IMG/VR virus record: IMGVR_UViG_3300037790_000007
Location: 1 to 41,989 of that record
Origin: a virus
Lineage: Duplodnaviria; Caudoviricetes
Reading direction: 5' to 3' (one strand)
Length of the DNA: 41,989 nt
Shown: piece by piece, positions 1-41,989 of the stretch
Layout: each line of letters begins with the position of its first letter
How positions within the stretch are numbered: position 1 is the stretch's first letter
Position numbers and translations under genes: made by a program
Notes under the pieces: generated by a model
Seen by the model: the letters and a program-made list of their open reading frames with translations, nothing else
Databases searched by the model: none
Told to the model about the DNA's origin: nothing

Positions 1-2
1 TG

Positions 3-434
3 ACAGTGACCGAGGGCGGAGCGTACAACGACGCAGGGGCGACGGCTTCGGACGATGTAGACGGCGATCTTACTTCTTCGATCGTAGTCACTAACCCGGT
101 AGACCCTAACACGGTAGGCACTTACACAGTCCGTTATAACGTTTCAGACAGTGCGGGCAATGCCGCCGACGAAGTAACGAGAACGGTCGAAGTTGTCGCC
201 ACGGTTATTCAATCAACGATCCTTTTATCGTTACCGGGGATCCCGGACGGCGCGCACGACGTTGTAATTGTTGACCGGGTCGGCGGGATCAATCTAACCG
301 TTGAGGGTGTAACGTTCGCGAACGGAACCGGGTCGGCGCTTATTCCGTTGGCTATTGGTTCGGCGGTCGATTACTATACTTACAACGAAACGACCCGCGA
401 AGCCGGGCTACAAGTCGAGGGCATAACACAATGA
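3..434 (+). CDS. C-terminal part (5'-truncated) of the SGNH esterase/Ig-like repeat protein starting at 39763: last DUF5011-type repeat plus a ~75-aa beta-rich tail
   Basis: Frame open from base 3. [29 protein letters not shown]...[27 protein letters not shown] is a diverged copy of the 83-aa unit at 41614-41862. The GTG at 6 is internal, not a real start. Confidence 0.8.
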
Positions 435-823
435 TTTTAGGCCAATGGGGAACGCTCGGTGTTTACGGTGTCGAAGCCGTAACGCCGCCCGTCGGTGCGC
501 TATCCGACGGTATTAACGGCGAGGTTGACGTCAACCCGCGCGCCGTGTCTGTAAAATTCTCGAACCCGGTTAAGGTTGGAGGCGTCGCAGTTTACCGGCT
601 TAACATGCCGGTTGACTGGGTCGGAGAGTCGGCGATCACAGACATAGCCGCGAGCGTTCGAGGCGGCGGCGCAGCCGTTGAGGCCGTCGCAACGTCGGGC
701 CGTGTGGTCGAATTTAGGGTGCGCGGCGTTGCTAAGTCATTCACGCCGGTAAGCCTTAGTTTTACCGCAGGGAACCGCGTTGCGTGCCTTGCGTGCTATG
801 TTAAGGTTGCAAGCTGTCACTAG
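431..823 (+). CDS. hypothetical beta-rich protein, possibly virion/tail associated
   Basis: 130-aa ORF with ATGA overlap on the upstream gene; Val/Gly-rich; no family recognised. Confidence 0.6.
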
Positions 824-851
824 GCTATAATAAGAAAGGAGGCGATCGATC

Positions 852-1217
852 ATGCCGTTCGATTTTAAAAGCGTTTTATACGGGGCGATAATCACGGCGA
901 TCGTCGCCGGTTTGGTAGGAATGGTTTTTGCTCGCCTTAAGAAGTCCGCCCCGATAACCGAAGCCGAGGCGCAGAAAATCGCCGACGGTGCCGCTGAAAA
1001 AATGGGGGCGCAGATTCGAAAGGAATGCGCCGGGCAGCACGCCGAGATCAAGAAAGCGATCGAGGCCGCTACCCGAGCGAGTGACAAAAGAGACGACGAA
1101 GTCCGCGACGACTTTCGGCGACTGGGCGAAACTATGCTGGCCGCCGTAGACAAACAAGACGCGCGACTAACCGAACTAACGATGCACCTTTTAAACCAAA
1201 GGGGTGAGAAGCAATGA
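852..1217 (+). CDS. putative holin-like membrane protein (one N-terminal TM helix plus helical C-terminal domain)
   Basis: Strong RBS AAGGAGG at 836-842; hydrophobic VLYGAIITAIVAGLVGMVFA followed by RLKK; first gene of the ATGA-chained cassette containing the endolysin. The holin role is inferred from position. Confidence 0.55.
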   Translation: MPFDFKSVLYGAIITAIVAGLVGMVFARLKKSAPITEAEAQKIADGAAEKMGAQIRKECAGQHAEIKKAIEAATRASDKRDDEVRDDFRRLGETMLAAVDKQDARLTELTMHLLNQRGEKQ

Positions 1218-1666
1218 CCACCGTATTATTGATAGACGACGACGTCGTCAGCCTTGAAATGATCACCGAGGCAATGAAAGCGGAGGGCTACAACGCGATC
1301 GCCCTCACTGACCCGGAACGCGCGATCGAGGTCGCCGTAGAGTTAAAACCCGATTTTATTATTATCGACATAATCATGCCGAATAAATCCGGGCTTGAAC
1401 TTTGCCGGGACTTTAAACTCAACCCGGCCACCCGCGAGATCCCGATCATGTTTCTAAGCGCCTCGGACGACGTCAACCACGCGATCGCCTCGCTTCATTT
1501 GGGTTGTGTTGATTACTTGCGTAAACCGATACGCGCCGGGCAACTCGCCGACGTTATCCGCAAACATGATATGATCCGGGAGATCGCGCAAGTATGGCAA
1601 CCCGCCCGGCGCGAACTGCAGAGCATTGTCGAAAAGTATCGAAACCCGAGGGGATCCGCAGCATGA
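1214..1666 (+). CDS. single-domain response regulator (CheY-like receiver domain)
   Basis: VLLIDDD (D8-D10), PDFIIIDIIMP (phosphoacceptor D52), SGLELC, PIMFLSA (S82), DYLRKP (Y101, K104-P105); ~30-aa C-terminal helix, no output domain. Confidence 0.93.
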   Translation: MTTVLLIDDDVVSLEMITEAMKAEGYNAIALTDPERAIEVAVELKPDFIIIDIIMPNKSGLELCRDFKLNPATREIPIMFLSASDDVNHAIASLHLGCVDYLRKPIRAGQLADVIRKHDMIREIAQVWQPARRELQSIVEKYRNPRGSAA

Positions 1667-2172
1667 AAAAAGCCGACATAATTAAACGCATTATCGAACG
1701 CGAGGGCGGTTTTTCAGACCACCCGAACGACGCCGGGGGCGCTACCCGCTACGGCATAACCGAGAAGACCGCCCGCCGCCACGGCTACGAGGGCGACATG
1801 GCGGATCTACCTTACGATCTCGCCGTTTCGATATACTCAGGCGAATACTGGGACACAGTCAACGCCTCGAAACTTCCCGCCAACGTCCGCGAACAAGTCG
1901 TAGATTTTTGTGTTGTCGCCGGGCCATTCCAAGCGGGGCGCGCACTACAACGCGCGGTAAACGCTTTTAGCCGTGGCACTAAGTTAGCGCTAAAAGAAGA
2001 CGGGATCGTCGGCAGCAAGACCGCAGCGGCCGCAAAAGAGGCAGACCCGGACGCGTTGCCGGTTGCGCTTCGTTCTTACATATCACAGTATTTTATTGCA
2101 CTGGCCCGGACTCGCCCGACTAACCGCGCGTTTTTGGACGGCTGGCTGTCAAAAAGGGTAGAACTACAATGA
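1663..2172 (+). CDS. endolysin, glycoside hydrolase family 108-like lysozyme with C-terminal peptidoglycan-binding region
   Basis: EREGGFSDHPNDAGGATRYGIT, LQRAVN, DGIVGSKT, FLDGWLSKRV. Start reassigned to ATG 1663 (ATGA overlap with the receiver gene). Confidence 0.92.
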   Translation: MKKADIIKRIIEREGGFSDHPNDAGGATRYGITEKTARRHGYEGDMADLPYDLAVSIYSGEYWDTVNASKLPANVREQVVDFCVVAGPFQAGRALQRAVNAFSRGTKLALKEDGIVGSKTAAAAKEADPDALPVALRSYISQYFIALARTRPTNRAFLDGWLSKRVELQ

Positions 2173-2396
2173 AACTGTTTTTATTAACCGTGCTTAAAAA
2201 TTTGGGTGCCGCTTTTCTTACTGAAAAAATGGCAATTTGGGGCGCTCGCATGGCCGCCAGCTTTACCACCAACAAGATCGACGACAATGTCGTAAACCTT
2301 ATCGCGGCGGCGTCAGCTAACGACCTGGAGGGGATGCGAAAGGCGATCGAAGCAATCGCCAACGAGATCAAGACCAAGGACGGCCAAGGCCTCTAA
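2169..2396 (+). CDS. small lysis-cassette protein (holin- or membrane-disruptor-like, uncertain)
   Basis: 75 aa, ATGA overlap with endolysin, hydrophobic/amphipathic N-terminus, no lipobox Cys. Confidence 0.5.
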   Translation: MKLFLLTVLKNLGAAFLTEKMAIWGARMAASFTTNKIDDNVVNLIAAASANDLEGMRKAIEAIANEIKTKDGQGL

Positions 2397-2694
2397 GTTC
2401 AACCGGGCGGCCTTTGCGCTTCGCGTCTTCCACCCCGGCACGCATACCCGAAGACCAGCCGAGATCGGTATATACGACCGTTTTCTCGGCCACGTCTCGC
2501 CATTCAAAACCGAGCGCTATGCCTTGCGCCCTTTCTTCGGGATCGTCGTCATTTAATACACCCGGTTGCGTTAAAAGGCCGTGTGAAGCGTACGGGCTTT
2601 CGTTACGCGTTACACAGTCGCGCATTGCCGCGCGTAAATAGTTCAAATTTTTCTCAACGTCGCCCGCGTATGGGCTTTCAATAATTACCCGCAT
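2368..2694 (-). CDS. nucleoside 2-deoxyribosyltransferase-like fold phage protein (DUF4406-like)
   Basis: VIIESPYAGD, ESPYASH, VVYTDLGWSSGMRAGV pattern typical of this small phage family. Confidence 0.6.
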   Translation of the reverse strand: MRVIIESPYAGDVEKNLNYLRAAMRDCVTRNESPYASHGLLTQPGVLNDDDPEERAQGIALGFEWRDVAEKTVVYTDLGWSSGMRAGVEDAKRKGRPVELRGLGRPWS

Positions 2695-2755
2695 GTTTTA
2701 CACTCTTATTGCGTTTCTTGCTATATGTATGCGCGCCAAGGACGGCGCACTCTTT

Positions 2756-3316
2756 TTAGAACGTCTTCCCGTGGGCTTTCGCCCTTTCTGATCGTTTATG
2801 ATCTTGGCGGTTTTTGTTGTACGCCAGCTTTTGTTCCAACGCCCCGAATAAATCGTAGTCGTTCCGCTCGGCAACAAAAATAATACTATCAACTAGCGTA
2901 TGGTATAGGTGTTCGATCGAACGTGCCGCCGTTGGTACTAATTGCGCCAGATGAACCTCGCGAGCAAAGTCGATAAGCGCGCCGTTTATGCCTAAGTGTT
3001 GCGCGCCGATCGTATCGTGTTCACAGAAAGGATCCACGCTCGCCCCGGCTTTTTCCGGGTTGTATTTAATGCAGTATCGCCCGGCAACGTCCAGCGTACG
3101 GATCAGCGCGTCGGCCAGTTCCACCTCGCCCATTTTGCGATCGGGCAGGTGGTCGTCGTTAAGGTCTTTTCGTTCGCCCTCGGTCGCTTCGGCTACTTCG
3201 GTGCTAACAAGTTGTAAGGTTTGTAATAGGCAACGGTTCGGATCGTCCCACCAGCCGACAGCCTTGTTTTGTTCATAGATACGGGCGGCCAGTTCGTTTA
3301 AATTAATGTTTGACAT
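2756..3316 (-). CDS. MazG-like nucleoside triphosphate pyrophosphohydrolase
   Basis: LVSTEVAEATEGERK...EVELADALIRTLD acidic ExxE/ExxD helices; C-terminal EQKLAYNKNR. Confidence 0.8.
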   Translation of the reverse strand: MSNINLNELAARIYEQNKAVGWWDDPNRCLLQTLQLVSTEVAEATEGERKDLNDDHLPDRKMGEVELADALIRTLDVAGRYCIKYNPEKAGASVDPFCEHDTIGAQHLGINGALIDFAREVHLAQLVPTAARSIEHLYHTLVDSIIFVAERNDYDLFGALEQKLAYNKNRQDHKRSERAKAHGKTF

Positions 3317-3617
3317 TGTCTTCGGTTCCTTTTGCGTTTTCGATTGCTTGAATAAAACGGGTTGCGCTTTCAGTGAACGACGCCGCGTTCGCTTGCTTAT
3401 ACCCGGTCGTGTGGATCTGATCTAGCGTGCGCTTAACTTGAAGTTTTAACGCGTTTTCGTTCGGTGCGTTGCGACATATCGCTGCAGCAACGAGCGCCGA
3501 GGCCGTCGCGATAATGTGCACGACGTCGGACGGGCTTTTCGTCTCGCATAGCTTAAGCGCCAAGCCGACCGCCTCGGCGTTTAGTTTGTTAAGGTGTGCC
3601 ACTAGTTGTTCGTCCAT
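3303..3617 (-). CDS. hypothetical protein
   Basis: 104-aa ORF overlapping both neighbours in the leftward operon. Confidence 0.6.
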   Translation of the reverse strand: MDEQLVAHLNKLNAEAVGLALKLCETKSPSDVVHIIATASALVAAAICRNAPNENALKLQVKRTLDQIHTTGYKQANAASFTESATRFIQAIENAKGTEDNVKH

Positions 3618-3889
3618 TGTTGGATCCTCGTTTTGTCTTCTTCAATTTCGTTTATGATTTTAGCGAATACTTTAAACGCCGCCGGGTTAGCGACCAAGTG
3701 TTCGCCGAGTTCGTCGAACCGTTCCGGGTCGGGTATCGCCTCGGCCGCCTCGCTTACTAGGTCGACCGCTTCGGTTACGCGTTCGAGGCATTCGATCAGG
3801 TCTTCGCGAAAGTTCGGGCCGTATGGCGCCACGTCTTCGCCGTACTTCACAGACTCGATCAGCCTCGCGATCTTTTGGCTTAAGTTCAC
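3602..3889 (-). CDS. hypothetical protein
   Basis: 95-aa helical ORF tightly packed downstream of the polymerase. Confidence 0.6.
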   Translation of the reverse strand: MNLSQKIARLIESVKYGEDVAPYGPNFREDLIECLERVTEAVDLVSEAAEAIPDPERFDELGEHLVANPAAFKVFAKIINEIEEDKTRIQQWTNN

Positions 3890-3895
3890 AGTCGA

Positions 3896-6373
3896 TTAAT
3901 CCTTTTGATAGCGTTCATGTTCCCACCCGTCGGCTTTAATCGGCCACCACGACGCCCACGCGGGACGCTCGGACATTATCGCCGCCATTTCTTGCCAAGA
4001 GCCGCGCCCGTGTTCCACCTCGGCTATTATTTCATCGTGCGTGTGCATTACGACGGGATAACCGGCGCGCTCAACGCGTACCAGTGCTTCGGCTTGAATA
4101 TCCGCCGCCACGGCTTGCGTTACGTTTTCAGCAAGTCGGCCGCCGTAGGTGTCTTTTACAATCCAGCCGATCGGGCCTTTTTGTGAATTGGTGTTGTACC
4201 CCTCGAACGTGATTTTTACGCACGGGCCGCGCTTCAGCTTGTCTTCGTCCGGGATCAGCTTCGGCCGGTGATAGTGGAGAAAACGCCCGGACGGTAAACG
4301 TAAATATAAAACGTCGCCGCGCTTATCGTACGCCATTGTGATCGGGCCAACGTCGTAATATTTGCCGGGGTTGCGTACCGCTGCAATGAAAGCGCCCTCT
4401 AATCCGAACAATTCGGGCACGGCGTCCCACGGTTTCGGGCCTATTTGTCGGAACTGGCCGCCCCAAAATTCGACGATCTCGGGCGAGGCTTCGCGCCACT
4501 TCACGATCAATTGTTTAAGTTCGTCGTCGGATTGTGTCGCGCCGAATGCTTTCCACGCGCCTATCCAGCCGCCGTACCCGCTCGCCAACTCGGCGACTTT
4601 ACCGACCTTTTTCCGATCCGGGTGGTGCGTGCCGTTTTGTTTCTTGTAATCTAAGTAATATTCAAGCGAGTTGCCCGTTATAGCCGCCGCGCTCATTTCG
4701 TATATTTTGCCGTGCGTTGCGAATACGTCGATCCGCCATTGGCACCCCGATAAGCACGCAAGGACGACGGCCTCGATCGCCGAGAAGTCACAGCATATTA
4801 AACGCTTGCGCTCGCTGGCTTTAAACAGCCCGCGCAAACAGCCGGTTATTGTTTCGACCGCGTCAACCCATAAGCCCGCGAATAAATCAGGCTTATCGTA
4901 ATAACGGTTTATGTCTTCGATAGCCGCGACCATTGGATCGATCAGCCAGTCGACGAGCGGAGTATTATCGGATCCGCATTCCGGGCACGCGTTCGGGTGT
5001 TCAAGCGTTTTTATGCCGTCGCCAAAGTAGCGGCCGCAATCGCCGCACTGTCTTGTCTTCGGGCCTTTCGCTGTCAGGTTTTGCAATTGAACGCCACCTG
5101 CAGACCACCGGCCAGTCTGATCCGCGCCGCAATACATATATTGATCGCGTAGCCGGTTGTCGGAACTAAGCGAGCGGTCGAGGCTGAAAAGCTTTTTAAT
5201 ATTGGCACCGGCGAGCGCTTGGCGTATCTGCAGCACGCGTTCAACTTTACCGCCGCGAAATTGCGCGAACTTCGGCGCGTCGTCGTAGTCGACTGGGTGA
5301 ACGTTGACCAACTCGCCCGACATAATTTTTACGGCCTTGTCGATTTTCTGCAGACGCCCCTCGATCGTCTCGCCTTTAACGTCGGCGATCGGTAAGCCTT
5401 GCCCGTTCAACCATTCGCACATTTTAGCGGTTTCACCGACCGAGCCGACCGCGCCGCCGGTGATCTGCCCTAGTTCGACGGTTAGGCGCTTTTCCGTTTC
5501 TTTGTAAAGATGTAAGCAACGATCCAGCGTTACCCGGTCGACGAGTACGCCGCGCGCGTTTATGCGCTGATCCGTGATCCACGTTGCGCGCTCATAGTCG
5601 GACATATCCGGCAAATGTGCCGCGACCATGTCTTCGGCCGTTACGTCTTGCGGGCAATAAGAATACAGGCGTTTAAATTCGTCCGGGTGGGTCCAAGGCA
5701 AGCGGCGAAACTCGGGCCGGTTTTTGGTCGGCTTGTGCGGGCGGGTCAATTGCTGGATCAACTGCTTACCGTCTTTTTGCTTGCCCTCTAACCCGAGAAC
5801 TTTCGAACAAGCCGCCAACGATCCCGGCATTGAGAAACGGCGAGCGCGTGCCATGACGCAGACACCACGATCAAACGAGATCGGCGGCCAGCCGTAACGG
5901 CGTACGCACACCATGTTCCAGATCCACCACTCAAATGTGAAATTAAACGCCTCTAACCACCCGCCGTTCTTAACGTGTTCTAGTAAGTCGGTTGGCTCGG
6001 GCGTTAATCCGGGGATGAACCCGCGCACGCCCCGGCCGTCCTTAAGGTCGTAATACAAGCACAAAATTTCGGTGCTAGGGTGTTCAGCATAAACGGGCGT
6101 ACCCACAACCGGGAGGCCGCCCTTACCATTCGCGCCGATACCGCGAACCGTTTTTGTGACCCTGTCAACCGTGAAGCCCGCCTCGCTGTACGTCTCGAAG
6201 TCTAACGAGGGGCGAACGGTTGACGGGTACGCGCCGAGGCTTCGAATTTGTGTACCGTCCGGGATCTCATGTGGTGCCACTTCGTAAACGTGCCCCCAGT
6301 CTAGATCGCCCATTTGATCCGGGTTAGCGACAAAAGTGCAATCGCTTTCCGGGTGGTAAACTATAACGCCCAT
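3896..6373 (-). CDS. family A DNA polymerase with 3'-5' exonuclease domain
   Basis: Exo I LDFETYS; TGRWSAGGVQLQNL; motif A CDFSAIEAVVLA; motif B RKKVGKVAELASGYGG; motif C VMHTHDEII. Confidence 0.95.
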   Translation of the reverse strand: MGVIVYHPESDCTFVANPDQMGDLDWGHVYEVAPHEIPDGTQIRSLGAYPSTVRPSLDFETYSEAGFTVDRVTKTVRGIGANGKGGLPVVGTPVYAEHPSTEILCLYYDLKDGRGVRGFIPGLTPEPTDLLEHVKNGGWLEAFNFTFEWWIWNMVCVRRYGWPPISFDRGVCVMARARRFSMPGSLAACSKVLGLEGKQKDGKQLIQQLTRPHKPTKNRPEFRRLPWTHPDEFKRLYSYCPQDVTAEDMVAAHLPDMSDYERATWITDQRINARGVLVDRVTLDRCLHLYKETEKRLTVELGQITGGAVGSVGETAKMCEWLNGQGLPIADVKGETIEGRLQKIDKAVKIMSGELVNVHPVDYDDAPKFAQFRGGKVERVLQIRQALAGANIKKLFSLDRSLSSDNRLRDQYMYCGADQTGRWSAGGVQLQNLTAKGPKTRQCGDCGRYFGDGIKTLEHPNACPECGSDNTPLVDWLIDPMVAAIEDINRYYDKPDLFAGLWVDAVETITGCLRGLFKASERKRLICCDFSAIEAVVLACLSGCQWRIDVFATHGKIYEMSAAAITGNSLEYYLDYKKQNGTHHPDRKKVGKVAELASGYGGWIGAWKAFGATQSDDELKQLIVKWREASPEIVEFWGGQFRQIGPKPWDAVPELFGLEGAFIAAVRNPGKYYDVGPITMAYDKRGDVLYLRLPSGRFLHYHRPKLIPDEDKLKRGPCVKITFEGYNTNSQKGPIGWIVKDTYGGRLAENVTQAVAADIQAEALVRVERAGYPVVMHTHDEIIAEVEHGRGSWQEMAAIMSERPAWASWWPIKADGWEHERYQKD

Positions 6374-6375
6374 GT

Positions 6376-6609
6376 TCAGCCCTTATCCGCCACGCGGCGG
6401 TCTGTCATTGCGTCGGCAAAGTCGCCGCGCTTTTTGTCGTAGTACCACGATCCGCCGTGGAGCTCGTCGAGTTCGTCGCAGCGTTTCGCGCGTCGTCTTT
6501 CTTCGCGCTTTTGCGCCCTTTCGTCGCCCAAGAATAACAGGTACGTAATGAAGCCCGCCGCAGAAAGCGCCACAAGCAACGCCAACGCGTTAATAAAAAA
6601 TTGTTGCAT
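6376..6609 (-). CDS. small membrane protein
   Basis: N-terminal TM FFINALALLVALSAAGFITYLLFL then a charged tail; stop 2 nt before the polymerase start. Confidence 0.6.
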   Translation of the reverse strand: MQQFFINALALLVALSAAGFITYLLFLGDERAQKREERRRAKRCDELDELHGGSWYYDKKRGDFADAMTDRRVADKG

Positions 6610-6611
6610 GG

Positions 6612-6713
6612 TTATCGCCCCGAATAGCTGTAATCATCAGAGGATAGCGCAGGGACGCGAGAAAGCGCCCTGAACAGCCCGAGAAGAAGCAAAAGCCCGA
6701 AAAAAGTTAGCAT
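6612..6713 (-). CDS. possible 33-aa membrane peptide (not in ORF track)
   Basis: MLTFFGLLLLLGLFRALSRVPALSSDDYSYSGR; fills the gap between two leftward genes. Confidence 0.35.
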   Translation of the reverse strand: MLTFFGLLLLLGLFRALSRVPALSSDDYSYSGR

Positions 6714-7276
6714 ACCCGGCCCGCCTTTTTCATAAGTGCGCGTATTGTTTGCATCGTGTAGCGCGCTTGGTGCCTGGCGTCGTCTATCGCAACATGCCGA
6801 ACGCCCTCGAATGGTAGAACGTTTTTAAAGTCCGGCAGGGTGCACAGTTCGCCCAACTCAACGATCGTTCTAACGTCGCGTTCGTTCCAAAATTCCCACG
6901 GCACCGCGTACCCGTGGCGCTCAAACATGCGCTTGATCTTCGTTATGTCGAACGTCGCGCCGTTACCCCATATACGAAAATCATTGTAAAAGTTGCGGAG
7001 GTATCGATCCAACTTCGCCACCGCGTCGGCTTCGCTTATTACTTCTTTAGGGCGAAAAACGCGGGCTTGTGCTTCGCGCGATTGCTCGCTCCACCATTTG
7101 ACGGTTCGAGGGCATATTGTCCCGCCGCTTGTGTTGGCGTCGATTATAACCTCAATGCCGGGGATCTCTTTCATATCGCTTTTAATGCCGTATAGCGCGA
7201 CGCTTAAGATCTTGGCATCGTCGCCAGTCCCGAGGTTTTCGAGATCCGCGAAAATGTGTACGGGTAATCTTTCCAT
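6707..7276 (-). CDS. DEDDh 3'-5' exonuclease (Rv2179c/exonuclease VIII-like)
   Basis: IFADLENLG, IWGNGATFDI, PWEFWNERDVRT, HVAIDDARHQA. Confidence 0.85.
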   Translation of the reverse strand: MERLPVHIFADLENLGTGDDAKILSVALYGIKSDMKEIPGIEVIIDANTSGGTICPRTVKWWSEQSREAQARVFRPKEVISEADAVAKLDRYLRNFYNDFRIWGNGATFDITKIKRMFERHGYAVPWEFWNERDVRTIVELGELCTLPDFKNVLPFEGVRHVAIDDARHQARYTMQTIRALMKKAGRVC

Positions 7277-7315
7277 ATTGAAACAGCCCGGCTTAACACC
7301 GGGCCGCCTTTCGTT

Positions 7316-8377
7316 TTATTGGTTAGGTAAGAAATTATGATCTTGTTGCGGGCCGCCTTGGTTGCCTTGGTTGCCGTTGTAACCGCCGCCTTGGTTGCCG
7401 TTGTAACCGCCGCCTTGGTTGCCGTTGTTCTGGCCGCCGTTGTAACCGCCGCCTTGGTTGCCGTTGTTCTGGCCGCCGTTGTAACCGCCGCCTTGGTTGC
7501 CGTTGTAACCGCCGCCTTGGTTGTAACCGTTGCCTTGGCCGCCGTTGTAACCGCCGCCTTGGTTGCCTTGGCCGCCGTTGTAACCGCCGCCTTGGTTGCC
7601 TTGGCCGCCGTTGTAACCGCCGCCTTGGTTGCCGTTGTTCTGGCCGCCGTTGTAACCGTCGCCTTGGTTGCCTTGGCCGCCGTTGTAACCGCCGCCTTGG
7701 TTCTGGCCGCCGTTGTAACCGCCGCCTTGGTTCTGGCCGCCGTTGTAACCGCCGCCTTGGTTGCCTTGGCCGCCGTTGTAACCGCCGCCTTGGTTGCCTT
7801 GGCCGCCGTTGTAACCGCCGCCTTGGTTGCCTTGGCCGCCGAATGCGCTCGCAGTATCGACGCCGCCGCCGCCAATGTTTAGGCGTTGAGCATTCGCGCT
7901 TGTGACAATTTGGATCCCGTCTAACCCGGCGCTAATGCCTTTATTACCCGCGTTGTCGTAGTCGTAGCAATGCGCTAAAACGTTAACTTTTTGGCCGTTG
8001 TAGATCAGGTTCCCATATTGCATCGGGTCGAGTAATTGGCCGTTTTCGTCGTATACGTCCGGGGCGCGTAACGTCGTTTTAAAGCTGATCACCAGCCAGC
8101 CGGGGAAAAGGTCGTTGAATTCGCCCGGTTGAACCTGGCCGATCGGCATACGACCGCCCGCCGGTAAATTGCCTTTAAACTTACTTTCACGTAGGCGCTT
8201 TTGCGCTAGTTGATCGTAAAGAGGCAGATCAGAGCATTGAGGAGGAAAAACAACTTTTAGCGTCCACTTAGGTTTCCCGGCGTTCGCGCCTTGTTGTTGC
8301 GTCTCGGGTTGTGTGACGCCGTCCCATACTACGATCCCGCCGTCTAGTCTTACATGATTTTCGTCGAATTGAGCCAT
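7316..8377 (-). CDS. phage single-stranded DNA-binding protein (DUF2815-like) with long G/N/Q/Y-rich C-terminal repeat tail
   Basis: KPKWTLKVVFP, PDVYD, IYNGQKVNV, YDYDNAGNKGISAGLDGIQIV; located between PolA and a DUF2800-type nuclease as usual for this module. Confidence 0.8.
   Translation of the reverse strand: MAQFDENHVRLDGGIVVWDGVTQPETQQQGANAGKPKWTLKVVFPPQCSDLPLYDQLAQKRLRESKFKGNLPAGGRMPIGQVQPGEFNDLFPGWLVISFKTTLRAPDVYDENGQLLDPMQYGNLIYNGQKVNVLAHCYDYDNAGNKGISAGLDGIQIVTSANAQRLNIGGGGVDTASAFGGQGNQGGGYNGGQGNQGGGYNGGQGNQGGGYNGGQNQGGGYNGGQNQGGGYNGGQGNQGDGYNGGQNNGNQGGGYNGGQGNQGGGYNGGQGNQGGGYNGGQGNGYNQGGGYNGNQGGGYNGGQNNGNQGGGYNGGQNNGNQGGGYNGNQGGGYNGNQGNQGGPQQDHNFLPNQ
7352..7840 (-). repeat. coding tandem repeat, about 14 units of NQG[G/D]GYNG with variable linkers
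   Basis: The + strand shows repeated CCGTTGTAACCGCCGCCTTGGTT units with 24-39 nt periods, all multiples of 3. Confidence 0.95.
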
Positions 8378-8386
8378 TTTGGTTCC

Positions 8387-9523
8387 TTACTTTTCAGTTT
8401 TGCCGAACGCTTTCGCGCCGATCGTTTCGTTAGATTTTACAAGTTTAAGCGACGCGCTTTTCGTCGCCTTTTTGCGGATCACTTCTTCGAGATCCGGGAA
8501 TTTGCCGATCGCTTGGGTCGGTGTGATCGGTTCGCACTTGTCGAAGTCCGCGCCGAGCATCCGGCCAAGCTTGATCGCCGTTTTTGGGTCGTCCCACTTA
8601 AGGCGGCCCGGTTTACTTTCAAGACGCAGCGGGATCGAGGCGTCGCCGCCTTTCACTCGCTCAATGATTAGATCCTCAATTGCTGATCGTCTCGCCTTTG
8701 CCAAGCGCTCGGCCGTCTCTAATAAAGACAACTCGATCGCCAGCGCTTCGCCGTTCATTTCGTCCATTTCGGGCGGGTTTTTGGCGTGATCTAACAGTTT
8801 GTAAACGTGGTTTTTAACCGCCGGACAACGCCACAGCGCCGGGCAATGGTAACAGTGAGCGCCCGACGTTAGTGTCGGGTTGTTGTGCGCCTCGTACGCT
8901 TTCGCCGCCAGTTGGTTAGTGTAACCTCGGAGGTCGGACAGTTTGCCGCGCCACGATTGCACCGGGCCGTCGTTCTGATAACAAAACGGTTGGACGACGC
9001 GCAGTTCGATCGTTATGTGTTGTTCGGCGTGCCCGTCGATCCCGTACTTGTTGATCAGCCCGGCGGCGTAGTTTACGAACTGTAAAGACAACGGCGAGAC
9101 TTCGGCGTGCCCGTGCTTATAGTCCCATAGGACAACAAACCCGGCGTTAAGGTTGACGAGCGCCGCGTCTAAAGTGCCGTTATTGTTCGCGTCAATTTGA
9201 GGACATTCGATCGGGCACTCGACCAGAAGTTCGCCGCCACGCTCGGCGACTATGCGCTGAACGTCCGCCGCGTAAATGTTCGCGCCCTCGATCATTTCGT
9301 CGTCAATAATCAGCCCCGTTTCCGGGCACGTCTTACCGTGGAAAGACTCAGCGGGCGGCATCATGCCGAACGACTTAAGCGCGTTTAGCAGGGTTTCGCC
9401 GACCTTGTGCGCCGCCGTGCCCTCGACGGTGCGCGGGTGGTATCGGTCGAGTGCTTCGTTAAGCGCTACGACTGACCCGGAACAATTACCCCATATAGGG
9501 GCCGAACTCGGTCTGAAGTGCAT
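8387..9523 (-). CDS. DUF2800-type PD-(D/E)XK (Cas4-like) exonuclease
   Basis: FRPSSAPIWGNCSGS, EGTAAH, GTLDA, LWDYKHG, LQFVNYAAG, GAHCYHCPALWRCP. Confidence 0.82.
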   Translation of the reverse strand: MHFRPSSAPIWGNCSGSVVALNEALDRYHPRTVEGTAAHKVGETLLNALKSFGMMPPAESFHGKTCPETGLIIDDEMIEGANIYAADVQRIVAERGGELLVECPIECPQIDANNNGTLDAALVNLNAGFVVLWDYKHGHAEVSPLSLQFVNYAAGLINKYGIDGHAEQHITIELRVVQPFCYQNDGPVQSWRGKLSDLRGYTNQLAAKAYEAHNNPTLTSGAHCYHCPALWRCPAVKNHVYKLLDHAKNPPEMDEMNGEALAIELSLLETAERLAKARRSAIEDLIIERVKGGDASIPLRLESKPGRLKWDDPKTAIKLGRMLGADFDKCEPITPTQAIGKFPDLEEVIRKKATKSASLKLVKSNETIGAKAFGKTEK

Positions 9524-9535
9524 GATCGTCGCCTT

Positions 9536-10303
9536 TTAAAGTGAAATAGTTTTTAAGTGCGCGTAAAGCTTCGCCACCGCTTCGGCTTCTTTAGGGCCGA
9601 ACAGGTCGTTAATTTCCACGCCTACTTCACCATAAGCAGCGGTAACAAGTTTCTGATCGAGCGTTCCGGCGGCTTGGCGCTCGCTGATATATTCCATTAA
9701 ATCGCCCGCGTTTTGTGGTACATCGCCGCCCGCCGCCGCCGGTGCCGTTTGCTCGGTCTTACCGCCGAACGCGCTCGCCGTGTCTACCGGGGCGCTTTCT
9801 TTCGGTTCGTCGCCGTCTAAGGGCATAGTCGCCGCATACCATTCATTATAAGCGTTTTCATCGACGCCCGGCTTTTTCTTCCATTGGCCCTTATTGGCAC
9901 CCGAAGCATAAAACGGCTTTTGTGATTTAGTGCTTACGCAGAATTTTTCATTGTGCGGCGTGCCGTGTTCGTCGACCGGGCCGTCGTTAGCCGGTGCCGC
10001 TTTCTCGTTCGTACCGCCGAACGCCGCCGCCGTGTCTACGGTTTCTTCGGCCAGTGTTTCGCCCGTGTCCGCGTCGCTAACCGTGACCTTTGACTCGCCG
10101 GTCTTTTCGATCACGTCGTGAACCTTTTCGATTAGGCTTTTTTCGGGAGGGGTCGAGCCCGGCGTGGTTTCGGTTTCATACGGGGCGGCTAGCTCGGCTT
10201 TTTTGCCGATTTGTCGCGATTCGCCCGCGCCGTACTGGGTTAATGCCGCGCCGATAGCGGCGGCTAGACTTAAATTACTTGCATCGAATTCGATTTTTAA
10301 CAT
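9536..10303 (-). CDS. hypothetical acidic Ala-rich protein, first gene of the replication operon
   Basis: 255 aa, RBS-like GAGG upstream; two copies of VDTA[AS]AFGG in low-complexity linkers. Confidence 0.75.
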   Translation of the reverse strand: MLKIEFDASNLSLAAAIGAALTQYGAGESRQIGKKAELAAPYETETTPGSTPPEKSLIEKVHDVIEKTGESKVTVSDADTGETLAEETVDTAAAFGGTNEKAAPANDGPVDEHGTPHNEKFCVSTKSQKPFYASGANKGQWKKKPGVDENAYNEWYAATMPLDGDEPKESAPVDTASAFGGKTEQTAPAAAGGDVPQNAGDLMEYISERQAAGTLDQKLVTAAYGEVGVEINDLFGPKEAEAVAKLYAHLKTISL

Positions 10304-10340
10304 TGGTTTAAACCTCGTTGTTAATTTGTCTTTGTGTCAG

Positions 10341-10382
10341 TTGACGCCGACAAGGTTAACTGCTAATTTGTCACCGTGTCAA
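10341..10382. promoter_or_regulatory. overlapping divergent sigma70-like promoters
   Basis: + strand TTGACG(10341)-17-TAATTT(10364); - strand TTGACA(10382-10377)-18-TAACCT(10358-10353); at the strand switch between two operons. Confidence 0.6.
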
Positions 10383-10403
10383 CAATGGGCGGACAAAAAT
10401 TTT

Positions 10404-10703
10404 ATGAGCAACAGTATTTTTATGATTGACCGAGTGAGCGGCCGGGTCGTTATGTTAAGCCGTCGCGGCCCTAATGAATTCAGCTACACGTTTTTAGCGG
10501 ACTTTCGCCGAATTCGGTTAACTCGCGTTATCGTCGAGGGCATCGACCCGGACGAAATAAGCGCGGTTAACTTGTACCACGCGGCCGCGATTATTCGGAT
10601 CGGCGTTATGACGTCGCTAAATTGCCCGGAAGAAAAGATCGACGACGAGGTCGCCCGGCTTTTAGTCCAAACCGGCGCGCACTCGTTACGCGTGGAGGCT
10701 TAA
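10404..10703 (+). CDS. hypothetical protein (99 aa)
   Basis: Start reassigned to ATG 10404 (MSNSIFMIDRVSG...) because the longer track ORF overlaps the divergent gene and promoters. Confidence 0.55.
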   Translation: MSNSIFMIDRVSGRVVMLSRRGPNEFSYTFLADFRRIRLTRVIVEGIDPDEISAVNLYHAAAIIRIGVMTSLNCPEEKIDDEVARLLVQTGAHSLRVEA

Positions 10704-10705
10704 CG

Positions 10706-12436
10706 GTGTTACAACTTCGCGACTATCAAGAAAAGGTTTATCACAAAATTATTGACGCGTTCGGCCGTGTCCGGGTTGTTTTGGCCGTGGTGCCAACGGG
10801 CGGCGGTAAAACGGTTATATTTTCAAAACTGATCCACGACTGGCGCGACGGTTACACAATGGCCGTCGTACACCGAAAGGAAATTCTAGGGCAGATTAGT
10901 CTCGCGCTTGGCGCGCTTGAAGTTAAACACCGTATTCTCGCGCCGTCTTCAACGCTTCGCCGTATTCGTCGCCGCCACGTAAAGAAATACGGCCGATCGT
11001 GGATAGACGAGCGGGCACCGTGCGCCGTTGCCAGCGTTCAAACACTCGCGAGTAAAAGAGCCAGCACCGACCCGGAGATCAAGCGTTTTGTAAATCAGGT
11101 GCGTTTAGGCGTATTCGACGAGGGCCACCACTACACCGACGCGGGCCATTGGGGGCGCGCCGTTGATATGCTCGAAGCGTCTAAACTGCTTTTTGTTACT
11201 GCAACGCCAGAGCGCGCCGACGGTAAGGGCTTACACGTTAACGCCGACGGCTACGTCGAAGAAATGATCGAGGGGCCGAGCGTCGACTGGCTAATGGATC
11301 AGGGCTATTTGTGCCGTTATAAATACTTTTGCCCCGAGTCAGATCTGGACGTTAGCGGGATCGCCGTTACCGCGTCGGGTGACTTCAACGCCAAAGCGCT
11401 AAGGGCGCGGATCGTCGACTCGAACCTTATCGGCGACGTGGTGCAACACTCGCAGCGCTTCGCGGCCGGGCTAAAAACGATCGTGTTTTCGACCGACGTT
11501 AAGACCGCCGAAGAACAGGCCGACGCGTATAACGCCGCCGGAGTTACAGCTGCAGCGTTGAGCGGTGAAACCGACGACGCGGTGCGCGATCAGGCCGTGG
11601 ATGAATTCGAATTCTCGGAACTGGAAAAGCTTGTAAATGTGAACTTGTTCGACGAGGGCTTCGACGTTCCCGGCGCGGTGTGTGCCATTCATGCCCGGCC
11701 GACCGAATCGCTCGCCAAGTATATGCAGATTAACGGCCGGGTGTTTCGTCCCGTTTACGCCAAGGGCTACGACTTAAGCACGCGCGAGGGTCGGCTGGCC
11801 GCAATAGCGAACGGCCCCAAGCCGTACGCCGTGATTATCGATCCGGTTAAAAACTGGGAGCGCCACGGCTTGCCCGATTGGCCTCGCGCTTGGAATATTT
11901 ACGGCCGTAAAGCTGGCGGCACCGGGCCGGGCGATACCATAGCGCAACGCGTATGTATGGATTGCACGCAGCCTTACCCGGCTTATTTGTCGCCGTGCCC
12001 GTATTGCGGAGCGGATCATAAACCCGAGGGGCGCAGCACCCCGGCGCAAGTCGACGGTGATCTGGCCGAACTTGACGTCGACGCGTTGCGCGCGCTTTTC
12101 GACAAACAGCGAGAGGCAGACATGAGCCGGGAAGACTTCGCGCGCGGGTTATTCGTCCCTAACAGCGACGGGAAGATTGTCCCACCACCGTATCACGGCC
12201 GCTTAATTCGCAAGCATGAAGCCGCGAAGTATCGCCGCCTAGTTTTGCGGAACTTCGTTGCGTGGTGGGTGGGAATGCAACCCGCAGATCGCCCGCTCGC
12301 AGAAAAGCACAGACGTTTTTACCACCGCTTCGGGATCGACATTGCAACCGCGTTCACACTCGGCGAGCAAGAGACCGATCAGCTAATTCAAACCATAAAA
12401 ACTAAATTTACCAAGGATCTAAAACATGAACTATAA
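10706..12436 (+). CDS. superfamily 2 DExH helicase with C-terminal Zn-ribbon
   Basis: LRDYQ, VVPTGGGKT, DEGHH, TATPER, LFDEGFDVP, QINGRVFR, CMDC...CPYC. Start GTG 10706 after GGAGG. Confidence 0.92.
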   Translation: MLQLRDYQEKVYHKIIDAFGRVRVVLAVVPTGGGKTVIFSKLIHDWRDGYTMAVVHRKEILGQISLALGALEVKHRILAPSSTLRRIRRRHVKKYGRSWIDERAPCAVASVQTLASKRASTDPEIKRFVNQVRLGVFDEGHHYTDAGHWGRAVDMLEASKLLFVTATPERADGKGLHVNADGYVEEMIEGPSVDWLMDQGYLCRYKYFCPESDLDVSGIAVTASGDFNAKALRARIVDSNLIGDVVQHSQRFAAGLKTIVFSTDVKTAEEQADAYNAAGVTAAALSGETDDAVRDQAVDEFEFSELEKLVNVNLFDEGFDVPGAVCAIHARPTESLAKYMQINGRVFRPVYAKGYDLSTREGRLAAIANGPKPYAVIIDPVKNWERHGLPDWPRAWNIYGRKAGGTGPGDTIAQRVCMDCTQPYPAYLSPCPYCGADHKPEGRSTPAQVDGDLAELDVDALRALFDKQREADMSREDFARGLFVPNSDGKIVPPPYHGRLIRKHEAAKYRRLVLRNFVAWWVGMQPADRPLAEKHRRFYHRFGIDIATAFTLGEQETDQLIQTIKTKFTKDLKHEL

Positions 12437-12935
12437 CGAATGGGCCGCGCGCTTTCCCGAGGCCGCCGCGTCGCTAGAAAACGACGTCATAGTCGCCACC
12501 GACTCGCACCTAAGCACAACGCCGGGCGACAGTGAAGCGGCGAGACAGCAAGACATAAGGATCAGTATCGCAAGTCAGGGCGGTTTCGCGTGGCGGAACA
12601 ACGTCGGCGCGACCAAGGCGAAAGAGCCGTGCCAGTGTCCCGCGTGCGGTTTCCGCTTCACACTCGACCGCCAGCCGATACGGTACGGACTCGCGAACGA
12701 GTCGGCGCAGCTTAACGAGCGCATGAAATCCAGCGACTTGATCCTCGCCATACCGCGCCTAATTACACCCGAAATGGTAGGCACCACGATCGCCCAATTC
12801 GGCAGCGTTGAGACAAAGCGGCGCGGGTGGCAGTTCAGCGGGAAAGACCAAGAGGCCGGACAAATGGCTTGGTTGTCACTAGTGGCGAAAATTGGCGGGT
12901 TCGCTCGCTTCGCGTCGGAGCCGTTCGAACTATGA
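12426..12935 (+). CDS. VRR-NUC-like PD-(D/E)XK nuclease
   Basis: AWRNNVGA...IRYGL...SSDLI...FGSVETK...QMAWL; small CQCPACG insert. Confidence 0.75.
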   Translation: MNYNEWAARFPEAAASLENDVIVATDSHLSTTPGDSEAARQQDIRISIASQGGFAWRNNVGATKAKEPCQCPACGFRFTLDRQPIRYGLANESAQLNERMKSSDLILAIPRLITPEMVGTTIAQFGSVETKRRGWQFSGKDQEAGQMAWLSLVAKIGGFARFASEPFEL

Positions 12936-13474
12936 GTAATGATTATTGGTGTACGCACCCGGACGTATTCGAGGCGTATAACAAAAAATACGGCTTTAAA
13001 GTTGATTTAGCGTGCCGGGAAAATAACAAGCTTTGTGACATTGGCTTAACCGAGCAGCACAACAGCTTAAATTTTCCTTGGCACGCGGTACTCAGCGCGG
13101 CGGGTGGTTGGGGCTGGCTAAACCCGCCGTATTCTGACCCGTTGCCGTGGGTGATTAAAGCCGTAGAGGAACAGAAAAAAGGGGCGTCGCTAGTAATGCT
13201 TTTGAACGCCGACACGTCGGTATTGTGGTTTAGAAAAGCGTTCGAGACGGTAAGCGAAATTCATTTTTTCATGTCTAACGACGTAGATCCGGAATTAAGA
13301 CGAACCACCGCGTACAAAAACGGCCGTATCGAATTTATACACGCTTTGACGCGTCAGCCGGTAGGGCAAAACAATAAGCCACAATTCGCCCTCGTTTTCG
13401 ATGCTAAAAGGCCAGGGACTAGGATCACAAAGTATTATGAACTTTCACAGGTGACACATGAAAAAAAGATTTAA
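12932..13474 (+). CDS. phage DNA N6-adenine methyltransferase (Dam-like)
   Basis: WCTHPDVF, FKVDLAC, WLNPPYS catalytic motif, ADTSVLWF, GRIEF. Start ATG 12932 (ATGA overlap). Confidence 0.88.
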   Translation: MSNDYWCTHPDVFEAYNKKYGFKVDLACRENNKLCDIGLTEQHNSLNFPWHAVLSAAGGWGWLNPPYSDPLPWVIKAVEEQKKGASLVMLLNADTSVLWFRKAFETVSEIHFFMSNDVDPELRRTTAYKNGRIEFIHALTRQPVGQNNKPQFALVFDAKRPGTRITKYYELSQVTHEKKI

Positions 13475-13760
13475 ACCAGAAGTAAGAAAAGAGCAGATCA
13501 TCGACGCGGCGATCGGTATTGTCGAGGGCGACGGCTTCGCAGCGTTAGACCGTCAAACCGTCGCGCGTGTTGTCGGTGTGAGCGGCCAAACCATTAACCA
13601 CTATTTCGGCACGCTTAAGCAGCTAGAACGCGCCGTAAAACGCGCCGCCGTCGCTAAACCGTCGTATAACATTATCGCGCAGTTGATCGTAATGAACGAC
13701 GCCACGGTCGAAAACTTAGACGAGGGCGTGAAGCGTAAAGCACTGGGGGGCTTTCTATGA
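13458..13760 (+). CDS. TetR-family HTH transcriptional regulator (short, 100 aa)
   Basis: RKEQIIDAAIGIVEGDGFAALDRQTVARVVGVSGQTINHYFGT. Confidence 0.8.
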   Translation: MKKRFKPEVRKEQIIDAAIGIVEGDGFAALDRQTVARVVGVSGQTINHYFGTLKQLERAVKRAAVAKPSYNIIAQLIVMNDATVENLDEGVKRKALGGFL

Positions 13761-13957
13761 ACCCAAGACAAGCAACAGCGTATTTAAAAGGCATTAGAGC
13801 GGCGAGAACTTATGACATTCGGAGCGGGCAAAAACCGCCCGTGTGCCCGTACGAGCGGCAAAGCCTCGCGAATTACTGGCGGCGCGGTTACTCGGATTAT
13901 TTCGAGTATCACGAAGACGCGATGCACTTTTTGAAACATGCTAACGGCGACTATTAG
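13757..13957 (+). CDS. ribosome modulation factor (RMF)-like small protein
   Basis: AYLKGIRAA...CPYE...YWRRGYSD follows the RMF pattern (A..RGY.AG...CPY...W..GW). Confidence 0.55.
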   Translation: MNPRQATAYLKGIRAARTYDIRSGQKPPVCPYERQSLANYWRRGYSDYFEYHEDAMHFLKHANGDY

Positions 13958-13969
13958 GTCGCCTTTTTT
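13946..13969 (+). terminator. intrinsic terminator
   Basis: GGCGAC-TATTAG-GTCGCC hairpin followed by T6. Confidence 0.8.
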
Positions 13970-13980
13970 GTGTCCGGGTG

Positions 13981-14009
13981 TTGAACTAAATGTAACATAG
14001 TGTTATATT
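13981..14009 (+). promoter_or_regulatory. strong sigma70-like promoter with overlapping palindromic operator
   Basis: TTGAAC-17-TATATT with extended -10 TG; inverted repeat AATGTAACA-TAG-TGTTATATT (13989-14009, one mismatch). Confidence 0.7.
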
Positions 14010-14042
14010 CTAATCTCACTTAGCAAACAACGGAACGCAAAC

Positions 14043-14504
14043 ATGAATACTTATTACGAAATTACAGGCCAGATCGACGGTGAAACCGAGGTGCTTTTCG
14101 GCTCTTTTGACAAAAGCGAAGTCGATTACGAACTTAAGGCGGAGCGCGACGGGTGGAAAGACCAAGGCTATAAAAAGTTGACTAAGACGTCGCGCCAAGT
14201 TAACGAAACACCCGACCCGGAAGTATACGCGAACGGCGACAGCTTCAAAGCGGCCGTGTGTAAAGCGCTTAAGCATGAAGACGTAACGGTGAGCGTCGGC
14301 GACGTGAGCGAAATCGAATTCGACCTAGACGACTCGCGCGACATTGGCGACATTTTCGAAGCAATCGAAGCGACCGACGCCCCGATCGTTTCATTCTTCA
14401 AACAGGGTGAATTTGTAGGGTCTATGTCTGTAATGGTCGGCTACGGCGACGAGTCGATCAGCGATCACCACGTTAACGCTTTTATGAATGAGGTGTGCGC
14501 GTAA
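14043..14504 (+). CDS. hypothetical acidic protein
   Basis: 153-aa ORF directly behind the promoter; Asp/Glu-rich. Confidence 0.7.
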   Translation: MNTYYEITGQIDGETEVLFGSFDKSEVDYELKAERDGWKDQGYKKLTKTSRQVNETPDPEVYANGDSFKAAVCKALKHEDVTVSVGDVSEIEFDLDDSRDIGDIFEAIEATDAPIVSFFKQGEFVGSMSVMVGYGDESISDHHVNAFMNEVCA

Positions 14505-14773
14505 TGAATTGGGTTAGTCGTGATATATACCGCCGTTACAATGCCGTTGTGGGATTCTCGCCCGATACGGCGCACTACCGGGCAAAGGCACGCGAAGCCG
14601 CCCTGCAGCTAGGCAACGCGCCCGGCGCGGCGCTTACTCTTACTTGTGACGTCGTGAAGAAAAACGAAGACGTTCACGCCGGGCTTGTTTTGTTAGCCGC
14701 AGCCGGGGCCATTAAAGAGGATTTAACGCCGGGCGGCGTTCCGCTCTATTACTGGGAGGAACAAAAGGCATGA
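14504..14773 (+). CDS. hypothetical protein
   Basis: TAATG overlap with the upstream stop; RBS GAGGTG. Confidence 0.6.
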   Translation: MNWVSRDIYRRYNAVVGFSPDTAHYRAKAREAALQLGNAPGAALTLTCDVVKKNEDVHAGLVLLAAAGAIKEDLTPGGVPLYYWEEQKA

Positions 14774-14952
14774 CGTGTTCGGAATACTGCAAAGCCGAGG
14801 CGGGCGTAACGCTCGCCAAGGTGCAAGAGATCAGCGGCCGCCACCGGGTAACGCTCGATCGGTGGTTTCGTAACGACCGCCAACTTTTCGACCTTGTGCT
14901 AGATGGCGTCAAACACCGTTTGCACAACGCCGATCAGGAAGATAACAAATAG
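14770..14952 (+). CDS. small HTH-like DNA-binding protein
   Basis: TLAKVQEISGRHRVTLDRW helix-turn-helix pattern; GGAGG RBS; ATGA overlap. Confidence 0.55.
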   Translation: MTCSEYCKAEAGVTLAKVQEISGRHRVTLDRWFRNDRQLFDLVLDGVKHRLHNADQEDNK

Positions 14953-14980
14953 CGCGGCCCTTAAGTCGCGCACCCACTCG

Positions 14981-15004
14981 GGCACCCGTCGCGGTGCCTT
15001 TTTT
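14981..15004 (+). terminator. intrinsic terminator at a convergent junction
   Basis: GGCACC-CGTCGC-GGTGCC followed by T6. Confidence 0.8.
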
Positions 15005-15013
15005 ATTAGTTTC

Positions 15014-15181
15014 TCAATCATACGCTAAACCTCGGATCTTTTCTTCAACCGCCCAACGAGGTGAGCCGGTGAAAACTTGCATCGTCGCGATCAATTGTTC
15101 ATACCTCGGACTTTTCGCAGCCCTCGCGCATAGCGCGCTTACCGCCATATCTCTTAATTGTTCTTTTGAGTATTTCGCCAT
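15014..15181 (-). CDS. hypothetical 55-aa protein (not in ORF track)
   Basis: MAKYSKEQLRDMAVSALCARAAKSPRYEQLIATMQVFTGSPRWAVEEKIRGLAYD; AGGTG RBS. Confidence 0.6.
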   Translation of the reverse strand: MAKYSKEQLRDMAVSALCARAAKSPRYEQLIATMQVFTGSPRWAVEEKIRGLAYD

Positions 15182-15182
15182 A

Positions 15183-15353
15183 TTATTTCACCTTTTCGCA
15201 ATCGGGTTCACTTGTCAACGTCTTGACGTCGAACAAGGACGGGCACCACGCGCCGCCCTCGTATTTAAACACCACGCCCGCCTCTACCCGGTAGTAATAC
15301 GGCGCGCACCAATGTGTCGCCCCGTCGGGAGCGAAGTTTAAAGCCTTATTCAT
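15183..15353 (-). CDS. hypothetical 56-aa protein (not in ORF track)
   Basis: MNKALNFAPDGATHWCAPYYYRVEAGVVFKYEGGAWCPSLFDVKTLTSEPDCEKVK; start overlaps the upstream stop. Confidence 0.6.
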   Translation of the reverse strand: MNKALNFAPDGATHWCAPYYYRVEAGVVFKYEGGAWCPSLFDVKTLTSEPDCEKVK

Positions 15354-15747
15354 TTTGCAACGCCTCGACCGCTAGGCGCATATACTCGGCCGCCTTAAGC
15401 ATGTTCGCCGCCTTGGTGCCCGCTAGGCGGTCGGAGCGCGTTAGTTCTTCTAAGTCGGGGGCTACGTTGTTGATCACTTCGATCGCGTCGGCGCGGGTCT
15501 TAGCGGCGTTATATGCGACCGTTTCGTCCTTGTCGTGCCGGTCGAGCGGGTACGCTTCGTCAAAGTAACCACCCGAGCCGATCGCCCGGCCGTCGTCCCG
15601 GCGGTATCGCTTACCGTTTACAATGATTTGCGTCCGGGTCGTTCGGGTCACTTTTTGCGGGATCCGATACTTGTGCGACTTCCAGCCGATACGCACCTCG
15701 ACCGGCACTAATACCAGATCGCCGGGTTTAATGTTTTCAAATATCAT
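15346..15747 (-). CDS. hypothetical small beta-barrel protein
   Basis: IKPGDLVLV...KVTRTTRTQIIV...RYRRDDG; ATGA overlap. Confidence 0.65.
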   Translation of the reverse strand: MIFENIKPGDLVLVPVEVRIGWKSHKYRIPQKVTRTTRTQIIVNGKRYRRDDGRAIGSGGYFDEAYPLDRHDKDETVAYNAAKTRADAIEVINNVAPDLEELTRSDRLAGTKAANMLKAAEYMRLAVEALQNE

Positions 15748-16076
15748 TGGTCGCGGCCCTCTAACAATGTTTGTTTAGCTTCTTCGAGCCTTGCGATCAT
15801 TACGTCGATCGACCGGGTATTCTCAAACACTAAATATATTTTTTCCAAGTCGGGTAAGTGGTTAACGTGGTCGGCCGCTTCGCCTTTAAAAGTGCCATAC
15901 GGTTCCGTCTCGTCACCGTCCCGGCATATTTGGACGCCCGCCCGATCGACTTGCTCGGGTGTTTCTTGCGGACCCCACCCCACCGTCGAGATCCGGGTGA
16001 GGCCGTCGCCAAACAGCGCATAAGTTGAGGCGACATTGTCGTCGCCTACGATTACCTTTTGAATGCCATAGTTCAT
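15744..16076 (-). CDS. hypothetical protein
   Basis: 110-aa ORF with GGAG RBS downstream of the primase. Confidence 0.65.
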   Translation of the reverse strand: MNYGIQKVIVGDDNVASTYALFGDGLTRISTVGWGPQETPEQVDRAGVQICRDGDETEPYGTFKGEAADHVNHLPDLEKIYLVFENTRSIDVMIARLEEAKQTLLEGRDQ

Positions 16077-16090
16077 TGCGTTTCTTGCTC

Positions 16091-18532
16091 CTATTTGTTG
16101 AAAGCGGCGGCCGTTCTAGGCGTCCCGTTTTCGTCTTTCATGGTTAAACCTTTGAACCCGCGCAGTACTTCGCCGTTTATGCGGTGCACCCCGTAGGTAA
16201 CGCCACGGCCGCGCGTCGCGTCTTTAATGTCTGATACTAGTTGACGCCTGGTAAGTAGGCGGTCTTCGCCCTCACCAAGCGCCCAATTACGGTAATGCTC
16301 GAAAAGGTCAGTTGAACTTGATACGAACTCGCCGCCGAGCTGCAGCTGTGTGTCTATGTACTGCTTGATCGGGCTGATCTGCTCACTCATTTGGTTGTGT
16401 TCTTCCATGCTCGCCGCCGGTTGTGTGAAGCGCCCTTTTTGATTGAGCCGCATAAGGCCCGCGAGCGCCCAGTTGGCGATCCCCTCTATTTCACCGGCTA
16501 ACTTATCAAACAGGTAAAGGTCCTCGCGGCCGTAGAACGTTTTATATAACGGTAAGAGCATAATACGGCCCGCTAGTGCGCCCGAGTCGTCGAAAAGCTT
16601 CGGTAAGTGGTTTCCGGCCAGTGTGAAACGCGTCGGCAAGTACAAGCTTAATGATTGCTTATACAGGCGCGGGATCGTGATCCTATCGTTACCGCTAATC
16701 GTTTTCAGTTTTTTGGTTATGGCCTCGGCGCCGTTCTTAAACGTCTTTTGTATATCGCCGTCATACATCACCGTCTTAGTCGGTAGTGTCTCAAGGTGCT
16801 TACTGTCTAATAGGTCGGATATGTCCGCGCCGGCGAAGTTTTCGTCGCCGACCAGGCGGTTCAATATGCGCCCAATCGTACCTTTACCCGAGCGCGGCGG
16901 CCCTAAGATGAACATAATTTTTTGGTGCCTATAGTCGGCCGTCATCATGTAGCCGAACCACTCCTGCAGCAGATCCATGAGCTCAACGTCGCCGTCCATA
17001 ATGTCGTATAGGAAGTCTAACCACGTAGGGCACCCGGCGTTCGGGTTATAGTTGTACGGTAAAATGTTAGTCGTGAATAAGCGCTTATCGTGCGGGTATA
17101 GCTCAAGCGTGTTTATATTCAGTACGCCGTTTTGCATGATAACCAATTCTTTCGGGACGTCGCCGAGTACCAGGTCTTCGCGGTACGTGAGCGCTTCTAA
17201 CAGTGAGTACGTGCCGGAGATAGTCGAGTTTTGCGGGCTAGTCGGTGCCAGTTCTAACGCTATCTTATGTCGTACCGCGTCGTCGCTAAGTTCTACCCAG
17301 GCGCGGCCGTCGAACGCGTACCATATTTCTAGGACCCGGACCAGGGTCGCATCCGGGAACTTTTCGTCCAGGAATAGGATCGCGTTTTGTGAATGGTTCT
17401 TACCGTATAAGCCGCTTAAGTTATCTTCACCCTTAACGCCGATCATGTTTTCGAGTGTGGCGTCAAGTTCTTTAGTAAGTAGGCCGTCTTCCTTTAGTTG
17501 GCGACGCAGTAACGCGCCAAGCATAGCACGCTGTAAAGCCGAGCCGTCGAGGCGTTGGATCATAGCGACCACGTTCGCCGCTTGCTTAGGGTCGCCGCCT
17601 ATCGCTTGAATTTCATCGATGGCCGCTTCGTACTCTTCCGACGACGCGCCGCCAGGACCGAACGCTGCAGCCGTGTCGAATTTACGCGGCGGGACCCAGC
17701 CACCCTGTACGGCCATGTGATAGACCGTGCCGATGGTTACTTCGCGCCCGCGCTTACTTGTTTTAAAACTAGACCATTGATCCAGTTGCGTCTCGGCGTT
17801 GTACGAGTCGGGGCACCCGTCCGGCCAGTACTCGCCACGGCTCCACGCGTCGAAGATCTGGAAGCCCGCGTCGGGGTCGTCGTGGTAGTAGTTGCGTAAG
17901 CCAAGGCCCACGGTTAGCCAGTCCGCGCGCGCCGTTGGGTCGACGTAGCGAAGCGCACTTATTAGGCTTTCTTCGTCGCGGGTGGTAGGGTCCGGCAGCG
18001 GCGCCGGTTGGAGTGGTGCGCGGTCAACCGTTACGATCGGGGTGCCGCGTGGGAACTCAGGCAACGCCGCCGTATTGCACAGCGCGTAGGGGCCGAAGTT
18101 TCCCGCGTGCGGGTATAGCTCACCCGAACAGATGAAACCCGTTCCCGCTGTCCTAGTGTCGAAGCCGGTGACCCAGTCGCTACGCTGATGAAGATTTTCA
18201 GACGTCTTGAACGCATAGTGCGCGCCGCCGCTCGGGGTCCGCTGTATCAGGGCGGCTTCCCAGGGTAAGCGAACGCCCAGGAACGCCTCGACGTCGGCCC
18301 GTGTTACGCCTTTTTGTGTGTCTAGGTCCAGCACTACTACCCCGGCCGGAATGGCGATCCCGATCGTGGTCGTGTTCCAGTTTAGGCGCGGGTCGTTCGG
18401 GTCGACCGTTTGCCAGTTGGTGCCTTTCGGTATCGCCGGCCCTTTTTCGTATTTGTTCTTTTGTGGGTTGTGTCGAATCCAGCAAGGGAAGACTTGAACG
18501 CCCGCATTAATTAGCGCGCTCGTAATTTGCAT
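16091..18532 (-). CDS. primase-polymerase / PriCT-2 / D5-like SF3 helicase fusion
   Basis: VVVLDLD, QRTPSGGAHYAF, FDTRT (Prim-Pol); DWLTVGLGL...FDAWS...WSSF...TIGTVYHMA (PriCT-2); NGVLNI, FFTN-like LFTTNILP, Walker A GPPRSGKGT, LAGNHLP. Confidence 0.92.
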   Translation of the reverse strand: MQITSALINAGVQVFPCWIRHNPQKNKYEKGPAIPKGTNWQTVDPNDPRLNWNTTTIGIAIPAGVVVLDLDTQKGVTRADVEAFLGVRLPWEAALIQRTPSGGAHYAFKTSENLHQRSDWVTGFDTRTAGTGFICSGELYPHAGNFGPYALCNTAALPEFPRGTPIVTVDRAPLQPAPLPDPTTRDEESLISALRYVDPTARADWLTVGLGLRNYYHDDPDAGFQIFDAWSRGEYWPDGCPDSYNAETQLDQWSSFKTSKRGREVTIGTVYHMAVQGGWVPPRKFDTAAAFGPGGASSEEYEAAIDEIQAIGGDPKQAANVVAMIQRLDGSALQRAMLGALLRRQLKEDGLLTKELDATLENMIGVKGEDNLSGLYGKNHSQNAILFLDEKFPDATLVRVLEIWYAFDGRAWVELSDDAVRHKIALELAPTSPQNSTISGTYSLLEALTYREDLVLGDVPKELVIMQNGVLNINTLELYPHDKRLFTTNILPYNYNPNAGCPTWLDFLYDIMDGDVELMDLLQEWFGYMMTADYRHQKIMFILGPPRSGKGTIGRILNRLVGDENFAGADISDLLDSKHLETLPTKTVMYDGDIQKTFKNGAEAITKKLKTISGNDRITIPRLYKQSLSLYLPTRFTLAGNHLPKLFDDSGALAGRIMLLPLYKTFYGREDLYLFDKLAGEIEGIANWALAGLMRLNQKGRFTQPAASMEEHNQMSEQISPIKQYIDTQLQLGGEFVSSSTDLFEHYRNWALGEGEDRLLTRRQLVSDIKDATRGRGVTYGVHRINGEVLRGFKGLTMKDENGTPRTAAAFNK

Positions 18533-18696
18533 AACTGATCCTTTTCAATGCGCAGTAAACGAGAGCCGTTAACCGGCTTTTTTGCTTCTAGTTTGCCGCT
18601 ATCGATCCAGCGGTAGACCGTCCGGCGCGTAACTTTTAACGTTTTCGCCACCTCGGCCGGGGTATAGTATGCCATGCCCGTGTCTCTTCTTGTCAT
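18511..18696 (-). CDS. HTH_17/MerR-like small DNA-binding protein
   Basis: YYTPAEVAKTLKVTRRTVYRWIDSGKLEA; start may be ATG 18675. Confidence 0.8.
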   Translation of the reverse strand: MTRRDTGMAYYTPAEVAKTLKVTRRTVYRWIDSGKLEAKKPVNGSRLLRIEKDQLCKLRAR

Positions 18697-18707
18697 ATGT
18701 GCCGTCT

Positions 18708-18736
18708 ACATTACGCCTTTAGTATTAAGCCGTCAA
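18708..18736 (-). promoter_or_regulatory. sigma70-like promoter of the HTH/primase operon
   Basis: - strand TTGACG-17-TAATGT. Confidence 0.65.
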
Positions 18737-18759
18737 CCACTCTTTTTCAGTACGTACTT

Positions 18760-18975
18760 AACCGTGTTACGCTTCGGGTAACGTTACAGCTACGCTTCTC
18801 GAATTGCTTCCAGCCCACGGCTGGCGGGGGATGTAACGCTGTAACACTTCTTTCTCTTTCCTAAAAAAGAAAAAAAGAAAGGATAGTAATAGTATATAGA
18901 GGGGGAGGTTAAATAGGGGGGAGAGAATAGTATATAGGTTAGGATAGCTAGTGTAACGTTACAAGCGTAACACCT
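18760..18975. other. putative replication origin (iteron-like GTAAC/GTTAC repeats around a purine-skewed core)
   Basis: Eight GTAAC/GTTAC pentamers, two GTAACGTTAC palindromes, AATAGTATATAG twice, A- and G-runs; intergenic next to the primase-helicase. Confidence 0.55.
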
Positions 18976-19003
18976 TGATCGCCGGGTCTCACTGGCATAT
19001 AGT
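18975..19003 (+). promoter_or_regulatory. sigma70-like promoter for the rightward arm
   Basis: TTGATC-17-TATAGT, then AGGAG RBS and ATG 19034. Confidence 0.65.
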
Positions 19004-19033
19004 ACGCACTGACCAAACAGGAGAAACAACGCA

Positions 19034-19471
19034 ATGAGAAACGCGACCATTAAAGCGGGCGACAAAGCGGGGGCGGCTACGGTGATCACTTATGTCGACG
19101 CGCTCAACGTCCTAGTTGAATTCGACGAGACGAAGAACAGGCAGTGGACCACCGCGCACCGTTTTCGAAAACAAACCGTTACGGACGATAAGAAGAAAAC
19201 CGAAGAGGCGATACACCGTATCAAACGCGACGCAATGTTCGCCGTCGATAAACTCGAACTAGAACTGCACGAACGCGCACAGACGGCAGAACGCAAAGCA
19301 TACATAGCGGCCGGACTGGACCCGAGGATCAAACCAGGTGCAACAGTAAAGCGCGGACAATGGCCTCAGTTGCTCACCGTGATAAGCGCAACGCCAGGAC
19401 AGTTAGTAAGCGTCAGCGACGGCGACAAGGTGCTCAACGTACGCCCGGAAGTACTAAAGGTGATTGAATGA
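19034..19471 (+). CDS. hypothetical protein
   Basis: 145 aa, good RBS. Confidence 0.7.
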   Translation: MRNATIKAGDKAGAATVITYVDALNVLVEFDETKNRQWTTAHRFRKQTVTDDKKKTEEAIHRIKRDAMFAVDKLELELHERAQTAERKAYIAAGLDPRIKPGATVKRGQWPQLLTVISATPGQLVSVSDGDKVLNVRPEVLKVIE

Positions 19472-19656
19472 ACTTACAAGACTTAAGAGACAAAAAGCTA
19501 GAACTTGAAACGAAGATCAGCCAGGCGATCTATGAAGTCATTGCGGAAGAAAGCATGGCGCCAGAGACGATCAACGTAAGTATTATGAAAAATCGAACCC
19601 TATCAGGCGAAGAGGCCGTATCGGCCGTTTATGTAGACGTGAGTTACGACCTATGA
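19468..19656 (+). CDS. hypothetical protein
   Basis: 62 aa, ATGA overlap. Confidence 0.6.
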   Translation: MNLQDLRDKKLELETKISQAIYEVIAEESMAPETINVSIMKNRTLSGEEAVSAVYVDVSYDL

Positions 19657-19814
19657 GAGCGTATCAGAAACAGAACAAAAAGCGGCGCACGCTTCCCCGA
19701 TTGCCGACCGGCTATCTATCGTATCAAGAGTACGTACTTTTAGAGCGAGCGGCAGAAAAGCACGGCAGCAAGAAAGCGGCCATTGTTGCGGGATTGCGGG
19801 CGCTAGATCTTTGA
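19653..19814 (+). CDS. hypothetical basic 53-aa protein, possibly DNA-binding (not in ORF track)
   Basis: MRAYQKQNKKRRTLPRLPTGYLSYQEYVLLERAAEKHGSKKAAIVAGLRALDL; ATGA overlap. Confidence 0.55.
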   Translation: MRAYQKQNKKRRTLPRLPTGYLSYQEYVLLERAAEKHGSKKAAIVAGLRALDL

Positions 19815-19822
19815 AGCATAAT
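19794..19822 (+). promoter_or_regulatory. possible promoter upstream of the terminase genes
   Basis: TTGCGG-17-CATAAT. Confidence 0.35.
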
Positions 19823-19852
19823 CGTTAAAACAAAAAGGGGGAATTCGGAACC

Positions 19853-20374
19853 ATGACACAGAAAGGCCGCACCACGCCCCACCAGCGCAGCGAGAAGACC
19901 GCCAAGGCGATCCGGGCTATGCTGGCGGATGGTCTGAAAATGGAAGCCGTAAAACGTTACACAGGGCTTTCATTCAATACGCTTAAGAAGCACTACGGAA
20001 AAGAATTCGAATCCGCGAACCTTAAGCCGGGAAAGCCGGAGCATAAGCCGACGGGCCGAAGCCGAATGTTAGTGAAGTTTATGAAGATGAACGGCGAGAC
20101 GAACGAGAAGATCGCCAAGGCCCTTGAACTTTCCACCAGCACACTAACGACCCACTACGAAGAAGAACTGAACCACGCCGGCGATCAACTCAACGCCGAG
20201 ATAGCCGCCGGCCTGGCGAAGAACGCTATTAACGGCGATAAGATCGCTCAAATCGTTTGGCTGAAAATGTTCGCCGGACGCTATGAAGCCAAGGCACCGA
20301 ACGACAACGCCGGGGCCGCCGACGATATGGCCGCCGCACTGGCTAAACTGGCGGAGGGATTGCCGGGTGGCTGA
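19853..20374 (+). CDS. terS: terminase small subunit (tandem HTH)
   Basis: Two HTH-like repeats (GLSFNTLKKHYGKEF, ELSTSTLTTHYEEEL), GDKIAQIVWLK; directly upstream of TerL. Confidence 0.75.
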   Translation: MTQKGRTTPHQRSEKTAKAIRAMLADGLKMEAVKRYTGLSFNTLKKHYGKEFESANLKPGKPEHKPTGRSRMLVKFMKMNGETNEKIAKALELSTSTLTTHYEEELNHAGDQLNAEIAAGLAKNAINGDKIAQIVWLKMFAGRYEAKAPNDNAGAADDMAAALAKLAEGLPGG

Positions 20375-21698
20375 ATTACCGCTGCAGTTAGTTCGGGCGC
20401 GCGAACGGTGGTACGATCTGATCGACGTCCCGGAACAAATAGCGCTTATTAACGCCGTCGCCGAGGGTGTTCGTTTTCCATGTGTCCCGGCGGGTCGTCG
20501 TAGTGGAAAAACCGAACGCTTTAAACGCTTTCTTGCTAAACAGGCCATGAAGAACCCCGGCGAGCGGTACTTCGCCGCAGCGCCCACCCGCGATCAGGCT
20601 AAAAAAATATTCTGGCAAGATCTGAAAATGCTCACATTCGCAACCGTGCCCGGATTGGGTCACAAAATCAGCGAAACCGAATTGATCATAACGCTACCCA
20701 ACGCCACAGAAGTTCATGTTTTAGGACTCGACAAACCAGAACGGATCGAGGGGGTCGTGTGGACGGGTGGCGGCATTGACGAGATCGCCGACGTTAAGAA
20801 AGAGGCGCTACACGTTAACGTTATGCCCGCATTAGATACCGTCGACCCGCGCCGCCCCGATTACCGGGCGTGGTGTTGGTTTCTTGGGGTGCCGGACGGC
20901 CTAAACCATTACTATACGTTGTGTGAATACGCCCGGACGAGCGGCGATCCGACATACGGGCTTTACCACTGGAAAAGTTCGGCCGTGTTGCCGCCGGACA
21001 TACTCGAAAGCCGTAAACGCTCAATGAGTAAAAAACAGTTTCGCCAAGAATTCGAGGCCAGCTTCGAGACGGCAACCGGGAGGATCTACGAGGAGTTCGG
21101 CGATCACAATCTTACCGACCGCGAACTGCAGAGCCACGAGGCGATCCACTGGGCGCACGATCAGAACTTCACGCCCTTGTCGTCGTCGATCAGCGTCGTC
21201 GAGGGTCACAATATGTTTATCGTCGGGGAAATTGTCTTAGAGTCGGCCGTGTCGTCTCAGTCCGCCGAAGAATTCGTAGAGCGATACCGCGATCACCGTA
21301 ACAAAATGGTTTATATTTACGGCGACCCGGCAGGGCGAGCGGGCGAGAAGCACGGCCATAAGTCGGACTATAATCAGATCGAAGACGTGCTACGGCGCGA
21401 GGGCTGGCGATTCGAACGACGCGTAAGCCTTGCGCACCCGGCGATCAAGGACAGACAGAACGCGGTAAGGGCTAAGATCCTAAACGCCGCCGATGAAACA
21501 AGCCTGTTCGTAAATAAAGACGCCGCGCCGTGGTGTTACGAGGGCTTAAATACGGTACAGTTGCAAAAAGGTTCGACGTTCATGGAAGACCAGAAGAACC
21601 AGTACCAACACATTACGACAGCGATCGGTTATCAAGTCGCGAAAATTTGGCCGGTTGAACGCGGAACAATGGCCGCCGCGCCGCCTCGGAGGGCTTAA
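20367..21698 (+). CDS. terL: terminase large subunit
   Basis: AGRRSGKT, AAPTRDQAK, IDE Walker B, FRQEFEASF, nuclease domain HDQNF and YGDPAG. Start GTG 20367 after GGAGG. Confidence 0.93.
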   Translation: MAELPLQLVRARERWYDLIDVPEQIALINAVAEGVRFPCVPAGRRSGKTERFKRFLAKQAMKNPGERYFAAAPTRDQAKKIFWQDLKMLTFATVPGLGHKISETELIITLPNATEVHVLGLDKPERIEGVVWTGGGIDEIADVKKEALHVNVMPALDTVDPRRPDYRAWCWFLGVPDGLNHYYTLCEYARTSGDPTYGLYHWKSSAVLPPDILESRKRSMSKKQFRQEFEASFETATGRIYEEFGDHNLTDRELQSHEAIHWAHDQNFTPLSSSISVVEGHNMFIVGEIVLESAVSSQSAEEFVERYRDHRNKMVYIYGDPAGRAGEKHGHKSDYNQIEDVLRREGWRFERRVSLAHPAIKDRQNAVRAKILNAADETSLFVNKDAAPWCYEGLNTVQLQKGSTFMEDQKNQYQHITTAIGYQVAKIWPVERGTMAAAPPRRA

Positions 21699-21701
21699 GC
21701 A

Positions 21702-22001
21702 ATGGACAACGTTATCAGCATCGACGCGAACAAGCCGCACTTAAGCGGCCCGGCGCGGTGCCTATCATGCCGCCACGAATGGCACGCGGTCGCAGTAGCG
21801 GGCAGCGAGAAAAGCGTAGGCGGCCTAGAATGCCCGTCGTGTAGTCTGAATAAGGGCGAGTTTGTACACAACGCGGCACCGACCGACAGCACCCTGATTT
21901 TTCAATGCAATTGCGGGTATGATATGTTTTTCATAACGCTTGACGGCGTCTTTTGTCCGGGTTGCGGCGCGAGACATAACGCGGGGGATCTATGGAATTA
22001 G
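21702..22001 (+). CDS. Cys-rich Zn-ribbon protein
   Basis: CLSC, CPSC, CNC, CPGC in 99 aa. Confidence 0.7.
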   Translation: MDNVISIDANKPHLSGPARCLSCRHEWHAVAVAGSEKSVGGLECPSCSLNKGEFVHNAAPTDSTLIFQCNCGYDMFFITLDGVFCPGCGARHNAGDLWN

Positions 22002-23053
22002 AAATACTCGACGATACGATCCGCCGTGAACTCGCACTGCAGCGGTTCGCGTCGTTTCTTGTCCGCCAGTATATACGGCCAACGGCGCAAGAATTGGCGC
22101 TCGAAATACCGCGCGCGCTCGCCGGTTATGAGGACTTACCACGCGCGGAGCAATTCAAAGTATTTGCCAAGCTGAAGCGGCTAGTCCGGGAGCGCTGGAA
22201 AGCCATGTGGGATCCGATAACCGGGCAGCTTGGCGACGTGGCGATCCAAGAACTCGAATACATGGCCGACTTGTACGACGACGTGATCGCCGGTGTTCGC
22301 AATCCGGGCGGGCGGGTCGTGGTGCCCGAAATGGTACTGGGTGACGGCAACTTGATCCGGGCGGGTAAGTGGGCCGAATTTATCGCCGGTAACGCCGACG
22401 AAACGGCGCAACGCATCGACGGCCGTATTAAACGTATGTGGCGAGACGGCGGAACGCTTAACGATATTCTCTACCAGTTGCGCGGCAAGTATAACCGCCG
22501 CACCAAAGCGTACGAGGGCGGGATCATTGAGGGCCAAGTCAAAAAGGCGACGACGCTCGCCCGTACCGGCGTATCACATTACACCGCAGCGGCGCGGGAT
22601 AAGTTCGCCAACGCTAACCGCGAATACATTAGCGATCGGATATTTTTCGCGACCCTAGACGGCTCGACGACGGACATTTGCCTCGGCAACCACTTAAACC
22701 GCTACCCGATAACGAGCGACGAATACCCGCGTTTACCGTTGCATTACAACGAACGATCGGTATACATTTTCGCCGGGAAAGGGTTCGACCCGCTCGACGG
22801 TGATCGGCCCTCTAAAGGTGCCAACGGGGCGGAAGAAATCAGCGCCAAGACCACGGCGGCGGCATGGCTTAAACGCCAGCCGCGCGAATGGGTGGAACGC
22901 CAGCTAGGCAAGACCCGCGCCGCGTTATTTCTCGACGGCGGGCTACCGCTTAACAAATTTTTGGACGCGGCTAACGTACCGCTAACACTCGAACAACTAG
23001 CCGAAACAATACCCGGCCAGCGGGCGTTCCGCCGGGCTAACTTAGGACTTTAA
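21992..23053 (+). CDS. head morphogenesis / minor capsid protein (SPP1 gp7-like)
   Basis: ATTLART, FFATLDGSTTDIC, LPLHYNERS, WLKRQP...LGKTRAALF. Confidence 0.85.
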   Translation: MELEILDDTIRRELALQRFASFLVRQYIRPTAQELALEIPRALAGYEDLPRAEQFKVFAKLKRLVRERWKAMWDPITGQLGDVAIQELEYMADLYDDVIAGVRNPGGRVVVPEMVLGDGNLIRAGKWAEFIAGNADETAQRIDGRIKRMWRDGGTLNDILYQLRGKYNRRTKAYEGGIIEGQVKKATTLARTGVSHYTAAARDKFANANREYISDRIFFATLDGSTTDICLGNHLNRYPITSDEYPRLPLHYNERSVYIFAGKGFDPLDGDRPSKGANGAEEISAKTTAAAWLKRQPREWVERQLGKTRAALFLDGGLPLNKFLDAANVPLTLEQLAETIPGQRAFRRANLGL

Positions 23054-23056
23054 ACA

Positions 23057-24526
23057 ATGGCAAATGATAAAGGTATTACGAAGCCGTGCGCCGCTTACAA
23101 CGTGGCGGCCGCGCAAGTTAAACAGGTGCGCGACACCCTAAACGGTGAAGTTGTGATCCGCGACCCGGAAAACATCGACACCCACCTGCCCGACCCGTTC
23201 CCGCACTTGACCGAGGACGACGACAAAACGGCGCGCCTCAGACGATACCGGGCAAATGCTGAATTTGACGAGGTGGTCGGCAACACGGGAGAAAGCCTAG
23301 TAGGTGCCATGTTCCGAAAGCGCTTAACGTTTGAAGACATACCGGCCGGGCTGGAATACCTCGTAGACGACGCGGACGGCGACGGCGCAGGGCTAGAAGA
23401 AACGGCGAAAAGTATCGCGCTCGAACAGTTCGGTTTTAACTTTGTTGCCGGGCTCGCCGAGTTCTCGGATCTCGCCTCTATGGACTTAGACGCCAAGACG
23501 CTAACCCGCGCCAAGGCACGCGAAGCCGGGTTACGGGCGTTTATTAAAATCTACCCGCGCGAAGCCGTGATCGATTGGAATTTTAGACGGATCAACAAGA
23601 CCAGACAGCTAGACTACATCGTCCTAAAAGAACAGGACGAGACGCGCGACGAGGGGGACAACTTCGCAGTAACGAAGCGCGACAGTTATTTGGTGTTATA
23701 CCTCGACGGCGAGGGCGTTTATACGCAGATCCGCTACACCGTGAACCAGAAAACCGGCGGCAGTTGGTCGGATCCGTTTCAGCCTCAAATGCGCGGCGCT
23801 AAAATGAAGTATATCCCGCTGGAATTCGCGATCGCCTCGCCGTCGCTACGGGAAGACCTACCGAAAAAACTCGGCTACCTATCCGGGATCGCGTCTAAGG
23901 TACTGGCACGTTTTCGCGCCTCGGGCGACTACAAGGAATGTCTATGGCTTAACGGCGCGCCCATGACCAGTTCTAGCGGGTGGGACACTCACGCGCACGA
24001 ACAATACCAGAAAATGACCGGGTTACGACACGTACCGAGCGGGCCGGGCGCTCACTTCATGCGACCCGCTGGCATTGAGTACGAGATCCACGCGTGGAAC
24101 GCCGGACAGTCGGCATACGCGGACTACTTAAGCCGCAACGAGCGAGAGATCCGCGCACTGGGCGGCGTATTCGATACGACCGACGGCGACCCGGAGACAG
24201 CCAAGGCCGCAGCGATTAAGCACGCGGAAAAAACCGGCGTACTCGCAGCCGTAGCGGACAGCACAGAGAAAATGCTCAACAAACTGATCATGTATTGCGG
24301 AATGTTCCAAGGCATTCAGGCACCGGCCGACGTGGTGAAAATACCGCGCGACTTTATTCAGTCGAAGATCACACCGCAGGAACGAAACGCGATACTAAAC
24401 GAGCGCGACGCGGGACTTTATGACGACGAAGAAGCGTTGAAACAGCTTAAGCAGGGCGGCGCGTTGGTTGGAGAGGTTGACGACTTGCGCGAACGCATGA
24501 ATAATACACAAAACGGCGGATCGTAG
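23057..24526 (+). CDS. portal protein (DUF4055-like)
   Basis: 489 aa, position before scaffold and capsid; RYRANAEF, LVGAMFRK, YPREAVIDW, ETAKAAAI. Confidence 0.8.
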   Translation: MANDKGITKPCAAYNVAAAQVKQVRDTLNGEVVIRDPENIDTHLPDPFPHLTEDDDKTARLRRYRANAEFDEVVGNTGESLVGAMFRKRLTFEDIPAGLEYLVDDADGDGAGLEETAKSIALEQFGFNFVAGLAEFSDLASMDLDAKTLTRAKAREAGLRAFIKIYPREAVIDWNFRRINKTRQLDYIVLKEQDETRDEGDNFAVTKRDSYLVLYLDGEGVYTQIRYTVNQKTGGSWSDPFQPQMRGAKMKYIPLEFAIASPSLREDLPKKLGYLSGIASKVLARFRASGDYKECLWLNGAPMTSSSGWDTHAHEQYQKMTGLRHVPSGPGAHFMRPAGIEYEIHAWNAGQSAYADYLSRNEREIRALGGVFDTTDGDPETAKAAAIKHAEKTGVLAAVADSTEKMLNKLIMYCGMFQGIQAPADVVKIPRDFIQSKITPQERNAILNERDAGLYDDEEALKQLKQGGALVGEVDDLRERMNNTQNGGS

Positions 24527-24563
24527 GTTACGGCCGCCCTAACTACCACGCGAGGTTCGCACA

Positions 24564-25256
24564 ATGAAATTGAAGTATAAAAGCAAGGACGAGATCCCGG
24601 CAGACGTCGCCGAGTTTTTCGTAGAGTTCGAGGAAAACGGATCCACCGTTTACGTTCATAAGGAATTAGCCGACACGTTGCGCGACACATTCCGCACTAA
24701 GGGCGATTTGACCGAAGCGCAAACAAAACTTAATGAACTAGGTGGGACGGTTAAGAAGTTAAAACAGTCGCTAGAAGACCGCGAACTCGACGACAAAAAG
24801 GATCAAGGCAAGTATAAGGAGATAGCCGACGACTGGGAAAAGCGTTACAACGCGGACACCGAAAAGCTACGGAAAGAGGTCGACGACCTTAAAAACGAAA
24901 GCCGCCAGAGCGTTAAGAAAGCGGCGATCGCCAGAATGTCGGCGCACGGTACGGAAGAAACACGATCAGTCCTTGCGCGCGTGGTAGGGCTTGATCTAGA
25001 CTTTAACGAAGACGGCGAACTAATCGTGCTTGAAGACGGCAAAGCCACCAGCTTAAGCCTAGACGAGTACGAGAAGACGATCGCCGATCGCTATCCCTCG
25101 TTAGTTGCGGAGGTTCCGAGCAACGGCGGAGACGCGAAAGGATCGAAAGGCGGGTCGCCGGGATCGAAAAAATGGGCTGATTACACATCAGCCGAATTGT
25201 CGGATATTCGCAAGAGTAACCCGGCGCAATATGAACAGCTTAAAGCAACCCGCTAA
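24564..25256 (+). CDS. capsid scaffolding protein
   Basis: Charged coiled coil, Gly-rich linker, C-terminal helix; directly upstream of the capsid gene. Confidence 0.75.
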   Translation: MKLKYKSKDEIPADVAEFFVEFEENGSTVYVHKELADTLRDTFRTKGDLTEAQTKLNELGGTVKKLKQSLEDRELDDKKDQGKYKEIADDWEKRYNADTEKLRKEVDDLKNESRQSVKKAAIARMSAHGTEETRSVLARVVGLDLDFNEDGELIVLEDGKATSLSLDEYEKTIADRYPSLVAEVPSNGGDAKGSKGGSPGSKKWADYTSAELSDIRKSNPAQYEQLKATR

Positions 25257-25271
25257 ACAGGAGCATGAAAA

Positions 25272-26282
25272 ATGCCATCAGTTAGACTCGAAGATATTAT
25301 CGACGTTGTGGTCTTCCAAGACTTACCGAGCGTCGAAAGCACTAAACTAAACCGCTTTTTAGACGGCGGCGTGGTGGTTCAAAGCGAACTACTTAACACC
25401 CTAGCAAACGGTCCGGGTAAAACGGCCGAGTTGCCATTCTGGAACGACTTGGACGGCGACGACGAGGTGAACTACTCGACCGACGACCCGGATCAAGACG
25501 GCCCGACTTCTAAGGTCGCCCAAAGCGAGCAGAAAGCGCGTAAGGCTTTTGTGAACAAAGGCTGGAAAGCGACGGATCTCGCGTCCGAAATGGTGATGGG
25601 TGCCAAGGCAATGGAGCATATTCGCAACCGCACCGACAAGTATTTCCGCACTCAGTTCGAAAAGCGCGTGATCGCTTGTGCACAGGGCGTATACGCCGAC
25701 AACGTGGCGAACGACGACGGCGACATGGTGATCAACATTGCGACCGAAGACGGCGACAACGCGACCGACGCGAACCGTTTCAGCCGTAAGGCGTTTGTAT
25801 CGGCGGCGTTTACCGCTGGCGATCACTTCGACAATTACAGCGCCGTCGGTATGCATTCAATGGCTTATCAGCAAGCCGTTGATCAGGACGACGTCGAAGA
25901 CGTACGCGACGCAGACGGCCGCCTATTGTTCCAAACGTATATGGGCCGTCGCATCATCGTAGACGACTCACTGCCAGTATTACCGGGCTCAACGTCGGGT
26001 TTTAAATATATCACCATTCTTTACGGTGACGGCGCGATCGGTTGGGGCGAGGGCTCGCCAGAAATGCCGGTGGAAGTTGAGCGCAAAGCGTCCGGCGGTA
26101 ACGGCGGCGGCGTTGAAACGCTATGGCGTCGTAACACTTGGTTGGTGCACCCGTTCGGTTTTGACCTAGCAGCAGACCCGACGGGTATGTCGCACACGTT
26201 GGCGGAATTGCGCGCCGCTGCAACTTGGGATCGTAAAATCGATCGTAAGCTTGTACCAATGGCGTTTTTGATTCACAACTAA
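25272..26282 (+). CDS. major capsid protein
   Basis: 336 aa; ELPFWNDL, MHSMAY, TYMGRRIIVDDSLP, LVHPFGF, ELRAAATWDR. Confidence 0.9.
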   Translation: MPSVRLEDIIDVVVFQDLPSVESTKLNRFLDGGVVVQSELLNTLANGPGKTAELPFWNDLDGDDEVNYSTDDPDQDGPTSKVAQSEQKARKAFVNKGWKATDLASEMVMGAKAMEHIRNRTDKYFRTQFEKRVIACAQGVYADNVANDDGDMVINIATEDGDNATDANRFSRKAFVSAAFTAGDHFDNYSAVGMHSMAYQQAVDQDDVEDVRDADGRLLFQTYMGRRIIVDDSLPVLPGSTSGFKYITILYGDGAIGWGEGSPEMPVEVERKASGGNGGGVETLWRRNTWLVHPFGFDLAADPTGMSHTLAELRAAATWDRKIDRKLVPMAFLIHN

Positions 26283-26342
26283 ACGCGCGGGGCGGTCTTA
26301 ACAGGCCGCCAAGCCCTTAACACTTCAAAAAGGTGAACTAGC

Positions 26343-26507
26343 ATGGCAACAGCTAAAAAAGCGCCAGCGAAAGCGGCAGAGACCGAGAAGAAAGAAAAGC
26401 CGGTCGACTACGGCCTACAAGCGCGCAAAGCGGCGAAAGCCAAGATCGAGCGCGAGGCAGCCGAAGCGGCTAAGGCTAACGCCGAAGCCAAAAAGGCCGA
26501 GAAATAA
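26343..26507 (+). CDS. 54-aa Lys/Ala/Glu-rich protein (not in ORF track)
   Basis: MATAKKAPAKAAETEKKEKPVDYGLQARKAAKAKIEREAAEAAKANAEAKKAEK; AAGGTG RBS, double TAA stop, followed by a terminator. Confidence 0.75.
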   Translation: MATAKKAPAKAAETEKKEKPVDYGLQARKAAKAKIEREAAEAAKANAEAKKAEK

Positions 26508-26535
26508 TAAAAACGAACTTCCACTAAGCCAAAAG

Positions 26536-26559
26536 GGCGGGCCGGTGCCCGCCTTTTTT
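26536..26559 (+). terminator. intrinsic terminator after the capsid transcript
   Basis: GGCGGGC-CGGT-GCCCGCC followed by T6. Confidence 0.85.
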
Positions 26560-26578
26560 ATATTTAAGGGGCCGACAA

Positions 26579-27082
26579 ATGCCTTTAATAGTTGAAACAG
26601 GCGGAGCGCTGGAAAATGCCAACGGGTACACCGACGCCGCCACCGTGCGCGAATACTGGGAAGACCGCGCGCAAGTTATCGAAGCCGACGACATAGAAGT
26701 CGAAGCGGCGATCGTCGTGGCGAGCCAATTTGTTGATCTAAAGTTCGGCCCTCGCTTCATTGGCAAGAAAAAGAACCCGGATCAGGCGCTAGAATGGCCG
26801 AGAAAGTGCGCCGGGCCATATTCCGACACGTCGGTACCACGCCAACTAATTAAGGCCGTGGCGGAGTACGCAAAGCGCCAGGTCGACGCGCCGCTGCAGC
26901 CCGATCCCGGCACCGCTGGCGAAGTGGTCGAAACCACCGAAATTTTGCAAGGCGTCGGCGAACTTACCACCCGATACGCGGGGGGCACCGGCCGAACTGC
27001 AGACGATGTTCGCCACCCGCTCGCCGAGGGTTATCTCGCCCCGCTCTTAGGGATCGGCGGCATGAACTATCTTAAACGGTGA
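26579..27082 (+). CDS. head-tail adaptor (DnaT-like annotated family)
   Basis: LIVETGGALENANGY, QALEWPR, VPRQLIKAVAEYA, YLAPLL. Confidence 0.8.
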   Translation: MPLIVETGGALENANGYTDAATVREYWEDRAQVIEADDIEVEAAIVVASQFVDLKFGPRFIGKKKNPDQALEWPRKCAGPYSDTSVPRQLIKAVAEYAKRQVDAPLQPDPGTAGEVVETTEILQGVGELTTRYAGGTGRTADDVRHPLAEGYLAPLLGIGGMNYLKR

Positions 27083-27086
27083 TCAC

Positions 27087-27455
27087 ATGGCAACACTAAA
27101 ACAACGTTTTAACTCGCTGGCGGAGCGCCTTTTCGAACGCTTCGAAAGCGTCGCCGTTACCGCTTCACTTTTTGAGGTAGGGCAGCGAGACAAGATCACC
27201 GGCGAAGAAGTGGTACCCGCGAAAATCAGCGATCCGATCTCCATGCAACGCCCGCAGCTAGACCAGAAAGCCCGCGAGGCGTTCGGCATGGCTACGGATG
27301 AATTTTTATTGATCGCCCTTGTTCGCACCGTCCCGGAAGAACCCGTCGCGCATCGAACCGGCGTGGTGGTCGACGGGGTGCGCTATGAATTAAAAGCCGT
27401 AGGGAAAGACCCGGCCGGGGCGACGTATCGCTTAAGGTGCGCCGGTGGCGCTTAA
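27087..27455 (+). CDS. putative head closure protein
   Basis: Synteny; VDGVRYEL...DPAGATYRL. Confidence 0.6.
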   Translation: MATLKQRFNSLAERLFERFESVAVTASLFEVGQRDKITGEEVVPAKISDPISMQRPQLDQKAREAFGMATDEFLLIALVRTVPEEPVAHRTGVVVDGVRYELKAVGKDPAGATYRLRCAGGA

Positions 27456-27846
27456 TCCGTTCGGTATTGAACTAGGCCGGGACGTCGACCGGGCGATCGA
27501 AGAATTAGACGTCATTTGGAAAAGTTCAGTAATAACGCTTTTTAGCCGTGTGATCATCGGTACGCCCGTTCGCACCGGCTATGCTCGATCAGGTTGGCGC
27601 GTCGGTGAGAGCGTCGACGAGTTCCTACCCGCGCCGGTATCGGGCGAAGAAACGACGCAACGGCCAGCGCCTACAATTGAATTTAACGAGATCCCGGCCG
27701 TGGGGTCTTCGGTTTACCTTTTCGCGAATGTCGATTATCTTGAATACTTAGAAGACGGCACCAGCGACCAACGGCCGAACGGTTGGATCGAGCAAGAGGT
27801 CGAAAGATGGGGCGAAATAGTCGACGGGGTGGCAAGGTATGTATAA
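27445..27846 (+). CDS. HK97 gp10-like neck/tail completion protein
   Basis: TPVRTGYARSGW, NVDYLEYLEDGTSDQRPNGW. Confidence 0.75.
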   Translation: MALNPFGIELGRDVDRAIEELDVIWKSSVITLFSRVIIGTPVRTGYARSGWRVGESVDEFLPAPVSGEETTQRPAPTIEFNEIPAVGSSVYLFANVDYLEYLEDGTSDQRPNGWIEQEVERWGEIVDGVARYV

Positions 27847-28255
27847 AACAGATTTACGCGAAGCGGTGATCCGTTCAATAATAGACGGCGCGCTACCGTT
27901 CCCGGTGATATGGCCGAACGATACGGAAAAGCCGCCGAAGAATGCGACATGGGCGCGCGGCGCTATTACTAGATTAGACGGGGTGGGCGGGTCGCTCGGC
28001 CCCGGTGGAAAGGATAAATTTAACGGGTCGTTAGAATTTAAAATTTTCACCGAGCAGAAAACCACCGAGGCCGGGGCGTTTAACGCAATGGACCAGATCG
28101 GCGCGGTGGTTAAACGTGGTGCGGCTCTTACCGCTTCGAGTGGCGAAGCACAGATACGCATTACAGCGACAGGAACCCGGCCCGGATCCAACGTGGACGG
28201 CTGGCATTTAAACACATTACGCGCGGACTTTTTCGCGTACGTTAACGGGGGCTAA
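27839..28255 (+). CDS. tail terminator protein
   Basis: Synteny; VIWPN...PP...WAR pattern. Confidence 0.65.
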   Translation: MYKTDLREAVIRSIIDGALPFPVIWPNDTEKPPKNATWARGAITRLDGVGGSLGPGGKDKFNGSLEFKIFTEQKTTEAGAFNAMDQIGAVVKRGAALTASSGEAQIRITATGTRPGSNVDGWHLNTLRADFFAYVNGG

Positions 28256-28258
28256 ATT

Positions 28259-29191
28259 ATGGCTGAATTACACAGCGGTTTTGATGAAGAAGTCGGGATC
28301 GTAAAAGAACAAACACTAGGCGTAACGCCGCCTAACCCGCAATTTCAAATTTTACCCGTTTCGTCGTGCACGGTTAAGACCGCGCGCGAGACGTTGGAGT
28401 CTAACCGCCTCGGCGTAAACTCGCGTTTTGGTACTCGCTTAGGCGGTTACAACGTAAACGGCGATTTAGTCGGCGAACTTGTGTACGGCGCATTCGACGA
28501 CCTACTGGCCGCCGCCATTGGCGGGACGTGGGAAGTAGGGACGCCCGCAGCGGGCACAGATCAAGCGAAAGGAGGCCGAGGCCGCCAAGGCTTCACGGTT
28601 GTTCGTAAACGCGGTGACAAGGGCTACCAGTATTTCAGAGGGTGCGAAGTTAACAGCATTGCGTTAACTATCGGGCAAAACGCGGCGGTTTCTTGCACTT
28701 ACAACATGCTAGGGCTTGAAGAACTGAAAGACAACACGGCGATCACGGGTCAGGATCTTTTACCTATGACCGAGGCGTACCCGTTTACCGGGTTCGACGT
28801 AGCCGTGACGCAAGGTGGGCAAGTGGTGGCGATCGCCACGGCGGCGACTATCAACGTAAACCGTAATTTAACGGCGTCGTTTAACCTCGGTTCGTACGTG
28901 GCGGGCAGTAAAGCGCCGGGGAAATTGCTTGTAGATGGGACGCTGACCGTCGATTTTGTCGATATGGCTTACCAACAAGCGTTTTTAAACGAGACGCGAT
29001 CGGACTTAGAGCTGCAGTTTACCGACTACCAGACCGGCGACGTTAAGTATATTAAACTGCCAAACTTGCTCTACACTCAAAAGCAAGACGACACCACCAG
29101 CGACGGCCCGGTGCCTATTGTTTTGAACTACTACGGCGAATACGACGCCGCAGAGCAAACAAGCATTATTTTAGAAAGGACACCGGCGTAA
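28259..29191 (+). CDS. major tail tube protein
   Basis: EQTLGVTP, LESNRL, NVNGDLVGEL.YGAFDDLLAAA, FRGCEVNS. Confidence 0.85.
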   Translation: MAELHSGFDEEVGIVKEQTLGVTPPNPQFQILPVSSCTVKTARETLESNRLGVNSRFGTRLGGYNVNGDLVGELVYGAFDDLLAAAIGGTWEVGTPAAGTDQAKGGRGRQGFTVVRKRGDKGYQYFRGCEVNSIALTIGQNAAVSCTYNMLGLEELKDNTAITGQDLLPMTEAYPFTGFDVAVTQGGQVVAIATAATINVNRNLTASFNLGSYVAGSKAPGKLLVDGTLTVDFVDMAYQQAFLNETRSDLELQFTDYQTGDVKYIKLPNLLYTQKQDDTTSDGPVPIVLNYYGEYDAAEQTSIILERTPA

Positions 29192-29580
29192 TGAGACTTG
29201 ATGACATACCAGACCCGGACGAGGGCGAGGAAATCAAAGTCGAGCATAACGGGATCGAGGTGTTTATCACTTCGACCCTGTCTTCGGCTTACAACGATTA
29301 CTTATCACTCGCTAACCGACGCGTTGCAAAAGGCTTGATCAATATCGAGACGGCCGAGGGTAACGGACAGATTAACCGAGAGGGGGCCGCGCATTTGGTG
29401 CGCCGCTGGAACCTAGACGACGAACTCACGATCGAGGGCGCGGTGAGTCTATTCCGCAAGGTGCCCGACTTGCTTAAAAAAGTACAGATCGAAGCCTCAG
29501 CGGCGGCGGTTAGCTTGGGAAAGCAATCGGACAACTCGAACGATACGCCGAAGCCTACTACCGATTCGCCCAACGAGTAG
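29191..29580 (+). CDS. tail assembly chaperone (lambda gpG-like)
   Basis: Between tube and tape-measure genes; carries the slippery site G GGA AAG at 29517-29523. Confidence 0.75.
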   Translation: MRLDDIPDPDEGEEIKVEHNGIEVFITSTLSSAYNDYLSLANRRVAKGLINIETAEGNGQINREGAAHLVRRWNLDDELTIEGAVSLFRKVPDLLKKVQIEASAAAVSLGKQSDNSNDTPKPTTDSPNE

Positions 29581-29996
29581 ATCCCAAGGATCCCAACTCG
29601 AAGACGCTCGGCGAGACTAACGAGAGACGCGTCGAGAAAGCGAAAGAGTACGGCACAAGGATCGATCCCGAGTGGTTACTACCCGAGGCACCCGAAACAC
29701 TGGGTTACTTGTGGACGCACCACCGGGATCTAAGTCTCGCCGAGTTTAGCGCGTCAAACGTGCACCACCATTTTACTAATTTAGGCACGACGCCGCAGCC
29801 GTTCGAATATCACATTTTATTAAGGTTGGAGCGCGTCAGGAGGTTGTCACAGTGTCAACAGTTGAGATCCGCGCGGACAGTTCCCAAGTCGAAACAGCCA
29901 CGGCCCGACTCAAAGAACTTAAAAACGAAGGAAACGCGACAGCTACGGCAGCGGATCGCGTCGAGTCTTCAACAGGCCGCGCGAACCAAGCAATAA
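29517..29996 (+). CDS. -1 frameshift extension of the tail chaperone (gpGT-like)
   Basis: The -1 frame is open from the GGGAAAG heptamer (GKAIGQLERYAEAYYRF...PEAPETLGYLWTHHRDL) to the stop at 29996. Confidence 0.75.
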   Translation, partial: GKAIGQLERYAEAYYRFAQRVDPKDPNSKTLGETNERRVEKAKEYGTRIDPEWLLPEAPETLGYLWTHHRDLSLAEFSASNVHHHFTNLGTTPQPFEYHILLRLERVRRLSQCQQLRSARTVPKSKQPRPDSKNLKTKETRQLRQRIASSLQQAARTKQ

Positions 29997-32560
29997 GCGC
30001 AGCGGCGGCCGTATCAGGCCAAGCCGCCGCAGCACAAACCAAACTAAACACCTCGTTAAGTCAGGGTGTGACCGCTTCGCAAAAATTCACCAGTGAGTTA
30101 AGCGGGGCGCGCGGTGCCTTGCTCGACTTCATAACGCAACAGGTGAAAGCCGGGCGCGTTATCAGTGACACCGGGGAAGTGCTAAACGCCAACGGCACCA
30201 AAGCGACCGAGGCGACCACCAAGTATGCCAAGCTAACCGGCCAATTCGTAAACCTACAAAATACGGCGGATAACGTCGCCGACGCTATGGAACGCGCAGC
30301 ACAAGGCACGGCGCGCAACGTCGCCGCAGCACAAGCCGCAGCCGCAGCCGAAGAACGACTGCAGCAAGAGGCGCGCGAAGTAGCCGAGCAGATCGAGAAA
30401 CAGATCGGCATAACTAACCGGGCAGCCGCAGCGCGCCGGGCGTACGCAGAAAGCGCAGACGTCGCCGCAGCCGGGGCGGGTCGATTCGGTGCCAAGGCAG
30501 CGCAAGCCGGGATCCAGATTGAACAGCTTGTGACGAGTCTGTCAGCCGGTGCGCCGATCGCACAGTCTTTCGCATTCCAAGCGGCCGACCTTGGTATCGT
30601 ATTAGGCGCGCCATTAATCGGTTCGATTGTCGCCGTTTCGGCAGCCTTAGCCGGGCCATTTATTAACAGCCTTTTCGACGGTGCCAGCGCTTCGGACAGA
30701 CTCGCCGACGCCTTAGACCGGGTCGACCGGGTGATCACCAACTCGAACAGCGGCGGGATCATCGAATACACCGACGCGATCCGCGAACTGGCAAAGGTTA
30801 GCGAAGAAGCCGCACGCGGCCGACTACGCGCCGCCATTTTAGACGCCGAAGACGCAGCCCGCGCAGCTTCACAAGGGATCGCCGATAGCTTTCAAGACGC
30901 GTTCGATCTTGGCGACTTTATCGCGGGTAATTTAGAAGACGCGATCAGCGCAGCACGCGCGGCGGGTGACAGCATCGGCCCGGCGTTAACTACCGGGATC
31001 GGCCGAACGCTTGAAAACAACATAGCCGACCAACTCGGCGCGGCGTTAGGTGGTACGACCGAAGAAGCGCGAGAGTTAGGTACCGAGATCGTGAACCTTA
31101 TCGCGGCGGCGGAGCAGTTCAAGACACCCGAGGCGTTTAGAGAAATCGAAGAACGGCTAAACAGCCTGGCCGAAAACGCCACGCCCCGGACTCGCGACCA
31201 GATCGACCGCTTGATCGGCTCTATTTCGGAATTCGTCGACAAGGGCGTCGAGGCGGGCGACAAGTTGGAGCGCTTAAACTTCGACGTATCAAGCGAGGGT
31301 ACACTGCAGACCGAGCCGGTTAAAAACTATTCCGACGCGGTCGACAGTCTGATCCAACAGCTAACCATACAAGACAAGACCCTAAGAGAGGGCGAGCTGG
31401 CCGGGCAACTCTACGCGGCCGCACTGGCGACGGGTAAGGAGTCAGTCGACGACCTCGACCCGGTGATCGTTTCACTGATCAAGTCGATTTACGACCAAAA
31501 GCAAGCCAGCGAAGACGCCGCGCAAGCAAAGCGCGACGAAGCCGCAGCAAACAACGATTTACGAAAAGAGTTAGCCGAGGAAGAACGCGCACGCCAAGCC
31601 GCTAAGAAAGCGCTAGAAGACCAGCAACGCGAACTAGAACGGTATGGCGCATTCGTTAGACAGATCGAAGCGGAAAACAACCCGGCGGAACGTGCGCGCC
31701 AGATTTACGAAGAACGGCTGCAGATCATTCAAGACCATTACGGTTTTGTTTCTCAGCTAGAAGCCGAAAACACCGAGGAGGGGATCGCAGCCCTTAAGCG
31801 TTACGAAGAAGCGCTCGACGACCTTAAAAAGAAAACGGAAAACGGCCTTTTTGATGATCTAGCCAGTGAAATGGATAGCCTATCCAACACGGTAAGCGGT
31901 ACCGCCGCTTCGGTTGCGCTAGGCTTTCAAGACGGCGAAGACGCGGCCGCCAGCCTTGCGCGAACTATCGGTACGCAATTACTCGGCACCGTGATCAACT
32001 GGGGTATCGAGACCGCCGCGTCGGCGCTTAAAGGCATGATCGCCACGCAAACCGCCGAGGCGGGCAAAACGGCCGCTATCACCGGCGCGATCGGCACGCA
32101 AACCGCAGCGGCCACAACGGCGGCCGGAGTGGTTGCCGGGGCGCAAACGGCGGCAGTAACAACAATCGGAGCGGCAGCTGCACCCGCAGCGGCGGCGACG
32201 TCAATCGCTACCGGGGGCGGCGCGGCTATCTCAGGCACGGCGATCGCCCTTGGCGGTATCGCGGCCATTTTGGCGGCGCTTGCTATCGGTGGACGTAGTC
32301 AGGGCGGTAATGTTCGAGGCGGCCAGCTTTACCGGGTGAACGAGTGGGATCAAGAGTTCTTTATGCCTCACACCGACGGCCGGATCGTAACGCCTCGCGA
32401 CGCCAGGCAAGGCACAGCGGCGGGTAACAGCGTCGTAATGAATAACGTAATGAATGTTACAACGTCGAGCGTTCGCGAATTTACCCGCCCGCGTTCACGT
32501 CGTCAGTTAGAAGCGGCGCAATACCGAGGCTATCAGCGCGCGTATGAAAGGAACCGTTAA
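29852..32560 (+). CDS. tail tape measure protein
   Basis: 902 aa, Ala-rich helical; AGGAGG RBS before GTG; C-terminal GGRSQGG...YRVNE...FFMP...GRIV. Confidence 0.9.
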   Translation: MSTVEIRADSSQVETATARLKELKNEGNATATAADRVESSTGRANQAISAAAAVSGQAAAAQTKLNTSLSQGVTASQKFTSELSGARGALLDFITQQVKAGRVISDTGEVLNANGTKATEATTKYAKLTGQFVNLQNTADNVADAMERAAQGTARNVAAAQAAAAAEERLQQEAREVAEQIEKQIGITNRAAAARRAYAESADVAAAGAGRFGAKAAQAGIQIEQLVTSLSAGAPIAQSFAFQAADLGIVLGAPLIGSIVAVSAALAGPFINSLFDGASASDRLADALDRVDRVITNSNSGGIIEYTDAIRELAKVSEEAARGRLRAAILDAEDAARAASQGIADSFQDAFDLGDFIAGNLEDAISAARAAGDSIGPALTTGIGRTLENNIADQLGAALGGTTEEARELGTEIVNLIAAAEQFKTPEAFREIEERLNSLAENATPRTRDQIDRLIGSISEFVDKGVEAGDKLERLNFDVSSEGTLQTEPVKNYSDAVDSLIQQLTIQDKTLREGELAGQLYAAALATGKESVDDLDPVIVSLIKSIYDQKQASEDAAQAKRDEAAANNDLRKELAEEERARQAAKKALEDQQRELERYGAFVRQIEAENNPAERARQIYEERLQIIQDHYGFVSQLEAENTEEGIAALKRYEEALDDLKKKTENGLFDDLASEMDSLSNTVSGTAASVALGFQDGEDAAASLARTIGTQLLGTVINWGIETAASALKGMIATQTAEAGKTAAITGAIGTQTAAATTAAGVVAGAQTAAVTTIGAAAAPAAAATSIATGGGAAISGTAIALGGIAAILAALAIGGRSQGGNVRGGQLYRVNEWDQEFFMPHTDGRIVTPRDARQGTAAGNSVVMNNVMNVTTSSVREFTRPRSRRQLEAAQYRGYQRAYERNR

Positions 32561-32562
32561 CC

Positions 32563-33189
32563 ATGTTTATAAATGAAATTTTCCCGGAAGATATAAGCAA
32601 CGGCGCGCAGGGTGGCCCGCGTTACAGCACAAGCCGCACCGAGTCGCTAAACGGCCGCGTTAAAAAGAATATCAACTGGGAGTACCCGTTACACTCTTAC
32701 GACGTGGCGTTCGGCGTACGCTCGTTCGAGGACTTACACAAGGTTTTAAGCTTTTTTCACGTTGCCGAGGGTGCCGCGCATTCGTTTCGGTTTAAAGATT
32801 GGTTCGACTATAAAAGTTGTTTGCCTCACGACGAGATAAGCCGAAGCGATCAGTTAATCGGAACCGGCGACGGCACAACCCGGACTTTTCAACTAGTAAA
32901 GCGCTACACCGTCGGGCCGCATGTGAAATTTCGCCGTATCAACAAGCCGCGCTTAAATACGTTAATCGTTGCGTTTAGCGGCTTAAACGTCGACCCGGCC
33001 GGTTACACGGTGGACGAGTTCGGGCGGCTTACTTTCTTGTCGGCACCCACGCCCGGAACCTTGATCACGGCGGGTTATGAGTTCGACGTCCCGGTAAGCT
33101 TTGAAGAAGACGACCTACCGACTAACCTCGACGGCTACGACAACGGAACCGTTAACGTGGTGCTAACAGAAGAAAGGCTGATCCCATGA
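32563..33189 (+). CDS. distal tail protein, DUF2460 (GTA-like)
   Basis: FPEDISNGAQGGP.YST, FRFKDWFDYKS, IGTGDGTTRTFQLVKRY, ITAGYEFDVPV.F. Confidence 0.88.
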   Translation: MFINEIFPEDISNGAQGGPRYSTSRTESLNGRVKKNINWEYPLHSYDVAFGVRSFEDLHKVLSFFHVAEGAAHSFRFKDWFDYKSCLPHDEISRSDQLIGTGDGTTRTFQLVKRYTVGPHVKFRRINKPRLNTLIVAFSGLNVDPAGYTVDEFGRLTFLSAPTPGTLITAGYEFDVPVSFEEDDLPTNLDGYDNGTVNVVLTEERLIP

Positions 33190-34031
33190 GTAGAGCGATC
33201 GATAATATCTTACGCGAGCATTTGATCGAAACCGTCACCACCTTGGCGACGTGTTGGCGCGTTACGCGCACGGACGGCGTCGTGGTGGGCTTTACGTCGC
33301 ATGATTCAAGCATAGAGGCGGGCGGCTTGGTTTTTAAAGCCTCGGGCGTCTCACAGACCGACACGGCCGCGACGATGGGGCTAGACGTCGACACAACCGA
33401 AGTTCACGGATTGATAGACGACGAAGACGGCGTCCCGGAGCAAGTTTTAAACAAGCTTTACGACGGCGCAAAAATTGACGTTTTCGAACTGAACTATAAA
33501 AACCCACCGGCGGAGATTACCGAGACCTCGGTTATTTGGGTTAAAAGTGGCGTAGTGGGTGACGCTATCCGGGAGCGCGGCGCGTGGATTATCGAAGCCC
33601 GGACGCTTACGGACCTATTAAGACAGTCGAACAGCGTTAAAACATCGCGCCTATGCCGCGCAGAGTTCGGCGATCACAATTGCCGGGCAGACTTAAGCCA
33701 ATACCGAAAAAGCGGCTTTATAACCGGTTACAGCGGCCGCGTTGTCTCGATCAATATACCGAACTTAGGCGTAAATGACGCCCGGCGCGGATTGCTCGAA
33801 CTATCCAACGGGGTCAAATTCGACATAGACAGCAACACGGCGGACAGACTAACATTGACCGAGCCGCCCGCGTTCGATCCGACGGGTTTAACTGGCGTCG
33901 TGACGTTCGGCTGCAATAAGTGGATCACCGACTGCCAAAAGTATAACAACATGCTTAATTATTACGGTGAACCTTATGTGCCAGATTCCGACGACTGGGT
34001 CGCGGGCTTCTTCAATACAGTTAATTTGTAA
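33186..34031 (+). CDS. baseplate hub protein, DUF2163 (GTA-like)
   Basis: TTLATCWRVTRTDG...GFTSHD, CRAEFGD..C, GCNK....C..YNNMLNYYGEP.VP. Confidence 0.88.
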   Translation: MSRAIDNILREHLIETVTTLATCWRVTRTDGVVVGFTSHDSSIEAGGLVFKASGVSQTDTAATMGLDVDTTEVHGLIDDEDGVPEQVLNKLYDGAKIDVFELNYKNPPAEITETSVIWVKSGVVGDAIRERGAWIIEARTLTDLLRQSNSVKTSRLCRAEFGDHNCRADLSQYRKSGFITGYSGRVVSINIPNLGVNDARRGLLELSNGVKFDIDSNTADRLTLTEPPAFDPTGLTGVVTFGCNKWITDCQKYNNMLNYYGEPYVPDSDDWVAGFFNTVNL

Positions 34032-34431
34032 CGCCGCTCGCAGTTTCAAAAACACACCTTACAAACACCAAGGACGGACACCGGGCGCGGGGCTGGATTG
34101 CATAGGACTTGTAATGGCCGCGCACGAAACCGCCGGGGTCGAGTTCGACCTACCTACCGACTATTCGCGGGTGCCTCGCCCGGCTCTACTGCTTAAGCAC
34201 TTAGGGCGCTACTGTCACACCGTACCCGTGCAAGAAATGGCCGCCGGTGATATTCTTCTACTAAAGCTTCGCAAATTCCCGCAACACTTGGCGCTATACG
34301 TCGGAGAAAATACGATCGTTCATAGCTACCAAGCCGCGCGGAAAGTAATCGAACAAAGTCTGGATCCGCGTACGTTTAAGCAGATCCACACAGTACATAG
34401 GTTAAAAGAATGGGATCATTATTCAGCGTAG
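33976..34431 (+). CDS. NlpC/P60 tail-associated peptidase (start uncertain)
   Basis: TPYKHQGR..G.GLDCIGLV, AGDILL, PQHLALY, IVHSY. Confidence 0.85.
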   Translation: MCQIPTTGSRASSIQLICNAARSFKNTPYKHQGRTPGAGLDCIGLVMAAHETAGVEFDLPTDYSRVPRPALLLKHLGRYCHTVPVQEMAAGDILLLKLRKFPQHLALYVGENTIVHSYQAARKVIEQSLDPRTFKQIHTVHRLKEWDHYSA

Positions 34432-37400
34432 ACTTACCCGATCAGGAGGGCGAACGCCTCGACACGTCCGACGTCAACCCGGTCGGGTATGGTAAAGTTT
34501 TAGCACGCGTTAAGGGCATGGCTCGGATCCCGGCGCGTCTTATCCACCAATTACCGATCGTCGAGACGGTGCACGAAGAAGAAGTCGAGGCGGGCGGTAA
34601 GGGTGGCGGAACGTCGTCATACACGAAGACCACTTATACCTATTCAGCAACGTTCGCCGTTATGATATGCCCGCAGAAGATCCAAGGCGTGCGCCGGATC
34701 TGGCTAAACTCAAAACTGTTTTATGAAAACCGCCCGTTTATGTCCGGGACAGTAGCGCAAGCGCGCGAGACGGCCGAGTCATTTTTTAACGTTTACCACG
34801 GCACCGAAGACCAGATGCCCGACCCGATTTTACAAGCGCGTTACGGCGACGCGACGCCAGCGTACCGGGGGCGGGCTTACATCGTTTTCCAAGACATAGA
34901 GCTGGAAGAATTCGGGAACCGTGTCCCCTCGGTGGAAGTTGAGGTCGTGGAGAACGGCACCGGCTCGACGTACGATACCGTTTACCCGTACCCGCTTTAT
35001 TTGCGCGACTTAGTCGGCGAAATTTGCGTACGTTCCGGGATCCCGCCGACGCTTTTCGATGTTTCGGAATTGTCCGACACGATCACCGGGTATTCGTTCA
35101 CGTCGTCGGGCTCGGGCATGGAGCAGCTTGAACCGCTTATGGCTTTATATAATTTTTTCCCGCAGGAGAAAGGCGAAAAGCTAGTGTTTAAAAGCGACCC
35201 TGTCCCGGTGGAGCGCGACGAGTACAACGAACCATGTTTGATTAACGAAGACGGGTTACTGGTTAACGCGTATCACGACGTTTTAGGCCGTCAGGGCTAC
35301 TTCCCGAGCGAGGCGGGCACGTCAGAGGGTCAGTTCTTAATGCTACGCGCCGCAGCGCTGGCGGTTAAGTACGTCGGCGACTCGACGAGCGAGTGGCGCG
35401 GCATAATGGATAACTTACGCCGGGGCGTTGATGGTATTTACAACCAGACGCCGCCGACCGATACAGATACCTTGTATTCGCCGCACTGGCTTTATAACTG
35501 CAAGGCACCCGTCGCGGCGCAAAGTGAAAAGCTAAACGTTAAAATCTATCTTGAACCGTTCGCCGGTGGTTGGACGGCCTTTATACCAGCGGGCTACCCG
35601 AACTTCGGCGAGAGTGTCAAACAGATCACGCGCATCTATTCGGATCAATCGTCTTGGGTTACGTTTTTTAACCCGTTCGCCAGTATTAACGGCGAGGACT
35701 ACGGCGTCCCGGTAAGTGTGGAAACCGACGAGACGGGAACCACTCTTGTACTCCAAGGCGACAGCAGCGGCGGCGCGCTAACCGCTAACGCTATGGTGAT
35801 CTATAACTTCGGCCCGGTGCTTAACGTTTCGCAAAACATGGAGGCTTGGCCGTATTGGCGGCCGCTGGAACCGGGTGAAATAGATTGCGCCGTGGACGTT
35901 ATGCCGTGGGCGCTGGAATGCTTTGAACTACTCGCCGACGTTACGGGCGAACAGCAGTACACCGACGCGTATAACGCCACCGAGGCGAGCATATACACCG
36001 TTTTTAACGTTGACGACGGCCGGGCGTGGTTTAAGCCCCGAGGCGGCGAGCCCTTGAATACGTCGGGCGCTTATGTGTCGTCGAGCCGTCCCGGTTTCGG
36101 CGATAACTCGCTATCCCGTTCTAACGATCTCGGCGTTTTGGCCGTGATACCAGAGGGAGAGGGCGAGGCACAAGTCGGCCGGGGTTTACGCGACTCGATC
36201 AAAGCAACCGACACCGGGATCCGGGTTCGCCTCAAATATGACATTGACGCGACCGCTTCGATCACTATCTTTGTTCAATCAGGGCCAACGGTCGACAACT
36301 CCACCCGCTACTTTTTGCGCCGTACTTTACAACCCGGAGCCGGGGAGATCGACGAGGTGATCCCGCTTGAAGATTGGATCGCGTACACAATACGCGGTGA
36401 TTTTGGTTGGCGTCCCGTGATTAACGCAACGCCGTTACAGGAGGGCGTAGTGATCGACGTTGTGGGCTACACCTACCAAAGCGAGCCCGCCGCAGAGATC
36501 GAACTTTTGAATTTCCGCCCGGTGCCGGAACTACAACTGCCCTACTCGCCACACATTGCGCCGTACACCGCGAACAGTATCGACGGCCAGCTAATCGAAT
36601 GGCGAGGCGCGCCGGGGATCGGTTATCAAGACCCGGTTGTATGGTCGCGCCTTAACAATAGCGCCGGGCTTGAGGGTATGCTCGACTTTATGGAAGATTC
36701 ACAAAACGAGTATTTCAGCCGCTACGGACAGCGCGGGCCGTTCATGCCGTCTTACGTGTGGGATCGCTTCGACTTGCAAGCGACCGACGCCGCCCCGAAT
36801 ACGTGGACGTTTGACTGGGTCGATCCGAACTCGCAGTGGGTCGGCTATACCGCGCGGGCGGTCGCAGCGTTGGCAGAGTCGGCGCACTTATCCAGTAACA
36901 GCCGCGCCGCGTTGCTCGCGTCTTACTTTCTGGCATGGCTTGAAAGCGAATGGCAAGACCCGGATCAATACATCCCGACGAACTTCCCGGAAACACTCGC
37001 ATTTATTCAGCGTTCCCGCCCTTACTCGCCGGGTGACGTCGCCACGCCTTACAACGGCCGCGTTTATCGTTGCGTCAATTTGTCCGAGGGTGGATCGACC
37101 GCAGCGAGCGCGCCGAACTTCCCGACGTCGATCGGGTCGAGTGTCTTAGACGGTGAAATCCAATGGCTTTGCATTGGCTATACGTACGGCACGATCCCGG
37201 CTTACGGAGACTACGACGAACCGCACGCGGCGGCGCTCTTTATGCGCGCGGCGGCGTACTTGCATTTGCACGGCACCGAACAGGCGCGCATGGTCACTTT
37301 AATTGATCGCTTGTGGGACTACCTCGAAAGACTATGGGGCGACGCGTACGGAGAAGTCGCGGGGACGTGGTCACATAACCCGGCGAACGCGGAGTGGTTC

Positions 37401-38939
37401 GGTTTTTGGTCGGGTGAGATCGTAACGGTACTGGCTAAGTTTTTAGGGCCGCTCGACTCGGTGCGCGCTGCAGTAGGTATTCCAAGGCAAACAATCGAAG
37501 ACCGGCTAAAAACACATGCTGAATGGATAGCGGCGCGGTCTCGTACGGTTAGCGTTGAAAGCCTCGAAAATGTGATCACTTCGCGTGGTTTTAATGAGAC
37601 CCGCACCCGAGAGTCGGAATTGCCGCGCCGGGTAGAACTAGACTTCCCGAATTCGTCGCGCAACGGCCAAGACGATACGCGCTACATTGAGAAGCGATCA
37701 GCGCGCAGCGAAGACGAACGTAGTTTTAAAAGCCCGGTTTATATGTCCGGCGACGAAGCGCTGCAGATCTGCTACACGCAAATGTTAAAAGCGCATAGCC
37801 AACGCACCGACTATGAGTTCGCGATAACCGACAAGACGCTGCAGCCGGGCGACGTTCGCGAGTACATGATCGACAACGTGATCCGCCGTATGCAGTTTAG
37901 AGAAATAGACTTAAGCGCCGAGGGCGTGGCAGACGTGAAAGCGCACAGCTACGACCCAACGGCGTTCACGTTCGGCATTGCGGGGAGTGGCGACCCGGCA
38001 GGAACGACGGGTGTTAATGCCGTCGCGGGGACGATCGGGGTTATATTGGACATACCGCTTTACCGTGACGATCTCGACTCGATCGGAGTGTCGTCGTACC
38101 CGGTGCCGCTCGGGTCGAATTGGCGCGGGGCTGGCCTGTTTACGTCTACCGATGATGTTACCTATTCGGCGAGCGCGCGGTACCTAGTGGAGCCGACGCA
38201 CGGCATAGTAAACGCGCCACTACTTGAAAAGAGCTCGGATCAGTTCGACCGCGAAAGCCGCTTAATCGTAACGCTAGAAAACGGCACGCTTTCGAGTATC
38301 AGTGAGGGCGAGTTCTTGGCGGGGAAAAACCTTGCGCTAGTTGGCAACGAGATTATTTATTTTAAAGACGCCGTGATCGTTGGCGCGAGTCAATTCGAGA
38401 TTAGCACGATCGCCCGTGGTCGTTGCGGCACCCGCGATCGGATATACGGCCATGTGAGCGGTGAGCGCTTCATTTTGCTGTCTTCTACCGGGATCGCTGA
38501 TGTTCCGTTGAATGAAAACGAAATAGGCGTAGAAAGCTATTACAAAGCCGTTTCAGTGGGTCAGACCGAAGCCGACGTCGAGCCGCTAACCTTTACGCCT
38601 TACGCGGAGCGCTTAAAGCCATTCGCGCCGGTGCACCTTAAGGCACGAAAAGCGGCAACCGGGATCACCGTCACATGGATCAGACAGACCCGCTTATCGG
38701 CTGAATGGCGCGACGGGGTCGACGCGGTACTCGGCGAGGCGTCCGAGTTGTATCGGGCTTACTTGCGCGACGGGATCGGGGGTGACATACTTCGGACACA
38801 TGAAATAACGTCGCCTAGTGTCTTCTTTAGTTATGAAGAATTAGACGGCTACTTCGGGCCGGGCGACGAAAGATATTTAGAAATAGTTCAAGTCTCGGCG
38901 GTAGTCGGCGACGGTAAACCAGCGGGGATCGTAATATGA
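34410..38939 (+). CDS. central tail / host-specificity protein (GTA g15-like) with large glycoside-hydrolase-like insertion
   Basis: GGKGGG...YTYSATFAV, VRRIW, PAYRGRAYIVF..LEEFGNRVP; C-terminal NLALVGNEII.F, RGRCGT, H..GERF, PFAPVHL, WIRQTR. Confidence 0.88.
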   Translation: MGSLFSVDLPDQEGERLDTSDVNPVGYGKVLARVKGMARIPARLIHQLPIVETVHEEEVEAGGKGGGTSSYTKTTYTYSATFAVMICPQKIQGVRRIWLNSKLFYENRPFMSGTVAQARETAESFFNVYHGTEDQMPDPILQARYGDATPAYRGRAYIVFQDIELEEFGNRVPSVEVEVVENGTGSTYDTVYPYPLYLRDLVGEICVRSGIPPTLFDVSELSDTITGYSFTSSGSGMEQLEPLMALYNFFPQEKGEKLVFKSDPVPVERDEYNEPCLINEDGLLVNAYHDVLGRQGYFPSEAGTSEGQFLMLRAAALAVKYVGDSTSEWRGIMDNLRRGVDGIYNQTPPTDTDTLYSPHWLYNCKAPVAAQSEKLNVKIYLEPFAGGWTAFIPAGYPNFGESVKQITRIYSDQSSWVTFFNPFASINGEDYGVPVSVETDETGTTLVLQGDSSGGALTANAMVIYNFGPVLNVSQNMEAWPYWRPLEPGEIDCAVDVMPWALECFELLADVTGEQQYTDAYNATEASIYTVFNVDDGRAWFKPRGGEPLNTSGAYVSSSRPGFGDNSLSRSNDLGVLAVIPEGEGEAQVGRGLRDSIKATDTGIRVRLKYDIDATASITIFVQSGPTVDNSTRYFLRRTLQPGAGEIDEVIPLEDWIAYTIRGDFGWRPVINATPLQEGVVIDVVGYTYQSEPAAEIELLNFRPVPELQLPYSPHIAPYTANSIDGQLIEWRGAPGIGYQDPVVWSRLNNSAGLEGMLDFMEDSQNEYFSRYGQRGPFMPSYVWDRFDLQATDAAPNTWTFDWVDPNSQWVGYTARAVAALAESAHLSSNSRAALLASYFLAWLESEWQDPDQYIPTNFPETLAFIQRSRPYSPGDVATPYNGRVYRCVNLSEGGSTAASAPNFPTSIGSSVLDGEIQWLCIGYTYGTIPAYGDYDEPHAAALFMRAAAYLHLHGTEQARMVTLIDRLWDYLERLWGDAYGEVAGTWSHNPANAEWFGFWSGEIVTVLAKFLGPLDSVRAAVGIPRQTIEDRLKTHAEWIAARSRTVSVESLENVITSRGFNETRTRESELPRRVELDFPNSSRNGQDDTRYIEKRSARSEDERSFKSPVYMSGDEALQICYTQMLKAHSQRTDYEFAITDKTLQPGDVREYMIDNVIRRMQFREIDLSAEGVADVKAHSYDPTAFTFGIAGSGDPAGTTGVNAVAGTIGVILDIPLYRDDLDSIGVSSYPVPLGSNWRGAGLFTSTDDVTYSASARYLVEPTHGIVNAPLLEKSSDQFDRESRLIVTLENGTLSSISEGEFLAGKNLALVGNEIIYFKDAVIVGASQFEISTIARGRCGTRDRIYGHVSGERFILLSSTGIADVPLNENEIGVESYYKAVSVGQTEADVEPLTFTPYAERLKPFAPVHLKARKAATGITVTWIRQTRLSAEWRDGVDAVLGEASELYRAYLRDGIGGDILRTHEITSPSVFFSYEELDGYFGPGDERYLEIVQVSAVVGDGKPAGIVI

Positions 38940-39748
38940 CAACAGCACGCCTTAAGCTACCCGAGATCACACAATCTCAGGCCAGTAAGCATTTAACCCA
39001 TAACGAAGCGCTCGCCATGCTCGACATATACGCGGGCGCGAGTCTTAACAGCGTGACGACCGCGACGCCGCCGAGCGTCCCGGTTGAGGGCAGCGCGTTT
39101 TTTGTCCCGGAGGGGGCGACGGGCGACTGGGCACCCAACGAGGGAAAGATCGCTTTCCGCTTTAATGCTGAATGGCACTACATCGACTTACCGACCGGGT
39201 GGATCTTCGAAATACTCGACGAGGAACGCGTAGTAGTTGCCCGCGCTTCGGGGATCGCCGACGTGGGCGGCGGTTCGTCCGGGGGCGGCGGTATCACGGG
39301 CAAAACTTACGTAGATATTAGCGGCGGCGACGCGACCGTGACAGACTTAAAACAGGTTTTACAGATCGGCGGCTCTTATACCGGCGGCGTTACGGTCACA
39401 TTGCCAGCCGTCGAGCAGTTTATCGTCGCAGCGAACGACAGTAACCAAGGCGTTACGTTATCCACCGGCGCGGGCGGTACTATCTACATCGAACCGGGCT
39501 ACCAGTTTGTCGTTTTCGGAGACGGCACCGGGATCCGCGCCGGTATGTCGATCGCGCCCCAAGGCTTAAAACTAAACGGCGATCTTATTTTGCCGATTTA
39601 CTCAACCGCGAGCGCGCCCGATCCAACGTCTCGTTATATGGTTGTAATTGGTGTTACTGACGGCGACGCGGGCGGCCCTTGCCTCGCAGTAAGTGACGGC
39701 GGATCGTGGAAACGCGTGGCACTAGGCGCGACAATTTCGGCAACTTAA
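38936..39748 (+). CDS. DUF2793-type tail fibre/adaptor protein
   Basis: [32 protein letters not shown]...VP.GATGDW; ATGA overlap. Confidence 0.82.
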
Positions 39749-39762
39749 GAGGATTTAATAAA

Positions 39763-41989
39763 ATGGCGGCAGTATTTAGCACAGACTTTTCAGAGTATGC
39801 AGAGGGGACGCGCCTTAAGGACGTGGAGGGGTGGACTGTTTTCGGTTCATTTCCGGCCAACATAAACGCGGCGAGAATAACAGGCCAAGAACTGGTAATT
39901 GATAGTTCTGATGGTACTGTAATGAGCTATAACACCGGGTCAACTTCCCATTACTCAGAAGTAAGAATGAAGTACCAGTTTGAAGGCTATTTTTTGGATG
40001 GGGGCCCCGCTGTAAGGGTTGACGCTAGGCTGAATTTTATAACTATCAGGCTTTCATCTGCGACCACCACACAAATATATTATAAAAATGGTAGCGGGGG
40101 GCAAATACTTCAATCTTACCCGAACACCCCCGTAGAGATAGGTGATATAGTTAGGCTTGAAGTAGATGGGGAAAATAACACGGTTGAATTATTTGTTAAC
40201 GGTGTTAGCGCGGGCACCCCGGCCGACATTTCTGCAATATCTAGCAACACAAGCACTAACGCGGGTATGTTTAGCGTTAGCAGAAACCCGTTCATAGATG
40301 ACCTAAATTTAGGCACGACGGGCGGCGACCTCATAACGCTTGACAGTGAGCCGTCAAGAAAGGTCTACGCCACTTTCGGCCCGACGTACAACTACACGAT
40401 AAGAGGGTCTTACGAAGGTGTGACGACGCCAACAGCTATTGAGTATCGAGTAGAAGAATTTGTGAGCGGTGCGGTTGTTTCTGACTGGGAAACGTTGGAC
40501 CCGTCACCTGATGGGGGCACTTTTTCCGGCGCTGTTGTTATCCCGCGCGGCCCTTACTATAAAATACTTGTTCGTTATGCTAATAACACAGCTATTCAAG
40601 GGTCGTCATCAAGAATTGGGTTCGGTGTAGTTATAGAGTTTGCGGGCCAGAGTAACACTGATAATATTTGGAATAGTCCGTTTAACGATAGCGCGATCGA
40701 CAATGTGGTTAAGTTTGACGGGACTAACTACCAGCAACCCGCCGACAGAGGTTGTGTTTACGCGGGGCTTAACGCCATATCCCAGTCCTTAAATTGTGTA
40801 GTGGCCGCGTATGAAACCGCAGTGGGCGCAACCGCCATAGAGCAACATTTGCCCGGTGGTGACAACTATGCGAACCGTCAGGCTGCGTTGACAGCAGCAG
40901 GAGGTAAGATTAACGCGTTATGGTGGGGGCAGGGTGAGACAAATGTCGGCACGCCCCAAGAGACCTACGAGACGAGATTAACGGATTTATACGCCGATAT
41001 TTTGTCGCGCACCGGGCAGAGTGAAGACACACTCGCGATGTTTATTGTTCAGTTAGGGAGAAATCCCGGCGGGGATGGTTCTTCGGACGGCTGGCAGGGG
41101 GTAAGAAACGCGCAATGCAATTTTTCCGAGAATAACACTAACGTTCACTTGTCGCACCAAACGATGGATTTGCCTATGACGGACGGGCTGCACCGGACTA
41201 ACGCCGGATATGTTTCAGAAGTTCTTCGATTCGCGGACTCTTTTAAATCGGTGTTTTTGGGTTCTGGCGGGTCGGGACGCGGCCCTATACCTCAAAGTTT
41301 TACTTATGGCGGTAATTTCTTAACGATTGCTTATGATTTAAACGGGAGTACCTCGTTAAGCGTGCCGGAGTCGTTCAAAGACATTGTAGAAGTATCGGCG
41401 GACGGGTTTAACTCTACTTTAAGCGCATTGTCGGCCGAGTACGTCGAGCCAAATTTAATAAAACTCGGCTTTGCGGATCCCATTACCGGCCCGGTTCAGG
41501 TTCGCAGCCACCAAGGCCAAGATTTTGACGTGAACAGCTTTGCTACCGGCGACAGAGAGTATAATTCTCAGCGCGTTATGGTTGAACCCGTGACCATAGC
41601 ACAAGCGGCGCAAGCGGACGTAACCAAGCCGGTGATCAGCTTGATCGGTTCGTCTTCGGTAACAGTGGCCGAGGGCGGTACTTACAACGACGCCGGGGCG
41701 ACGGCTTCGGACGATGTAGACGGAGATCTTACTTCCTCGATCGTCGTGGTGAACCCGGTAGACACTAACACGGTAGGCACTTACACGGTGCGCTATAACG
41801 TTTCGGACAGTGCGGGCAATGCCGCCGACGAAGTAACGAGAACGGTCGAAGTTGTTGAGGGCGCGGACGTAACCAAGCCGGTGATCAGCTTGATCGGTTC
41901 GTCTTCGGTAACAGTGGCCGAGGGCGGTACTTACAACGACGCCGGGGCGACGGCTTCGGACGATGTAGACGGAGATCTTACTTCCTCGA
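39763..41989 (+). CDS. 3'-truncated large protein (missing from the ORF track): beta-sandwich N-terminus, SGNH/SASA-type O-acetylesterase, tandem DUF5011-type Ig-like repeats
   Basis: AGAGGA RBS, ATG 39763, no in-frame stop to the window end. IEFAGQSN (GQSN 40645-40656), [15 protein letters not shown] (40921-40944), DGLH (41182-41193); repeats begin [12 protein letters not shown] at 41614 and 41863. Confidence 0.9.
41614..41989 (+). repeat. 249-bp coding tandem repeat (one full unit plus 127 bp identical partial unit; diverged unit at 1-195)
   Basis: 41863-41989 is identical to 41614-41740; the unit at the window start differs mostly at third codon positions. Confidence 0.93.

Follow-up and report, generated by a model that had tools for sequence, protein, structure and literature searches.

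The timing of phage lysis is known to be controlled by holin accumulation, membrane energy, and antiholin contacts. In T4 lysis inhibition (holin T and antiholins RI and RIII), soluble accessory proteins tune a single-transmembrane (TM) holin to an outside cue. On the side of signaling, the stalks of WspR- and PleD-type receivers switch partners on phosphorylation. A phosphorylation switch was not found among the known lysis-timing controls in the literature searched. Single-TM proteins with a cytoplasmic helical domain are described as controlling lysis in Mu (gp25; PMC9239132), F1 mycobacteriophages (LysF1b; PMC13056207), and N4 (pinholin gp63; PMC12642591), and the same plan is described for Lcc6 from the lysis region of LambdaSo (bioRxiv 2024.01.23.576932). 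The "Receiver domain" of N4 was considered as prior art and rejected, as the term names a region of the pinholin and not a response-regulator fold in the parts of the account consulted (PMC12642591).

Response-regulator receivers have been annotated in several Alteromonas phages. R8W gp48 and H4/4 gp44 are labeled "DNA-binding response regulator, PhoB," while V22 gp30 and A5 gp11 are labeled "CheY-like" class II auxiliary genes (PMC8228385, PMC7289586, and PMC10579305). In the sections of these publications that we consulted, the proteins appear as metabolic or host-recognition genes, with no tie to a membrane partner or to lysis. The records of siphoviruses R9Y1-3 contain a near-identical counterpart of the receiver gene studied here, called hypothetical, and neither "response regulator" nor "holin" occurs in the main text of the corresponding paper, which gives 40 min as the latent period, with bursts of 15 to 19, on the Alteromonas macleodii type strain (PMC9430817). 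In the literature searched (main texts, mostly open access, largely judged from search listings), we found no publication that connects a lysis cassette with a response-regulator receiver.

Here, we analyzed a 41,989-nucleotide stretch of phage DNA (the window) in which an orphan receiver gene is part of a lysis cassette. The window belongs to a marine Alteromonas siphovirus, with a cassette region 96.6 to 96.8% identical to those of the A. macleodii siphoviruses R9Y1-3, and the record behind it is a viral contig that is 95% complete and has a single receiver gene. The receivers of R8W and H4/4 are 46 to 48% identical to that of the window and have the same upstream TM gene; those of V22 and A5 are ∼20% identical to it and have the same kind of upstream TM gene. 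Our preferred reading, which we hold tentatively and short of probable, is that the receiver and its membrane partner constitute a phosphorylation-dependent accessory lysis regulator that would act through the partner.

Receiver and membrane partner in the lysis cassette

A sequence-only reading of the window had described four chained genes, and these were recovered as open reading frames on the + strand at 852..1217 (121 amino acids [aa]), 1214..1666 (150 aa), 1663..2172 (169 aa), and 2169..2396 (75 aa). The ATGA stop/start overlaps joining them can be read in the sequence at 1214-1217, 1663-1666, and 2169-2172, and open reading frames, Pfam, and TM prediction agree in placing the receiver gene between a single-TM gene and a GH108 endolysin gene. 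The overlaps alone are weak evidence, as late genes elsewhere in the genome are equally tightly packed, with two further −4 overlaps among the other late-gene junctions listed. The partner gene has a Shine-Dalgarno sequence (AAGGAGG) at 836..842 (+ strand). A TATAAT at 826-831 was considered as a possible conserved promoter and rejected, since it is missing in loci L007, L009, and L010 and was not called in a further scan.

The endolysin (1663..2172, + strand) combines the GH108 domain with a peptidoglycan (PG)-binding domain (PF05838, PF09374 [PG_binding_3], and phrog_315), and no SAR or TM segment is predicted in it. A longer start at 1594 was rejected, as relatives begin at the equivalent of 1663. 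The amphipathic 75-aa protein (2169..2396, + strand) matches phrog_402 weakly (E = 1e-3) and no family over the cut-off, and among phage records its relatives are found in R9Y1-3 only; it is possibly a holin-like or outer-membrane-step factor. No lipobox spanin was seen between positions 800 and 2450. Given an endolysin without a SAR segment and no visible spanin, the membrane step would have to fall to either the partner or the 75-aa protein.

Two genes on the − strand converge on the end of the cassette: a DUF7768/nucleoside 2-deoxyribosyltransferase-like gene (2368-2694), unannotated in the R9Y2 record, and a gene for a MazG-like pyrophosphatase (2756-3316). Open frames with Ig-like domains occupy both contig ends (39706-41989 and 1-434) and are probably a single tail-associated gene split by circular permutation; the frame at 39706-41989 additionally holds an SASA acetylesterase domain, and R9Y2 has other genes there. 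A scan of the GTDB genomes gave one locus (L064), on a near-identical phage contig of 42.7 kb that matches the viral record behind L009 in length and range; it is filed within a bacterial MAG, probably as a binning contaminant.

The partner (852..1217, + strand; 121 aa) is predicted to consist of an N-terminal TM helix (residues 8 to 26; 873..929, + strand; hydropathy, 2.36) followed by a helical cytoplasmic domain. The cytoplasmic location had been proposed from the sequence RLKK, and it agrees with the three positive charges behind the TM helix, which predict an N-out/C-in topology. The model is all helical but of low confidence (pLDDT, 55), and no Pfam, NCBIfam, or holin family match exceeded the cut-off. 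In an all-against-all comparison of 16 proteins, the partner is homologous to R8W gp47 (E ∼ 1e-9). Six of the eight invariant columns of a 23-sequence partner alignment fall within the best-conserved helix (residues 83 to 116; 1098..1199, + strand), a candidate binding surface. Its architecture makes the partner a candidate holin or holin accessory. The predicted topology reproduces the Mu releasin layout (N-out/C-in single TM, a cytoplasmic part of ∼70 to 95 aa, proximity to an endolysin). As for family membership, PF10805 (DUF2730) was matched by none of the 23 alignment members at an E value of 0.1, phrog_736 of gp25 was weakly matched by three of the 23 (best E, 0.006), hhalign gave a probability of 2% between the partner and Mu gp25 families, and the Atlas lead was only 0.85; the partner is thus not a DUF2730 member at the family level. 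A His near the partner's C terminus was rejected as a phosphoacceptor, being Gln in many homologues, as was a CheZ/CheC-type phosphatase motif, since none of these motifs is conserved in the 23-sequence alignment.

The receiver (1214..1666, + strand; 150 aa) scores 81 bits against PF00072 (cut-off, 30; E = 7e-23), and its AlphaFold model (pLDDT, 86; 16 sequences) has the (βα)5 fold. It had been taken for a single-domain receiver, which is correct in that the receiver is intact and has no output domain, but it is not a plain one: in the model, ∼30 extra residues lengthen helix 5. The long helix (residues 108 to 143 by DSSP; 1535..1642, + strand), the equivalent of the WspR stalk, carries a strongly amphipathic extension, with a hydrophobic moment of 0.69 at residues 121 to 138. 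By sequence, the closest PDB relatives are PleD (∼30% identity). WspR and PleD are among the top matches of a fold search with the model, WspR aligning over ∼146 columns that include the long helix, and, of the bacterial proteins compared, hybrid-kinase receivers and a GGDEF protein had the top single-domain scores. With such relatives, the protein looks like a PleD/WspR-type receiver and its continuous helical stalk minus the output. Pfam and the model agree that it ends after the stalk helix with no GGDEF domain, and it is thus not a diguanylate cyclase.

The published annotation of R8W gp48 (PMC8228385) would make the protein a PhoB-like transcription factor for phosphate starvation, and TIGR02154 (PhoB) is indeed its top NCBIfam match. 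That match, however, reaches 81 bits against a cut-off of 296 and covers the receiver part only; no Trans_reg_C (PF00486) or other DNA-binding domain was found, and a single helix past the receiver leaves no winged helix to support membership in the PhoB/OmpR family. The PhoB reading is largely refuted by this architecture, and we consider it extremely improbable. The architecture is at odds with the "PhoB auxiliary gene" label that R8W gp48 and H4/4 gp44 carry, and the module has in this respect been misannotated in print.

Phosphorylation site and kinase search

All the receiver residues listed in the sequence-only reading (D8, D9, D10, D52, S82, Y101, K104, and P105) are present, and the codon of Asp52, the predicted phosphoacceptor, is at 1367..1369 (+ strand). 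An alignment of 20 phage-type receivers, including six metagenomic proteins that are unplaced, shows D8, D9, D52, S/T82, and K104 retained in 18, down to 17 to 24% identity. Homologues lacking D52, which that reading had said would count against its proposal, do exist in part: D52, S82, and K104 are gone together from the receivers of V19 and R22Y, and these phages still keep the pair, the receiver length, and the helix extension. The receiver's pN is far below its pS against all three relatives compared, indicating purifying selection.

The persistence of the pair in V19 and R22Y fits an alternative in which phosphorylation plays no part: the receiver fold would serve as a soluble antiholin or scaffold, binding the partner via its long helix, and the acidic pocket would be retained for folding, metal, or another ligand. 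The strong amphipathicity of the helix extension is consistent with this as well. Against it, the full phosphorylation site has been kept in five lineages on long branches (up to ∼2 changes per site), which is unlikely under relaxed selection, and we regard the alternative as improbable. The retained site instead suggests that phosphorylation is likely under selection in five lineages and dispensable in the one where the pair has become uncoupled from the lysis strand.

The absence of a recognizable histidine kinase, noted from the open reading frames, was also borne out: the 95%-complete window has no HATPase_c or Hpt match, and neither domain exceeded the cut-off in any of five genomes (the window and four complete relatives). 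A lone weak match, below the cut-off, lies in an 854-codon frame of A5; HisKA was covered by a Pfam scan of the 47 window open reading frames. With neither a cognate kinase nor an Hpt protein in the genome, the receiver does not belong to a complete phage-encoded two-component system, and its phosphoryl groups would come from a host kinase or acetyl phosphate.

A receiver of this kind, with its partner as the membrane anchor, could also be a tethered phosphate sink or decoy that drains or jams a host phosphorelay and sits in the late operon only for its expression timing. Its target might be a c-di-GMP/surface-receptor pathway or an antiphage two-component system, for example Detocs, whose stand-alone receiver DtcB has been proposed as a buffer for the kinase (bioRxiv 2023.01.24.525353). 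The phage protein resembles the output-less receiver-plus-stalk part of PleD/WspR and hybrid kinases. In addition, the pair follows Alteromonas hosts across phage families and is on its own strand in V19 and R22Y. A sink requires the Asp that is missing in these two phages, however. Antidefense genes usually act early, whereas the receiver gene is translationally tied to lysis genes in five of six lineages. PADLOC gave just two matches, both weak, partial, and to receiver-like regions, and the DtcA kinase and DtcC effector of a Detocs operon have no counterpart here, the genome having no kinase and the neighbors being lysis genes. We consider a sink unlikely, if less so than a phosphorylation-independent factor.

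Pairing and distribution among phages

A tblastn search with the receiver over 50,697 phage records matched 135 records, 12 of them named Alteromonas. Most of the non-Alteromonas matches listed are unannotated fragments or large contigs with 25 to 36% identity, which we take to be bacterial regulators; the three inspected (E427, Y1, and Bhz63) are longer regulators in bacterial-type or nonlysis surroundings. Further searches added A5, XX1924, and R22Y, and the receiver-bearing cultured isolates number 11 (R9Y1-3, R8W, H4/4, V19, R22Y, PB15, XX1924, V22, and A5). The pair is thus present in 11 of the 15 cultured Alteromonas phages checked, which is not a census, as the 11 were found by carrying the gene; the receiver is absent from all four additional Alteromonas phages probed (AD45-P1, P24, R7M, and ZP6). 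It is absent also from two phages of Achromobacter, JWX (high-ranking by capsid) and phiAxp-1 (a DNA match in the endolysin), both of which have single-TM lysis-region proteins despite lacking a receiver. An Alteromonas phage can do without the pair, which is accessory.

As a control, generic receiver patterns retrieved 22 viral loci, three of which hold the pair's receiver family. The other viral stand-alone receivers sit outside lysis regions, as judged by reading the open reading frames of 15 of the remaining 19 loci, the last four being identical or near identical to loci read; of these, L030 alone resembled the pair in its layout. Multireceiver bacterial proteins swamped a profile search of 1.84 billion proteins, from which a single new family member (P0168) emerged. 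Scans of viral contigs with the PB15 and V19 receivers gave no matches, and a scan with the 23-sequence partner alignment found H4/4 only. As to a single origin of all phage receivers, a quick tree of 106 rows takes three changes. On a tree of 51 rows (the 106 minus 34 long, duplicate, or miscut ones, including the fused L030, and minus 21 further bacterial ones), the phage receivers lie on one side of a branch with a support of 94, under a long-branch warning.

The distance from the partner's stop to the receiver's start is −11 to +4 nucleotides in all 12 junctions measured, where the partners have 93 to 125 aa and combine a hydrophobic segment with a helical domain; pairing was assessed on phages other than the metagenomic partners P0169 to P0188. 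The sequence-only reading would have been weakened by homologues at random phage positions. Their positions are not random, as the receiver always stands behind a single-TM helical gene beside lysis-type genes in six lineages, but the endolysin that it had stressed is not a constant neighbor: Foturvirus has no adjacent endolysin, and elsewhere it is GH108, M15, or DUF5675. The constant neighbor is the membrane partner. This partner has a weak hydrophobic segment (1.2 to 1.3) in the V22/A5 group and a C-terminal one in PB15 and XX1924; in either orientation, the positive-inside rule predicts a cytoplasmic helical domain. The partners of the V22/A5 and PB15 groups have no detectable homology to that of the window (E, 0.016 or worse).

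Several comparisons suggest that the two genes travel together. The siphovirus receivers and those of Foturvirus group in a single clade (SH-aLRT, 100), and homology extends to their partners, so that, on sequence comparison, both genes of the pair are common to a siphovirus and an autographivirus. Homologues of the R8W partner in phage records are all (6 of 6) from R8W, H4/4, or R9Y1-3, each with a receiver behind it. Myovirus V22 and schitovirus A5 also have both pair genes in common. Between the window and L010, the pair genes have pS values of 0.72 and 0.66, compared to 0.26 to 0.44 for five flanking genes (endolysin, 75-aa gene, DUF7768, MazG, and polymerase); this deeper silent-site divergence of both genes indicates that they were transferred jointly and separately from the endolysin. 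In a separate comparison, of the window with L041 (1061-1513), the receiver alone has an elevated pS (0.42, against 0.08 to 0.15 for its neighbors), indicating that close relatives can exchange the receiver on its own as well. Judged from these alignments, the pair is a real, conserved two-gene module that has spread horizontally across sipho-, podo-, schito-, and myoviruses.

Across six lineages of Alteromonas-type phages, unrelated to one another, the pair adjoins genes of the holin-like, spanin, or endolysin kind, with neighbors that differ. The window and R9Y2 have the GH108 endolysin directly after the receiver. R8W and H4/4 have a holin (phrog_1356) upstream of the pair, a TM protein downstream, and no adjoining endolysin. 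An M15 peptidase and GTA_holin_3TM lie by it in PB15, and in the V22 group and A5 its neighbors are Rz/Rz1-like spanins along with a 2-TM protein and an endolysin. In V19 (L005:5727-6450) and R22Y (L036:2730-3465), the pair is inverted and tail to tail with a 2-TM protein and DUF5675, preceded in V19 by an AT-rich gap of ∼230 nucleotides. In phages that already possess a holin, the pair comes in addition. In XX1924 (L035:2438-2836), DUF5675 occupies the slot between receiver and holin that the M15 peptidase has in PB15 (L006:6384-6740), from which we infer that DUF5675 is an endolysin family. A multi-TM protein just ahead of the partner in PB15 (L006:5202-5669) and XX1924 (L035:1260-1703) is a possible third component in that lineage. 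In L030 (3998-4774), a single gene combines a receiver, a long helical region, and a C-terminal TM segment, in plan a one-gene version of the pair; the fusion overlaps a small hydrophobic open reading frame downstream of tail-type genes, with no endolysin seen nearby and no close relative in phage records.

In every lineage, the pair is also within a few genes downstream of tail-fiber or tail genes, and this position between tail and lysis genes cannot fully separate the readings. The tail-fiber region is described as a swapped host-recognition module, and the tail fiber, chaperone, pair, and downstream genes of A5 and V22 are described as one transferred block (PMC10579305). The receiver might then be an auxiliary signaling gene that hitchhikes with the tail-fiber module, with the TM protein an ordinary holin-like neighbor and no link to lysis; that single-TM helical proteins occur in cassettes without receivers and that tight overlaps are frequent in the window genome would both fit. 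The pair of R9Y2, however, is nearly identical to that of the window despite different upstream genes, and the gene order, partner before receiver, holds in all lineages, including where both are inverted, with a fusion existing in L030. Hitchhiking has little probability in our view, no more than a phosphorylation-independent role.

Candidate function and comparison with known systems

The reading of the pair as a phosphorylation-dependent lysis regulator is based on the intact site, selection, the lack of a phage kinase, the fixed pairing, the position at lysis genes, and transfer between families. The fused gene of L030, the lack of a DNA-binding domain, and the single-TM lysis proteins of Mu, F1 mycobacteriophages, and N4 also speak for it. 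A host phosphodonor would phosphorylate Asp52 of the receiver. The receiver's stalk, by analogy with WspR/PleD-type receivers, may then switch partners, such that the long helix of the phosphorylated protein would alter its binding to the partner's cytoplasmic helix, and the altered binding would advance or delay the membrane step of lysis. Speaking against this reading, V19 and R22Y keep the pair without the phosphorylation site, read from the strand opposite the lysis genes; the partner's TM segment is at the opposite end in PB15; and the partners of the V22/A5 and PB15 groups are not detectably homologous to that of the window. The receiver-less Alteromonas and Achromobacter phages, the nearness of tail genes, the lack of a visible endolysin by the L030 fusion, and the nonlysis positions of other viral stand-alone receivers count against it as well. 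A fuller version is conceivable but somewhat more doubtful, in which an orphan receiver derived from PleD/WspR would read the host kinase or acetyl-phosphate pool and gate a holin-class partner, as a lysis clock spread horizontally among phages of marine bacteria.

If the pair gates lysis, lytic phages would read host signaling to set their latent period and burst size, and if the lysis-clock version is true, burst time and size would be set by host physiology. This would matter for marine virus ecology, Alteromonas being a fast-responding copiotroph, and for programmable lysis. If the pair is instead a sink, it would represent a new way of jamming host two-component signaling or defense. For the regulator reading, V19 and R22Y are natural phospho-dead variants of the pair.

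Compared with described receivers, the window protein shares the receiver plus stalk with PleD and WspR but differs in being phage encoded and in lacking their GGDEF output. Like CheY, DivK, Spo0F, and DtcB, it is an intact receiver with no enzymatic or DNA-binding output; unlike them, it has an extra helix of ∼30 residues, no cognate kinase nearby, a fixed membrane partner, and a position in a lysis cassette. The partner, for its part, is like the Mu gp25 releasin, LysF1b, N4 gp63, and Lcc6 in its one TM segment, cytoplasmic helices, basic TM junction, and lysis-region location. None of these proteins is described with a phosphoreceiver, and the window endolysin has no SAR segment. In T4 lysis inhibition, the signal is periplasmic, whereas the input to the pair would be cytoplasmic phosphoryl transfer.
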